Positions 1-64,000 of a stretch of DNA of 64,000 bases are shown piece after piece. The DNA is taken from positions 64,001-128,000 of the forward strand of contig OZ243972.1 of NCBI GenBank assembly GCA_965214705.1. Reading direction: 5' to 3'. Every line of letters begins with the position of its first letter. Position 1 is the stretch's first letter. The notes under the pieces were generated by a model. It was given only the letters and a program-made list of their open reading frames with translations, had not been told where the DNA came from and did not search any database. The position numbers were made by a program, and so were the translations under genes. The stretch comes from Alphaproteobacteria bacterium. GTDB taxonomy: Bacteria; Pseudomonadota; Alphaproteobacteria; UBA828.

Positions 1-72
1 GGGCAGGCCGGCGGCCGCTGCCGCGATGGCGACGAAGCGCCGCCGGGTGGGCGCGGCAGCGGGCCAGCGCAT
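1..72 (-). CDS. nosX: NosX/ApbE-family flavin transferase, N-terminal part only (runs off the window)
   Basis: ATG at 72 overlaps the nosL stop; reads MRWPAAAPTRRRFVAIAAAAAGLP (Tat-like signal); position after nosL matches nosRZDFYLX order. Confidence 0.65.
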   Translation of the reverse strand, partial: MRWPAAAPTRRRFVAIAAAAAGLP

Positions 73-620
73 CATTGGTGGTCTCCATGCGCCGACATCG
101 CGGCGTCGTCCTCATCGGCGTAGGCGAAGATGTAGCTCTCCGGCACGTCGGTGAGTGCGACGATGCGCCCGCCATGCTCGGCGACGAAGCGTTCGGCGGC
201 TTCGCGCGTCGCAAACGGCACCGCTTCCGGCACGCCCATGCCGCCCATGCGGTCGCTCCCGATCACGTACAAGGCACCGTTCGCATCGATCCAGGTGCCG
301 GGCTCGGGCGCGTCCCACTGGGCCACGCCCATGTCGTTGACGTAGATCGCGATGTAGTTGCGCGGCTCCTCCGGCAGCATGGTGAAGGCGATGGCGTCGC
401 GCACCGAGGAGAACCACACGGGCTCGGACTCGTCGGGCAGGTGAACCTGGGCCTTGGGGCCGCTGTGATCGACCAGGATCATGCCGCAGTAGTGGCCGGA
501 GGCCTCGCGTGTGGGCTCCACCGGCGCCGGCTTGGCGACAACGTCGTCGTCCTCGCCGCAGCCGGCGGCGCCCGAGAGCGCGAGCAGGCCGATAGCCAGC
601 AGGGCAAGCGCGCGTCTCAC
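72..620 (-). CDS. nosL: NosL copper chaperone lipoprotein
   Basis: C-terminal part of ORF 72..1550; GTG at 620 overlaps nosY stop; lipoprotein signal ending AGC; YCGM...GPKAQ, WFSSVRD and GGMG motifs. Confidence 0.9.
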   Translation of the reverse strand: MRRALALLAIGLLALSGAAGCGEDDDVVAKPAPVEPTREASGHYCGMILVDHSGPKAQVHLPDESEPVWFSSVRDAIAFTMLPEEPRNYIAIYVNDMGVAQWDAPEPGTWIDANGALYVIGSDRMGGMGVPEAVPFATREAAERFVAEHGGRIVALTDVPESYIFAYADEDDAAMSAHGDHQ

Positions 621-1444
621 AGCTCCTTCCTCCCGAACAGGAGGCCCGCGAGGCCGAGCGGCACCGCGATCCAGAGCACCATGACCGGGAACAGAAGCGC
701 ATGACCGAAGGCCGCCTCGGCGCTCACCCCCGCCATGCCGGAGAGCGCACCCACGGTCTCGGAACCGGCAAGCGTCAGCATGCGGTAGACGTCGGTCGGG
801 TTGAGCAGCAGCAGCACGCGGAAGAGATCGCCGGAGATTACCTGCCCTTCGTCCGCCACGAGCACGGCGAGCAGCGCCATGTCGAAGAGCACGACGAAGA
901 CCAGCCACACCGCCGTGGAGACGCCGGCTGCCGTGCCGCGCTCGGCCACCACGGCGCTGATGAGCGTGCCGAGCGCGACGAAGGCGGCGCCAAGCAGAAT
1001 CGAGCTGCCCACCATCACCCCGAAGGCGCGCCAGGCCTCGGCATCGCCGCCGTCCCCGAGGCCCGTGGCCAGCGCGGCGACGCCGAAGCCCACGACTGTG
1101 GCGATGGCGAGGATCGCCACCTGGCCTGCGAACTTGCCGAGCACGATGCGCAAGCGGGTAACCGGATGGGTCATCAGCAGCGGCATGGTGCCGCGCTCGA
1201 TCTCGCCCACCAGCGTGTCGTAGCTCACCAGCAGCCCGATGAGCGGCACCAGGAAGACCGAGAGGCTGGAGAGGCTGACGACCGTGATCGCGAGACGCGA
1301 GGCGGCGACCGTCCCGCCCGGCGCGCTGCCCACGAAGGCCAGCGTCAGCGCCAGCACGCCGAGGAGCAGCGCGGCTGCGAGCATCCAGCGGTTGCGGATG
1401 CCGGCCAAAACCTCCCGCCCGGCGATGGTTGCGACCGCCGTCAC
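617..1444 (-). CDS. nosY: NosY ABC permease
   Basis: Hydrophobic; IRNRW, GEIERGTMPLL, LNPTDVYR motifs; nos context. Confidence 0.92.
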   Translation of the reverse strand: MTAVATIAGREVLAGIRNRWMLAAALLLGVLALTLAFVGSAPGGTVAASRLAITVVSLSSLSVFLVPLIGLLVSYDTLVGEIERGTMPLLMTHPVTRLRIVLGKFAGQVAILAIATVVGFGVAALATGLGDGGDAEAWRAFGVMVGSSILLGAAFVALGTLISAVVAERGTAAGVSTAVWLVFVVLFDMALLAVLVADEGQVISGDLFRVLLLLNPTDVYRMLTLAGSETVGALSGMAGVSAEAAFGHALLFPVMVLWIAVPLGLAGLLFGRKEL

Positions 1445-2379
1445 GGCGCGCGCTCCCTCTCGCCGCCGCCGCTGCCGCCGAAACGTGCGTAGACCGCATC
1501 AAGGCCGGGCGGGACGATTTCGATGTCCTCGACTTCGTCGCCCAAGCCAAGGATGCGCTCGATCAGGGCGCGTTTCTCGTCGGCGTCGCAGCGGAGCTCG
1601 ACCGCGTGATCGTTGATCCGCTCGGACGACCGGCCGCCGAGCGCGCTCGCGAGGCGCGCGCCGCCGCCGGGGCGCACGGCCACGCGGATCGTCACCGCGA
1701 GACCGGCCCGGCGCTTGAGCTCGTCCGCCGTGCCCAAGGCCGCGAGACGACCCTCGCGCATGATCGCGATACGGTCGGTCCCGGCTTCGACCTCGGTCAG
1801 CACGTGGGAGGAGAGGATGATCGCCGTGCCTCGTCCGGCCAGTTCATGCAGCGTCTCGTGGAAGGCTTGGCGCGATTCCGGGTCGAGCCCGCCGGTGGGC
1901 TCGTCCAGGATCAGGAGCCGGGGCGCCCCCAGGATCGCCTGCGCGAAGCCCAGGCGCTGACGCATGCCCTTGGAGTAGGTCTTGACCCGCCTGCCCGCCA
2001 CCCCGGCGAGGCCGACATGGGCGAGCGCCTCCTCGCAGCCAGCCCGGCCGACTCCCTTGAGCCGGCCGTAGAAGCGGATCGTCTCGCGTCCGGTCATCGA
2101 GCCGAGGAAGGCCACGTTCTCCGGCAGGAAGCCGATCTCGCGTTTTGTTGCGGTCCAGGCCGGGCCTCCGGGGGCGCAGCCCAGGGTCGTCACGCTGCCG
2201 CGGTTGGCCCGCGTGAGGCCCAGCGCCAGCTTGAGCAGCGTGGTCTTGCCGGCACCGTTGTGGCCGAGCAGCGCGAGCCGCTCCCCGGGCGCCAAGCTGA
2301 GCGTCACCCCATCGACCGCCGCGTGCCGGCCGTAGGACTTGGCGACCGCCTCCAGCGCAAGCGCCGGCCCCTCCATCAC
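1441..2379 (-). CDS. nosF: NosF ABC ATPase
   Basis: GHNGAGKTT, YSKGMRQR, LDEPT; lies between nosD and nosY. Confidence 0.92.
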   Translation of the reverse strand: MMEGPALALEAVAKSYGRHAAVDGVTLSLAPGERLALLGHNGAGKTTLLKLALGLTRANRGSVTTLGCAPGGPAWTATKREIGFLPENVAFLGSMTGRETIRFYGRLKGVGRAGCEEALAHVGLAGVAGRRVKTYSKGMRQRLGFAQAILGAPRLLILDEPTGGLDPESRQAFHETLHELAGRGTAIILSSHVLTEVEAGTDRIAIMREGRLAALGTADELKRRAGLAVTIRVAVRPGGGARLASALGGRSSERINDHAVELRCDADEKRALIERILGLGDEVEDIEIVPPGLDAVYARFGGSGGGERERAP

Positions 2380-3647
2380 CCGGTCTCCAACTCAGGCGGT
2401 CGCATCAGCGGGGCGGAATCGATCACGCCGCCCGGATAGATGGAGGGGAAGCGGTCATGAGCCCAGCGCAGGATGCGCACCGACGGGCTGGTCAGCAGCA
2501 GCTTAGCCAGCGGGTGGCGCCAGACCACCTGGTCGACGAGGTCGTTGGGCCGGTAGGGCACGTCGCCGATGCCGTCGCCATCGAGATCGAGCGCGGGATT
2601 GTCGCTCCAGTAGTTGCCGACGCCTTCGTCGGACCACTCGACGTGACGCGTGCCGACGTACTTCACCTGGGTCGCGTTGCCGACGAAGCCGTTGCCCGCG
2701 ATGCGATTGCCCTCGGAGCCTGCGGTGAAGTGGATGCCGATGGCGCAGCCCTCGAAGAGATTGCCGCTGAGCACGTTGCGGTTGGCATTGTAGAGAAAGA
2801 CGCACTTGTCGCGGCCGGCGCGCACGAGATTGCGCTCGATGCGCGACTTGTTGGTGAAGTTGAAGAGGAAGCCGTGGTCGCGGTCGCCTGTGGAGCGGTT
2901 GTCGAACACGCGGAGGCGATCCGAATACATCAGCGCGTAGCCCACGTGGTTGTCGTGGGAGACATTGCCGCTGACCTCGCTGTCGTGGGTGTACATGTAG
3001 TGGATGGCGAAGCGCAGTTCGCGAAACTCGTTGTTTCGGAACGCGTTCTTGCGGCTGGTCGTGACGAAGATGCCGTCGCGGCCGTAGCGCACGTCGTTGC
3101 CCTCCACCACCGAGCCCTTGGCCGCCCAGAGATGGATGCCGTTGCCGCGCTCGCTCATGCGCAGGTCGCGGTTGCCGATCACCTCGTTGTCCCGCACCAG
3201 CGCGTTGCGGGCGCCGTGCAGGTAAATCCCGAACAGGTTGTTCTCGAGCCGATTGCCCTCGATCAGCGCTCCCTTGGCCGGCTTGTCGAGGAAGATGCCG
3301 GCGTCGGTCTCGGCAAGGCTCGTGCCGGAGTTGCGGACGGTGAGCCCGCGCACCACCACATCGGGCGCGGCAACGCTGAGCACCCGCCCCTTGCCACCGC
3401 TGTCGAGGACCGCGCCGGGCGCACCCTCAAGCGTGAGCGTGCGGTCGATGACGATCGGACCAGGGTAACGGCCCGGTGCAAGCCGCAGCACCGCGCCGGG
3501 CTCGGCGGCATCCAGCGCGGCCTGCAGCGTCCCTTCGCCGGGCGAGACCTCGATGACGGCGGCGGGCGCGGCACGCACCTCCCCCGCGACGGCGGCAAAC
3601 AACGCCACCGCCGCGCCGAGAGCGAGCACCGCGCGCCGCACGCGCAT
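2376..3647 (-). CDS. nosD: NosD periplasmic copper-maturation protein
   Basis: Beta-helix repeats, RGNGIHLW, IHYMY, GNYWSD..DLDGDGIGD; ATG at 3647 overlaps nosZ stop. Confidence 0.93.
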   Translation of the reverse strand: MRVRRAVLALGAAVALFAAVAGEVRAAPAAVIEVSPGEGTLQAALDAAEPGAVLRLAPGRYPGPIVIDRTLTLEGAPGAVLDSGGKGRVLSVAAPDVVVRGLTVRNSGTSLAETDAGIFLDKPAKGALIEGNRLENNLFGIYLHGARNALVRDNEVIGNRDLRMSERGNGIHLWAAKGSVVEGNDVRYGRDGIFVTTSRKNAFRNNEFRELRFAIHYMYTHDSEVSGNVSHDNHVGYALMYSDRLRVFDNRSTGDRDHGFLFNFTNKSRIERNLVRAGRDKCVFLYNANRNVLSGNLFEGCAIGIHFTAGSEGNRIAGNGFVGNATQVKYVGTRHVEWSDEGVGNYWSDNPALDLDGDGIGDVPYRPNDLVDQVVWRHPLAKLLLTSPSVRILRWAHDRFPSIYPGGVIDSAPLMRPPELETG

Positions 3648-5578
3648 CAGGCGGTCTTGGGCTTCACGAACATGCGCCCGCGCATCTCCATGTGCAGCGC
3701 ATGACAGAACCACTGGCAATAGAACCAGTGTACGCCGGGCCGGTCGGCAGTAAACGTCACCGACGCAGTCGCCTGAGGCGCCACCTCCATGGCCACCCCG
3801 TAGTTGGAAAGCGACCAGCCGTGGCTGAGGTCGTCCACATCGTCCTGGTTGGTGATGTAGACGGTGACCTCGTCGCCCTCGTTCACCTCGAAGGTCTCGA
3901 GACTGAACGCGGGTGCGATCGAGTACATGTAGACCCGCACCTTGCTGCCGTCGCGGATCACGTCCTCGCCCCAGTCGAGATCGACACCATCCTTCGCCGC
4001 CTGCTGGCGCGCCTCTTCCCAGGTCGGGTCTTCACGGTCCCAGATCTGCTTCGGGTTCATCTTGCTGCGATGAACGATGATGCAGTCGTGAGGCTCCGAG
4101 AAAGTGGGGCCGTCATGGACCAGCTCCATCTTGTCGCCCGAGATGTCTATGAGCTGCTCGCATTCGGGCTTGAGCGGGCCCACGTTGATGAACCGGTCCT
4201 TCGAGAACTTGTTCAGCGATACCAGCCACTTGCCGTCTGCCTCCTTGGTCTCGCCCATGGAGGTGTGGTTGTGCCCCGGCTGGTAGTGAACGTCGATCTT
4301 CTCGACGATCGGGTCCACCTCCTCGCCATTGTACTGGCGAATCGCGGCATCCATGTTCCACTTGCAGACTTGGCTGTCGAGGAAGATCGTCGTGAAGCAG
4401 TTGCCGTGTCCGTCGAAGGCGGTGTGGAGTGGGCCGAGGCCAAGCTCGGGCTCGGCGACGATCACGTCGCGCGGCGCGATCTTGTCGTCGAACAGGTCGT
4501 CGAGGCGGCGCACGTCGATGACCGAGACGGTCGGCGACAGCTTGCCGTTGATGACGATGTGGTGGCCGTCGGGCGCCGTGTTGACGCCGTGGGGGCTGGT
4601 GGAAATCGGGATGTAGCGGGTGTAGGGCGAGCCCTTGCGGCCGTCCAGCACCTTGACGCCCTGGTGCATGGTGTAGTCGCCGTCCTTCACCCCCTGTTCG
4701 ATGCGGGCAATGTTGAAGACCACGGCCCAGTCCTGCTCGGCGGCGGTCATCTCCTCCAGGTTCATGCCCATTTCGGAATTGTAGCAGGTGGAGACCGCGT
4801 ACTTGCCCTGATAGTCGGCATCGACGTTGTCGAGGTTGCCGTCGACGATCACCTGCCAGGCGACCTCCATGGTGTCGCCGTCGAGCGCGGTGAAGATGGC
4901 GATGTACTGCGACGGATCATTGAGCACGGAGCCGTCGTTGGGCAGCGGAATCTCGTGCTCACCGTTGCAGAACACATAGCCCGTGCGCGGATATTTCTGG
5001 GGCCGCAGGCCGTGGATGTCGTTGGCGTTGGGGATCTCCACGATCTTGTCGACCTTCATCACGTCGCAGCGGATGCGGGCAACACGCGTGTTCGCCTTGT
5101 CATTGATCCAGACATAGCGCCCGTCGTAGGTGCCGTCGGTGAACGACATGTGCGGGTGGTGCGCATCGCCGTTGGTGTAGATGCCGCCGCGGGATTCCAG
5201 GAACTTCCGGGTCTCGGGTGTGAGCCCCTCGGTCATGATTCGGCGGCTCTCGTTGGTGAGTCCCCAGCCGGTGGCGCTGCAGCGGTTGAACACCGGAATG
5301 CGCAGGAGCTCGCGCATGGAGGGAACGCCGAAGACGCGCACCTCGCCGGACTGGCCGCTCGACCAGAAGCCGTAATACTCGTCGAGCTGGCCCGGCCCCA
5401 CGTAGGCGGAGCCTGCCTCGGTCGCGGCGTGCGCCTTGCGCGGCGGACCGGCGGGAGTGACCCCGGCGACGCCGGCAGCGACCACTCCGCCCACGGTGGC
5501 GATCTTGGCCGTGCTGCCGATCAGATCGCGGCGTGTGACGCCGGTCTTCTCCGGGGCATCGTGTTTTTTCTTCGACAT
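3647..5578 (-). CDS. nosZ: Nitrous-oxide reductase, clade I (Tat-exported)
   Basis: TRRDLI Tat motif; CuZ histidine motifs (DAHHPH, HG, PHG, PLH, QPGH, EPHD); Cu[13 protein letters not shown]. Confidence 0.97.
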
Positions 5579-5601
5579 GGCTTTCTCCTCCTTGCTTGGC
5601 A

Positions 5602-7854
5602 TCAGGGACTCGTTGCTGTGCCGGTTGGGCCTGCGGGAGCTGCAGGCGGGACGGTGATATTCGCGGAGGCGCGCGCGCGTCGACGCTCGCGCCGGAGGCG
5701 GCGCTGGATCATTGGCGGGCAGCGATGCTCGTCGTGATAGACCTGCTGGCAGTGCAGGCAGTAGAGGCACTCGTTCTGGTTGATGTGCCCGTCCGGATGG
5801 ATCGCCTGGACCATGCATTCCTGGGCGCAGCGATGGCAGGGCGCGCCGCATTCCTTGTGGCGGCGCAGCCACTCCATGATCCTGATCTTGCCGGGGATCG
5901 CGAGCGCCGCCCCCAGCGGGCAGAGGTAGCGGCAGAAGAAGCGCTCGACGAAGAGCCCGGTGCCGAGCAGCACGCCGGCCCAGGCCACGAACGGCCAGTC
6001 ATGGGCGAAGCGCAGGATCACGGTGGTCTTGAAGGGCTCGACCTCCGCCAGGCGTTCGGCGAAGGCGAGGTCGTAGAGCGAGACTCCGGCAAGGCCGATG
6101 AAGATCACGTACTTCACCGGCCAGAGGCGCTCGTGCAGGCCCCAGGGCAGCGTCACTTGGGGCACCCGCGCGAGCCGCGCTGCCTTGTTGAGCAGCTCCT
6201 GCAGCGCGCCAAAGGGGCAGAGCCAGCCGCAGAACACGCCCCGGCCCCAGAAGATCAGCGCCAGCGCGGTGCCGCACCAGAGCAGGAAGATCAGCGGGTC
6301 CATCAGGAAGTAGGACCAGCGGAACTCGGTAATCAGCGCGTTGCCGAATGTCATGATGTTGACCACCGAGAGCTGGGCCTGGGCGAAGCCGCCGAGCCAG
6401 GCGACGATGAAGAGCAGGAAGCCCACGCGCACGCCGGTCGCGAGCTTGGGCCGGCGTGCGAACCAGTCCTGGAAGAAGAAGATCAGGGTGAGCGCGATCA
6501 TGGCCGCGCCGAGCACCGCCACGTCGACGATTCGATCCTCCCAGATGCGCCGCCAGAGCTCCGGCGCGGCTTCCGGCTCGGTCAGGGTCTGGTCGGTGGC
6601 TGAAGGCGCAGGTCCGGGCAGCGGCCTCAGATAACGTGCGGGCAACGTGTAGGAGAGCTCGTAGAGCAAGAAATCCTTGTCGAGCGCACCGATCGCGCGC
6701 TGCACCAGGAGTTGGAGCGTCCAAGGTGCTACGGGGTCGAACTCGGCGTCAGCCGGCACCACGAAGAGGCCAATTTCGGAGAAGGGCTGCGCCAAGTCCG
6801 CCGCCACCTCACCCAGGTGCTTGTACTGGCGGTCGCGGAAGCGGATGCTGCCATCGCCCTGGACGAGCTGAACACGGTCGAAGATCCCGCCGCGCACGAA
6901 GCCCGAGCCCTTGAACGAATAGAGGCCGTTGGCGGCAATCAGCAGCGCGTGCTGGCCGGGCTCCAGCCGTGCGCGGAGGTTCTCGTATTCGGCGTCGCCA
7001 AGCAGGCTCCGGCCGATGACCGGCACGCTGACCTCCGCCGCGTAGAGGTCGATGAAGCGCGCCTCCGGGTCGTCACTCTCTGGCCGCTCGGCGGCTTTCT
7101 CCTTGCCCGCAGCGGCGAAGTCTGCGGTTACCTCGCCGACGCTGAGGTTGAGCCGACGCACCGAGCCGTCGCCGATCAGGGTCATCCAGTCGTCGACGCC
7201 CCCTTGCGCGGTGTCGACCTCGCCCCGGGGCGGCGCGCCGGACGCCCGTTCCCCGCCGAGCCCAGCGAGGCCCAGCGCGCGTGCCATTCGCAGCGAGGAG
7301 CGGCGGATGGCGTCGTCGATCACCAGGATGGTGACCGTGGCGCCGGCGATGATATCGAGCGAGCGGTCGCTGGCATCGCGTTCCTCCAGGAACTCGCGCA
7401 CGTTGCGCCCGACGTAGTCCGCGATGAAGCTCTTGATCCGGCGCTCGGGAATCCCGATCAGCACGATGGGCTCGTGGTGCTTGTGCAGCGCGGCACCGGT
7501 GATCGTGCCCTCGGTGTCGAGCCCGATCAGGAGGTGAATGGGCTTGCCGGAATAGCCCACTGCGCCCGCGACATCCGTGTTCAGGAAGACGTAGCCCTTG
7601 AGCGAGGACCCTTCGAGCGCCTGCGCACGGGGCGGCGCGCCTTCGACCGGGCCTAAGCGGTCGGCGCCCGGCACAAGGTCTGCGGGCGCAATCTTGGTGA
7701 GCGCGGTGCCGAGCTTGACGGCGGCGTGCGCTTCGCCAGCGAGGGCGACGAAGACGAGGAGCAGCAACAGCGATGCCCCGGTGCTGGCCCCGAGGTGGAC
7801 CGTGCGCGCCGCTATCCTGCAGCGCCTCGCGCCAGAAAACGAACCCGCTGTCAT
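5602..7854 (-). CDS. nosR: NosR FMN/Fe-S membrane protein
   Basis: [19 protein letters not shown] site, [19 protein letters not shown]-terminal ferredoxin cysteines; start approximate. Confidence 0.93.
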
Positions 7855-7948
7855 GGCATGCGCGTCGTGGCGAATGGGCGATCGGCTCCCGAGAAGTGCG
7901 GCGACGGGCTCCCTCAGAACCAGTCTGAAGCGCGCACACGCCAGCGCC

Positions 7949-7962
7949 TTGATCTGCGTCAA
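7949..7962. promoter_or_regulatory. FNR/DNR/NnrR-type binding box upstream of nosR
   Basis: TTGAT-CTGC-GTCAA, one mismatch to TTGAT-N4-ATCAA, ~95 bp upstream of the proposed nosR start. Confidence 0.75.
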
Positions 7963-8053
7963 CAGACGGGCACAGGGGCCGTCATTGCCCGCCTGTTTCG
8001 GCGTCGCTACGATGCCGCGCTTTGGCGCGAGAAGCCGGCGGGGAGGACGAATT

Positions 8054-8938
8054 ATGACTGATGACGGTGGCACCAAGGTGGCGTTTCTCGGGCTCGGCGT
8101 GATGGGGTTTCCCATGGCAGGGCACCTCGCTAAAGCGGGCCATGAGGTCACCGTCTACAACCGAACCGCAGCCAAGGCCAAACAATGGACCGAGACCCAC
8201 CAAGGCAGCGCCGCCCCGACCCCTGCCGCTGCCGCCCAAGGCGCGGAGATGGTCTTCGCCTGCGTCGGCGCCGATGACGACCTACGCGCAGTCGTCTACG
8301 GCGACGACGGTGCGCTCGCCGGCATGGCGGATGGCGCCATCTTCATCGATCACACGACTGATTCCGCCGTTGTCGCCCGCGAGGTCTATGCCGCAGCCAA
8401 GGAGCGGGGCGTGGGCTTCCTCGATGCCCCGGTCTCGGGCGGCCAGGCGGGCGCCGAGAACGGCGTGCTGACCGTGATGGTGGGCGGCGACGAGGCGGAG
8501 TTCGCGCGTGCCCAGCCAGTCATCGACGCGTTCGCACGCAACGTCACCCACATGGGGCCGGCAGGGAACGGCCAACTCACCAAGATGGTGAACCAGATCT
8601 GCATCGCGGGCGTGGTTCAGGGGCTCGCGGAAGCCATCAACTTCGCCCAGCGCGCCGGCCTCGACGGTGAGACCGTGCTTGAGGTCATCTCCAAGGGCGC
8701 AGCGCAGTCCTGGCAGATGGAGAACCGGGGCTCGACCATGCTGCGGGGCGAGTTCGAGTTCGGCTTTGCCGTCGACTGGATGCGGAAGGACCTGAGCCTC
8801 TGTTTCGAGGAGGGCAAGAAGAATGGCGCCCTCCTGCCGATGTCCATGCTGGTGGACCAGTTCTACGCCCACGTGCAGCAGCGCGGTGGCAACCGCTGGG
8901 ACACCTCCAGCCTGATCCACCTGCTCCAGAACATGTAG
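8054..8938 (+). CDS. NAD(P)-dependent beta-hydroxyacid dehydrogenase (3-hydroxyisobutyrate/tartronate semialdehyde reductase family)
   Basis: FLGLGVMG, DAPVSGG, KMVNQ, KDL motifs. Confidence 0.9.
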   Translation: MTDDGGTKVAFLGLGVMGFPMAGHLAKAGHEVTVYNRTAAKAKQWTETHQGSAAPTPAAAAQGAEMVFACVGADDDLRAVVYGDDGALAGMADGAIFIDHTTDSAVVAREVYAAAKERGVGFLDAPVSGGQAGAENGVLTVMVGGDEAEFARAQPVIDAFARNVTHMGPAGNGQLTKMVNQICIAGVVQGLAEAINFAQRAGLDGETVLEVISKGAAQSWQMENRGSTMLRGEFEFGFAVDWMRKDLSLCFEEGKKNGALLPMSMLVDQFYAHVQQRGGNRWDTSSLIHLLQNM

Positions 8939-8947
8939 GTGTCGCGC

Positions 8948-9335
8948 CTACGCCGCCTCGATATCGGTCAGGGCGAAGTCCTCGCCTTTGAACAGCAGGG
9001 GCTCACCGGTCACCTCGGCGAGGGCATAGGCGAAGCAGTCGCCGAAGTTGAGCGCCGCCGGATGATTGCCCTTGCCGAACCGCCGCCAAGCTTGGCGAGC
9101 GACATTGACATGTTCCTGTGTGACAGGCTCCAACTTGATCTTTGCTCTTTTCAGAAGAGCATCTAATGCGTCCCCAGCCCCTGGCGCCGCCCCTACCTTC
9201 TACAACCATCGCCGACTCTAGCAATGCGACTGCCGTCATGCGGCGGGGCCATGCGTCGGCGATCGCATCCTCGAAGCGTCCAGCATCCGGCTCCCGGAGC
9301 AGGATCGCGAGAATAGCCGAGCTGTCGATAATCAC
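8948..9335 (-). pseudogene. vapC: VapC PIN-domain toxin with a +1 frameshift
   Basis: [12 protein letters not shown]-terminus and LNFGDCFAYALA...LLFKGEDF C-terminus are in different frames; span is 388 nt; extra base in the C run at 9178-9181. Confidence 0.8.
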
Positions 9336-9589
9336 TTGGGTAGGCCCCGCTTGTCGTAGAGGTAGTCGCCATGCTCCACCGCCGAAGGTCCTGGCTTCAG
9401 ATTGCGAGCGCAACGCTCGGCGATGGCGCGAATATCCCGTTTTAGGGCAGCCGCGTCGCGTTGCCGTGTCTCGCGCTCCAGCCGCTCGCGGAGCGCGACG
9501 GTAATGGCGCCGGTCATGCTCTCGCCGGTGAGCTGCGCGAGCTCGCGGGCCAACCGGCAAGTCTCGTCGTTCTTGATGTTGAGGCTCAT
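9332..9589 (-). CDS. vapB: VapB antitoxin (PSK operon transcription factor-like)
   Basis: [29 protein letters not shown]...LYDKRGLPK; GTGA overlap with vapC. Confidence 0.88.
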
Positions 9590-9669
9590 CGTCGCCACCA
9601 GGGTAGAAACTTCACCGCACTTTCTACCCTAGCGCAGCAGCCACGCCGCCGGCAATGCCGACGCGCCCT

Positions 9670-10743
9670 TCAGCGAGCGGAGCGGATGAGTTCGCCGGTC
9701 TCGCCGTGGAAGAGGTGGCAGCGGTCGGGATCGACCGCGAGGTTCACCCGCTCGCCAAGGGTGAACTGCGGCTGGCCCGGCGCCTGCACCTTGAGAATCT
9801 GCTCACCCACGCTGACATCGACGATGGTGAATGCGCCGAGCGGCTCGACCTCGTAGATGGCGGCCTCGACCCCGCCGTTGGCGCCGGCCACACCGATCCC
9901 CAAATCCTCCGGCCGCACGGCGAGGGCCGCCGGCCCTTCCCCCTCGGCACCCTCCAACGTGATCGAAAACGGCACGTCGCCCCCCTCAAACCGGCCACCG
10001 TTCGCGAGGGTGCCGTCGACGAAGTTCATCGGCGGCGCGCCGATCAGCTCCGCCACGTAGCGGCTGTTCGGCAGGTTGTAGATCTCGGCCGGCGTGCCCA
10101 CCTGGCGGATCTCGCCTTCCTCCATAACTGCGATGCGATCGGCGATCGACATCGCCTCCTCCTGGTCGTGGGTGACATACACGATGGTGTGGTGCAGCTC
10201 GCGTTGGAGGCGCTTGAGCTCGACGCGCATCTCCTCGCGGAGCCTGGCATCGAGCGCGGCGATCGGCTCGTCCATGAGGAAGGCTGCAGGGTCGCGCACG
10301 AGCGCCCGGCCGATGGCGACGCGCTGGCGCTCGCCCCCGCTCAGGTGTGCCGGCATCTTGTCGAGCAGCGGCGTGATGTGCAGGGTCTCCGCCACCTCGA
10401 CCACCCGCGCCTTGATCGCGGCCTTCTCCAGCTTCCGCTCCACCAGCGGGAAGGCGAGGTTCTGCCCCGCGGTCATATGTGGGAAGAGCGCGAGGTTCTG
10501 GAACACCATCGCCAGATTGCGCTCCTTCGGCCCCTGATCGACGACGGGCTCGTCGCCGATGATGATCTCGCCCTCGTCCGGTGCTACCAGCCCGAGCAGC
10601 AGGCGCAGGATCGTCGTCTTGCCCGAGCTCGGCGGGCCGAAGATGCAGAAGAACTTGTTGTCCTCGACAACGAGTTCGATGTCCTTCACGGCGACGGTCT
10701 TGCCGTAGGACTTGCTCGTGTTCCTCAGCTCGAGCTGTGCCAT
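9670..10743 (-). CDS. Carbohydrate-type ABC ATPase (MalK-like)
   Basis: GPPSSGKTT, LSGGERQR, VTHDQEEA, C-terminal TOBE-like region. Confidence 0.9.
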   Translation of the reverse strand: MAQLELRNTSKSYGKTVAVKDIELVVEDNKFFCIFGPPSSGKTTILRLLLGLVAPDEGEIIIGDEPVVDQGPKERNLAMVFQNLALFPHMTAGQNLAFPLVERKLEKAAIKARVVEVAETLHITPLLDKMPAHLSGGERQRVAIGRALVRDPAAFLMDEPIAALDARLREEMRVELKRLQRELHHTIVYVTHDQEEAMSIADRIAVMEEGEIRQVGTPAEIYNLPNSRYVAELIGAPPMNFVDGTLANGGRFEGGDVPFSITLEGAEGEGPAALAVRPEDLGIGVAGANGGVEAAIYEVEPLGAFTIVDVSVGEQILKVQAPGQPQFTLGERVNLAVDPDRCHLFHGETGELIRSAR

Positions 10744-10791
10744 GGCGCTGTCGGAGCTCTCCCCTAAGCGGGTGACGGAGGGCGGGCCGCG

Positions 10792-11895
10792 CTAGGCACG
10801 ACCCAGCGCCTCGCCCGTTTCCGCATCGAACAGGTGGCACTTGCCCGGCGGCAGCACCGCCTTGACCGAGGCGCCAAGCTCGATGCCGTACTGCTTGCCC
10901 TCGGCGATCTTCAGCCGGCGCTCGCCGGCGGCGAGATGGACGATGGTGCGCGGGCCGATGGGTTCGACGAACGTCACGGTCGCCTCGATGCCGGGAGCAG
11001 TATGGCCGGTCGGCTCGATCTCGAGGTCCTCAGGCCGCGCGCCGAAAATCAGCTCGGCATCCCGCGCCGCATCGCAGCGCCGCTTGAGCGCGCCGTCTTC
11101 CACGGCCGCGCTGCCACCTTCGCCGAAATCAAGCGCATAGCTGCCGTCTCCGCCGGAGAGCGTGCACGGCACCAGATTCATGCTGGGGCTGCCCATGAAG
11201 TTGGCGACGAAGACGTTGCGGGGCTCGTTGTAGACCTCGATGGGCGAGCCGTACTGCTGCAGCACGCCCAGGTCCATCACGGCGATCCGGTCGGCGAGGC
11301 TCATCGCCTCGATCTGGTCGTGGGTGACGTAGACCATGGTCTGCTGGAACTGGTGCTGCAGGTGCTTGAGCTCGGTCCGCATGAAGGCCCGGAAGGCTGC
11401 ATCGAGATTACTAAGTGGCTCGTCCAGCAGAAAAATCTCGGGCTCGGTGATGGCCGAGCGGCCGATCGCGACCTTTTGCAGCTCGTTGACGCTGAGCTTG
11501 GCGGTGGGCCAATCGATACGGTCTTCGAGGCGCATAAGCTGAGACATGGCAGCCACGCGGCGCTGGACCTCGGCCTTGGGCACGCCCCGCACCTTGAGTC
11601 CGAACGCCAGATTCTCGCGCACCGAAAGATGGGTGAAGATGGCGTAGTTCTGAAACACGAACCCGACCTTGCGCCGGCTGGCCGGCACCGTGCGCATGTC
11701 TCGGCCATCGAAGAGGATCTGCCCGTCGGACGGCGTCTCGATGCCGGCGATCATGTTCATCGTCGTGGTCTTGCCGCAGCCCGACGGCCCAAGCAGGGCC
11801 ACGAACTCCTTGTCCCTGATTTCAAGATTGAGGGAGGCGACCGCAGTCAGGTCGCCGAAGCGCTTCGTCAGGCTGGCAAGCGTGATTGACGCCAT
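10792..11895 (-). CDS. Carbohydrate-type ABC ATPase (MalK-like, divergent signature)
   Basis: GPSGCGKTT, LSVNELQK in place of LSGGQ, LDEPLSNLD. Confidence 0.9.
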   Translation of the reverse strand: MASITLASLTKRFGDLTAVASLNLEIRDKEFVALLGPSGCGKTTTMNMIAGIETPSDGQILFDGRDMRTVPASRRKVGFVFQNYAIFTHLSVRENLAFGLKVRGVPKAEVQRRVAAMSQLMRLEDRIDWPTAKLSVNELQKVAIGRSAITEPEIFLLDEPLSNLDAAFRAFMRTELKHLQHQFQQTMVYVTHDQIEAMSLADRIAVMDLGVLQQYGSPIEVYNEPRNVFVANFMGSPSMNLVPCTLSGGDGSYALDFGEGGSAAVEDGALKRRCDAARDAELIFGARPEDLEIEPTGHTAPGIEATVTFVEPIGPRTIVHLAAGERRLKIAEGKQYGIELGASVKAVLPPGKCHLFDAETGEALGRA

Positions 11896-11904
11896 GGCTC
11901 TTCT

Positions 11905-13053
11905 CTAATGGCGGCCGCGGGCCTCGATCGGCCAGATGTCGACCAGGGTCTCGCCACGAACGCAGTGGTAGTGGTCATAGAGGTTCACGGTCGGGTCGCA
12001 GTGCGGCACGATGCACTCCAGCGCCGCGCCGATCCTGAGCCGCTCGTTGGCGCTGGCGAAGACGATGCGTCCGTGCTCGTCGCCGAAATTCTCGTAGTGC
12101 GCGCCGATGGGCACGCCGGTGTGGAAACGCGGCAGTGGCCCGTCGGTGGCGAAGCACTTGAGGCCGGCGTCCATGGTCGCGCTGCCGTCGTGGCTCGCGG
12201 AAACCACCGTCGAGCGGACGAAGAGCGCGGGCTCGAAGCGCCACTCGCCGCTATCGCGCGCCTGAACGTCGAGGTACTCGACGTCCATGACCACGTAGGA
12301 GCCGACCTGGAGCTCGGTCATCAGCCCGATCTCCGTGTCGATATCGTGGGTGCCGGTGCCGGCGCCGGTGACGATGGGCACCACGATGCCTTGCCCTACG
12401 AGCCGGTCACGCGCCTCGCGCAGCGGCGCCAGATCGCCGTGGGAGGTCGCGCGGCGGTCGCTAAAATCCTCGATGTGCTGGACGTGCCCGGCATAGCCCT
12501 GAAGCCCGCAGAAACGCAGGCTCTCGCTCGCGTCCGCCACCTCGGCCAGCGCGACCGCCGTCTCCGCGTCGCGCGTGCCGGTGCGGTGCAGCCCGACATC
12601 AACATCGATCACCACGTCCAGCACGAACCCGGACGCGGCCGCAGCGGCTTCGAGGGCGCGCAGGTTATCCATGTCGTCGGCCACCACCATGAGCGATTCG
12701 TGGTCCCGGCGGAGCGCCATGAGGCGATTGATCTTGGCGGGCGCCACGATCGGCGAGGTGATGAGCAGTCCCTCGATCCCGCCTGCCGCCAGCGCCTCCG
12801 CCTCGCCCAGCGTCGCGCAGCAGATGCCCAGCGCACCGGCGTCCAGCTGGCGGCGCGCGATCTGCACGCTCTTGTGGGTCTTGGCGTGAGGGCGGACCGC
12901 GACGCCCTGCTCCGCCGCGTAGGCCGCCATCGTGGCGATGTTGCGCTCCATCGCGTCGAGATCGAGCACGAGAGCGGGCGTGATCAGGCGGGCCCGAGAC
13001 TCGCGCTCGTCGATCAGAGACTCGTTCGGCCCAAGCGCCGCCGACGTGGTCAT
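11905..13053 (-). CDS. DSD1-family PLP enzyme (D-threonine/3-hydroxy-D-aspartate aldolase-like)
   Basis: TPAL, RPHAKTHK PLP lysine, GAGTGT, DEHG, PHCDPTVNL. Confidence 0.85.
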   Translation of the reverse strand: MTTSAALGPNESLIDERESRARLITPALVLDLDAMERNIATMAAYAAEQGVAVRPHAKTHKSVQIARRQLDAGALGICCATLGEAEALAAGGIEGLLITSPIVAPAKINRLMALRRDHESLMVVADDMDNLRALEAAAAASGFVLDVVIDVDVGLHRTGTRDAETAVALAEVADASESLRFCGLQGYAGHVQHIEDFSDRRATSHGDLAPLREARDRLVGQGIVVPIVTGAGTGTHDIDTEIGLMTELQVGSYVVMDVEYLDVQARDSGEWRFEPALFVRSTVVSASHDGSATMDAGLKCFATDGPLPRFHTGVPIGAHYENFGDEHGRIVFASANERLRIGAALECIVPHCDPTVNLYDHYHCVRGETLVDIWPIEARGRH

Positions 13054-14084
13054 TCAAGCCCCCATCGCCTCGCTGTGCTTCCTTGCCCCGCCGCACAGTT
13101 GCGCGGCGGGTGGCACAGTCCGGAGCCTATCATCCGCATACCGGCGCGCCCTGCCAATAGGATATGTTGCACGCGGATGCAGACCGAGCGGACGGAGAGA
13201 ACGCATGAAGGTGGTGATCACGGGGGGCCTGGGCTTTCTCGGGCTGAGACTGGCGCGGACGCTGCTCGACAGGGGAACGCTGACCGGCGCCTCGGGCGAG
13301 CAGGAGTGGATCGACGAGATGATCTTCTTCGATGCCGTCGTGCCCGAGCAACCACCCGCCGGTCTCGACGACGAGCGGGTCTCGCTGGTCGCCGGCGATG
13401 TCTCTGACGGCGATACCGTGCGCGCCCTCATCGCGGGCGACTCCCTCTCGGTCTTCCACTTCGCCTCGGTGGTCAGCGCCGGCGCCGAGCAGGACTTCGA
13501 CCTCGCGCTCGCCGTCAACCTCACCGGCGGCCTCAACGTCCTCGACGCTTGCCGCGCCGCACCGGGCCTGCCGCGCCTCGTCTTCACCAGCAGCATCGCG
13601 GTCTACGGCGGCAGCGCGCTCCCTGAAACCGTCTCCGATATGACCAAGATCACGCCGCAGGGCACCTACGGCGTGACCAAGGTCATCAACGAGCACCTGG
13701 TGGCCGACTATACCCGCAAGGGCTATCTGGATGGCCGCGGTGGCAGGCCGCCCACCGTGATCGTGCGCCCTGGCAAGGTTAAGGGTTGGGCAGGCTCTCT
13801 CTCGAGAGCCTGCCCAACCCTTTTGAACGAAGCCGCGGGCCACGAGAGGCGAAGTTGAGCTATGTGGAAAGTGCGCTGATGTCAGCGTCAGGCGGCATCC
13901 ACCGGCAGCAGAGTTGCGCATAAAATCGACGCTCGCGCCGGTCTTTCGGCAGGCATGCGGGCGCACGCTGCGAGGACTGAGCGGGGTGTGAGCCGAGGGC
14001 TGTCAGCCCGGCTCAAGCGGAGACAGGTTCGGTCGTGCGTCGGCGCTTTGGCGCCGTTGCGCGGGGCCGAAGCGAGCGGGCGTC

Positions 14085-15326
14085 TCACGGTTTCCCCCTG
14101 TGGGTCGGCGGCAGCGCCGGCGGGCCGCGCGTCGAGCGGGGCTCATGGCGGCGGCGGATTTCGCGGACGAGGCGCATGACGCCGCCGCAGTGGGGGCAGG
14201 CCACGGGCGCGGTGCCGATCTCGGGCTCTTCGTCGGGCTCGGCCCGAGCGCCGTCCACGCTTCCCTCGGGGGCGGCGCAGCCGAGGGCGCCGAGAGCCTG
14301 GCGTGCTCTCTCCAGCGTGCTGGCGCGGCAGCCGTTGGCGAGGATGCCGAAGTAGCGAATGCGGTGCATGCCGTCCGGCAGGACGTGCCTCAGGAAGCGG
14401 CGGATGAACTCGTCGGCGCTCACGGTGGCGATGCCGTAGCGCGGCTTTCTCTGCCCCGGCGCCTTGGGCTTTCGGTGGCGGAAGGAGACCGTCTCGCCGT
14501 CGAAGGAGACGATGCGGCTGTCGGAGATGGCGATCCTGTGCGTGTAGTGCGAGAGGTACCGGAAGACCTGCTCAGGCCCGCGGAAGGGCCGCTTGGCGTA
14601 GACCACCCAGTCCCTGGCCCGGGCGGCGGCAAGCGTGGCGTGGAACTCGCCGGGATTGGCGAGGTGGGCGACGGTGCCGTGGAACTCCAGGTCCCCCCGG
14701 CCGTGGGCGCGGGCGAGCTCCTCGAGGAAGAGGCGGCGGAACAGGCTGCCGAGGACCTTGACGGGGGCGAGGAAGGTGGTGCTCCCCGTCTTCCACTCGC
14801 CACTGTCTACGTCGAAGCCCGCGTTGGGCACGACCACGTGCAGGTGCGGGTGGAAGCGGAGCTTCTGATCCCAGGTATGGAGGACCGCGGTGCCGCCGAT
14901 GCGCATGCCGCCGTGGCGGGGATCGGCGGCGATGGTGCGCAGGGTCTCGGCGACGGCCCGGAAGAGGATGTCGAACACCACCCTGCGGTTGCAGAAGGCA
15001 ATGGCGGCAACCTCCTTGGGCAGGGTGAAGACCACATGGAAGTAGGGCACCGGCAGGATGTCCCCGGCGCGCTCCTCGCTCCAGAGGTTGGCGGCGAGAC
15101 CCTGGCAGGTGGGGCAGTGGCGGTTGCGGCAGGAGTTGAAGAGCGGATGCTCGCGCCCGCAGCCCTCGCAGGCGTACATGTGGCCGCCGAGCACGGCGGT
15201 GCGGCACGCCTCGATGGCGCCCATGACCTTGAGCCGGGCGGCGTCGATGCGCCCTTTGTGGCGCTCACGGAAAGCGGCGCCGGCGCGGCGGAAGATCTCC
15301 GCCACGCCCGCGCGTTCGGCCTCCAC
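14085..15326 (-). CDS. IS91-family Y2 HUH transposase
   Basis: Zn-binding SCRNRHCPTCQ, HVVFTLP, HUH motif HPHLH, YLSHY, RIRYFG. Confidence 0.93.
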   Translation of the reverse strand: MEAERAGVAEIFRRAGAAFRERHKGRIDAARLKVMGAIEACRTAVLGGHMYACEGCGREHPLFNSCRNRHCPTCQGLAANLWSEERAGDILPVPYFHVVFTLPKEVAAIAFCNRRVVFDILFRAVAETLRTIAADPRHGGMRIGGTAVLHTWDQKLRFHPHLHVVVPNAGFDVDSGEWKTGSTTFLAPVKVLGSLFRRLFLEELARAHGRGDLEFHGTVAHLANPGEFHATLAAARARDWVVYAKRPFRGPEQVFRYLSHYTHRIAISDSRIVSFDGETVSFRHRKPKAPGQRKPRYGIATVSADEFIRRFLRHVLPDGMHRIRYFGILANGCRASTLERARQALGALGCAAPEGSVDGARAEPDEEPEIGTAPVACPHCGGVMRLVREIRRRHEPRSTRGPPALPPTHRGKP

Positions 15327-15332
15327 GCGCCG

Positions 15333-16211
15333 TCAGTTGCGCAACGCTGCGAAGCCTGAGATCGGGTGGTCGAGGCCCTCGAACATCTTGCCGGTGACGC
15401 GGGCGTAGTGACGGGTCGTGTTCGCGCTTCGATGGCCGAGCATGTCCCGGATCACCTCGATATCGCCGCCGCGCTCGAGGAGATGGGTCGCCGCCGAATG
15501 GCGCAGGCAATGGAAGGTGTAGCTGCGGTCGAGCTCGGCAATGTCGCGCGCCCTCCTGAAGGCGGCCTGCAAGGTCTCCGTTGCGATGGGCCTGTCGAGC
15601 GAGACGCCGTAGAAGAGCCAGTTCGTCGGACGCGGCCAGATGTTCCTGTAGTAGACGCGCAAGTAGTGGATGACGATGTCCGGCAACGGTGCCATTCTCT
15701 CGGTGCCGCCTTTGCCGGAGGGGATGTGCAGCAGCTTCTTCTCCGACAGGATGTCGCCGACCTTGATGGCCAAGGTCTCGGAGATGCGGAGCCCGCCGCC
15801 ATAGCCGGTGACAATGGCAGCACGGTGGCGGAGGTCGGGTGTCGCAAGGATGAGGTGCTCGACCTCCTGCTCCGACATGTAGCGCGGCAGCTTGCCGGGC
15901 TTCTTGCGGGAGCGCAGGCCGGCGACATGGTCAGGCCAGCCGAGTGTGTCGATGTAGAGGAAGTTCAGCGCGGCGAAGGAGACGTTGGTCGTGCCCGGAC
16001 TGAGCCCCTTGTCGATCCGCCCCAGGTACCACTGGCGCACCTGCTCGGCGTCGAGCTCGTCCGGCGAGGCGTCGTAGTACCTGGCCAGGTTCTTGATCTC
16101 GCAGATGTAGGCCTTGGACGTGCTCGCGGCCAGATTGGCGATGCGGAGCTGCTCCTCCATGCGCTGGCGAAGAGGGGTGACGGTGTTCGTGTCGCACGCG
16201 GTCCCGGTCAT
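15333..16211 (-). CDS. Tyrosine recombinase/integrase
   Basis: GLRISE, GKG, HCLRHS, LGH, catalytic Y in TRHYA; N-terminal TPLRQRM typical of IS91-associated integrases. Confidence 0.92.
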   Translation of the reverse strand: MTGTACDTNTVTPLRQRMEEQLRIANLAASTSKAYICEIKNLARYYDASPDELDAEQVRQWYLGRIDKGLSPGTTNVSFAALNFLYIDTLGWPDHVAGLRSRKKPGKLPRYMSEQEVEHLILATPDLRHRAAIVTGYGGGLRISETLAIKVGDILSEKKLLHIPSGKGGTERMAPLPDIVIHYLRVYYRNIWPRPTNWLFYGVSLDRPIATETLQAAFRRARDIAELDRSYTFHCLRHSAATHLLERGGDIEVIRDMLGHRSANTTRHYARVTGKMFEGLDHPISGFAALRN

Positions 16212-16897
16212 TATCGATCTCCCTGGATCGCGACGGCGCGCCGCCGGACCGATCCGGCGACGGTCCGTCGCAGGGGTCGATGCTAACCACTGGTGATCGG
16301 GAGGCTGCTGGGGATCCGCCACCCGACGGGCGGAGCGCCACTGACGCAACCGGGAAGCGAACGCACAGAACAAACGGCACCCGCGACGCCTCGGAAATGA
16401 ATGAACTCTACGCCGCTAACTCCGCGTAGCGGCTTCGTTCAAGCCCAACAAGGCGGCCTCCGGCTTCGCCAGCGGGCTCTTCCGCGAGCCGCTGGCCGGC
16501 ATCGACCACGAGCTCCCAGTGAGTCGGGACACGCGCATCGTCCTCGGCGGCTACCGCACGATCGTCGATAGTCTGGTCGCCCTCCACGAGGTGCCGAGCG
16601 CGGACCTCGGCGACGACCGCACCATCAACCTGCCCTCCTTCTCGGCGACGGCAGGCGAGATGGCGGCGGCGCTGGAGCGCGTGGGCGTGGGCCGCAGGCT
16701 AGGCGCCATCATCGACGCGCCCGATGCGGCGATCCAAAGGCTGGTTGGCTCCTGGCCGGCCTACGCGAAGGCCGACCGCGCGGCCGGCCTCGGCCTGCCC
16801 CAGAACCCGCCGCTCGACGAGGTGGTGCGCCAGTACATCGAGGACTACGTCGACAACTGACCCGCGCCGCACGCTGGCGTCTGGACCCGGCCCTGCC

Positions 16898-16990
16898 GTC
16901 CGTCTCGCACGGTGTCTGCGCCACACAGTGAGACGGACACACAATTTTTCTAGCGAGATGCGCCGGGATTAAGCGGGATAACTGCGATGT
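16898..16990 (+). repeat. Hairpin plus short 10-bp-phased GGGAT array (copy A)
   Basis: GTCCGTCTCGC/GTGAGACGGAC stem, ACAATTTTTC, then GAGAT, GGGAT, GGGAT at 16955, 16965, 16975. Confidence 0.55.
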
Positions 16991-17054
16991 CGTGCGCGCG
17001 CGTCTCACCCGCACCTGAGGGTCGCGGGCGCGGAAAAGTAGCACAACCGACGAT

Positions 17055-17157
17055 CCCACCTCCCCCTGTCCCCCTCCCCCAAAGGTGGAGGGGGGACGTG
17101 GCTGCACCGGCTTGCTCTCCCTCTCCGCCCCCGGGGGCGGAGAGGGCCAGGTGGGGG
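17055..17157. repeat. Pair of REP-like palindromes (CCCTCTCC...GGAGAGGG type)
   Basis: GTCCCCCTCC..GGAGGGGGGAC and CCCTCTCCGCCCCC/GGGGGCGGAGAGGG hairpins between convergent genes. Confidence 0.65.
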
Positions 17158-17261
17158 AGTTCTCTCCTTCTCGCATAGAATGATGGTGATGCGCTGGGCC
17201 GGCGCAGTGCACCGCACGATGGTTCGGAGAGTCTGAAGGGGCGGGGGGTTCCCCGGCGTGT

Positions 17262-18161
17262 CTACGCCGCGGCGCGAATGTCCTCCACCCGCGTGCCGTG
17301 CCAGCCCTCCTCGCGCTTCTGCCAGTAGCGGGACTGGATGCGGCTGGTGACGAGCCCCGCATGGCCGTTGCCGATGGGCTTGTCGCCGAGCCGCACCACC
17401 GGCATCACGCCGCCGGCCGTGGTGCTCGCGAACAGCTCGTCGGCCTCACCAAGCTCCTCCGGCTCCATCCGGCGGTAGGCGAAGGGAATCCCCTCCTCAT
17501 CGCAGAGCTCGGCGACCGCGCGCCGCGTGATTCCCTCCAGCACATTGGCGTCGGGCGACGCTACCGCGCCGTCGCGAACGACGAAGATGTTGTAGCCCGG
17601 CCCTTCGGTGAGCGAGCCGTCGGCGCCCACCAGGATCGCATCGTCGCAGTCGTTGTCGTAGGCCTCGAAGCGGGCCTGCACGAAGTCCGCCCGGTTGTAG
17701 TTCTTGTAGCGGGCGTCGATCGCCTTCGACGAGACCCGCTCGACGCCGCTGAGATAAAGGGCGGCGCCATTGCGGCACTTCTCCTCGCCCCAGATCCAGG
17801 CGTAAGGCGTGGCGTAGGCCACGAATTCGGGGGACCCGAGGCGCGGATCGCGGGTCTGGCTCTGGATTACGCCGCGGGTGAGTTGGATCTTCACGTAGCA
17901 GTTGTCGAGCCCGGTCCGCGCCACGCACTCGGCGAGGATGCCGCGCATCTCGTCTGCGCTGTATGGGTTCTCAAGCCGGAAGCCTTCGCAGGAGCGCTCG
18001 AAGCGCTCCAGGTGCTCGTCCAGCATGAAGAACCAGCCGGCCCAGGTGGAGGTCACGTCGTAAACCGTGTCGCTCCAGACGAAGCCTGCGTCGAAGATCG
18101 ACATCTTGGCGTCCTCGGGCGCGACGTACTCGCCGCCGATGAACACGCATCCCTCGCTCAT
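17262..18161 (-). CDS. PLP fold-type IV aminotransferase (resembles the (R)-amine transaminase clade)
   Basis: DAGFVWSDTVYDV, LDEHLERF, YKNY catalytic Lys, LTEGPGYNIF, LEGITR, STTAGGV. Confidence 0.85.
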   Translation of the reverse strand: MSEGCVFIGGEYVAPEDAKMSIFDAGFVWSDTVYDVTSTWAGWFFMLDEHLERFERSCEGFRLENPYSADEMRGILAECVARTGLDNCYVKIQLTRGVIQSQTRDPRLGSPEFVAYATPYAWIWGEEKCRNGAALYLSGVERVSSKAIDARYKNYNRADFVQARFEAYDNDCDDAILVGADGSLTEGPGYNIFVVRDGAVASPDANVLEGITRRAVAELCDEEGIPFAYRRMEPEELGEADELFASTTAGGVMPVVRLGDKPIGNGHAGLVTSRIQSRYWQKREEGWHGTRVEDIRAAA

Positions 18162-18172
18162 CGCTCTCTCCC

Positions 18173-19012
18173 TCACGAATTCTTCGCCAGCGCGTCGAAG
18201 GCGAGCAGCCGGTCGAGCAGCGCGGGCAGGGCATCCAGTGGCACCATGTTGGGGCCGTCGGAGGGCGCCTCGTCGGGCGCCGGGTGAGTCTCCATAAACA
18301 CCGCCGCGACGCCAACCGCAACCGCCGCCCGCGCCAGCACCGGCACGAACTCCCGCTGCCCGCCGCTCGACGAGCCCTGTCCGCCCGGCTGCTGCACCGA
18401 ATGGGTGGCGTCGAACACCACCGGGCAGCCGGTCTCCGCCAGCAGCGGCAGGCTCCGCATGTCCGAGACCAGTGTGTTGTAGCCGAAGCTCGCCCCCCGC
18501 TCGCACACCAGCACCCGGCGATTGCCGGCGCCGGCGATCTTCGCCACCACGTGGCGCATGTCCCAGGGCGCGAGGAACTGTCCCTTCTTCACGTTGATGG
18601 CCTTGCCGGTCGCCGCCGCCGCCAGCAGCAGGTCCGTCTGGCGGCAGAGGAACGCCGGGATCTGGAGCACGTCCACCGCCTGCGCCACGGCCGCGCACTG
18701 CTCCGGCAGATGCACGTCGGTCAGCACCGGGCAGCCGTGGGCGTCGCGCACCGCCTCCAGAATTGCGAGCCCCTCGTCGATGCCGATGCCGCGCGGGCTC
18801 CCGGCCGAGGTGCGGTTGGCCTTGTCGAAGGAGCTCTTGTAGACGAACGGCATGCCCCGCGCCGCCGTCATCTCCACCAGCGTCTCCGAGACCCGGAGCG
18901 CATGGTCGCGCCCCTCGATGGCGCAGGGGCCCGCGATGAGCGCGAGCGGCAGCGCGTTGCCGACCTCGAAATCGTTGATCGCCACCCGGCCGGAGGCGGG
19001 CGTCTCGCTCAC
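18173..19012 (-). CDS. kdsA: KDO-8-phosphate synthase
   Basis: [37 protein letters not shown]. Confidence 0.97.
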
Positions 19013-19030
19013 ATCGCCCTCATTTCGCTC

Positions 19031-20665
<1,635 letters not shown>

Positions 20666-20785
20666 CTACCTTATCAAACGCACCCGAGTCGCCACCACCC
20701 GTCTGTAGATTATTTGGTTCGTTTCGCCAGCCCCGCTAGGGCTTCGGCGTTGTAACCTGAAGCGCCGTCAAGGCGGCGCGGCCCC

Positions 20786-21157
20786 TCACTCAGCGCGGGG
20801 GACGGCCGGGCGGTCGTCCTCAAGCAGGTCCAGCGGCTCGATATCGGTGGGCAGGTCGAGCTCGCCCGGCAGGGGGAGGTCGTCCTCGATGATCAGCGGA
20901 TCTTCTTCCACGGTATCCAGCACCGATTCCTTCTCGGACCAGCTGCCGGAGAGAATAGCCAATACCAGGCTCAGGATCATGAAGGCCGCTGCCAGTCCCG
21001 CCGTCGCGCGCGTCAGCAGGTTGGCCGTGCCGCGCGCCGAGAACATCGCACCGGGGCCGCCGATGCCGAGCGCACCGCCCTCGCTCCGCTGAAGCAGCAC
21101 GAGCCCGATCATCGCAATCGCGATGATGATCAGGATCACGAGCAAAATCGTTTCCAC
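20786..21157 (-). CDS. secG: Preprotein translocase subunit SecG
   Basis: VLLQRSEGGALG, NLLTRAT, two TM segments; tpiA-secG-pyrG synteny. Confidence 0.93.
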   Translation of the reverse strand: METILLVILIIIAIAMIGLVLLQRSEGGALGIGGPGAMFSARGTANLLTRATAGLAAAFMILSLVLAILSGSWSEKESVLDTVEEDPLIIEDDLPLPGELDLPTDIEPLDLLEDDRPAVPRAE

Positions 21158-21188
21158 TGCCGCTCCTCGCCGCTAATTCCGGGCGGAT

Positions 21189-21941
21189 TCAGCGGCACGC
21201 CTGACAAATCTGCCAGAACGTGTCCGCAGAGAGACTAGCACCGCCGACCAGCACACCGTCGACACCCGGCGCGGCCATGATCTCCCCCGCCTTCCGCGCC
21301 GTGACGGAGCCGCCATATAGCACGCGGAGCGCCGCACCGCTCCCTGAAAATCGCCTCTCCCAGCCGGCGCGCACCTCGGCGTGTGCCGCCTCGATGTCGG
21401 CCGGGGCCGGCGTGCGGCCGGTGCCGATGGCCCAGACCGGCTCGTAGGCGATCGCGGTGTTGTCGGTCGTCGAGCCGTCGGGCAGCGAGCGCTCGACCTG
21501 GCGGCCGATCACCGCGAGCGCCCGCCCGTCGTCGCGGTCGACCGCGCTCTCGCCGACGCAGACGATGGCGGCGAGCCCCGCCGCATGGGCCGCTGCCGCC
21601 TTGCCCGCCACCGTCTCGTCCGCCTCGCCGTGGCCGGCGCGGCGCTCCGAATGGCCGACGATGACGTAGGCGCAGCCGGCATCGGCGAGCATCGGCGCGC
21701 TCACGTCGCCGGTGTGCGCGCCCTCCGGCGTGGCGTGGCAATCCTGCCCGCCGAGCTCGATCTGCGAGCCCGCGAACACGGCCCTGAGCGCGAAAAGCAG
21801 CGTGGCCGGCGGGCAAACCACGATATCGCCGCCGCAATTGCCGCCCGCCGCGTGGCCGGCGAGCGCACTGGCGCGCGCGAGGCCGTCGGCATGGAGGCCG
21901 TTCATCTTCCAATTGGCCACGAAGAGCGGTCGGGGTGGCAT
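21189..21941 (-). CDS. tpiA: Triosephosphate isomerase
   Basis: NWKMNG, GHSERR, AYEPVWAIGTG, LVGGASL. Confidence 0.97.
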   Translation of the reverse strand: MPPRPLFVANWKMNGLHADGLARASALAGHAAGGNCGGDIVVCPPATLLFALRAVFAGSQIELGGQDCHATPEGAHTGDVSAPMLADAGCAYVIVGHSERRAGHGEADETVAGKAAAAHAAGLAAIVCVGESAVDRDDGRALAVIGRQVERSLPDGSTTDNTAIAYEPVWAIGTGRTPAPADIEAAHAEVRAGWERRFSGSGAALRVLYGGSVTARKAGEIMAAPGVDGVLVGGASLSADTFWQICQACR

Positions 21942-22194
21942 GAGCGCGGGCTGCGGTTGTGGGTGTTTGCGCCTCTTCCCCTGTACATAAGTGCAGGCTG
22001 CGGGCGAGGCCACCCCGCTCTATCACGGCCCGCGAGGATGGGCTAGGCGCCGAGGGCAGGACGGCGGAGTAGCGAGATCGTGAACGGAACGACAGGTTGC
22101 GTGTTGCCCGGTGCGCACAGGCGCTCCTATTATCCGGCGCAACGCGCACCCCGCGCTGGCTCGGGTGCGCCTCCACCATGCGACGGGTTCCGCA

Positions 22195-24099
22195 ATGCTG
22201 CAATCCATGCGCCAGGCCACCAAGTCGTGGGCGAGCCGCGCCGTCATCATCGTCCTGGCCTTGAGCTTCGGGGCCTGGGGCATCAATGACGTGTTTACCG
22301 GCGGCAGCCGCTCGGCGGTGGCGACGGTGGGCGACGTCGACGTTCCCACGGTCCTCTTCGACCGCCAGTTCCAGCGCGCCCTGCAGCGCGAGCGGGACCG
22401 CTCCGGCCGCCCCGATCTGACCCGCGACGAGGCCCACCAGGCCGGGCTCACTGGCCAGGTGCTCAACCTCCTCGTCCGCGAGTACCTGCTGGACGCCGAG
22501 GCATCCAAGCTCGGGCTGAGCGCGGCGGACTTCAGCGTCAGGCAGGAGCTCGAGGCCTCGCCGGCGTTCTCCAACGAGCAGGGCAGGTTCGATCCCGAGC
22601 TCTACGATCTCGTCCTCGAACGCAACAACATGACCCGGACCGAGTATGAGGACCTGATTCGCATCGACCTTCTCCGCGATCAGATCCTCACCTCCGTGGG
22701 CGGTGACCGTAACGTGCCGGAAGCGATGACCGATGCCCTCCACCGCTACCGGGCGGAGGAGCGGAGCGCCCGGCTCGCCGTGATTCCCGCGCGCGGCATC
22801 GGCGGCCTTACCGAGCCGGGAGAGGCCGCCATCCAGGCCTATTACGACGAGAATGCGACATCCTTCATGGCACCCGAGCGGCGCAGCGCGGTGATCGTGC
22901 ATCTCACGCCCCAAGCCATGGTCGCGGAGATCGAGCTGAGCGACGAAGACGTCTACGCCGAATACGAAGCCCGGATCGACGAGTTCGAGTTGCCGGAACG
23001 ACGCGCGGTCATCCAGATCAACGCCCAGGACGAGGCGCTGATTCGGGAAGCCACTCAGAGGCTGGCGGAAGGCGAGGATTTCGACACTGTCGCCGACGAC
23101 CTCGACCGGCGCGGGGCGAGCGTGCTGACCATCCCCGATTTCGAGGCCGACGGACCGCTCAGGGACGCGAGCGAGGCGGTCTTCCGCCTCTCCGAGGGCT
23201 CGGTCAGCGACCCGGTGCAAACCCCGTTCGGCTGGCACCTCTTCAAGGTCGAGAAGGTGGAGCCGGCGCGGCGCCAGAGCTTCGAGGAGGTGAAGCAGGA
23301 GCTGCACGACGAGATGGCGCTCGACCTCGCGGGCGCGGGACTCTTCCGCCTCTCCACCGTGCTGGAGGACGAGCTCGGCGGCGGCGCCTCCCTGGAGATG
23401 GGCGCGGCCGCGGTCGGCGTCGAGCCGATCGTCGTCAACGGTATCACCCGGACCGGGCTCGACCGGGGCGGCTCCCCGGTGCTCGTCGAGCTGGCCGAGC
23501 GCGACGACATTCTGACGCTCATCTACGAGACGACGGAGGGGAGCGAATCGCTCCAGACCGAACTCGGCGATGGCAGCTTCGTCATCCTGCGGGTGGACGA
23601 GGTGGTCGTGCCAGCGCCGCGCCCCCTGGAGGCAGTGCGGAGCCAGGTGCGTTCGGCGCTGGTGCGCGCGGAGGAGCAAGGGGCCGCCGAGCGGGTGGCG
23701 AATACCCTGGCCGACCGGGTCCGGGCCGGCGAGGACCTCGATGCGGCCGCCCGCGACGCGGGTTTCAGGGTGACTACGCTGGAGAACGTGCGGCGCGATG
23801 GGCAGGGCGCGGCGTCGGACACCTCGTTTGCACTGATCCGGGGCCTGTTCGAGGGCGACGAAGGCAGCCGGGAGCCGATCGTGGCGCCGACCGCCGACGG
23901 GTGGGCCGTCGCGATGCTCACACAGGTCTCCGACGCCGGCCGGAGCGCGACCGGAGACGAGCGCGACCGACTGCGCGACCAGCTTTCGCGCGCATGGCGT
24001 GGTGATCTCACGGATGTCTACCGGGCGTCGCTCTACGGCCGGCACGATATCTCGGTCAACCAGGGCACGCTCTCGGCCCTGTTCAACCAACAAAATTAG
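22195..24099 (+). CDS. ppiD: PpiD/SurA-type membrane-anchored periplasmic chaperone
   Basis: MLQSMR...LSFGAWGI N-terminal anchor, PERR, SDPVQTPFGWHLFKV; divergent from tpiA. Confidence 0.88.
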   Translation: MLQSMRQATKSWASRAVIIVLALSFGAWGINDVFTGGSRSAVATVGDVDVPTVLFDRQFQRALQRERDRSGRPDLTRDEAHQAGLTGQVLNLLVREYLLDAEASKLGLSAADFSVRQELEASPAFSNEQGRFDPELYDLVLERNNMTRTEYEDLIRIDLLRDQILTSVGGDRNVPEAMTDALHRYRAEERSARLAVIPARGIGGLTEPGEAAIQAYYDENATSFMAPERRSAVIVHLTPQAMVAEIELSDEDVYAEYEARIDEFELPERRAVIQINAQDEALIREATQRLAEGEDFDTVADDLDRRGASVLTIPDFEADGPLRDASEAVFRLSEGSVSDPVQTPFGWHLFKVEKVEPARRQSFEEVKQELHDEMALDLAGAGLFRLSTVLEDELGGGASLEMGAAAVGVEPIVVNGITRTGLDRGGSPVLVELAERDDILTLIYETTEGSESLQTELGDGSFVILRVDEVVVPAPRPLEAVRSQVRSALVRAEEQGAAERVANTLADRVRAGEDLDAAARDAGFRVTTLENVRRDGQGAASDTSFALIRGLFEGDEGSREPIVAPTADGWAVAMLTQVSDAGRSATGDERDRLRDQLSRAWRGDLTDVYRASLYGRHDISVNQGTLSALFNQQN

Positions 24100-24106
24100 T
24101 AGAGGG

Positions 24107-24733
24107 CTACGGCGCCGCGGGCCGGCGGGCGACCACGTACCTCACGACATCGTCGATCAGGAAGCGGTCCTCGGCGAGCACGAGACCGGCGGGCTCGACA
24201 TGGCGGTGCGGCTCGCGGTCGAAGCCCGCGCCGTAGGCCCACCGCACCCAAGGCGCCCACAGGCGCATGATGAGCCGCCGACCCGGCTGCTTGGACCACG
24301 TGTAGTCGAGCAGGCGGATCTCGCCGCCGGGCCTCACGATGCGCCCGAGCTCTTCGAGCGCCGCCTGCTGCTGATCGGGCCTGAGAACGCAGAAAACGAA
24401 GCTCGCGACGATCCCGTCGAAGCTTGAGTCCGCGAATCCGGTCCTGAGCACATCCATTGCCGCGAGCGGCGCGTCGCTGCCCAGCGCATCGCGCCGGGCG
24501 CGGGCCTGCGCGAGCATCGCCTGCGAGAGATCGACCCCGATGACCTCCGCGTCCGCCGGATAGTAGGGGAGGTTGCGGCCGGTCCCGACGCCGGCGTCCA
24601 GAATCCGCCCCGTGAGCCCAGCGAACAGCGTGCCGCGGATCGGCGCATAGCGCTTGCGCTCGAACGACCCATCGAGGAAGTCGTAGAAGCGCGCGATGCG
24701 CCGATACGTCGCGCGCGCGTCACCGGCGCTCAT
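24107..24733 (-). CDS. Class I SAM-dependent methyltransferase (PmtA/UbiE-like)
   Basis: YRRIARFYD, ILDAGVGTG, GVDLS, RIVRPGG. Confidence 0.85.
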   Translation of the reverse strand: MSAGDARATYRRIARFYDFLDGSFERKRYAPIRGTLFAGLTGRILDAGVGTGRNLPYYPADAEVIGVDLSQAMLAQARARRDALGSDAPLAAMDVLRTGFADSSFDGIVASFVFCVLRPDQQQAALEELGRIVRPGGEIRLLDYTWSKQPGRRLIMRLWAPWVRWAYGAGFDREPHRHVEPAGLVLAEDRFLIDDVVRYVVARRPAAP

Positions 24734-24765
24734 AGCCGCGCCCCGCCGGAGCTAGGTAAGCGGCG

Positions 24766-25041
24766 CTATCGCCCGACCAGTTCGGCTGCAATGCGTCTTG
24801 CGCGGTCGGTAAAGCCCTCGACACTCTCGCCCTCGAAGCGCTGACGGAAGCGCTCGGCGGCTTCGGTGATGTGGGCCTCGATCTTCTCCTGCGACGGCTT
24901 TCGCTTCGGCGGGACGAGTTCGCGCAGCACCGCCTCAGCGGCGAGCAGGCGGCAGGCCTGATCGACGACCATCATTTCCAGAGCCAGGATCAGCTCGTCC
25001 CTCTTCTCCAGCTCCTCCTGAATGTTCCGCGGGATCGGCAT
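24766..25041 (-). CDS. Hypothetical protein, 91 aa, helical
   Basis: MPIPRNIQEELEK... preceded by an AAGGGAG RBS; charged helical composition. Confidence 0.6.
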   Translation of the reverse strand: MPIPRNIQEELEKRDELILALEMMVVDQACRLLAAEAVLRELVPPKRKPSQEKIEAHITEAAERFRQRFEGESVEGFTDRARRIAAELVGR

Positions 25042-25117
25042 CGTTTCACTCCCTTGACCGCGATCGGTATCCTGCGCCTGAGAGACGGCGATCTTACTCG
25101 AAAGCGACGGAAACATC

Positions 25118-25606
25118 GTGGCGCGACGCCGCAAGACCGGAGTGCCAGCGAAGCGGCGATGGCTTCGCTACGGCATCATCGTCGGAATTCTTCTGCTGTT
25201 CGTGATCGTCTACGAGACCGGTCAGCAGTTGCGCCGCGGCAATACCGGAGCGGAACAACACGCCGCAGCACCTGGGGCCGAAGAGCCCGTCGATCCCGAA
25301 GATTCCGTGCGCCGGATCAAGAACTACTACCGCTCCCACGATCTGCCGGCCGGCTGGGAGGTGGGCGACACCGTGCGGGCCGCTACGGGCGCGGTCGAGG
25401 TGGAGGTCTACTTCTCCCCCGGCATCCGCTCGGCACGCCACGGCGAAGCCGCGCGTCCCCGCGAGATCGGGCGGCACAACGCCTGCCCGACCGAGGAATC
25501 GGACCTCTGGGGCGAGCTCGCAGAAGCCGCCTTCGAGATCGAGGTGAACGACAAGACCGGGGTGATCGACCGCTTCGCCTGCACCCCGCCCGCACCGGCC
25601 GGGTGA
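25118..25606 (+). CDS. Hypothetical membrane-anchored protein
   Basis: Single N-terminal TM (YGIIVGILLLFVIVY); soluble domain with two Cys. Confidence 0.6.
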   Translation: MARRRKTGVPAKRRWLRYGIIVGILLLFVIVYETGQQLRRGNTGAEQHAAAPGAEEPVDPEDSVRRIKNYYRSHDLPAGWEVGDTVRAATGAVEVEVYFSPGIRSARHGEAARPREIGRHNACPTEESDLWGELAEAAFEIEVNDKTGVIDRFACTPPAPAG

Positions 25607-25616
25607 GAATACTGCC

Positions 25617-26378
25617 CTACACAGGCACCGGGTCGATGAGCACGTCGGCGTCGCTCGCGGCCTTGCCGCGCCACTGGGCGACGAGGCGCATGCCTTGCGC
25701 CTTCTCGTCCGACGACATCTCCTTGACCACGGCCTCCAGGGCGGTGAGCGCACTGCCGATGCCATGCCGGGCGGCGAGCGAGAGCCACAGGAAGGCCTGA
25801 ACCCGGTCCCGCTTCACGCCCTCGCCCGCCAGGTACATGTGGCCGAGACGCGCCTGGGACTGGTAGTGCCCCGTTTCCGCCGCCTTGCGGTACCACTCGG
25901 CGGCGCGGGTGTGGTTCTGCGGCACGCCGTTGCCCTGGCTGTAGAGCACGCCGAGGTTGAAGCGGGCGTTGGCATCGCCGCCGCGGGCCGCGCGCCGCAG
26001 CCAGCGCACCGCCTCCGCCATGTCCTGGGCGACGCCGCTGCCCATGGCGTACATCGCGCCGACGTTGCTCTGGGCCAGCACGTTCCTGCCCTCGGCCGAC
26101 TTGAGATACCAGGCGAACGCCGCCGCCGCGTCGGCCTCGACGCCATCGCCGTTGGCGTAGAGCGAGCCGACCCAGGCCTGCGCCTCGGCGTTGCCGCCTT
26201 CCGCCAGCGGCAGCCAGAGCGCCCGCGCGCGGTCGAAGTCGCGGGCCATGTAGGCGCGCCGCCCCTCCTCGATGGCGTCGGTCTCCTGGCTGACCCGCGC
26301 CGCCCGCGCTCCGTCGTTGCGGGTCTTGGCCGGGCGCCGCGCCTTACGGGACGGTCCGCTCGCTCTTCTTGTAGACAT
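25617..26378 (-). CDS. Sel1-like repeat protein
   Basis: Repeats AQ..G.(M/L)Y..G.GV..D...A..W...AA..G; start uncertain. Confidence 0.88.
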   Translation of the reverse strand: MSTRRASGPSRKARRPAKTRNDGARAARVSQETDAIEEGRRAYMARDFDRARALWLPLAEGGNAEAQAWVGSLYANGDGVEADAAAAFAWYLKSAEGRNVLAQSNVGAMYAMGSGVAQDMAEAVRWLRRAARGGDANARFNLGVLYSQGNGVPQNHTRAAEWYRKAAETGHYQSQARLGHMYLAGEGVKRDRVQAFLWLSLAARHGIGSALTALEAVVKEMSSDEKAQGMRLVAQWRGKAASDADVLIDPVPV

Positions 26379-26649
26379 AGACGCAGTCCGTATCTTCGTC
26401 GCCGTCATACACCAGCTCGCCGTCGGCCTTCAGCCGCCGCAGAAAATAGTCCTGGACCGTCTGCGCCGCGTAGAAGGTGAGCGCCTGCTTGTAGAGCCAG
26501 GGATCGGCGTCCTTGTCCACCTTGTGGACTTCGAAGAGAGTCTTCTTCGGGTCCGCGGCGATCCCGACGTAATAGTCGCCAAAGTCCCCGCCGAACTCCT
26601 TGATGTAGGCGAGGATCTCGTACTTGATTTGCTGGACGCTGAAGACCAT
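26344..26649 (-). CDS. Hypothetical protein, 101 aa, aromatic-rich
   Basis: ATG overlaps the stop of the Rieske-like gene; YYVGIA and VYVYKK motifs; coding-like composition. Confidence 0.75.
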   Translation of the reverse strand: MVFSVQQIKYEILAYIKEFGGDFGDYYVGIAADPKKTLFEVHKVDKDADPWLYKQALTFYAAQTVQDYFLRRLKADGELVYDGDEDTDCVYVYKKSERTVP

Positions 26650-27770
26650 CAGCGCACGGCGGCCACGTAGAGCGGGCCCGCCTGGTGGACCTCGTGGCGC
26701 TTCAGCAGCCGCCCGATCACGTAGGCCTGCAGTAGGTGGGCGGCCCTGTCCTCTTCGAGCGGGAGCGCATCGAGGCGCGTCTCCGGCTTGGAAGGCGTCC
26801 CGAACCGCGCCAGCTCCTTTTGCTGAGCCGCCGCCTCGCCACCGGCCTGTTCGAGCGCCGCGCGCAACGTCTCGACTTGCGCGGGCTCGATCGGCCGCGC
26901 CGCGATGACCCTGACCCGGGCCAGCGTCTCCTCCAGCGCGGTGGGCTGCAGCACGATGCTCACCAGGAGGTCTTCGGCGCGCAGCAGGATCAGGTTGGGC
27001 AAGAGCCAGAAGACCGTGGCGGGCTCGTCCGAATAGTCGGCGTCTGCCCGGAGTACGATGGCATCGCCGCCCGCCTTCTTCACGGCCTTGGCCTCAGGCG
27101 CGAGAGAGCGCAGGAGTGCGCGGCCGAGCAGCTTCCAGTTGGCGCCGTATTCCACCCAGAAGCTCTCGGCATTCTCCCAGTCCGCGGCGGCGTCGAGATC
27201 GAGGGCCTCGGCCACGCCATCCAGCCGGTCGGCGAGCGGTCCGGCCTCGGGGTCGAGATTGACGAAGAGGATCGGCCCCTCGCTCTCCACCGTTACCGGC
27301 AGCAGGCGCTCGGGCCGGTAGCCGAGATACTGGCGCATGGTCGGCGTGTTGTCGCCGAGCTCGTCGGCGGCGATCACCCCGCGATCCCGGCTGTAGCCGC
27401 ACGAGGTGAACGAGCATCTGGTCTTGGAGCCGGTCTGGCACTGGGCCGGTACGAAGCGGCAGCCGCCGTGCTGCGCCAGATTGTAGCGCCCGATCAGCCC
27501 GTCATCGCCGCGTTGCACGTGAACGCCGTGGTTGCCGACCGTATAGGGCAGCAGGTCGCCGACATTGGGAATATCGCGCTGGGAGCCGACGCAGACCCAG
27601 CTCCGGGTCCAGATCTTCTCGTCCTCCAGGTCGGCGAAGACCTTGGAGCGGTAGGCGATGGGCGTGAGGATGCTCGCCTTGCCGAAGCGGCCGCGCGACG
27701 GCCTGTAGAGAGCGGGATCCTGAAGATCGACGCCCTCGTCCACGTAGTCGAGATCGGGCCGCATCGTCAT
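26649..27770 (-). CDS. Rieske-oxygenase alpha-subunit homologue with non-canonical metal ligands
   Basis: Y....F...E..KIW..SW.CVG....IPN.GD, LFVNLD and ANWK are retained; CxH/CxxH and the mononuclear Fe motif are altered. Confidence 0.8.
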   Translation of the reverse strand: MTMRPDLDYVDEGVDLQDPALYRPSRGRFGKASILTPIAYRSKVFADLEDEKIWTRSWVCVGSQRDIPNVGDLLPYTVGNHGVHVQRGDDGLIGRYNLAQHGGCRFVPAQCQTGSKTRCSFTSCGYSRDRGVIAADELGDNTPTMRQYLGYRPERLLPVTVESEGPILFVNLDPEAGPLADRLDGVAEALDLDAAADWENAESFWVEYGANWKLLGRALLRSLAPEAKAVKKAGGDAIVLRADADYSDEPATVFWLLPNLILLRAEDLLVSIVLQPTALEETLARVRVIAARPIEPAQVETLRAALEQAGGEAAAQQKELARFGTPSKPETRLDALPLEEDRAAHLLQAYVIGRLLKRHEVHQAGPLYVAAVR

Positions 27771-27842
27771 CGGGCCAGACCCTCGGCCGCACCGGGATGG
27801 GGCGGGTGCACCGCCCGCCCCGCCCGTGTCTGCGGCGAACCC

Positions 27843-30248
27843 CTACTTCCGCTTCTTGTTGAGCGGCGGGTCGTAATCGGCGCGGCCACGATGCTTGATC
27901 GCGCTGCGCGGCGGCGGTGGTAGCGGGCCGTCTTGCGCGAAGCGGTCGAGCACGTTCTTCACCAGCCGCGAGATGTTGTTCTTCTCGGGATCGCCGTTGT
28001 TCCACGGCAGCGACCCGCAGAACGCGATCGAGCTGAACGCGAAGCACGCACCGCCGTTGGGCGTCTCGTGATAGGCGATGTCCGAGCGCACGCGGGGGTG
28101 CTGGGTGCCGTCGAGGCCCTGCTGGTTGAAGCCGAAGTCCTCCATCACCAGCAGGTAGCCCTCGGTATGGCGGCCCGCCGAGGTCGCGGTGATCAGCGTG
28201 TGCGGCGGCGAGCCGAGCAGGGTGTCGACGATGTCGAGCTCGGTGCCGGCGGCACCGCCGCCGACCAGGCCGAAGTTGCCGATCTTCTCGTCGTAGTCGA
28301 TGCCCTCGTAGGCCCACGAGACGCGCGGATCGTTACTCTCCGGCGTGCGCGAGTAGTAGCTGGAGATATCGAAGCCTTCGGACGACATGCCGGTGCCGGC
28401 GATCGAGTGCAGGTAGCGCCCACGATAGCGCCACATGCCGCCGAGCTCGCCGGTCGACTGGTGGTAGTACTCGCCGGGATCGGCCCGCCAGGTCCTGATG
28501 CCGGACTCGCAGCGGCGCATCTCGGTGATGATGCCGCGGCCGAGATGGTCGTAGGCCGGATGGTAGGAGTGGATCCAGTAGAAGCCGTCCGCGCCCATGT
28601 ACATGAACCGGCCGCCGCGCTGGGTGTAGTCGTGGATCGCGTCGAGCTGCGGCCCGGAGTTGTGCTCCGGATGCGAGCCCGTGATCACGACGTTGTAGTT
28701 CTCCAGCCGCGCGAGGCCGTCGTAGTTCACGTCCTCGTCGGTGATGACGTCGTACTTGTAGCCCAGCTGGTTGAGCCAGTAGATCAGGTGCAGGTCGGCC
28801 GGATACTGCCAGGGCGCCTGCATCAGGAAGTGGTCGTACTGCGGCCGGATGCTGAGGATCGGCCGCAGCCTCGACGAGAGGCAGAGGCCGCTGCCGTCCG
28901 TGTGGGTGTCGTAAATTGAGCCGCCGTACTCGCGGTGCTCGGCCAGGAACATGTTCTGGTGCTGCATGATCGGCACGCGGTAGACCAGCAGCTCCGCCCC
29001 GCCCGCGTTGTTGGCGAGATGCTCGTTGGCGTAGGCCATGTAGCTGATCGTCGGCATCATCACCGCGATCTTGGCCTGCTCCTCGCCGGGGCGCGGCACG
29101 ACGAAGAACGGAATGTAGTCCTCGTCGCCCTCGTCCGTGGTGAGCTTGACGCAATAGGAATCGCTCTCGTAGTTCGCCGGCACGGTCCACTCGAAGTCGA
29201 CCTCCCAGCGCGCATCGTCCACGTCGTCGTCGTGGAAGTGGATCGCGCCATATTCTTGCGGCGCATGCTTCCAGTCGAAGTTGTTGCCCGAGAAGTTGTG
29301 GCCGGTCATGGCCCGGGTCGGGCAGTTGACGATCTGCGCATCAAGTAGGTACGGCCCGTGGTCCTTGCCGACGATGGTGTTGATGCCGTCGGAGAAGTCC
29401 CAGGCGGCGACGATCGTCTCGGAGAGTGCGCCGGTCGGGCCGGAATTGCGCCGCTCGGTCATGCCGCGCTGGGCGCCGAGCTTCATGGTCTCGATCTCTT
29501 CGCGGCTCAGCGCGCGATTGCAGATCCGGGGGCTGTCGATCTTCCCGTTGTAGTGGCCGTTGATGATGATGCCCGCCGGCACCGAGGACTGCGCCGTGGG
29601 ATCGTTGCTGTGTGCGCCGGTGTAGCCGGCGATCACCGCCGGGCTCCCGTCATGCCTGACCGGCCCTTCGATCTTGTCCCTCGCGGGCCTGATCGCCGGG
29701 TCGAGGGCGTAGACCACCTGCGGCTCGTGATAGAGGATCGCCTGACCCGTCTCGGCGTTGTAGGTCGCGGCGAGGAAGTGCCAGGCATGGTCGCGCAGCG
29801 GCGCGCCGGTCGTGACCTTCTTGCCGTTGATGCGGAGCTCGGCGCAGCCGTCCTCGTTGATGAAGAGGCCGTAGCCCTTGTTCCTGTGCCACTTGGTGAC
29901 CAGGCCCTGGGCGCCGTGCTTCCAGTACTTGGGATGAGTCTTCGGCGTTGTCGGCCAGACCCAGCATTGCAACGTGAAGCTCTGCACGCGAAGCTGCGCG
30001 TTATCCTCCACGCAGCCGTAGGAGCCGCTATGGATGACCTGACGGCGGCCCTTGTAGGAGCCGTTGAGCGCCGCCCGCCTCTTGCGCTCGATCAGGCCCG
30101 GCCCGCGGGGGTTGGTGTCGCCGTTGATCATCTTCACGAGCTGGGCGTCGTAGGACTTCGGCCCGTCGCAATTCACATAGAAGCGGATCGTGTCGCCGGG
30201 ATGGACGCCGAACTTGTCCGCATATCCCGTCAGTCTCATCCAAGCCAT
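27843..30248 (-). CDS. dmfA2: N,N-dimethylformamidase large (beta) subunit-like
   Basis: GYAD..V.PG, LamG-like domain, YGAIHFHDDD, SYMAYANEH, SIYDTH.DG, GSHPE, E.RR, GTELD. Confidence 0.9.
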   Translation of the reverse strand: MAWMRLTGYADKFGVHPGDTIRFYVNCDGPKSYDAQLVKMINGDTNPRGPGLIERKRRAALNGSYKGRRQVIHSGSYGCVEDNAQLRVQSFTLQCWVWPTTPKTHPKYWKHGAQGLVTKWHRNKGYGLFINEDGCAELRINGKKVTTGAPLRDHAWHFLAATYNAETGQAILYHEPQVVYALDPAIRPARDKIEGPVRHDGSPAVIAGYTGAHSNDPTAQSSVPAGIIINGHYNGKIDSPRICNRALSREEIETMKLGAQRGMTERRNSGPTGALSETIVAAWDFSDGINTIVGKDHGPYLLDAQIVNCPTRAMTGHNFSGNNFDWKHAPQEYGAIHFHDDDVDDARWEVDFEWTVPANYESDSYCVKLTTDEGDEDYIPFFVVPRPGEEQAKIAVMMPTISYMAYANEHLANNAGGAELLVYRVPIMQHQNMFLAEHREYGGSIYDTHTDGSGLCLSSRLRPILSIRPQYDHFLMQAPWQYPADLHLIYWLNQLGYKYDVITDEDVNYDGLARLENYNVVITGSHPEHNSGPQLDAIHDYTQRGGRFMYMGADGFYWIHSYHPAYDHLGRGIITEMRRCESGIRTWRADPGEYYHQSTGELGGMWRYRGRYLHSIAGTGMSSEGFDISSYYSRTPESNDPRVSWAYEGIDYDEKIGNFGLVGGGAAGTELDIVDTLLGSPPHTLITATSAGRHTEGYLLVMEDFGFNQQGLDGTQHPRVRSDIAYHETPNGGACFAFSSIAFCGSLPWNNGDPEKNNISRLVKNVLDRFAQDGPLPPPPRSAIKHRGRADYDPPLNKKRK

Positions 30249-30347
30249 CGGGTGTCTCTCCCCTTAATCGCGCGGGCTTGTTCAGCCGCTCGCGCGCCTT
30301 GATCGGTTGCCGCGTGGAATCCCGGAATGATCGCCCGGACCTGAGCC

Positions 30348-30788
30348 CTAGGACGCGGCCCAGTTGTCGTCCCGGCGCTTCCAGCCCTGGTGGAAGTGCT
30401 CGGGGAAGCCGTCGGTCTCCGGGAACTCGTCGAGCCGCATCAGGAAGATGTCGTGCTGCGGGTCCTGCTCGTTGTCGTACACCTTGTCGGACACGAACTC
30501 CGGCGGCACGCCCCGGATGCCGGAGCACCGCGCAATGCGCCACTCCTTCTCGATCTTGGTGCAGACCACCACGAGCTTGCCCTTCGCCGGCTGGGCCCGC
30601 ATCCGCAGCAGCACGCGGTTGAGCTGGAAGTCCTCGTGAATGCCGCCGCCGACCTCGGTGGTGTCGCCCGGTGTCGCGCAGCGCAGGATCGAGCAGCCGG
30701 CAACGCCCTTCATGGACTCGATGCACGCCTTGTGCTCCTCGATGAGACGATCCCGATCGGGACTGCCTTTTGGCGGAATACGGATCAT
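30348..30788 (-). CDS. dmfA1: N,N-dimethylformamidase small (alpha) subunit-like
   Basis: LIEEH...L.RVL..MR.....GK......EW.I....G.RG.P.....H.IF..R pattern; directly upstream of the large subunit. Confidence 0.8.
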   Translation of the reverse strand: MIRIPPKGSPDRDRLIEEHKACIESMKGVAGCSILRCATPGDTTEVGGGIHEDFQLNRVLLRMRAQPAKGKLVVVCTKIEKEWRIARCSGIRGVPPEFVSDKVYDNEQDPQHDIFLMRLDEFPETDGFPEHFHQGWKRRDDNWAAS

Positions 30789-30830
30789 TCTGGGTCCCCC
30801 CTCGCGTCTACTGCCTCGGCCCTCTTGTGC

Positions 30831-31529
30831 CTAGATCGTCAGGTACTTGTCGACGACCTCGTCGGTCAATCCGTCGATGGGGCCACCCTCGACGACCAGA
30901 CCGTTGTCCATGATGACGAACTCGTGCGAGAGCTCACGCGCAACCTTGATGTGTTGCTCCGTGAGCACGAGCGTGAGCCCGACCTCGGTGTTGAGCCGCA
31001 TGATCGTGGCCTCGAGCTCCTGCACGATGTTGGGTTGGATGCCTTCCGTCGGCTCGTCCAACAGCAGGATCTTCGGATCGGTCGCGAGCGCGCGCGAGAT
31101 CGCGAGCTGCTGCTGCTGACCGCCCGAGAGCTGCCCCGCCCGCTTGTCCAGGTTCTCGGCCAGGTAAGGGAAAAGGTCGAGGCACATGTCGGGGATCTTC
31201 CGCCGCTTGTCGTTGCGGGCGAAGGTCCCGAGCAGGATGTTCTCGCGCACCGAGAACTTGGGCAGGATGCCGCGCCCCTGCGGGATGTAGCCGATGCCGA
31301 TCTCGGAGCGCTGGTGCGTGGGCATGTCGCTCGCGTCCTCGCCGGCGATCCTGAGCGTGCCGGTCATGCGCGTGGTCAGCCCCATGATGGTGCGCACCAG
31401 CGTCGTCTTGCCGACACCGTTCCGCCCCAGCACCGCCACACAGTGGCCGTGGGGAACCCCCAGGCTCACGTTCTGGAGGATCGGCGTCTTCCCGTAGTAG
31501 GAAGTGACGCCTTCCAGCTCAAGCAGCAT
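30831..31529 (-). CDS. urtE: Urea/amide ABC transporter ATPase (UrtE-like)
   Basis: GRNGVGKTT, YIPQGR, LSGGQQQQL, DEPTEGIQP. Confidence 0.88.
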   Translation of the reverse strand: MLLELEGVTSYYGKTPILQNVSLGVPHGHCVAVLGRNGVGKTTLVRTIMGLTTRMTGTLRIAGEDASDMPTHQRSEIGIGYIPQGRGILPKFSVRENILLGTFARNDKRRKIPDMCLDLFPYLAENLDKRAGQLSGGQQQQLAISRALATDPKILLLDEPTEGIQPNIVQELEATIMRLNTEVGLTLVLTEQHIKVARELSHEFVIMDNGLVVEGGPIDGLTDEVVDKYLTI

Positions 31530-32274
31530 CGCTGATGCCCTCGGCGCCGAGATAGACCTCGCGCACCTTCGGATCGTTCTCCACCTCGTGCATGGGGCCC
31601 TCCGCCAGTGTCTTGCCCAGGTGCATGAGCGTGATGATGTCGGCGATCTCGCGCACGAACGCCATGTCGTGCTCGACCACGACGAGAGTTCGCGTTCCCT
31701 TCAGCCGGTTGAAGATTTCAGAGGTGCGGTGGGTCTCCTGCTCGGTCATGCCGGCAGTGGGCTCGTCCATGAGCAGGAGCTTGGGGTCCTGGGTGAGCAC
31801 CATGCCAATCTCGAGCCACTGGGTCTCGCCGTGGCTCAGGTTGCCGCCGAGCTCGTCCAGCCGTTCCTGGAGCCCGACAAGCTCGACGATCTCGTCCAGC
31901 CGGTCGCGCCCCGCCCGCTGGCGGAACGTGATCATGTTGACGAAGGGATTGGTGTTCCGGCTATTGGCGACCTGCAGATTCTCACGCACGGTGAGGTCCC
32001 TGAACACCGCCGGCACCTGGAACTTGCGACCGATCCCGTGCTTCACGATCCGGTGCTCCGGCAGGCCCGTGATTTCGCGCCCCTGGAACATGATCTTGCC
32101 CGCCGTCACCTTCTGACGGCCGGTGATCAGGTCCATCGTCGTGGTTTTGCCCGCACCGTTCGGCCCCAGCAGGCAGCGCAGCTCGCCCTCATCGACCTGG
32201 AAGCTGAATTCGTCGACGACCTTGTACTCGTCGTAGGCCTTGGTCACCTCCGTGACTTCCAGAATCGCGCTCAC
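31519..32274 (-). CDS. urtD: Urea/amide ABC transporter ATPase (UrtD-like)
   Basis: GPNGAGKTT, GRKFQ, LSHGETQWLEIGM. Confidence 0.88.
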   Translation of the reverse strand: MSAILEVTEVTKAYDEYKVVDEFSFQVDEGELRCLLGPNGAGKTTTMDLITGRQKVTAGKIMFQGREITGLPEHRIVKHGIGRKFQVPAVFRDLTVRENLQVANSRNTNPFVNMITFRQRAGRDRLDEIVELVGLQERLDELGGNLSHGETQWLEIGMVLTQDPKLLLMDEPTAGMTEQETHRTSEIFNRLKGTRTLVVVEHDMAFVREIADIITLMHLGKTLAEGPMHEVENDPKVREVYLGAEGISDAA

Positions 32275-32286
32275 GCCCGCGTCCTC

Positions 32287-33438
32287 CTAGTCCGACGCCC
32301 GCCGGGGGCCGAGGGTCGGCTGAACCGGCGCGCTGCCGCGATAAGGAACGAGGCCGATGATCATTTCGAACAAGCCAGCAATTCCCTTCGGCAGGAAGCG
32401 GACGACGACGATGAAGATCGTGCCGAGGATCACGAACCAAGCGGCCTGGAACTCGTCGCCCACGTAGCTCTGGATGGTGTTGATGAAGATGGCGCCGAAG
32501 ATCGCGCCGAACAGCGAGAGCCTGCCGCCGACGGCGGCCCAGATCACCATGGTGATGCTGAAGAAGATCTCCAGCGACGTCGGCGAGACGTACTGGACGA
32601 TCATCACCCAGACGATGCCCGCGATCGCGGCGATGAGGCCGGAGATCGTGAACACCGTCACCTGATAGAAGGCGACGTTGTAGCCGAGGAAACGCGCTCG
32701 TTCGGGGTCGTCGCGTATCGCCTGAATTATGGTGCCGAATTTGCTCGCAAGCAGTGCCTTGGTCCCGAGCGTCAGCGCGGCCAGAACACCGAGCGCCACC
32801 CAGTAGATCATGCTGCTGTAGGGGTCCACATCGACGCCGAACGCCTGGAACGAACTGGGCGGCGAGATACCGTTGAAGCCCGCCGTGAAAGGCTGCATGT
32901 CGTAGGCCATATTGTACCAGGCGCCGAGCATGGCGAGCGTCATGATGGCGACGAAGGCGCCGGCCAGGCGCGCCTGGAACATCAGGAAGCCGAAGATGAT
33001 GAAGAAGAGCGTCGGGATTCCGAGCGCCAGGATCAGCCCGACTTCGGTATGCCAGAAGGGCTCCCAGACCGTGGGCAGCTCCTCCAGCTCGTTGGTCAGC
33101 ATGAAGCTCGGGATCGGGTCGTATTCCGGATCCTGGTACTGCATCTGCATGGTGGCGCCCATGCCGTAGGCCGCCATGCCGAAGGCGATTCCCTGGCCCA
33201 GGCTGAGGATGCCGCCAAAGCCCCACACCAGGCTCACCGAAAGCGCCAGCATGCCGAAGACGCCGTAGCGCGCGAACTGGTTGAGCGCGAAGGGGTCGTC
33301 GCCCATGAACACGGGGATGGTGGCGAGCGCGCCGAAGGCGACGACGTACATCGCCCACTGCGCGCGCTTGTCGTGATAGAGGTTCTGCCGCTGCCCCGTT
33401 GGCTCCAGTTTCAACCTTTCCAACAACATGACGTTCAC
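32287..33438 (-). CDS. urtC: Urea/amide ABC permease (UrtC-like)
   Basis: LVWGFGGILSLGQG, AIRDD, IWAAVGGR. Confidence 0.87.
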   Translation of the reverse strand: MNVMLLERLKLEPTGQRQNLYHDKRAQWAMYVVAFGALATIPVFMGDDPFALNQFARYGVFGMLALSVSLVWGFGGILSLGQGIAFGMAAYGMGATMQMQYQDPEYDPIPSFMLTNELEELPTVWEPFWHTEVGLILALGIPTLFFIIFGFLMFQARLAGAFVAIMTLAMLGAWYNMAYDMQPFTAGFNGISPPSSFQAFGVDVDPYSSMIYWVALGVLAALTLGTKALLASKFGTIIQAIRDDPERARFLGYNVAFYQVTVFTISGLIAAIAGIVWVMIVQYVSPTSLEIFFSITMVIWAAVGGRLSLFGAIFGAIFINTIQSYVGDEFQAAWFVILGTIFIVVVRFLPKGIAGLFEMIIGLVPYRGSAPVQPTLGPRRASD

Positions 33439-33444
33439 CCTGCC

Positions 33445-34347
33445 CTAGCGCCGCGCCATGCTCGGCGCAAAGATCCCCTGCGGACGGAAGCGCAGGAAGA
33501 TCACGATCAGGATGAACAGCACGAAGCGGGCGAAGGTGTCGTTCGTGAAGTAGGAGAAGATTGAGAACATCTCGCCCATGATGCCGGCTGTCGCCAGGCT
33601 GCCGAATAGCTCGCCGCCGCCCGTCACCACCACCAGGAAGGCCTCGACCACGTAGCCCAGCCCCATGTCCGGGAAGATCGTCTTCAGGCCCGCGAACATG
33701 GAGCCCGAGATTCCCGCGAGGCCCGCCCCATAGGCGAAGGTGAGGCCGTACACCCGGCTCGAATTGATGCCGAACGACGCCGCCATCTGCGGGTTCTGCA
33801 TGACGGCGCGAACCTGGATGCCGATATTGGTCTTGAACAGGATCGCCCACGTCATGGCGACCAGCGCCAGTGCCGCGAAGAAGATGAAGATCCTGATCCA
33901 CGGCACGTGGACGAAGTCGATCGTCATCACGCTGGTCAGCCAATCGGGTACCTCGACGTATTGCGGCTCGCCGCCGAAGATCAGCCGGATGCTCTGGATG
34001 AAGACCAAGGATACGCCCCATGTCGCGAGGAGCGTGTCCAATGGTCGGTCGTACAAGTGTCGTATGAGGCCCCGTTCGACCAGCCATCCGATGAAGCCGA
34101 CAAGCACGAAGGAGATCGGCAGGCAGAGCAGCCAGGGGAACCCGCCGAAATACTGCATCATCCAGGTGAAGTAGGCCCCCAGCATGATGAACTCGCCATG
34201 GGCCATGTTGATGACGCCCATGGTGCCGTAAATGATGGTCAGGCCCAGCGCCGCGACCAGCCAGATGCTGGCCAGGCTGAGCCCGATAATCAGCGCATTA
34301 ATGAACGGTTCTGCGGCGAAGGGTGTCCAGAAATCGTGGACGCTCAT
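33445..34347 (-). CDS. urtB: Urea/amide ABC permease (UrtB-like)
   Basis: ALGLTIIYG.MGVINMAHGEF, RPLDTLLATWG. Confidence 0.87.
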   Translation of the reverse strand: MSVHDFWTPFAAEPFINALIIGLSLASIWLVAALGLTIIYGTMGVINMAHGEFIMLGAYFTWMMQYFGGFPWLLCLPISFVLVGFIGWLVERGLIRHLYDRPLDTLLATWGVSLVFIQSIRLIFGGEPQYVEVPDWLTSVMTIDFVHVPWIRIFIFFAALALVAMTWAILFKTNIGIQVRAVMQNPQMAASFGINSSRVYGLTFAYGAGLAGISGSMFAGLKTIFPDMGLGYVVEAFLVVVTGGGELFGSLATAGIMGEMFSIFSYFTNDTFARFVLFILIVIFLRFRPQGIFAPSMARR

Positions 34348-34507
34348 GAATTGAGTCTCGCCTCTCTCCCTGTTGCGGTCCTGCCGGCAGTGGCCCGCGG
34401 GTGCGTGCCCGTGAAGTCAGCCGGCCGCCGCCTTCCTCCCCCGCCGGGGAACGACGGGGCGGAGGAAATGCCCCTCCGCCCCGACACTACCAGATCGAAC
34501 AGGTCTC

Positions 34508-35851
34508 TTACAGAACGTCCTTCTGAACAGTCCCGTCGGGCCGGTGCAGGCCGTCGGCCTTGCAGACACCGCGCTCGGGATAGATCGCGAAGGGATCCGG
34601 CCCGACGTGCTCGTCGGCCTGGCGCACGATGGTGAACTGACCGTCTGCACCGCACTGGCCGATCTTGGGCTTGAGCCAGATGTTGAAGTTGTCCGGATCG
34701 ATCCAGACCTTGCCCTCCGGGCTCTCCTCGTCGCTGAGCGTCACCGGGCCCTGGTCGCGCCAGTTACCGCTGACGTCGCGGATCATGCGCGGCGTGATGG
34801 CTTCCCAGTCGCCGCCGGTCTCCTCGAGGGCGCGCTCGACACCCTTCTTCCACACGTAGATCCCGAGATAGGTCTCTTCCATGTTGTAGTGGGTGACGCC
34901 CCCGCCGCCGTACTGGCTCGAGAGATAACCCTCCACGAACTTCTCGTTGGTCGGGTTCTGCAGGGTCTGGAAGTAAGGCGCAGACAGGAAGTGACCGGCG
35001 CCGGCCTCGTTGCCCATGGCGCGGGTCTCGATCTCACCGGTGGTAAGCGATGCGATCGGCGTCTTGTCGGACTTGAAGCCCTCTTGCAGGAACTGCCGGT
35101 GCAGCGCGATATCGGAGTCGCCAACCACCGTCGACATGATCCAGTCCGGCTGCTGCTGGCGGATCTTGTTGAAGACCGGTGCGAACTCGGAGCCGCCGAG
35201 GGGGATGTAGTCCTCGCCCAGCACCTCGCCGCCGGCCCGCTCCAGCCAGACCTTGACGTTCTTGTTGGACTCTTTCGGCCAGATGTAGTTGGAGCCGACC
35301 AGATAGGTCTTGGGGCCGAAGTTCTCCACCATGAACGGAACCAGGTCATACGAGTGCTGATTGGCGAGCGGCCCGGTGTTGATGATGTTCTGCATGCACT
35401 CCCGGCCTTCGTAGCAGGTCGGGTAGTAGTAGAGGTGGTCCCACTTCATCACGATCGGCATGACCGCACGCCGGCTCGCCGAGGTGTAGCTGCCGTGGAC
35501 CGAAACCACGCGGTCGCGGAGAATGAGCTGCGTGATCTTCTCCGAGTAGACCTTGATGTCGGACTTGGCGTCGACCACCACCGGCTCGACCATCTTGCCG
35601 GCGATGCCGCCTGCCGCGTTGATCTCGTCGACCGCGTAGAGCGAGACCTGGGTCGAATCGTTCTCGACAACCGAGAGGTTGCCGGTCTGCGACCAGAGCA
35701 TGCCGACCTTGATGGGCTCGTCTTCGTAGATCCAGGGCTTCGCGCCCCAGGCCTGCCCAAAGTCCTTGATGTAGATGTGGGGGAATGCAGCCGCGACACC
35801 GGCAGTTCCCGCCAACGCTCCCTTGAGGATGGTACGTCGGTTGACACGCAT
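34508..35851 (-). CDS. Amide-binding protein (UrtA/AmiC/FmdD family), Tat signal
   Basis: NRRTILK, TSASRR, YPTCYEGRE, GSNYIWP, STVVGDS. Confidence 0.88.
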   Translation of the reverse strand: MRVNRRTILKGALAGTAGVAAAFPHIYIKDFGQAWGAKPWIYEDEPIKVGMLWSQTGNLSVVENDSTQVSLYAVDEINAAGGIAGKMVEPVVVDAKSDIKVYSEKITQLILRDRVVSVHGSYTSASRRAVMPIVMKWDHLYYYPTCYEGRECMQNIINTGPLANQHSYDLVPFMVENFGPKTYLVGSNYIWPKESNKNVKVWLERAGGEVLGEDYIPLGGSEFAPVFNKIRQQQPDWIMSTVVGDSDIALHRQFLQEGFKSDKTPIASLTTGEIETRAMGNEAGAGHFLSAPYFQTLQNPTNEKFVEGYLSSQYGGGGVTHYNMEETYLGIYVWKKGVERALEETGGDWEAITPRMIRDVSGNWRDQGPVTLSDEESPEGKVWIDPDNFNIWLKPKIGQCGADGQFTIVRQADEHVGPDPFAIYPERGVCKADGLHRPDGTVQKDVL

Positions 35852-36003
35852 AGTAGAACTCTCCCTTGGTTTCTCCCGATGCTCTCACCCCGAGGGGCAG
35901 CGCACGGACCGCCGCCGCTGTGACGACAGGATGTGTCCGTATCCGCGATAGTCTCTCCCGTTGAACGATAATGTCAACAGAGTGACAAGCCATTCACGAC
36001 ATT

Positions 36004-36042
36004 TACGAAATTCGGGTTACTCGGCTACGAAATTCGTAGCCG
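36004..36042. promoter_or_regulatory. Candidate operator: 21-bp palindrome plus a direct repeat
   Basis: CGGCTACGAA-A-TTCGTAGCCG (36022-36042); TACGAAATTCG at 36004 and 36026, 22 bp apart. Confidence 0.6.
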
Positions 36043-36131
36043 GCCCCAAGTCTACGGACGGTTGCGTTCTACCCCCTCAATTGGAATCATTGGCTCCAGC
36101 CGGCCACGGCGGCGACGAGAGGAGCAGGGCC

Positions 36132-36263
36132 ATGAACCCGAAAGCCAAGCGCATTCTTCAGCTCTGCGCCGACAACGTGTTCTGGGTTTTCCTGGCCCTG
36201 ATGATCATCCTCGGCTCCGCCATGGAAACGCCGATGATCAACGTTGGCCTGACCGCCCGCTGA
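36132..36263 (+). CDS. Small membrane peptide, 43 aa
   Basis: AGGAG RBS; MNPKAKRILQLCADNVFWVFLALMIILGSAM... with one TM segment. Confidence 0.55.
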   Translation: MNPKAKRILQLCADNVFWVFLALMIILGSAMETPMINVGLTAR

Positions 36264-36351
36264 GCGCAGCACGCGTCGGCAGGACCAAGGGCCGGAGCAG
36301 CGCCACGCGAACAGAAAAGCGCCCCATCGTCCGCACTCGACGGCGGACACG

Positions 36352-37623
36352 ATGAACCGACGGGCGAGACGACGGCAGTCGCGGCAGTCGGCGGCCGGCC
36401 CCCGCGCGGGCGACAAGGGTGTCGCGCACGGGGACGTCCTCGCCCGCGCCGCGCGCCACATGAAGGAAGGCCGCCCACAGAGGGCGGACCAGCTCCTCTC
36501 GAAGCTGCTGGCGGGGGATGGGGCGGCCGATCCCAGCGTCCTCCACTATGCCGGCGTCGCCCGCTACCGCTGCAGCCGCTTCGACGAGGCCGCCGCGCTG
36601 CTGCGCCAAGCGACCGAGGCGGCGCCCACCTATGCGGAGGCGCACAACAGCTTCGGCATCCTCCTGCTCGAGACCGGACAGACCGCCGAGGCCCGAGACG
36701 TGCTGGAGCGCGCCGTCGCGCTCCGACCCGACTACGCCAACGCCCATACCAATCTCGGTAATGCGCTAAGCGAGTCCGGCATGGGCGAAGAGGCGGTGGC
36801 GGCCTACCGCAAGGCCATCGCCCTCGACCCCTACGACCTGCAGGCGCATCACCGGCTCGCGCGGACCCATCTCGCCCTCGGCGCGGTGGATCGCGCCCTG
36901 GCCGCCTGCACCACCGCACTCGCCATTGACCCCTTCTGCCAGAACGCGCTGGCAACCCACGCGCTCGCTGAGCAGATCGGGGGCGATTGCGACGCCGGCA
37001 GCAAGCTCTACGATTTCGACCGCTTCATCACCCGGATTTCCCTCACGCCGCCACCCGGCAGCGGCGACATCGAGACATTCAACGAAGCGCTGGCAACCGC
37101 CGTTCGCGAGGCGCCCTCCCTGGTCTGGGAGCCGCCCAACCGCGTGACCCGCAACGGCGCGGTGACCCAGGACATGCTGGCTGCGCCGAGCCCACCCATC
37201 CGCAGCCTGGAGCGCGCACTGCGCGCCGCCATCGACGCCTACAAGGAGACGCTGACGGCAGACCCGGAGAGCCCCTTTCTCGCCCGTATCCCCCGGCGCT
37301 ATCGCCTCACGCTGATCGCCTCGATCCTCACGGCCGGCGGGCGTCACCCGCCGCATATTCACGAGAGCGCATGGCTGAGCGGGGTCTATTACGTCGCGGT
37401 GCCGCCACAGATCGGTGCCGAGAGCGAAGACCACGGCGGTTGGCTCGAGTTCGGCCGTCCCGACCACGACCTGCCCGAAGGCAGCACGTTCCGTTGCGTC
37501 AGCCTCCCACCGCGCGCCGGCACCGCGCTGCTCTTCCCGTCTTACATCTTTCACGGGACGCTGCCCTTCGACGGACCGGGCGAGCGCATCGGCATCGCCT
37601 TCGACGCCTACCCCGAGCCGTGA
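36352..37623 (+). CDS. TPR-repeat protein with a C-terminal putative 2OG-Fe(II) oxygenase domain
   Basis: TPR repeats (AHNSFG, AHTNLGNAL); HPPHIH..WLSGVYY, LFPSY..HGT, RIGIAFD. Confidence 0.85.
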   Translation: MNRRARRRQSRQSAAGPRAGDKGVAHGDVLARAARHMKEGRPQRADQLLSKLLAGDGAADPSVLHYAGVARYRCSRFDEAAALLRQATEAAPTYAEAHNSFGILLLETGQTAEARDVLERAVALRPDYANAHTNLGNALSESGMGEEAVAAYRKAIALDPYDLQAHHRLARTHLALGAVDRALAACTTALAIDPFCQNALATHALAEQIGGDCDAGSKLYDFDRFITRISLTPPPGSGDIETFNEALATAVREAPSLVWEPPNRVTRNGAVTQDMLAAPSPPIRSLERALRAAIDAYKETLTADPESPFLARIPRRYRLTLIASILTAGGRHPPHIHESAWLSGVYYVAVPPQIGAESEDHGGWLEFGRPDHDLPEGSTFRCVSLPPRAGTALLFPSYIFHGTLPFDGPGERIGIAFDAYPEP

Positions 37624-37761
37624 GGCCGCGGTGGATGCCCACCTCGGCCGGCAGCGCCCACACCGCATGGCGTTTCGTCGAGAACCGGCTATAACACGGG
37701 GCGAATCGGCCGGGCGGTGCCGCCCGATGCCGGTGGTGGAGCGAGCGGGCTTCTGACCTCC

Positions 37762-38820
37762 ATGACGGATTCCACCGACTTCAAGGCGCTCATCGGGCGT
37801 GTCGCGACCGGCGCGTCGCTCACGGTCGACGAATCGCGCGCCGCCTTCGACGCGATGATGGAAGGCGCGGTGACGCCAGCGCAGATGGGCGGCTTCCTCA
37901 TGGCGTTGCGGGTGCGGGGCGAAACGGTGGACGAGATCACCGGCGGCGCACAGGCCATGCGCGCCCGCGCGCTCAGCATCGACGCGCCGGAGGGCGCCAT
38001 CGACACCTGCGGCACCGGCGGCGATGCGAAGGGTACCTTCAACATCTCGACCGCCGCAGCGCTGGTCGCCGCGGGCTGTGGCGTGCCCGTCGCCAAGCAC
38101 GGCAACCGGGCGCTCTCCTCGCGCTCAGGCTCGGCCGACCTGCTCGCCGCCCTAGGCGTGACCATCGACGCCAACATGGCGCTGGTCCGGGATGCCTTGT
38201 GGGAGGCCAACATCGGCTTCCTCATGGCGCCCCGGCACCACGGCGCCATGCGCCACGTCGGGCCCACTCGCGTCGAGCTCGGCACGCGCACCGTCTTTAA
38301 CTTGCTGGGCCCGCTCTCGAACCCGGCCGGTGCCAAGCGCCAGGTGATCGGCGTGTTCGACCCCAAGTGGGCGCGTCCGATGGCCGAGGTATTGCGGAAT
38401 CTCGGCTCCGAGCGTGTCTGGGTCGTCCACGGCAGCGACGGCACGGACGAACTCACCACCACCGGCCCGTCCACCGTGGTCGAGCTCGACGGCAGCGCGA
38501 TCCGCCGCTTCGAGGTCGCGCCCGAAGACGCCGGCTTACAACGGGCTGCGCCCGACGACCTGAAGGGCGGCGATCCGGAGACCAATGCCGGCATCGTTCG
38601 CGGCGTGCTCGCCGGCGAACCCGGCGCCGCACGCGATATCGTGCTGCTCAATGCCGCCGCTGCGCTCGTCGTCGCCGGGCGCGCGGACAACTTGCGGGAG
38701 GGAGTGCGCACGGCCGCAGAGGCGGTCGACGGCGGCAGGGCCCAGGCCGCACTCGACCGGCTCGTCGAGATCAGCGGCCGGGGCACGCCCGCCAAGGCTC
38801 AGGGCGGCATCGGCCGATGA
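37762..38820 (+). CDS. trpD: Anthranilate phosphoribosyltransferase
   Basis: [28 protein letters not shown]. Confidence 0.97.
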
Positions 38821-39647
38821 GCGACGTTCTCGCGAAGATCTGCGATGACAAGCGGCATCACGTCGCCGCCCGCAAGCGGGCCGTCTCCCAGGCGGCGCTT
38901 GCCGATCGGGCGCTCGCCGTCGAACCACCGCGCGGCTTCGCCCGGGCGCTCGCCGCGGTCGCCGACACTGGGCGGCCGGCGCTCATCGCCGAGCTCAAGA
39001 AGGTATCGCCGAGCAAGGGCTTGATCCGCGCCGACTTCGACCCGCCCGCTCTGGCCACCGCTTACGCTGCCGGCGGCGCGGCCTGCCTCTCGGTGCTGAC
39101 GGACAGGGACTACTTCCAGGGCGAGGACCGGTTTCTCACGGAGGCGCATGCGGCGGTCTCGCTCCCCGTGCTGCGCAAGGATTTCATGCTCGACCCCTAT
39201 CAAGTGGTCGAAGCGCGGGCGCAGGGCGCGGACTGCATCCTGCTCATCATGGCCGCCCTGGAAGACGGCCAGGCCGCCGAGCTCGCGGCGGCGGCGGCGG
39301 AGCTCGGCATGGACACGCTGGTAGAGGTCCACGACGAGCCCGAGCTCTCTCGGGCGCTCCGGCTCAAGGCTTCCCTGCTCGGCATCAACAACCGCAACCT
39401 GAAGACCCTCGAGGTCGATCTCGCCACTACCGAGCGCCTCGCACCGCTCGCGGTCGACGGGCCGCCCATCGTCTGCGAGAGCGGCCTGCACGGCCCCGAC
39501 GACATCGCGCGCATGGCGGCGCTCGGCGTGCACCGGTTTTTGGTTGGCGAATCGCTCATGCGGCAGACCGATGTTGCGGCGGCCACGGCAGCGTTGCTCG
39601 CGCCTGTCTCCGGCGCTGCATCGGGCGCAAGAGCGGCAGAGGCCTGA
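38817..39647 (+). CDS. trpC: Indole-3-glycerol phosphate synthase
   Basis: [30 protein letters not shown]; ATGA overlap with trpD. Confidence 0.96.
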
Positions 39648-39650
39648 GCG

Positions 39651-40127
39651 ATGGCGCGGCTCACTCACATCGACGAAGAGGGCAAGGCGCGCATGGTGGA
39701 CGTGACCGAGAAGGAGGTCACCGAGCGCCGGGCCACGGCACGGGCGCGGGTACTGATGAAGCCCGAGACCGTGCGCCTGATCGCGGAAGGCGGCGTCGCC
39801 AAGGGCGACGTGCTGGGCGTCGCCCGCCTGGCCGGCATCATGGCCGCCAAGCGCACCGCCGATCTGATCCCGCTCTGCCATCCGCTCGCGCTCAGCGCCG
39901 TCGACGTGACGCTCGCCTGCGACGAGGCGGAAGGTGCCGTCGATATCGAGGCCAGCTGCCGCACCACCGCGCGTACCGGAGTCGAGATGGAGGCGCTGAC
40001 CGCCGCGAGCGTCGCCGCACTCACCGTCTACGACATGTGCAAGGCCGCGGATCGCGGCATGCGCATCACCGACGTGCGGCTCACCCACAAGACGGGCGGC
40101 CGGTCCGGCGAATTCAAGGCGCCCTGA
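39651..40127 (+). CDS. moaC: Cyclic pyranopterin monophosphate synthase MoaC
   Basis: [27 protein letters not shown]. Confidence 0.97.
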
Positions 40128-40130
40128 GCG

Positions 40131-41348
40131 ATGATTCCGGTCGCAGAGGCCGTCGCCCGCATCACCGCCGCATTTTCGCCGCTGCCGGCGGAGACCGTGC
40201 CGCTCGCCACAGCCCACGGCCGCGTGCTGGCAGCGGATGTCGTCGCTCGCCTCACGCAGCCGCCCTTCGCCGTCTCGGCGATGGATGGCTACGCGGCGCG
40301 CGCCGCCGACGTGGCGGACCCGCCCGTCACACTGCGCCAGATCGGCAGCGCGCCGGCCGGCGCGCGCTTCGAGGGCACGGTCGGCCCCGGCGAGACCGTG
40401 CGAATCTTCACCGGCGCCCCGGTGCCGGACGGCGCCGACACCATCGTAATTCAGGAGAACACCGAGGCCGACGGCGATGCCATCGCCGTACGCGCGGGCG
40501 CGCCGGCGGGCCGCTACATCCGCCCGGCAGGGCTCGACTTTCGCGCGGGCGAGGTGGGAGTCCCGGCAGGACGGCGGCTGGATGCGCGCGCCATCGGGCT
40601 CGCCGCCGCCATGAACCAGCCGTGGCTCACGGTCCGCCGCAAGCCGCGCATCGCGCTGCTGGCCACCGGCGACGAGATCGTCATGCCGGGCGAGCCGCTG
40701 GGCGCCAACCAGATCGTGAGCTCCAACACCCACGCGCTCAGGGCCGTGGTGGAAGGCTGCGGCGGCGAGGCCATCGATCTCGGCATCGCCCGCGACGACG
40801 AGGAGTCCCTCGTGCGCCTTGCCGCCGGCGCGCGCGGCGCCGACCTCCTGATTACCACCGGCGGCGCCTCGGTGGGCGAGCACGACCTGATCCGCGATGC
40901 GCTCAAGGACGAAGGGCTGGCCCTCGACTTCTGGAAGATCGCCATGCGGCCCGGCAAGCCGCTGATGTTCGGCACCATCGGCCGCACCCACTTGCTCGGC
41001 CTGCCGGGCAACCCGGTCTCGTCGCTGGTCTGCGCGCTGATCTTCCTGCGGCCCGCAATGGCGCGCATGCTCGGCACCGACCAGGGCGCCCAACCCATGG
41101 TTGAGCAGGCAAGCCTCGGCGCCGACGTGAGGGAGAACGACGAGCGGGAAGACTATCTGCGCGCGACGCTCAGCCGCGATGAGAACGGCGCGCTCATCGC
41201 CACACCGTTCGCAAAGCAGGACAGCTCCATGCTCTCGCTGCTGGTGCAGGCGCAGTGCCTCGTGGTCCGGCCGCCCCACGCGCCGGCGGCCGCGCAAGGC
41301 ACGGCGGTGGAGATCATCCCCCTCGAAGGCGGACCACCGGCCCTTTAG
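40131..41348 (+). CDS. moeA: Molybdopterin molybdenumtransferase MoeA
   Basis: SAMDGYA, RIFTGAP, TGDE, GGASVG, PGKP, LPGNP. Confidence 0.96.
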   Translation: MIPVAEAVARITAAFSPLPAETVPLATAHGRVLAADVVARLTQPPFAVSAMDGYAARAADVADPPVTLRQIGSAPAGARFEGTVGPGETVRIFTGAPVPDGADTIVIQENTEADGDAIAVRAGAPAGRYIRPAGLDFRAGEVGVPAGRRLDARAIGLAAAMNQPWLTVRRKPRIALLATGDEIVMPGEPLGANQIVSSNTHALRAVVEGCGGEAIDLGIARDDEESLVRLAAGARGADLLITTGGASVGEHDLIRDALKDEGLALDFWKIAMRPGKPLMFGTIGRTHLLGLPGNPVSSLVCALIFLRPAMARMLGTDQGAQPMVEQASLGADVRENDEREDYLRATLSRDENGALIATPFAKQDSSMLSLLVQAQCLVVRPPHAPAAAQGTAVEIIPLEGGPPAL

Positions 41349-41354
41349 CCGCCC

Positions 41355-41966
41355 TTACCCGCCGAGCGGTGCCTGTGGAATAAGCCCGCCGATGCCGGCG
41401 ATTCCGACCGCACCGCTGCCCCGCAACAGGCGCGCACGGGCGCCGTCGATGCCGCCGAGGGCATAGACCGGGAGCGGGCTCGCCTGCGTCAACGCCACGA
41501 AGCGGCGGAGGCCGAGGGCGCGGGCATCCGGGTGGCTCGCGGTGGTGAAGACCGGGGCAAGCAGCACCGCGTCCGCGCCGCAAGCCGCAGCCGTGCGCAA
41601 CGCCGCAGGGGAATGGACGGCGGCGGTGACCAGCCATTCCTGCTGCCAGCGCACCGCACCCGCCCGGCGAATCGCGCGCTCCGGCAGATGCACCCCAGCC
41701 GCGCCGACGCGCCGCGCGAGCACAGGGTCTTCCCCCACCAGCAGGACCAGCCCGCGCCGGTGCGCAATGACGGCCAATTGGCGGGCGAGCGCCGCGCGCT
41801 CCGGCACGCCGTAGTGGCGCAGAATGATGGCGCTCCCCGCCGGCAGCGCGCGAGCTGCCGGGAGCGGATCGGCGAGCCGCGCCTCGTCGGTCATCAGGAT
41901 GAGCGCCGGCAACGGGCTCCCCGCCGCTTGTTTGAGACCGGCCGCGGCCTCTGCTAGCGTTCCCAT
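41355..41966 (-). CDS. Thiamine-phosphate synthase/TenI-like protein
   Basis: GVHLPE, AVHS, APVFTTASHP, PVYALGGI; divergent from yggS. Confidence 0.75.
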   Translation of the reverse strand: MGTLAEAAAGLKQAAGSPLPALILMTDEARLADPLPAARALPAGSAIILRHYGVPERAALARQLAVIAHRRGLVLLVGEDPVLARRVGAAGVHLPERAIRRAGAVRWQQEWLVTAAVHSPAALRTAAACGADAVLLAPVFTTASHPDARALGLRRFVALTQASPLPVYALGGIDGARARLLRGSGAVGIAGIGGLIPQAPLGG

Positions 41967-41988
41967 CGCTCGCTCAACTCAGGCGCCC

Positions 41989-42702
41989 ATGGCCCACGCA
42001 TCTCCCGCTCCCGTCGAAGACGACCCGCAGGCCGTCGATGTCGCGGCCAATCTGGCCGTCGTTACCGCCGAGGTCCAGGACGCGGCGCGCGCCGCCGGAC
42101 GCGACGCGCGCGAGATTACGCTGATCGCCGTCTCCAAGGGACACCCCCCGAGCCGCATCCTGCCCGTGCTCGCCGCCGGCCACGCGACCTTCGGCGAGAA
42201 CAGGGTGCAGGAGGCGAGCCGGAAGTGGCAGGCGCTTCGCGCCGAATGGCCTAGTGCGGTGCTTCACTACATCGGCGCGCTGCAGACCAACAAGGCGCGG
42301 GACGCCGTGGCGGTCGCCGATGCCATCCACGCGATCGACCGGCCGAAGCTGGCTGCAGCGCTCGCCCGCGAGATGGACCGCCAGGGGAAGCGCCCGGACT
42401 GCTTCATTCAGGTCAACACCGGTGCCGAGCCGCAGAAAGCCGGCGTGCTGCCGGATAGCCTCGATGCACTGCTCGCCCAGTGCCAAAGCGATCTGATGCT
42501 GCCGGTGGTCGGGCTCATGTGCATCCCGCCCGCCGCCGAGGACCCTGCCCCCCATTTCACATTGCTAAGGGAGCTGGCCGCACGCCACGGGCTCCGCAAG
42601 CTCAGCATGGGCATGTCGGCCGATTACCGCACCGCGATCGCGCTTGGCGCCACCCACGTCAGGATCGGCACCGCGATCTTCGGTGCCCGGCCCGCGCCCT
42701 AG
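41989..42702 (+). CDS. yggS: PLP homeostasis protein YggS/PROSC
   Basis: LIAVSK, FGENRVQE, IGALQTNK, LSMGMS.D, VRIGTAIFG. Confidence 0.95.
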   Translation: MAHASPAPVEDDPQAVDVAANLAVVTAEVQDAARAAGRDAREITLIAVSKGHPPSRILPVLAAGHATFGENRVQEASRKWQALRAEWPSAVLHYIGALQTNKARDAVAVADAIHAIDRPKLAAALAREMDRQGKRPDCFIQVNTGAEPQKAGVLPDSLDALLAQCQSDLMLPVVGLMCIPPAAEDPAPHFTLLRELAARHGLRKLSMGMSADYRTAIALGATHVRIGTAIFGARPAP

Positions 42703-42764
42703 CCCGAACTACGATGCGTCCGGCTCGCCGGGGAGCCTGGGAGATGAGAGGCGACCGCCGGCGC

Positions 42765-42968
42765 CCTTGGCAGGGGCTTCGCCCTCCTCAGAGCGCGTCC
42801 GTCTTTGACGGACGCGCGACAGGCCGCGACTGCGGCCCGCCGCTCCTGCGGCGCCATCGCGCGCCCGCGCGCGTGGACGCGCGACGCGGAGGCGTCGGCC
42901 GTAGGCCGGCTGCCGTGAGCGATAAATTTCTAGAGCGTTTCAGCGTAAAGCGGAAACGCTCTAGAAAT
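42765..42968. repeat. Multi-hairpin intergenic element ending in a 16-bp perfect inverted repeat
   Basis: GCGCGTCCGTC-TTT-GACGGACGCGC and smaller stems; ATTTCTAGAGCGTTTC (42926-42941) / GAAACGCTCTAGAAAT (42953-42968). Confidence 0.6.
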
Positions 42969-43695
42969 GCACCTCCTCGCGTTCGGCGGCTTCTTCGAAG
43001 CCGAAGTAAGCGCGCTCAAGCTCCTCGTCGGTGAGCTCGTTGCTCCGCCCCGTGAGCTCGATCTGTCCGCTGCGCAGCACATAGACCCGGTCGGCGTTCT
43101 CCAGCGCGCGGTGGGTGCTCTGCTCCACCACCAGCAGCGTGTTGCCGGCCTCACGCAAGGATTGGAGGATCTCGTAGACCTTGTCGACGATGAGCGGGCC
43201 GAGGCCGAGCGAGGGCTCGTCCACCAGGATGATCTTGGGCGCCGTCATCAGCGCGCGTCCGATCACGAGCTGCTGCTGCTCCCCGCCCGAGAGCTTGCCA
43301 CCTGGCGTCGACAAGCGATCGCGCATGAAGGGGAAGTAGGAGAGCACGCGCTCGAAGTCCTCCTCGATCTGCTTCTTGTCGGAGCGCATGTCGGTGCCGA
43401 GGCGGATGTTCTCCTCCACCGTGAGCCGGGTGAAGACGTGGCGGCCCTCGGGCACGAAGGAGACCCCGAGGCGCGCGATGTTCTCCGGCCCCTTGCCCAC
43501 GATCACCTCGTCGTTGAGCCGCACTGTGCCCTCGGTAGGGGTCAGCGCGCCCGCGATGGTCATGAGCGTGGTCGACTTGCCGGCGCCGTTCGGCCCGACC
43601 AGGGTCACGATCTCGCCCTCGTCCACGGTGAGGCTGACGCCCCGCACCGCCGGGATGCGGCCGTAACTCACGCTGATGTTGTCGACCTCAAGCAT
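42961..43695 (-). CDS. LIV-type ABC ATPase (LivF-like)
   Basis: GPNGAGKST, VPEGR, LSGGEQQ, DEPSLGL. Confidence 0.9.
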   Translation of the reverse strand: MLEVDNISVSYGRIPAVRGVSLTVDEGEIVTLVGPNGAGKSTTLMTIAGALTPTEGTVRLNDEVIVGKGPENIARLGVSFVPEGRHVFTRLTVEENIRLGTDMRSDKKQIEEDFERVLSYFPFMRDRLSTPGGKLSGGEQQQLVIGRALMTAPKIILVDEPSLGLGPLIVDKVYEILQSLREAGNTLLVVEQSTHRALENADRVYVLRSGQIELTGRSNELTDEELERAYFGFEEAAEREEVHF

Positions 43696-45493
43696 CGTCC
43701 CGCTCCGACCGCGTGCCGAGGTAGGCGCGGATCACTTCAGGATTGGCCTGAATCTCCTGCGGCGTCCCTTCGCCGATGGTCCGCCCGCTGTCGATCACGT
43801 GGATGCGATCGCAGACTCCCATGATCACGCGCATGTTGTGCTCGATCAACAATACGCCGCAGCCGAAATCGCCGGGAATGCGCGAGATCAGCGCCATCAG
43901 GTCGTCGCACTCGGCGTCGCTCATGCCGGCGGCGGGCTCGTCCAGAAGAACGAAATGCGGCGCCATCGCCAGCGCGCGGCCGATGCCGACCCGGCGCTCG
44001 TCGCCGTAGGGCAAGGTATCCGCGTGATCGTAGGCCTTATCAGTGAAGTTCATCCACTCCAGGATCGCGCGCGCGCGCCGCGACGCCTCGCGCCGGCTGA
44101 GGCCGGTGCCGACCGCGGCGGCCTCCAGGTTCTCGATCACCAGCATGTCGGGGTAGAGCCGCACCGCCTGGAAGGTCCGTGCGAGCCCGCGGCGGCCGAT
44201 CCGGTGCGGCGGCATACCTGTCACGTCGACGCCGGCGAGCACGACCCTGCCATGCGTCGGTTTCTGGAAGCCGGTCAGCACGTTCACCAGCGTCGTCTTG
44301 CCGGCGCCGTTGGGACCGATCAGCCCGAATATCTCGTGCCGACCCATCGACACCGTGACTTCGTCGACGGCCGCCAGGCCCTCGAAGTTGACCGAGATGT
44401 CGTGCGCCTCCAGCCGCTCCTCCACGTCGCCGCCCGCCGCCACGATCGCGGGCGCCGCTGCCGCTTCCTTTCGCACCGGTGCCGCCGCAACCTGGCGGGC
44501 GAAGGGCCAGGGGATTTCACGTCCCTTCGCGATGCCGCGCGGGCGGAGGATTAGGATGGTCAGCATCAGGAGCGCGATGACGAGCTGGCTCAGCCCGTAT
44601 TGCTCGATGACGACCTCGATCTGGCGCAGCACCTCCTGCAGAGCCGAGACCACGATCACGCCCACCACGGCGCCCGTCAGGCTCCGCTGGCCGCCGATCA
44701 TCAGCATGGCGAGCGCGATGAAGGTGGGGCCCAGCCAGAAGCCGCGCACCACGATGGAGCCCACGTAGTGGGCCTGCAGCACCCCGCCCAGTCCCATGAA
44801 GAAGCCGCTCAGCACGAAGGCGATAAGCCGCTGGGTGGGCACGTTGATGCCGACGGCGCGCGCCGCCGCCTCGTTTTCGCGCGAGGCGCGGAGCGCGAGG
44901 CCGAAGCGGGACTTCTGATAGATCGTGGCGACCAGCAGCGCGACCCCGGCCCAGGCGAGCGCCACCCGGAAGTTGACGTAGATGGGAATGCCTACCAGCG
45001 TGCTCGCGCCGAAGGTCCAGGAATCCCAGTTGGAGTAGAGCGTGTAGAAGATCATCAGCACCGCGAAGGTGCCGATGCTGGCGGCGATGCCGCTCAATCG
45101 CATCAATGGGATGCCGACGACGAGAGCGACGAGCGCAGCCAGCAGCGAGGAGATGATCGCCGACGGCAGCAGCGGCAGCGTGTTCTCGGCCAGGAATGTG
45201 GGGAGGTCGAGCGCAAAGCTCTTCTTGAACGGCGACATGGTGAACCAGGCGACCGCATAGGCGCCGATCAGCGCGAAAGCCATGTGGCCGAAGGCCAGCA
45301 CACCGGAATTGCCGATGAAGATGTAGAGGCCGATCACCATGACGGTGTTGATGAGCGCGACCGTGAGCGTGCGCTCGATGACCTTGTCGCCGGTCCCCCA
45401 AATGATCAGGGAGAGCACGAGGAGGCCCAAGCCGAGAGTCCCAGGCTCCCACAAGTAACGACCAACAGCAGCGGGGCGAATTTCACGAAGCAC
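43688..45493 (-). CDS. LIV-type ABC fused permease/ATPase (LivM-LivG-like)
   Basis: Hydrophobic N-half; C-half GPNGAGKTT, ARTFQ, LPYG, DEPAAG. Confidence 0.88.
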   Translation of the reverse strand: MLREIRPAAVGRYLWEPGTLGLGLLVLSLIIWGTGDKVIERTLTVALINTVMVIGLYIFIGNSGVLAFGHMAFALIGAYAVAWFTMSPFKKSFALDLPTFLAENTLPLLPSAIISSLLAALVALVVGIPLMRLSGIAASIGTFAVLMIFYTLYSNWDSWTFGASTLVGIPIYVNFRVALAWAGVALLVATIYQKSRFGLALRASRENEAAARAVGINVPTQRLIAFVLSGFFMGLGGVLQAHYVGSIVVRGFWLGPTFIALAMLMIGGQRSLTGAVVGVIVVSALQEVLRQIEVVIEQYGLSQLVIALLMLTILILRPRGIAKGREIPWPFARQVAAAPVRKEAAAAPAIVAAGGDVEERLEAHDISVNFEGLAAVDEVTVSMGRHEIFGLIGPNGAGKTTLVNVLTGFQKPTHGRVVLAGVDVTGMPPHRIGRRGLARTFQAVRLYPDMLVIENLEAAAVGTGLSRREASRRARAILEWMNFTDKAYDHADTLPYGDERRVGIGRALAMAPHFVLLDEPAAGMSDAECDDLMALISRIPGDFGCGVLLIEHNMRVIMGVCDRIHVIDSGRTIGEGTPQEIQANPEVIRAYLGTRSERDDA

Positions 45494-45495
45494 GG

Positions 45496-46410
45496 TCAGA
45501 TCCGTTCCTCGACCGCCTTCACCTTGACGATGCCGCCGGGCCTGAGCAGGAGGATGACCAGGATGAGCCCGTAGACCCAGGCATCCCGGTTGAGCCGCAT
45601 TTCGAGCGGCAGCACGATCTGGAAGAAGACGCTGGCGACGCCAACCACGAAGCCGCCGACCACCGCGCCCGTCAGGCTGCCCATGCCGCCGACGACCGTG
45701 CCGACGAACGCGGCGAGCACCAGCGGCACACCCATGTCGAACTTCAGCACGCCGTTCTGCACGACGAAGAGCAGCGAGACCACGGCCGCGAGAAGACCCG
45801 AGATCGCGAAGGCCGCGGCAATCACCCGGTTGGCGCGCACGCCCAGGAAGCGCGCCATCATGAAGTCCTCGGACGCAGCCCGCATCTGGCGCCCGATCGC
45901 CGTGCGCTTGAGGAAGGCGACGAGCAGCAGCAGCAGCGCCGCGGTCGCAGCGATCATCACGATTTGCAGGCGCGGCAGGCGAATGTCGCCGAGCAGGAAG
46001 GGATCGGTCAGCACCGGCCAGAGATCCACACCCTTGGGCCGGCCCTCATAGATGAGCAACACCAGGTTCTGGAGAAAGAAGCTGAGCGCGAAGGAGGCGA
46101 TCAGCAGCACCGAGGGGTCAGCATCGCGGAGCGGCCTGAACGCCAGCCGCTCGCAGGCGACGGCGAAGATGATGACGATGAGAATGATCGCCGCCACCAC
46201 CGCCGCCGGATGCCAGGCGCCGATGAAGAGCTGCGGCGCCACGGCGGCGGACGGCACGATGAGCGCGTAGGCACCGATCATGATCAAGTCGCCATGGGCG
46301 AAGTTGATCAGGCGCATGATGCCGAAGATCAGCCCGATGCCGAGGGAGGTGAGCGCGAACAGGCTCCCCAGGCTCAGAGCGTCGATGATGTTCTGAACGA
46401 CCGCTTGCAC
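45496..46410 (-). CDS. LIV-type ABC permease (LivH-like)
   Basis: GIGLIFGIMRLINFAHG, VVGGMGS, RPGG. Confidence 0.9.
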   Translation of the reverse strand: MQAVVQNIIDALSLGSLFALTSLGIGLIFGIMRLINFAHGDLIMIGAYALIVPSAAVAPQLFIGAWHPAAVVAAIILIVIIFAVACERLAFRPLRDADPSVLLIASFALSFFLQNLVLLIYEGRPKGVDLWPVLTDPFLLGDIRLPRLQIVMIAATAALLLLLVAFLKRTAIGRQMRAASEDFMMARFLGVRANRVIAAAFAISGLLAAVVSLLFVVQNGVLKFDMGVPLVLAAFVGTVVGGMGSLTGAVVGGFVVGVASVFFQIVLPLEMRLNRDAWVYGLILVILLLRPGGIVKVKAVEERI

Positions 46411-46532
46411 CGAAGAAGGCCCCTCGAACGACTGGCGGTGTCAGGCGGCGGCCGTCGGCCGCGGCGCCGCGACCGGGAAAACGGGGGCGGCCCGCGAGAC
46501 TGGGTTTCGCGGACCGCCCACCGGGTCTGTGC

Positions 46533-47735
46533 CTACTTGAAGATGAGCTGAAGCGGCGGCGGCTCCGGCAACTGGATCAGGTCGACGAAGTAACCCTTGC
46601 CGTCCTTGATCCCGATGATCGCCTGGGGCCGCTCGAGGTTGATGTGCAGGTCCTCGGTGAACGTGGTGGGACCCACCAGCAGCGGCTCCTTGTCGAACTT
46701 GTTGAGCTCGGCCAGCACCGCGTCGCTGTCGATGGTGCCCGCCCGATCGATGGCGATGGCGAGCGCCTGGATGATGCTGTAGCCCGAGAGGGCGAACGAA
46801 CAGCACACCCGCTCGCCGTGCACTTCCTCGTAGCGGTCGAAGAACTCGTTGACCCGGGGCCGAGGATCGTCGCCGAACACCGAGCCGTAAGTGCCGGTGT
46901 AGTGGTCATTGAGGTTGCCGATGGCCTCGGTCCAGTAGTCGCCGTCCATCGAATCGCCGCCCGAGATCGGCGTGTCGATGCCGGCCGCTCTGATCTGGCG
47001 GATCGCGGCGTTCGCGCCGGCTCCGTAGGAGCAGACGTGGAGCAGGTCAGGCTCGCCCTTCTCCTCCGCCACCTGCTTGAAACGTGTGATCTGCGAGGCG
47101 ATGGACGCATCATCCTGCTTGAAGGTGTCCTCACCCAGCATGACGCCGCCCAGCTTCTCGAAGCGTGTCTTGAAGCCGGCGCAGATCGCTTTGTCGTACT
47201 CGATCGAGGTATCGAGCAGGCTGTAGGCGGTCTTCCAGCCCTTGTTGTTCCACGCCCACTCCGCAATCACCGCGCCGCTGGTGAGCGACGAGTTGGACAT
47301 GGTGAAGGCGTAGGGGCCGATGCCCTGCACGCCCATCTTCGCGTCGGAGGCGCAGAGCGAGATGACCACCATCTCGTTGCTGTTCGCCACCGTCGCGGCG
47401 GCGGCGCCCATGTCGTAGTCGCACGAGACGATCATGAAGTTGGCGCCGTCGGCGATCACCTCCTGCCCGGCCCGCGCGCCTTCCGCCGCCTCCGACTTGG
47501 TGTCGGACTGGGTGAAGGTGAAATTGCGGCCGCCGAGCACGCCGCCGGCTTCGTTGATGTCGTTGATCGCCATCTTCGCCGAGCGCGACGGCGGGCCATC
47601 GTATTGGTTCATCCAGCCGCTGAGCGCGATGGCGAAGCCGATGACGATATCGTCGTCGGCAGCCTGGCTCGGCGTAGCGACGCCAAATGATAGGGCAAGC
47701 GCGGCCGCGCCTGCCAGCAGTGTCAGTTTCCGCAT
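46533..47735 (-). CDS. LIV-type ABC substrate-binding protein
   Basis: Signal peptide, INEAGGVLG, DTKS; type I periplasmic binding fold pattern. Confidence 0.87.
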   Translation of the reverse strand: MRKLTLLAGAAALALSFGVATPSQAADDDIVIGFAIALSGWMNQYDGPPSRSAKMAINDINEAGGVLGGRNFTFTQSDTKSEAAEGARAGQEVIADGANFMIVSCDYDMGAAAATVANSNEMVVISLCASDAKMGVQGIGPYAFTMSNSSLTSGAVIAEWAWNNKGWKTAYSLLDTSIEYDKAICAGFKTRFEKLGGVMLGEDTFKQDDASIASQITRFKQVAEEKGEPDLLHVCSYGAGANAAIRQIRAAGIDTPISGGDSMDGDYWTEAIGNLNDHYTGTYGSVFGDDPRPRVNEFFDRYEEVHGERVCCSFALSGYSIIQALAIAIDRAGTIDSDAVLAELNKFDKEPLLVGPTTFTEDLHINLERPQAIIGIKDGKGYFVDLIQLPEPPPLQLIFK

Positions 47736-47840
47736 CGTGGTTCCCTCCCTGTGCGGCCGGACGTTGGTCTTCTACAGCGCCGTCATCCGACGGCAGTGCG
47801 ATATCCGCCGGCAACTCTAGGCGGAATGTGCGGCGGGAGT

Positions 47841-48947
47841 CTACCGAGCCACCTGACCCCCGGCGGCGGCAATGTCGGCAAACGCGGGCATGACCTCCCC
47901 AGCAAGCGCGCGCATGGAATCGCGCCACCCTTCCATGTCTTCCAGGTGGTCGTAGGAGATCACCAACAGGGTGCCGAACCCGCCCGAGGCCTCCAACATG
48001 GCGGCGACCTTGCGCTCCACGGTGCGCGGACTGCCCACCGCCATGCAGTGCTCGGCGATGTACTCGACCGTGACGTCGGAATCGGCCACGTCGGGGTGGT
48101 GCTTGCAGGCCGAGAGCATGCCGATGTGCTTGAGCACGGGCAGCCAGAAGCTGCGGTAATGCGCACCGATGGCGCCGTTGACCACCTTGTCCCACGCCTC
48201 GGCGTCGGTCTCAGCCACGTAGATGTCCCGCCCGATGCGCCAGGCAGAGCGGTCCGGGTTGCGGCCGGCCTCCGCCGCGCCGCGCTCGACCGAGGCCCAG
48301 TGCCCGGCGAGGTAGGCGTTGCTGTAGCTCAGGCTGAGCGGAATGAAGCCGCGGCGGCCGGCGAGCACCAGCGTGGGCGAATCCGGGCTGAAGCCGGCGA
48401 TCGCGATCTGCGGGTGCGGCTTGGTGAATGTGCCGATGTGGTACCCGTAGTTCCCATCGAGCACGCCCTCCGGCCGGCGCGCGGTCCAGTACTTGCCGCA
48501 ATACTCGAAGGGGCCGTCGCTCTCCCAGAAGCGCATCATGATGTCGAGGGATTCCTCGGTCATCTCGCGGTTCTGGCCGGCGAACCCATCGATGTCGAAC
48601 ATCAGCCAGTCGGTCGGAATTCCGCTTGAGCCCACCCCGATGTAGCAGCGCCCACGCCCGATATGGTCGAGCCAGGCGATCCGGTGCGCCAGTTCGGCCG
48701 GGTGGTGGAAGGGCAGCATGTAGCCGCCCGGCGAGACCCGGATGCGTTCGGTGCGCAGCAGCGCCTGGGCGACCAGCAGGTCGGGCGCGGGGCAAGGCTC
48801 TGTCGGCACCGTGTAGTGGCAGCCGATCCATGCCTCGGCGAAGCCGATGCGGTCGAGGAAGGCGAGCGTGTCGAGATCGTGCTCGTGGCCCTCGCCGAAG
48901 TCGCGGCCCGGCGGGTGGTTGGGCATCATGAACGCGCCAACATCCAT
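47841..48947 (-). CDS. Luciferase-like (LLM) flavin-dependent monooxygenase
   Basis: GFAEAWIGCH, LPFHHP, LDH, KPHP, VGSP. Confidence 0.87.
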   Translation of the reverse strand: MDVGAFMMPNHPPGRDFGEGHEHDLDTLAFLDRIGFAEAWIGCHYTVPTEPCPAPDLLVAQALLRTERIRVSPGGYMLPFHHPAELAHRIAWLDHIGRGRCYIGVGSSGIPTDWLMFDIDGFAGQNREMTEESLDIMMRFWESDGPFEYCGKYWTARRPEGVLDGNYGYHIGTFTKPHPQIAIAGFSPDSPTLVLAGRRGFIPLSLSYSNAYLAGHWASVERGAAEAGRNPDRSAWRIGRDIYVAETDAEAWDKVVNGAIGAHYRSFWLPVLKHIGMLSACKHHPDVADSDVTVEYIAEHCMAVGSPRTVERKVAAMLEASGGFGTLLVISYDHLEDMEGWRDSMRALAGEVMPAFADIAAAGGQVAR

Positions 48948-48994
48948 GGCTCTCCTCCATCCGTTGGCGCTCGCCGGCCGGCGCGGCGGCGGTG

Positions 48995-49756
48995 TTAGAA
49001 CTGCACGCGCTTGGTGAGCCCGCCGTCGACGATCAGGTTGGCGCCCGTGGTGAAGCTCGAGACCGGGCTCGCGAGGAAGGCGACCGCATCAGCGACCTCC
49101 TCTGGCGTGCCCATCCGGCCGGTGGGGTTGAGCGCGAGCGCAGCATTGTAGCGCTCCGGATTCTCCCGCTGACGCTGGCCCCAAACGCCGTCCTCGAAAT
49201 AGATCGTGCCCGGCGAGACGCAGTTCACGCGGATGCCGCGCTCTGCGAGCACGGTGGCCAGATTGGAGGTGTAGTTGATCAGGGCGGCCTTGATCGAGTT
49301 GTATGGTCTGACCCCGCCAAAGCTCTCGACGCCCGCCGTGCTCGATACGGTGACGATCGCCGCAGCCTCCGATTGCTCCAGGTGCGGCATGGCTGCCTCG
49401 ATCGTGCGCACGGTGCCGAGCATGTCGACCTCGAGCGCGGCCCGCCAGGAGTCTTCGTCCGGCGCTCCGGCGATCGCGCTCACGTTGGCGACCACGACAT
49501 CGATGCCACCGAGCTGCTGCGCCATCGCCGCGGTCCATTGCCGCACGGCGTCGCCGTCCGCGACGTCGCAGGCGGTTCCGATGACATTGAGGCCCTCTCC
49601 CGCGAACGCCGCCAGCACGGCCTCAAGCTTGACGCCGCCGCGGGCGCAGATGCCGACCCCGCAGCCCTCCAGCGCGAGCCTGCGCGCGATCGCGTGGCCG
49701 ATCCCCCGCGTGCCGCCGGTTACGATGGCCTTCTTGCCGTCGAGCTTGAGGTCCAT
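48995..49756 (-). CDS. Short-chain dehydrogenase/reductase
   Basis: TGGTRGIG, YNSIK, RVNCVSPG, VDGG. Confidence 0.9.
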   Translation of the reverse strand: MDLKLDGKKAIVTGGTRGIGHAIARRLALEGCGVGICARGGVKLEAVLAAFAGEGLNVIGTACDVADGDAVRQWTAAMAQQLGGIDVVVANVSAIAGAPDEDSWRAALEVDMLGTVRTIEAAMPHLEQSEAAAIVTVSSTAGVESFGGVRPYNSIKAALINYTSNLATVLAERGIRVNCVSPGTIYFEDGVWGQRQRENPERYNAALALNPTGRMGTPEEVADAVAFLASPVSSFTTGANLIVDGGLTKRVQF

Positions 49757-49831
49757 GTCCTCGACCCTGCGTATGTCCGGTTTGGAGTGTCGGACGCCCG
49801 CACGCGCTTGTCCAGCCGGCGCCGAGCGGTA

Positions 49832-50011
49832 TTACGATGAAGCAGGCAACAGTTCCCGGTAGACGTCGAGGGTCGCGCTGCACATCCCTTCGAGCATGAA
49901 ATTGCGGCGCACGTAGGCCTGGCCCGCCGCGGCCGTGCTCTCTCGCTCGGCCGCGCCTGCCCTTAGCGCCTCTCCTATCGCGTCCGCCAGCGCACCCGCA
50001 TCGCCCGGCGG
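49832..50011 (-). pseudogene. C-terminal remnant of a GT4 (family 1) glycosyltransferase
   Basis: Reads PPGDAGALADAIGEALR...AGQAYVRRNFMLEGMCSATLDVYRELL..stop; no start codon, in-frame TAG immediately upstream. Confidence 0.7.
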
Positions 50012-50041
50012 CTAGGGAGAAAATATAAGCGTCAAGGGGCC

Positions 50042-50099
50042 TTGACCGCCGGTGCGACTCGATTATATTGCGATGCAACATAATGCTGCGCTGCAATAT
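50042..50099 (+). promoter_or_regulatory. Phasin promoter with PhaR-like TGC..GCA operator boxes
   Basis: TTGACC-N16-TATATT; TTGCGATGCAA (50068-50078) and CTGCGCTGCAA (50086-50096). Confidence 0.6.
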
Positions 50100-50162
50100 G
50101 AACAGGCATCATAGAGCGGTGCGCATCGTCAGGAACAACCGCAAAACGATAGGGTGAACGCG

Positions 50163-50576
50163 ATGACCACCAAGACCGACGCCGCGAGCAAGGCCGCTGC
50201 CAACTCCAAGACCGCCTGGAATGGCGCATTCTCCTTCGACACCATGGCCGATGAGGGCCGTGCGAGCCTCGACAGCTTCGTCCAGGCCTCGACAATCGCG
50301 GCCAAGGGCTATGGCGCCATCGGCAGCGCCTGGTTCGGCTTCGCCAAGGAGGCGATGGCTGCCCAGACCGACGCCGCCGAGGCGCTGATGGGTGCGCGTA
50401 GCTGGGCCGAGCTAACCGAGGCCCAGACCGGCGCTGCGAAGGGCGCGTTCGAGCGCACGATGGCTGCGGGCAACCGCATCGCCGACATGACGGTCAAGAC
50501 GACCGGCGACGCCATGGAGCCGATCCGCGCACGCGCCGAGGACCTGGTCGAGCGCTACGGCAAGCCCGCCGCCTAA
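50163..50576 (+). CDS. phaP: Phasin (PHA granule protein)
   Basis: Ala-rich amphipathic helices, RSWAELTEAQ, EPIRAR; PhaR-like boxes upstream. Confidence 0.8.
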   Translation: MTTKTDAASKAAANSKTAWNGAFSFDTMADEGRASLDSFVQASTIAAKGYGAIGSAWFGFAKEAMAAQTDAAEALMGARSWAELTEAQTGAAKGAFERTMAAGNRIADMTVKTTGDAMEPIRARAEDLVERYGKPAA

Positions 50577-50598
50577 CGGGGCCGGACACTCGCTACGG

Positions 50599-50630
50599 AG
50601 GGCCTGGGACCGCACGGTTCCGGGCCCTTC
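50599..50630. terminator. Hairpin between convergent phasin and purN
   Basis: AGGGCCTGGGACC-GCAC-GGTTCCGGGCCCT stem. Confidence 0.45.
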
Positions 50631-50632
50631 GC

Positions 50633-51286
50633 TTATGGGCCTAGCGCCGGGTTGATGAGGGTATCGTCAGGCGCCGCCGCATCGATGACGCAGCGCTCGT
50701 CCACGACCGATATGCGGCGCTCGGCGATGAGACGCACGGCGAGCGGCAGGCAGCGATGCTCCTCGCGCAGGACGCGGGCCGCAAGGCTCTCCGCCGTGTC
50801 CTCGGGCAGGACCGGCACGGCCGCCTGAACGATGATCGGCCCGCTGTCCACGTCGGGCCGGACGAAGTGGACCGTGCATCCAGCGAATCGAACCCCAGCC
50901 TCGATGGCCCTAGCGTGGGTATCGAGCCCCTTGAAGGCGGGCAGCAGCGAAGGGTGGATGTTGATCAGCCGGTCGCGCCAGCGCTCGACGAAATCCGTCG
51001 TGAGCACGCGCATGAATCCGGCGAGACAGACCAGCTCGACACCGCTCGCCTCAAGCGCCTCGGTCAGCGCCTGCTCGAAGGCCTCACGGGATTCATACTC
51101 CCGGTGGTCGATCACGCGATGGGGCAGGCTCGCATGTTCGGCGCGCGCGAGACCGAAGGCGTCGGACCGGTTGGAGAGCACCAGCACGATCTCGCTCTCG
51201 GCGTCCGCGCGGGTACAATCGTCGATGAGGGCCTGCAAATTGGTCCCACTGCCCGAGATCAGGACGCCCACCTTGAGCCGCGCCAT
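50633..51286 (-). CDS. purN: Phosphoribosylglycinamide formyltransferase
   Basis: ISGSGTNLQA, LAGFMR, NIHPSLLP, GCTVH, DSGPII. Confidence 0.96.
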   Translation of the reverse strand: MARLKVGVLISGSGTNLQALIDDCTRADAESEIVLVLSNRSDAFGLARAEHASLPHRVIDHREYESREAFEQALTEALEASGVELVCLAGFMRVLTTDFVERWRDRLINIHPSLLPAFKGLDTHARAIEAGVRFAGCTVHFVRPDVDSGPIIVQAAVPVLPEDTAESLAARVLREEHRCLPLAVRLIAERRISVVDERCVIDAAAPDDTLINPALGP

Positions 51287-51412
51287 GTGGTCCCCCGCCG
51301 TCTTCCGGCCGCTGCCGGTCGCTTGGCTGCGGGCGCCATGATACCCTGCCACTCGGGTTTCGGTCGCCGCCGGCCCCGAAACGTGACACCAGTGAGTATT
51401 CCGGGCTCGATC

Positions 51413-52594
51413 ATGTGTGGACCGGCTCGCATCGCGCTCATGTGCGCGCTGGCGCTGCTCCTCGCTTGCGGCGCCACGCGGGCGGACTCGGTGTTCACCG
51501 TCGCGCACGTTCCCGTCGACGCCGAAGCCGCATCGGCAGCGGAGGCGCGCGAGCTCGCCATCGCCGCCGGCCAGCGCGCCGCGTTGGACACTCTCTTGCG
51601 TCGGCTCACGGTCATGGGAACGGACCTGCCCCCACCGCCCGACAACATTATTGCGACGATGGTGGCAGGCTTCGCCATCGACCGCGAGCTGGTCTCGACC
51701 ACCCGCTACCGCGCGTCGCTGACCGTGGACTTCGATCCGGCCGAGGTGCGCCGCCTGCTGCGCGAGAACGGCATCGCGTACGCCGAGACCCTGAGCAAGC
51801 CAGTGCTGGTGGTGGCGGTTCAGCGCGACCCCGGCGGTATCCTGCTGTGGGAGGACGGCAATCGCTGGCGCCGGGCGTGGGAGGAGCGCCCGCCGCACGG
51901 CGGCCTGGTGCCGATCCTTCTGCCGCTCGGCGATGTCATCGATCTCGGCACGGTGGACGCCGCGCGGGCGTTGGCGTCGGATGCCGAAGCGCTCACCGCG
52001 CTCGCCGCGCTCTACGGCACCAGCGAAGTCGCGGTCGCCGTCGCCGGCCTTGCCGGCTCCGCTGCCGTGGCAAAACCGTCTGCGCCTGCGGCGGAGAACG
52101 CTAGCGGCGATGCCCCGGCCGCGGGCCGCGCCCTCACGCTCTCGCTGCTCAGGATCGCGGCCGAAGAGAGCCGGGCCGTCCAGAAAACACTGATCGGCCG
52201 CGAGGGGGAGAGCGAACGGGCGCTGCTCAAGCGCGGCACCGACAGAGTCATCACCCTGCTGGAGGATGACTGGAAGGCCGCCAACCTGATTCGCTACGAC
52301 GAGCAGCGGGTGCTCCGGGCGAGGGTGCCGATCGCGAGCCTCGGCGAATGGGTGTCGATCCAGCGGCGCCTCGCGACGCTTGCCATGGTCGCATCGGTCG
52401 AGATCGACTCGCTCTCGCGGAGCGAAGGCAGGCTCACCCTCCACTATCATGGTACGGAGGACCAGCTCCGCCTTGCCCTCGGCCAGGACGACCTCGATCT
52501 CGCGCCCGAGGAAGATGGCTGGTGGCTGCGTGGTCGCGCCACATCCCCGGAGCCGGTGGAACCCGACACGCCCGTTCCGGATGAGGGCGAGTGA
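51413..52594 (+). CDS. DUF2066-like exported protein
   Basis: Signal peptide, FTV..V.VD......AR..A, LPLGD; usual position between pur genes and hdaA; start approximate. Confidence 0.75.
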   Translation: MCGPARIALMCALALLLACGATRADSVFTVAHVPVDAEAASAAEARELAIAAGQRAALDTLLRRLTVMGTDLPPPPDNIIATMVAGFAIDRELVSTTRYRASLTVDFDPAEVRRLLRENGIAYAETLSKPVLVVAVQRDPGGILLWEDGNRWRRAWEERPPHGGLVPILLPLGDVIDLGTVDAARALASDAEALTALAALYGTSEVAVAVAGLAGSAAVAKPSAPAAENASGDAPAAGRALTLSLLRIAAEESRAVQKTLIGREGESERALLKRGTDRVITLLEDDWKAANLIRYDEQRVLRARVPIASLGEWVSIQRRLATLAMVASVEIDSLSRSEGRLTLHYHGTEDQLRLALGQDDLDLAPEEDGWWLRGRATSPEPVEPDTPVPDEGE

Positions 52595-53307
52595 GGCACC
52601 GGATCATGGCCAAGGCGGACCTCGGGCGGCAGCGCACCTTCGACTGGGGCGTCCGACCGGCGCTTGGGCGGGAGGATTTTATGGTCGCGCCTTGCAACGA
52701 GGAGGCGGTCGCCTGGCTCGACCGCTGGCCGGACTGGCCGGGCCCCGCGCTCGTGATCCACGGTCCGCCGGGCTCGGGCAAGAGCCATCTCGCCGAGGTG
52801 TGGCGCAGGCCGACCGGCGCAGAAATCGTCCCGGCAGCCCGCCTTGCCGACGTCGTGCCCGATACCGGAAAAGTGCCGGCGCTGGTCATCGACGGGCTCG
52901 GCGGGCCGATCGACGAGCGCGCCCTCCTGCATACCTACAACGCTGTTGCCGAGCGGGGCGGCCATCTGCTGCTCACCGCCTCGGCCCCGCCGGCACGCTG
53001 GCCGCTCGCGCTCCCCGATCTCGCCTCCCGATTGAGGCTCGCCCCAGCGGTGGCGCTCGGCCTGCCGGACGATGCGCTGCTCGCAGCCCTCATGCTCAAG
53101 CTCTTCGGCGACCGGCAGATCACGGTGGCGCCCGAGGTGCCGGCCTATATCGTGCCCCGAATCGAGCGCACATTCGAGGCTGTGGCCCGCCTCGTCGAGC
53201 GCCTTGACCGCGCGGCGCTTGCCGAGGGCAGAGCGGTCACCGTGCCGCTCGTGCGCGCGGTGCTTGCGCTGGACGAAGGCGGAACCGAAGACCCGCAGCG
53301 CTTTTGA
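52591..53307 (+). CDS. hdaA: DnaA regulatory inactivator HdaA
   Basis: REDFMVAPCN, GPPGSGKSHL, LPDLASRL, RIERT. Confidence 0.88.
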   Translation: MRHRIMAKADLGRQRTFDWGVRPALGREDFMVAPCNEEAVAWLDRWPDWPGPALVIHGPPGSGKSHLAEVWRRPTGAEIVPAARLADVVPDTGKVPALVIDGLGGPIDERALLHTYNAVAERGGHLLLTASAPPARWPLALPDLASRLRLAPAVALGLPDDALLAALMLKLFGDRQITVAPEVPAYIVPRIERTFEAVARLVERLDRAALAEGRAVTVPLVRAVLALDEGGTEDPQRF

Positions 53308-53412
53308 TCTGCGGGACCGCCCCAGCCGGCGTATTTTTGTCACGCCACGGCAATGACCGTATTGTAAGAAGCTGCGAATCAAACCAAGTAGAGGGGACGC
53401 GGGAGCAGCCGA

Positions 53413-55575
53413 ATGGCGAGAGCCAAGCGGGCCACTGAGGCGCAAAGCTTCGCGCCGGCCGACAAGTTCATCAACCGTGAGCTGAGCTGGCTCGCCTTTA
53501 ACGAGCGGGTGATGGAAGAGGCCGAGAACCTCGACCATCCCGTGCTCGAGCGCCTGCGCTTCCTCTCGATTTCGGGATCGAACCTCGACGAGTTCTACAT
53601 GGTCCGCGTGGCCGGCCTGCACGGCCAGGTCGAGGCGGGCATCCTCGAATCGTCCCAGGACGGTCTGAGCCCCATTGCACAAATCCGCGCCGTCAACGAG
53701 CGCGCCAACGCGCTGATGGCGCAGCAGCAGGAGCGCTGGCTCGAACTCCGGGCGGAGCTGGCCGATGCGGGCATCGCAATCCTCTCGGCCGACCGGCTCA
53801 GGGAGGACGAACGGCGCTGGCTTGACGGCTACTTCATCGACCGCCTCTTCCCGGTGCTGACTCCCCTGGCCATCGATCCGGCGCACCCGTTCCCGTTCAT
53901 CCCGAATCTCGGCTTCAGCCTGGCACTGGAGCTGGTCGAGAAGGGCACCCGGCGCCTGGTCCCTTCGCTCGTGCGCGTCCCGAGCCAGTTGGAGCGCTTC
54001 ATCCGCCTGCCCGAGGGCGAGCGGGGCGAAATCCGCTTCATCGCGCTGGAGGACGTGGTGGAGCTCTACCTCGACCGGCTGTTCCCCGGTTTCGCCCCGA
54101 GCGCGGTGGGGCGCTTCCGGGTGGTCCGGGACAGCGACATCGAGTTGGAGGAAGAGGCCGAGGACCTGGTGCGCTCGTTCGAGAGCGCGCTCAAGCGGCG
54201 CCGGCGCGGCAGCGTCATCCGGCTTGAGGTGGACTCCACAATGCCCTTGAGCATGCTGGACTTCCTCGCCGACCAGCTTCACGTCGACCGGCGCGACGTG
54301 GTCAAGGTCGAAGGGATTCTGGGGCTTGCGGACACGGCCATGCTCATCAAGTGCGGCCGGGCCGACCTCGAGTTCACGCCCTACCGCGCGCGCTTCCCGG
54401 AGCGAATCAGGGACTTTGGCGGCGATTGCTTCGCCGCGATCAAGGCCAAGGACATCGTCGTCCACCACCCCTACGAGAGCTTCGACGTCGTCGTCCAGTT
54501 CCTGCGCCAGGCAGCGCGGGACCCGGACGTGATCGCGATCAAGCAGACGCTCTACCGCACCAGCAACGATTCGCCCATCGTCAACGCGCTGATCGAGGCG
54601 GCGGAGGCAGGCAAGTCGGTCACCGCGCTGGTCGAGCTCAAGGCGCGCTTCGATGAAGCCGCGAACATCCGTTGGGCGCGCGACCTGGAGCGCGCCGGCG
54701 CCCAGGTGGTCTACGGCTTCATGGACCTCAAGACCCACGCCAAGGCCTCGCTGGTGGCCCGCCGCGAGGCTGACGGCCTGCGCAGCTACGTGCACTACGG
54801 CACCGGCAACTATCACCCGATCACCGCCGCGATCTACACAGACCTTTCGTTCTTCACCTGCGATCCGGCGCTCTGCCGCGACGCGGCGCTGCTCTTCAAT
54901 TACCTGACGGGGGGAGCCGCACCCGAGCGCTACGAGAAGATTGCGGTGGCGCCGCTCGGCTTGCGTACTGCGATCGATGAGTTGATCGAAGAGGAGATCG
55001 CCCATGCCCACGCCGGCCGGCCGGCGGCGATCTGGTTGAAGCTCAACTCCCTGGTCGACCCCGACGTGATCGAGGCGCTCTATGCCGCCGCCGCTGCCGG
55101 AGTCTCCATCGATATGGTGGTGCGCGGCATCTGCTGCCTGAGGCCGGGCGTGCCGGGCCTCTCGGAGAACATCCGGGTGAAGAGCATCGTCGGACGCTTC
55201 CTCGAACACTCCCGAATCATGTGCTTCGGCGCAGGCCACGGCCTGCCGTCGCCCCAGGCCAAGGTGTACATCTCGTCCGCCGACTGGATGGGGCGCAATC
55301 TGGACCGACGAGTGGAAATGATGGTGCCGATCGAGAACCCGACGGTACACGAGCAGATTCTCGATCAAATCATGACCGCGAACTTCAGGGACAACGAACA
55401 AAGCTGGACGCTGGACGCTGACGGCGCCTTCTCTCGCTTGGCGCCCGACGGCGAGCCCTTCAACGCCCATCGCTTCTTCATGACCAACCCGTCGCTCTCC
55501 GGGCGCGGCACGGCACGGCGCGAGCCGCGGCTTGCGGTCGCAGGCGACGACGGCGGCGAACCGCACGACGGGTGA
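53413..55575 (+). CDS. ppk1: Polyphosphate kinase 1
   Basis: [38 protein letters not shown]. Confidence 0.97.
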
Positions 55576-57122
55576 CGGAGCAGCTGGCGGAGACCCGCCT
55601 CGTGGCCGACGCGGCGACGCTTCCGGTCGGAGACGAGCGTCTCCCCGCCGCGGCCGCGGTGGATGCGCCTTACGGCGTGCTCGATGTCGGCTCCAACTCG
55701 ATTCGCCTCGTGGTGTTCGAGGGGCTCACGCGGGCGCCGGCACCGGTCTTCAATGAGCGTGAGCTGTGCGGTCTCGGCGCGACCCTGGCCGAGACCGGGA
55801 CGCTCGCGCCGGACGCGGTGGAGCCCGCGCTCGATGCCCTGCGCCGCTTCGCCGCCGCAGCGGAGGCACTCGGCGTCGGCCCGCTCGACGCGGTGACCAC
55901 GGCGGCGGTCCGCGAAGCCAGCGACGGCGAACGGTTCCGCAAGGCGGTGAGCCGCGAGACCGGCTTCTCGCTCCGCGTCCTCTCGGGCGAGGAGGAGGCC
56001 CGCTACGCCGCGCTCGGCGTGGTTTCGGCCTTCCCCGGTGCGAACGGGCTGATGGCGGACCTGGGCGGCGGCAGCCTTGAGCTGGTTCGCCTGGAGCACG
56101 GGCGGCTCGCCGAGCACGCGACGCTGCCTTTGGGCGTGCTCCGTCTGGGCAGCCTGCCGCCAAGCCGCCGCGCCGCGCTGGCGGCCGAGCGGCTCAAGGC
56201 GCTGCCCTGGCTCGATCGGGTGCGGGGCGCGCCGGTCTATCTCGTGGGCGGTGCGTGGCGGGCGCTGGCCCGTCTCCGCATGGCTTCCGAGCGGCACCCC
56301 ATCCCGGTCGTGCATCACTACCGCATGACGCCGGCCGAGGGGCGGGAGGCCACCAAGGAGCTCGCTGCCGTCGATCCCGCCACGCTGCGACCGGGGCCGG
56401 AGGGAATGTTGCCCCGGCGGCTCGCGACCGTGCCGAGCGGCGCGTCTGCGCTCAAGGCGTTGCTGAAGGTCGCCGCGCCGGGCGAGGTCCTGTTCTCCGC
56501 CTTCGGCCTGCGCGAGGGCCTGCTGTTCGACAGGCTGCCCGCAGCGGTGCGGACGCAGGATCCCCTGCACGATGCCTGCCGTTCGATCGCCCGGCGGGAC
56601 GGCCGCTCGCTGGTCTATGCCGAGGCCCTCGCTTCCTGGCTGGGCCGCTCGACGCTCCCGGCGCTCGCCCGGCATCGGGAGATGCTGCCTGCGGCGGCGT
56701 TTCTCTCCGAGATCGCCTGGCGTCAGCATCCCGACCTGCGCGCGGCCGATGCGTTCGCGCGGATCTCGCGCGCCCCCTTCGTCGGTATCGATCACGCGGG
56801 CCGCGTGTTCCTGGCGCTCGCGGTGGCCACCCGCTACAAGTCGCGCCTTCCGGTCGCGGCAAGCCGGACGGTGAACCGGCTGTTGCCGCCGCCGGTGCGC
56901 GCCGAGGCCCGGGCGCTCGGGCTTGCGCTCAGGCTGGCGGAGCGGCTCTCCATCGGGGAGCCGGCGGTGCTCGACGGCTCCCAGGTCGCGGCCGAGGACG
57001 GACATCTGGTGCTGCGGCTCGCGCCCGAGCACCGGCCGCTCGCGTCGGGCAAGGCGCGCACGGCGGCAGACGCGCTCGCGCGCGCGCTCGGCAGCAAGCT
57101 CTCCTTCGAGACCAACGCCTAA
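55572..57122 (+). CDS. ppx: Ppx/GppA phosphatase
   Basis: [29 protein letters not shown]. Confidence 0.93.
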
Positions 57123-57145
57123 CCCGCGTTTCTCGCCAGGGTCGC

Positions 57146-57236
57146 GTCCCACGCGGCCTCGCCCGTTCCCCGGTGGGACAGGCAAACAATAATTTCATGC
57201 GGGACGAGCCGGGATCATGCGGGATTCCCGGCGACA
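57146..57236 (+). repeat. Hairpin plus short 10-bp-phased GGGA(T/C) array (copy B)
   Basis: GTCCCAC/GTGGGAC stem, ACAATAATTTC, then GGGAC, GGGAT, GGGAT, GCGAC at 57201, 57211, 57221, 57231. Confidence 0.55.
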
Positions 57237-57478
57237 ACCGCTCGCCGAGATGGTGTTCGATGGGACAGCAGCCGGGCACATCCAACTTGCTGTCCACACC
57301 TGCCACGACCCGCCCGCGCCTGCTCATCATGGCGCCATCGTGACGCGCCCGCCGCGCGCCGTGCAGCGCACCATGGTCCGGAGCGTCGGGCGTGCCCGGT
57401 CGCTGTCCCGAGCGCTCTCAGGTGAGGTGGTCTTGCGCGCGCTCTCGCGCTATGAGGAGTCTTGCGGCTGGCGCATGT

Positions 57479-57563
57479 GCGGGCGTGGCGGAAGTGGTAG
57501 ACGCGCGGGTCTCAAAAACCCGTTCCTTCGGGAGTGTGAGTTCGAGTCTCACCGCCCGCACCA
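57479..57563 (+). tRNA. tRNA-Leu (anticodon CAA)
   Basis: GCGGGCG acceptor stem, CGGGT-CT-CAA-AA-ACCCG anticodon arm, long variable arm, GTTCGAGTC, encoded CCA. Confidence 0.96.
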
Positions 57564-57569
57564 GCCGAC

Positions 57570-58877
57570 TTAACAATCCAACGTATTGCTGCGCTCCCAG
57601 TCGGAGATCGTGCCGGCGTATTCGTTCCACTCGTTGGTCTTGAGCTTGACGTAGCTCTTGACGAAGCTCTCGCCGAAGCCCGCGCGCAGCACCTTGTCCT
57701 TCTCGAACAGCCGGAGCGCGTCCAGCAGATTGAGCGGCAGCTTGCGCGCGCCGCGCAGCTTGTGGCCCTCGGCATAGAGGTTGAGGTCGGTGCGCTGGCC
57801 TGGGTCGAGCTGGTTCTCGATGCCGTCGAGCCCGGCGACGACCACGCCCGCCTGCAGCAGGTAGGGGTTGGACGCGCCGTCCATCAGCCGCAGCTCGAAG
57901 CGCCCCGCGTCCGGGATGCGCACCATGGTCGAGCGGTTGTTGCCGCCGTAGGCCACCTGGTTGGGCGACCACGTGGCGCCCGAGAGCGTGACCGGCGCGT
58001 TGATCCGCTTGTAGCTGTTCACGGTCGGGTTCCAGATCGCGCAGAGGGCCGGCGCCCGCTGCAGGACGCCGCCCAGGAACTGGTAGCCCAGCTTGGAGAT
58101 GCCGAGCTCGCCCTTGGCGTCGTGGAACAGGTTCTTCTTGCCGGAGTTGTTCCAGACCGAGACATGGGCGTGGCAGCCGTTGCCCGTGAGGTTGGAGAAG
58201 GGCTTCGGCATGAAGGTCGCGCGCAGCCCGTGCTTCTCGGCCAGCGACTTCACCATGTACTTGAAGAAGACGTGGCGGTCGGCGGTGACCAGCGCGTCGT
58301 CGTAGTCCCAGTTCATCTCGAACTGGCCGTTCGCGTCCTCGTGGTCGTTCTGATAGGGCCCCCAGCCGAGGCTCAGCATGGCGTCGCAGATCTCGGAGAC
58401 CACGTCGTAGCGGCGCATGAGCGCCGCCTGGTCGTAGCAGGGCTTGGCCTGGGTATCGAGCGGGTCGGAGATCGCGGTGCCGTCCGCGCTCACGATGAAG
58501 TATTCCGCCTCGACCCCGGTCTTGACCCGGTAGCCCTGCTTCTTTGCCTCGGCCAGCTTGCTCTTGAGCTTGAGCCGGGGCGTGTCGGGCATGGGCTCGT
58601 CGTTCATCCAGCAATCGCCGGCGAGCCAGCCGACCTCGGGCTTCCACGGCAGCTGGATCAGGCTCGCGGGATCGGGCTTCACCAGCATGTCGGGCTCGGC
58701 CGGCGTCGAATCGAGCCAGGCGGCGAAGGCGGCGAAGCCCGCGCCGTCCTCCTGCATGCCAGCGATCGCCTCGGCCGGCACGAGCTTGGCCCGCAGCACC
58801 CCGAACAGGTCCACGAAGCTGATCAGGAAATAGCGAATCTTCTTCTGTTTCGCGGCCTGAGCCAGGTCCACGGCCAT
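57570..58877 (-). CDS. gmaS: Type III glutamate-ammonia ligase / gamma-glutamylmethylamide synthetase (GlnT/GmaS)
   Basis: YFLISFVDLFGVLRAKLVP, GAGFA, LIQLPWKPEVGW, KPCYDQ, YQNDHEDANGQFEMN, SGATWSP. Confidence 0.85.
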   Translation of the reverse strand: MAVDLAQAAKQKKIRYFLISFVDLFGVLRAKLVPAEAIAGMQEDGAGFAAFAAWLDSTPAEPDMLVKPDPASLIQLPWKPEVGWLAGDCWMNDEPMPDTPRLKLKSKLAEAKKQGYRVKTGVEAEYFIVSADGTAISDPLDTQAKPCYDQAALMRRYDVVSEICDAMLSLGWGPYQNDHEDANGQFEMNWDYDDALVTADRHVFFKYMVKSLAEKHGLRATFMPKPFSNLTGNGCHAHVSVWNNSGKKNLFHDAKGELGISKLGYQFLGGVLQRAPALCAIWNPTVNSYKRINAPVTLSGATWSPNQVAYGGNNRSTMVRIPDAGRFELRLMDGASNPYLLQAGVVVAGLDGIENQLDPGQRTDLNLYAEGHKLRGARKLPLNLLDALRLFEKDKVLRAGFGESFVKSYVKLKTNEWNEYAGTISDWERSNTLDC

Positions 58878-58918
58878 CAATCCATACTCCCTTGTCTCGG
58901 ATTCGGGCGGGCGGGCCG

Positions 58919-59629
58919 CTACCAGGGCAGCTCCCTGCCGTCGTACTGATAGAAGCAGCCGGTCTGGCCGCTGCCGTAATTCGCCACCACCTGGCGGATG
59001 CCGGCGATGCTCTGCTCCTTGTTGACAGGGGCCTCGGGCCCGCCCATGTCCGTGCTCACCCAGCCGGGATGGACCGCGATGGTGCGCACCCCGCGCGGTG
59101 CGAGATCGATGGAGAGCCCTTTCACCACCAGATTGAGCGCCGCCTTGCTGGAGCGGTAGGGATAGAGGCCGCCGTCGGCGAGCTCGGTGATGCAGCCCAT
59201 GTACGTGGACATGAAGAACATCAGCTTCATGTCGCTCGCCGCGACGTGATCGACGAAGGCCTCGGCAACCCGGAGCGGCGCCATGGTGTTGATCTCGTGC
59301 AGCTGCATCCAGGCTTCGTAGTCGACCGAGCCGAAGGCGCCCGGCCCCATTGAGTCGATCGTGCAGCCCAGCAGGCCCGCGTTGTTGACCAGCATGTCGA
59401 TGGCCGTGCCGCGAAGCTCGTCCGCCAGCGCCTCGATCTGCGCGGGCTTGCCCACGTCGAGGGTGTGCAGCGTGATCGCGCCGTCCGACTGAGCGGCGAG
59501 CGCGGCGAGATCGGTGGCCGTCTCGGGCGCGCGGCAGCAGGCGTAGATGCGCCAGCCGTCGTCCAGGAATTGGCGCACCATTTCGAGGCCGAGCCCTCTG
59601 TTCGCACCGGTGACCAGCATCGACGGCAT
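58919..59629 (-). CDS. SDR oxidoreductase (CsgA/C-factor-like)
   Basis: TGANRGLG, NNAG, YRSSK, HPGWVSTDMGG. Confidence 0.9.
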   Translation of the reverse strand: MPSMLVTGANRGLGLEMVRQFLDDGWRIYACCRAPETATDLAALAAQSDGAITLHTLDVGKPAQIEALADELRGTAIDMLVNNAGLLGCTIDSMGPGAFGSVDYEAWMQLHEINTMAPLRVAEAFVDHVAASDMKLMFFMSTYMGCITELADGGLYPYRSSKAALNLVVKGLSIDLAPRGVRTIAVHPGWVSTDMGGPEAPVNKEQSIAGIRQVVANYGSGQTGCFYQYDGRELPW

Positions 59630-59754
59630 GGCTCAATCCCTCCCTTGTCCCTGAGCGGCGGCAGAATAGCGGACCCCGCCCCGCCGACAAGAGCGAAGCC
59701 TTGCGGGTGCAGCCTTACGGGCGAAGCCCCACCGCGCGCGGCAGCGGACACGGA

Positions 59755-59874
59755 GTTTGCCACAATGGGGACCGGGCTGCGCAGCAGCCCGGAGCGCGCG
59801 ACCGCGCGCCGCGCCGAAGGCACGTAAGCCAAGCGAACGGAGTTCGCGCCCGGCGACTGAGGGGAATCAATAAA
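59755..59874 (+). repeat. Structured dispersed repeat, copy 1
   Basis: TTTGCC..CCGGGCTGC-GCA-GCAGCCCGG-AGCGCGCGACCGCGCGCCGCGCCGAAGGC..CAAGCGAACGGAGT..TGAGGG; matches 60843-60959. Confidence 0.8.
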
Positions 59875-59885
59875 GCACCCGCGCC

Positions 59886-60656
59886 TCACTCCGGCCCGAG
59901 TGACAGGATCGATGTGGGGCTGGTGCGAAACACCCGCGGAGCGATTTCCGTCCAGGATTCATAGCGATGATCCGGGCTCAAGTGGGATTCGCCGGGATCA
60001 GGTGGGATTGCGTGAGATTCGTCGGGATTGACCGGGACTGCGGGGAACTCTGCGGGATTCCACGGGTCCACCGGCACCGACGTGACGGTGCGGGGAGCAG
60101 GCGGGGGCGGCGGGGGCCTGCCCTCCACCTCCGCGCGGATGATGGCGACCGCCTCCGGCGAGAGCCCGCCCTGATCCTTGGGCTGGCCGGCGCGTGCCGC
60201 CTTCTTCGCCGCCCGCTCCCGGTCTTTGCGGAGCTTGTCGGTGCCTTCGATGCGCTTGAGGGTGAGGGCGAGGCGGGCGAGCTCCTCCGTCGACACGGGC
60301 TCTTCCCGCGCGCTGAGACGAGCCATGGTGGCGAGCGCCATCGTCCGCAGGGTCTCGATCAGGATGAGTCCCGCCTGGCCCTCCGGCCGTTCGCCCAGCG
60401 CGTCCACCCACGCCTTGATGGTGCGGTCGGTCTCCTGCTGCTGGCGGATCAGGTCGCGCTCGTTCTTGGCGTAGCGGCCGACGGCCGAGCGCGAGCATGT
60501 CTCGCCCTCGGCCCGGATGCGGGCGGTGATCTGGTCGATGGTGGCGCCGTCCGCGATGGCCTGATCGACGGCCTCGCGCAGCTTGGCCGGCAGGCGGTCG
60601 ATGGAGGAGCGGCCGAACGTCCCGGCCGTTGTGCTCTTGGGGGGTTCAATTTGCAT
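59886..60656 (-). CDS. DUF3486 / phage Mu gp27-like protein (putative small terminase) with a Pro-rich repetitive C-terminal extension
   Basis: GRSSIDRLP...SRSAVGRY...GLSPEAVAIIR pattern; start may be 60656 or 60692. Confidence 0.78.
   Translation of the reverse strand: MQIEPPKSTTAGTFGRSSIDRLPAKLREAVDQAIADGATIDQITARIRAEGETCSRSAVGRYAKNERDLIRQQQETDRTIKAWVDALGERPEGQAGLILIETLRTMALATMARLSAREEPVSTEELARLALTLKRIEGTDKLRKDRERAAKKAARAGQPKDQGGLSPEAVAIIRAEVEGRPPPPPPAPRTVTSVPVDPWNPAEFPAVPVNPDESHAIPPDPGESHLSPDHRYESWTEIAPRVFRTSPTSILSLGPE
59951..60070 (+). repeat. Twelve-unit 10-bp-period degenerate tandem array (nnnGGGATTn)
   Basis: Units: tccaggattc atagcgatga tccgggctca agtgggattc gccgggatca ggtgggattg cgtgagattc gtcgggattg accgggactg cggggaactc tgcgggattc cacgggtcca. 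Confidence 0.85.
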
Positions 60657-60770
60657 GGCGTGGCTGTGCTCGCGGGTGGTGTTGTGGCTCATCCGGCGAT
60701 GCTGCCCCACGCCGCCCCTCCCTGTGCACCGCACCATGGTCCGGTTTCTCTCCCCGGCAGCCAACGAAGC

Positions 60771-61055
60771 GTTTGCCCTGATGGGACCGGGCCGCGCAGC
60801 GGCCCGGTCGGCGCGACAGCGCCGCGCGGAAACAGACAGAGTGTTTGCCATGTGTGGAGCCAGGCTGCGGAGCAGCCTGGAGCGCACGACCGCGCGCCGC
60901 GCCGAAGGCGCGTAGGCAAGCGAACGGAGTGAGCGCCCGCCGTTGAGGGAAACGAAAAAGTGCGAGCGCCCGGCAATTGAGGGAAATGATTAGGTCAGGT
61001 CCGGAGCGCGCGACCGCGCGCCGCGCGCGCCTGGCGTCTGAGGGAAATGAATAAA
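60771..61055 (+). repeat. Structured dispersed repeat: full copy 2 (60843-60959) and partial copies (60771-60807, 60964-60990, 61001-61055)
   Basis: Same motif order as 59755-59874, with compensatory changes in the first stem. Confidence 0.8.
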
Positions 61056-61105
61056 CTAGCGCGCGCCGCCCGGCTTGCCTATGGTGCGGAATCGGTTCGC
61101 CGAGA

Positions 61106-61182
<77 letters not shown>

Positions 61183-61532
61183 TCCTACCGTCACCTTCTC
61201 CATGCTGCCGCTGGCGCCGTGCGCTCGATGACGCGGCGGCCTCGGCCATCCTGGCGGTCATTGAGGGCGTCGGGCGGGACGACCAGCGGCATCGACGCCG
61301 GCGCTACGCGCGCACGGCCTAGTGAGTGCTTGCCATCCTTCGGCACTCGCACTTGACAACGGTCCCACCACCGCAGCTAGAAGACGGGTTCCCACCACTT
61401 CCACCTGAACGCTGACCCCCAGACCATCTTCAAGTGCAACGGCTAGCGCAGGTGCAGGCAGCGCAACCGCGTCGCGTGGCGCCAGCTGTTAGACAGACGA
61501 GGGCGGCGGAATGATAAGACAAGGTCACTGGA

Positions 61533-62282
61533 ATGAATCAAGTGCCCCCATCAATCCATGAAACCGCCTTTGACTGCCCTCACTGTGGGGCGTTTGCGCA
61601 GCAGTCTTGGTTTTCGCTCACAGCGAACACAGAATACATTAGAGACAGACTTCCCATTGATGTCAGAGAATATGTTTTTCCTAATGCGGTTAATAATCAG
61701 CCGGCAATTCGCGATGCCGTTTTGGAGGGGTTTCCCGCTCTAAATCCTGTACGGAGCCAACCGGCATCTGCAACATTGTATTGTGTGTTTATTTCTAGTT
61801 GTTTTCGTTGCAAGAAAGTCGCAATTTGGATAGGCGACAACCTGATCTATCCGCAGAGCCGTGTGGCTCCTCCTGCAAACCCTGACCTCACAGGTGAAAT
61901 CCGTGAAGACTACGACGAAGCCAGTAGTATTTTGGATTTATCACCTAGAGGGGCGGCGGCACTTCTTCGACTCTCTATTCAAAAACTCTGTAAAGAACTC
62001 GGGCAGCCAGGAAATAACATTAACGACGACATCGCGGCGCTGGTTTCAGCGGGTTTGAGCCAACAGATCCAGCGGGCCCTGGATACGGTACGAGTCATCG
62101 GAAACAATGCCGTCCATCCGGGTCAGATTGATCTTCGCGATGATAGGGCAACTGCGCTCAGTTTGTTCACATTTGTTAACCTGATCGTAGACAAGATGAT
62201 ATCCGAGCCTAAGCGTGTCGCAGAAGCTTATAATAACTTGCCTGAAAGTGCGCGAGACGCAATCAAGGAACGTGATGCGTGA
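61533..62282 (+). CDS. DUF4145 (HEPN-like) domain protein with an N-terminal Zn ribbon
   Basis: CPHC...CFRC; DYDEA..I...SPRGAAALLRL; RVIGNNAVHPG; visibly AT-richer than the rest of the window. Confidence 0.8.
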   Translation: MNQVPPSIHETAFDCPHCGAFAQQSWFSLTANTEYIRDRLPIDVREYVFPNAVNNQPAIRDAVLEGFPALNPVRSQPASATLYCVFISSCFRCKKVAIWIGDNLIYPQSRVAPPANPDLTGEIREDYDEASSILDLSPRGAAALLRLSIQKLCKELGQPGNNINDDIAALVSAGLSQQIQRALDTVRVIGNNAVHPGQIDLRDDRATALSLFTFVNLIVDKMISEPKRVAEAYNNLPESARDAIKERDA

Positions 62283-62473
62283 TGGTTCGGGGTCCCCTTT
62301 CTTCGCGCATGTGTATGGGCCGCCGAGGGCCGGGCTGTGTATTGCTGCGCCGGTTGGCGTTGCGTTTGATGCTGTAACGCCAGACTCCTAGTGTCCTGTT
62401 CGAAAATTTCTGTTCATATGTACGGTAACCTCAACCCGTCATGGCCGGGTATGACGGCGTATGGAAGGAGGCC

Positions 62474-62971
62474 CTACGTCGTTTGGCCGATCTCGTCGAG
62501 GCGCTCTTGCAGCGCGAGCCGGCCGATGCTGGTGAGCGGCAGGCTGGTGAAGATCGAGATGCGCGCATAGAGCATTCGGTGGGTCTCAGAGAACGCGTAG
62601 CGGATCTCCGCGTCCGTGCCGCCTGCCGCGGCGGGGTCGGGCACGCCCCAGTGAGCACTCATCGGCTGGCCGGGCCAGACGGGGCAGACCTCGGCGGCGG
62701 CGTTGTCGCAGACCGTGAAGACGAAATCCAGGTGCGCCGCGTCCGGGCCCGCAAACTCGTCCCAGCTCTTCGACCGCGCCCAGTCGGTCCCGTAATTCAG
62801 GTTCTTGAGCAGGTCAAGCGCGAAGGCGTGCACGGCGCCCGTGGGCCGGGAGCCGGCGGAAGCGGCCTTGAAGCGGCCCTGGCCCACCCGGTTCAGAATC
62901 GCCTCCGCCAGGATCGAGCGGGCGGAGTTGCCGGTACAGAGAAACAGCACGTTGTAGACCCGGTCGGACAT
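62474..62971 (-). CDS. arsC: Arsenate reductase ArsC (LMW-PTP family)
   Basis: FLCTGNSARS, SAGS, TVCD, CPVWPG, HWGVPDP. Confidence 0.9.
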   Translation of the reverse strand: MSDRVYNVLFLCTGNSARSILAEAILNRVGQGRFKAASAGSRPTGAVHAFALDLLKNLNYGTDWARSKSWDEFAGPDAAHLDFVFTVCDNAAAEVCPVWPGQPMSAHWGVPDPAAAGGTDAEIRYAFSETHRMLYARISIFTSLPLTSIGRLALQERLDEIGQTT

Positions 62972-63089
62972 GTCTTCCCCCTGGCTCAAGGCCGCCCGCG
63001 GCGCGCGCAAGCCACGCAGTCTGCGCCACGCTGCAGCAAGACTGCCCCATTCGTGTGACGGTTCGATGAACCTTCCGAGACGTGCCCGC

Positions 63090-63310
63090 ACGGAGGTGGC
63101 GTTTCGCGCCCGCGTGCGTTAGCGTGGGCCGGTCACGCAGCGTGGGAAGCCGGTGACGCCTGCCCTCAGTGAGGCGCGGGCCAGTCCGGCGCTGCCCCCG
63201 CAACTGTAAGCGGCGAGACGGACCCCGTGCGCAATTGCGCGGGCCACTGATCCGCAAGGATCGGGAAGGCCGGGCCCCGTCGACGACCCCGAGCCAGGAG
63301 ACCGGCTGCG
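63090..63310 (+). ncRNA. Cobalamin riboswitch
   Basis: GGGAAGCCGGTG, CTGCCCCCGCAACTGTAA, GCCACTG, GGGAAGG, GAGCCAGGAGACC upstream of cobU; 5' boundary approximate. Confidence 0.9.
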
Positions 63311-63343
63311 CGGCAGGGCTGCAACGTCCTCGGAGGGAGGATC

Positions 63344-63883
63344 ATGGCGGGTCTCGATCAGGCGCCTCCCCCGGCGCGCATCACCCTCGTTCTCGGCGGC
63401 GCCCGCTCGGGCAAGAGCGCCCATGCGGAGGCGCTGCTGGACGACTGCGCGGGCCCCCGGCTCTACATCGCCACCGCGGAAGCGCGCGATGCCGAGATGG
63501 AGGCGCGGATCGCGGCGCACCGCGCCCGGCGCGGGCCCGGCTGGCGCACGGTCGAGGCGCCGCTCGCGCTGGCAGAGACGCTGGAGGCCGAGAGCCGCCC
63601 CGGCTCGGCCCTGCTGGTGGACTGCCTCACCCTCTGGCTCAGCAACATCATGGAGGCCGGCCGCGACATCGCCGCCGAGACCCAGCGCCTCGTCGCCTGC
63701 CTCGGCCGGCTGGAGGGGCGCACGGTGCTGGTCTCCAACGAGGTGGGCCTCGGCATCGTGCCGGAGAACGCGGCGGCCCGCGCCTTCCGCGACCACGCCG
63801 GGCGGCTCAACCAGGCCGTGGCCCATGCCGCCGGGCGGGTGGTCTTCGTCGCCGCCGGCCTGCCCATGACGCTGAAGCCGTGA
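63344..63883 (+). CDS. cobU: Adenosylcobinamide kinase/guanylyltransferase
   Basis: [40 protein letters not shown]. Confidence 0.95.
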
Positions 63884-63890
63884 GAGCGTC

Positions 63891-64000
63891 GTGAGCGCCC
63901 CCCGCATCGCCTCGCTGGTGCCGAGCGCGACCGAGATCGTCGCGGCGCTGGGCTGTGCCGAGAGCATCGTCGCCCGCAGCCACGAGTGCGACTGGCCGCC
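63891..64000 (+). CDS. Cobalamin-binding protein (BtuF-like), N-terminal part only
   Basis: [17 protein letters not shown]...[10 protein letters not shown]; follows cobU. Confidence 0.75.

Follow-up and report, generated by a model that had tools for sequence, protein, structure and literature searches.

The question raised by this locus is what a gene for a phage-type small terminase subunit (TerS), with a phased DNA repeat inside it, is doing between an SDR gene and a tRNA-Arg gene of a bacterial chromosome. The locus lies near the right end of the window, the 64,000-nucleotide (nt) stretch of alphaproteobacterial DNA that was analyzed, in which an open reading frame at 59886 to 60692 on the complementary strand would encode a protein of 268 amino acids. 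A sequence-only reading of the window had placed this protein in the DUF3486/Mu gp27 family of small terminases, and profile searches bore the assignment out. Phage_Mu_Gp27 (PF11985, DUF3486) matches amino acids 31 to 191 with an E value of 1.1e-24 and a score of 88.2 bits (cut-off, 28), covering profile positions 1 to 171 of 173, and PHROG 426, "terminase small subunit," matches with an E value of 6.5e-30. Mu gp27 belongs to the same family (PF11985, PHROG 426), and both Mu gp27 and ORF30 of phage B3 are annotated as terminase small subunits.

The conserved core of the protein (amino acids 27 to 191, encoded at 60120 to 60614 on the complementary strand) is predicted to begin, at the N terminus, with an HTH-like domain of three helices and to continue as a long helical hairpin. 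In the AlphaFold2 model, helices span modelled residues 4 to 7, 10 to 21, 26 to 35, and 42 to 73, followed by the hairpin at 81 to 142, with pLDDT values of 84 to 97 for the first 60 modelled residues. The segment encoded by the phased repeat is predicted to be a disordered, Pro-rich linker (pLDDT below 50), and beyond it lies a conserved C-terminal peptide, W.EIAP.V[FY]RT.P.SIL (59886 to 59960, complementary strand); linker and tail are both additions relative to Mu gp27. As modelled, the protein shows the general TerS layout of HTH, helical oligomerization hairpin, and C-terminal segment, and one study describes TerS in the same terms, with the C terminus contacting the large subunit, TerL (PMC6854486). 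A Foldseek search of the PDB returned no significant match to a solved TerS (none with E below 0.001; the TerS entries 6v1i and 2ao9 appeared at E values of 2.2 to 2.5), VIA-align yielded generic hairpins with Z up to 7.8, and the top BFVD match to the model was DUF3486.

Within the gene, a 10-bp phased GGGAT array occupies 59951 to 60070, read on the forward strand, and is clearest between 59984 and 60058. The twelve-unit array described earlier is real and far above chance, with the correction that only 5 of the 12 units on a strict 10-bp grid carry an exact GGGAT (at 59984, 59994, 60004, 60024, and 60054), while five have one mismatch and two have two. The six in-phase GGGA[TC] cores compare with a maximum of three in 3000 dinucleotide shuffles and two in 3000 codon shuffles, and when the genome was cut into 9,898 tiles of 800 bp, just 2 contained four or more in-phase cores, one of them being this locus. 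Autocorrelation at lags 10, 20, and 30 is 0.48, 0.50, and 0.56, against 0.17 to 0.35 at other lags; Tandem Repeats Finder detects only part of the array.

Upstream of the gene, 48 nt before its ATG, lies a palindromic motif, CCGGACCATGGTGCGGTGCAC, at 60724 to 60744 on the complementary strand, likely the activator site of a leaderless late-type promoter. The motif stands 47 to 48 nt upstream of the ATG in the cassette copies described below. A weight-matrix scan of the genome gave 61 rows above 15 bits, compared with none in a reversed-genome control, and 49 sites were kept after 12 rows were dropped as palindrome doubles or weak matches. At the 37 sites with an ATG at +47, position -11 is A in every case and position -7 is T in 36, from which we infer a sigma-70 -10 element and a transcript starting at the ATG. 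The dyad of the motif is centered at -43.5 from the ATG. Mu C is described as binding late promoters with a dyad at this same -43.5 position, a -10 element, and no typical -35 element (PMC2582627), and a PHROG 836 late-activator gene is present here. The systems differ in the sequence of the dyad, in the approximately 49 chromosomal sites and apparently leaderless transcripts seen here, and in the lack of any PF08765 match in this genome.

Gene and array at this locus belong to a dispersed family. Nine PF11985 matches are spread over three contigs of the genome. Five are sister copies of the present open reading frame, 80 to 91% identical at the nucleotide level over 781 to 1165 bp, and each of these sits between unrelated host genes. 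Across the genus, 17 of 20 relatives carry 1 to 15 matches (about 75 of the approximately 125 places listed were fetched, mostly by score), compared with a single match in 1 of 20 genomes outside it; a profile search over 711 relatives added no further context. The motif likewise occurs in 17 of the 20 genus relatives. Of the 49 motif sites, 30 are followed on the 3' side by an array of at least three units, most of them without a gp27-like gene. The corresponding figure for control windows is 82 of 5,236, and the four structural promoters have no such array. A gene-less cassette of this kind is present in the window itself just before tRNA-Leu (57196 to 57381, complementary strand), with the motif at 57361 to 57381 and a short GGGAT array at approximately 57196 to 57230. 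Both cassettes in the window are oriented alike, each upstream of a tRNA gene. In a quick tree that carried long-branch warnings and excluded three broken or partial rows, the motif-bearing gp27 copies and one TerL-adjacent copy from relative G003 formed a single clade apart from prophage-type gp27 (SH-aLRT, 95), and copies clustered by genome. Motif and array were absent from all ten prophage-type gp27 rows. Three relatives (G007, G008, and G009) carry a conserved 215-amino-acid gp27-like protein with neither motif nor array (L142, L145, L149).

Comparison of these copies bears on what the array is for. The earlier suggestion of selection on the DNA rather than on the protein stands in its first half and fails in its second. 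On the DNA side, the array persists at more than 20 motif sites that have no gp27, lies after the stop codon in the copies of a second clade (clade B), where its core is GGGCC, and has a similar counterpart at the left ends of Mu and B3. On the protein side, 23 loci yielded anchors on both sides of the array, and in 22 of them the distance between the anchors is divisible by 3, the exception probably reflecting a false anchor. Seven different distances occur, the shortest being 72 nt and the longest 132 nt, and they commonly differ by 30 or 9 nt, so that the C-terminal peptide stays in frame despite changes in array length. Pooled pairwise Nei-Gojobori estimates from non-independent sequences put dN/dS at approximately 0.36 for the peptide downstream of the array, 0.36 for the HTH region, and 0.50 for the whole core. 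By these comparisons the array region is constrained both as DNA and as protein. Arrays of the GGGCC type (at least three matches) occur in 8 of 9 genomes with clade-B gp27 and in none of the 12 others, a co-occurrence that shared, linked descent alone could also yield.

The same data speak to whether the locus is simply neutral debris, a decayed Mu-like prophage whose array is a minisatellite born of slippage. Broken and fragmentary gp27 copies do exist and array length varies from 2 to 18 units, as such decay would predict, but length changes preserve the frame, dN/dS is below 1, promoter geometry is invariant at dozens of sites, and host genes flank each copy. We regard this explanation as the least probable of those considered. 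A Mu-like prophage at the locus itself, intact or decayed, finds no support: the flanks are the SDR gene and tRNA-Arg, and no prophage was seen at the orthologous site in 18 relatives, read up to 1.5 kb beyond the SDR gene. Occupancy of the orthologous site is patchy: of 19 genomes, 4 have gp27, 3 carry motif and array but lack gp27, and 12 (9 of them with the tRNA in view) are free of any cassette. REP-like dispersed repeats lie on both sides of the gene, at 59770 to 59880 on the left (approximately 30 genomic copies) and, in the same orientation, at 60850 to 61060 on the right; the family forms approximately 38 clusters in the genome. In contigs from two sequencing runs, a joint with short sides skips 59867 to 60802 and may represent either the empty site or another REP copy. 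Sequence resembling gp27 is also covered by contigs of two RNA libraries, although assembled contigs cannot show transcription or packaging.

The note that the window holds no large terminase, portal, or other phage gene agrees with the open reading frames at 52 to 64 kb, five of which were profile scanned and among which no other phage structural gene was seen; such genes are, however, present elsewhere in the genome. The motif precedes an isolated Mu-like pair of TerL and portal genes, a head-tail operon (protease, major head, neck, tail tube, a 269-amino-acid tape measure, and J), and lysis-like genes that adjoin cI, Gam, and the PHROG 836 late activator. With nine PF11985 matches and a matching TerL, portal, head-tail set, and Mor/C-like activator under one promoter motif, the stand-alone module first proposed is not supported. 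Pfam profiles for Terminase_6N, Mor (PF08765), Mu gpT, Mu F, and the Mu protease had no match in the genome. Gene calling together with PHROGs nevertheless recovered TerL, the activator, the major head protein, and the protease, so the corresponding Pfam blanks reflect limits of sensitivity. Homologues of Mu F (gp30) and gp26 were not found in the genome, Mu F being detected neither by Pfam nor by gene calling and PHROGs, which speaks against a complete system. No Mu transposase was found in the genome, and no PF11985 match lies beside TerL in it. The motif also precedes a gene for a 290-amino-acid protein starting QRQIEANRRNA..STGPKT (G000:C1:3770934-3771806), which may be another member of the motif regulon; we take this protein family to be often orphan and multi-copy.

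These particle genes are well conserved in the genus. The major head protein is present in 16 of 20 relatives at 91 to 99% amino acid identity, and TerL is likewise present in 16 of 20. Three genomes (G011, G015, and G016), which form a sister group in the host-gene tree, lack gp27, motif, major head, and TerL, and in a fourth, G018, the major head is absent although motif, TerL, and arrays are retained. Estimates of dN/dS are 0.25 for TerL and 0.16 for the major head (three sequences), beside 0.11 for a glnA-like control. The particle set of G003 is contiguous, lies next to the ATP synthase operon, and has a gp27 that lacks the HTH ahead of TerL; G002 and G018 keep parts of the set at the same site. 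The TerL-adjacent gp27 of G003 (L182:9088-9552) lacks the N-terminal HTH, and the two cassette copies of that genome keep theirs. Full Mu-like prophages in the genus are closely related to the resident genes (80% identity for major head, 69% for TerL, and 70% for portal). The related prophage in G002, whose packaging and head proteins are 69 to 80% identical to the resident ones, lacks the promoter motif, and the two proteins taken, from their size and position, as its putative transposition proteins have no match in this genome. The closest full prophages, also without the motif, have end arrays of the GGAAT rather than the GGGAT type. Judged by their sequences, the particle genes look domesticated: conserved, vertically kept, and without replication or transposition genes.

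An indication of what the array may do comes from the ends of phage genomes. Mu (36.7 kb) has a single phased GGGA cluster with three cores, located at its left end (nt 33, 53, and 63, with a near-core at 43), and the same holds for B3 (nt 45, 55, and 75), giving phased GGGAT arrays at Mu nt 33 to 67 and B3 nt 45 to 79 that resemble the cassette array. Lag-10 autocorrelation reaches at least 0.35 in 8 of 11 phage or prophage ends, against a background of 0.22 to 0.29; three of the periodic ends belong to prophages of the genus, with arrays starting approximately 25 nt inside the terminal TG, and the ends of D3112, YPCBV-1, and vB_RhkS_P1 (3 of 11) show no such period. The Mu pac site, we presume, lies at approximately nt 32 to 54 of the left end. 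A search of PMC2628397, PMC5557969, and PMC3562280 for coordinates of a Mu-type pac gave none, and one of them describes the first packaging cut as falling in host DNA near one end, leaving approximately 50 bp (PMC5557969). The expectation of a pac site within or beside terS does not fit Mu-like phages, in which the ten prophage-type gp27 rows are array free and the array stands at the phage end. Phage gp27 is single, abuts TerL, and carries no array, whereas the cassette fuses gene and array, has its own promoter, is multi-copy, and lies far from TerL. Since the genome has TerS and TerL and no Mu transposase was found in it, we infer that a pac role fits the array better than a role as a transposase site, and because the phased repeat resembles that of the Mu left end, the locus likely marks a starting point for loading host DNA. 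The general idea of a TerS/pac module gains support from the anatomy of the cassette and from the phage-end arrays.

Phased boxes of this kind have another possible owner. The arrays could be operators of the ring-shaped host repressor MraZ, or of some other host protein, and not TerS sites at all. By eye, TCCCAT-type boxes at a 10-bp pitch are present in all 30 mraZ upstream regions inspected, cooperative binding of four boxes at 10-bp spacing is described in PMC12957436, and the cassette arrays share this pitch and a GG-rich core. MraZ boxes, however, overlap the mraZ promoter and keep CCCAT, whereas in-phase array units read CCC[AG][CG] or similar and lie 100 to 700 bp downstream of their promoters. 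The cassette arrays also vary by clade and track the phage-derived system: an A-type pattern has 1 to 3 matches in the three genomes where MraZ is present and the system is lacking, compared with 3 to 177 in the other 18. Cores of clade B and of the G019 type diverge further, and similar arrays stand at phage ends. We therefore consider MraZ or another host protein a very unlikely owner of the arrays. The left-end arrays of Mu (L199:31-70) and B3 (L191:41-80) also resemble MraZ boxes in pitch and core. MraZ itself is unusually divergent within the genus (G000:C3:1061193, L152-L181), with approximately 70% identity to close relatives and 44 to 57% to basal members, the latter similar to its identity to other families, and G003 carries two MraZ copies.

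Taken together, the gene content and phage-end comparisons lead us to favor, with moderate confidence, a reading of the locus as a pac-type packaging-start cassette of a putative domesticated, Mu-derived particle system that resembles a gene transfer agent (GTA) and is encoded elsewhere in the chromosome. Under this reading, a resident Mor/C-like activator would switch on all motif promoters together. The gp27-like protein would oligomerize and bind both its own array and the gene-less arrays, with roughly one HTH per helical turn. It would bring in the one TerL that the genome encodes, a contact that may involve the conserved C-terminal peptide. If the process resembles that of Mu, DNA would be cut first a short way to the left of the array, at approximately 59.8 to 59.9 kb, and loaded from there in the rightward direction, taking in the gene, its promoter, and tRNA-Arg. 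Cassettes would thereby sit at the front of the DNA they cause to be packaged, which could explain how they have spread. Several observations weigh against this reading: no solved TerS was matched significantly, 3 of 11 phage or prophage ends lack the period, the closest full prophages have a different array core and no motif, neither Mu F nor gp26 turned up in the genome, G018 has no major head, dN/dS for the gp27 core is as high as 0.50, mraZ operators share the pitch and most of the core, and the HTH of SF6 is largely indifferent to sequence. A more specific version, which we put forward tentatively and hold at somewhat less than even confidence, is a Mu-derived GTA with programmed multi-address packaging. 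Here the pac array of the phage end would have become joined to the downstream side of the TerS gene, come under control of the late activator, and multiplied over dozens of chromosomal sites; TerS paralogues would read differing cores, so that the host or the cassettes set which regions are loaded.

Spread of this kind could also be that of a selfish hitchhiker, a non-autonomous mini-element moved by REP-mediated recombination, a borrowed Mu-like transposase, or preferential packaging, with no directed gene transfer on behalf of the host. This alternative, which is partly compatible with the pac-cassette reading, is in line with the patchy occupancy of the orthologous site and the clustering of copies by genome. 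A REP-like repeat lies within 400 bp of 6 of 10 gp27 sites, compared with 34 of 2,618 control sites, and in 7 of 11 cassettes a further TGGGAY unit stands approximately 25 nt beyond the array, resembling a remnant of the left end of a phage. Set against these points, no conserved second end was found upstream of the cassette promoter, a 5-mer target-duplication test gave 3 of 7, and neither putative transposition protein of the related prophage gave a match in the genome. The single-copy head and terminase genes, moreover, are under purifying selection and use the same promoter. We judge a purely selfish element unlikely. Closely similar tyrosine integrase genes lie in divergent orientation beside two gp27 copies (L014:7537-8826 and L018:7895-9181), and a motif variant precedes another similar integrase gene (G000:C2:394788); such integrases are a possible route of cassette movement.

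The presence of closely related full Mu-like prophages in the genus invites a further alternative, in which the cassettes act as decoys: TerS-like proteins made in excess, together with dozens of arrays resembling pac, would jam packaging by related Mu-like phages or send it astray. The high copy number and the variety of array cores would be in keeping with such an arms race. Yet the related prophage has no promoter motif and a different array core, and a decoy would not require that genes for head, tail, TerL, and lysis be conserved and share its promoter, which makes an anti-phage role, in our estimation, decidedly unlikely.

The packaging-start reading places the cassette among several known systems. 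The feature is best described as a TerS/pac pair of the Mu type that has been remodelled into a dispersed cassette and belongs with a GTA-like set of genes descended from Mu, its likeness to pac resting on anatomy and homology. Like RcGTA and DsGTA, the set comprises host-kept, conserved, and split head, tail, packaging, and lysis genes, with no Mu transposase found and with a very short tape measure. It would differ from these GTAs in its Mu-like ancestry and its amplified TerS, and in having explicit candidate start sites. PMC6854486 describes the TerS of RcGTA as devoid of an HTH and states that packaging sites are not known for GTAs, and PMC5786225 describes DsGTA packaging peaks without motifs. 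The RcGTA-type loss of the HTH is not seen in the cassette proteins, which keep an HTH-like domain at a dN/dS of 0.36; the TerL-adjacent gp27 of G003 does show it. In the terS-pac arrangement of SPP1 and SF6, as presented in PMC4737164, pac overlaps terS and its promoter, and the HTHs of the ring lie about one helical turn apart, much as proposed for the cassette; the differences are an unrelated protein family, recognition in SF6 largely by DNA shape with an HTH that is largely sequence independent, and a single site per phage genome (PMC4737164). A full-text literature search, whose reach did not extend to older Mu packaging papers, found no publication on the phased array or on such cassettes; DUF3486 itself was mentioned in one of the papers covered.

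If the packaging-start reading is right, this system would offer explicit, mappable candidate packaging start sites of Mu-like origin, where GTAs have had no known sites according to PMC6854486. The naturally varied protein-array pairs, together with the end arrays of Mu and B3, would also provide a direct test of DNA recognition by Mu-family gp27.

Around the locus, an Rfam scan of the window from 57 to 63.5 kb returned two tRNAs and a cobalamin riboswitch, and nothing else; the riboswitch (63121 to 63324) precedes cobU and appears ordinary. Directly after tRNA-Arg lies a low-GC DUF4145 gene (61533 to 62282). Relatives carry differing low-GC genes at the same place, so this site looks like an insertion hotspot, and it would lie in the predicted packaging path.
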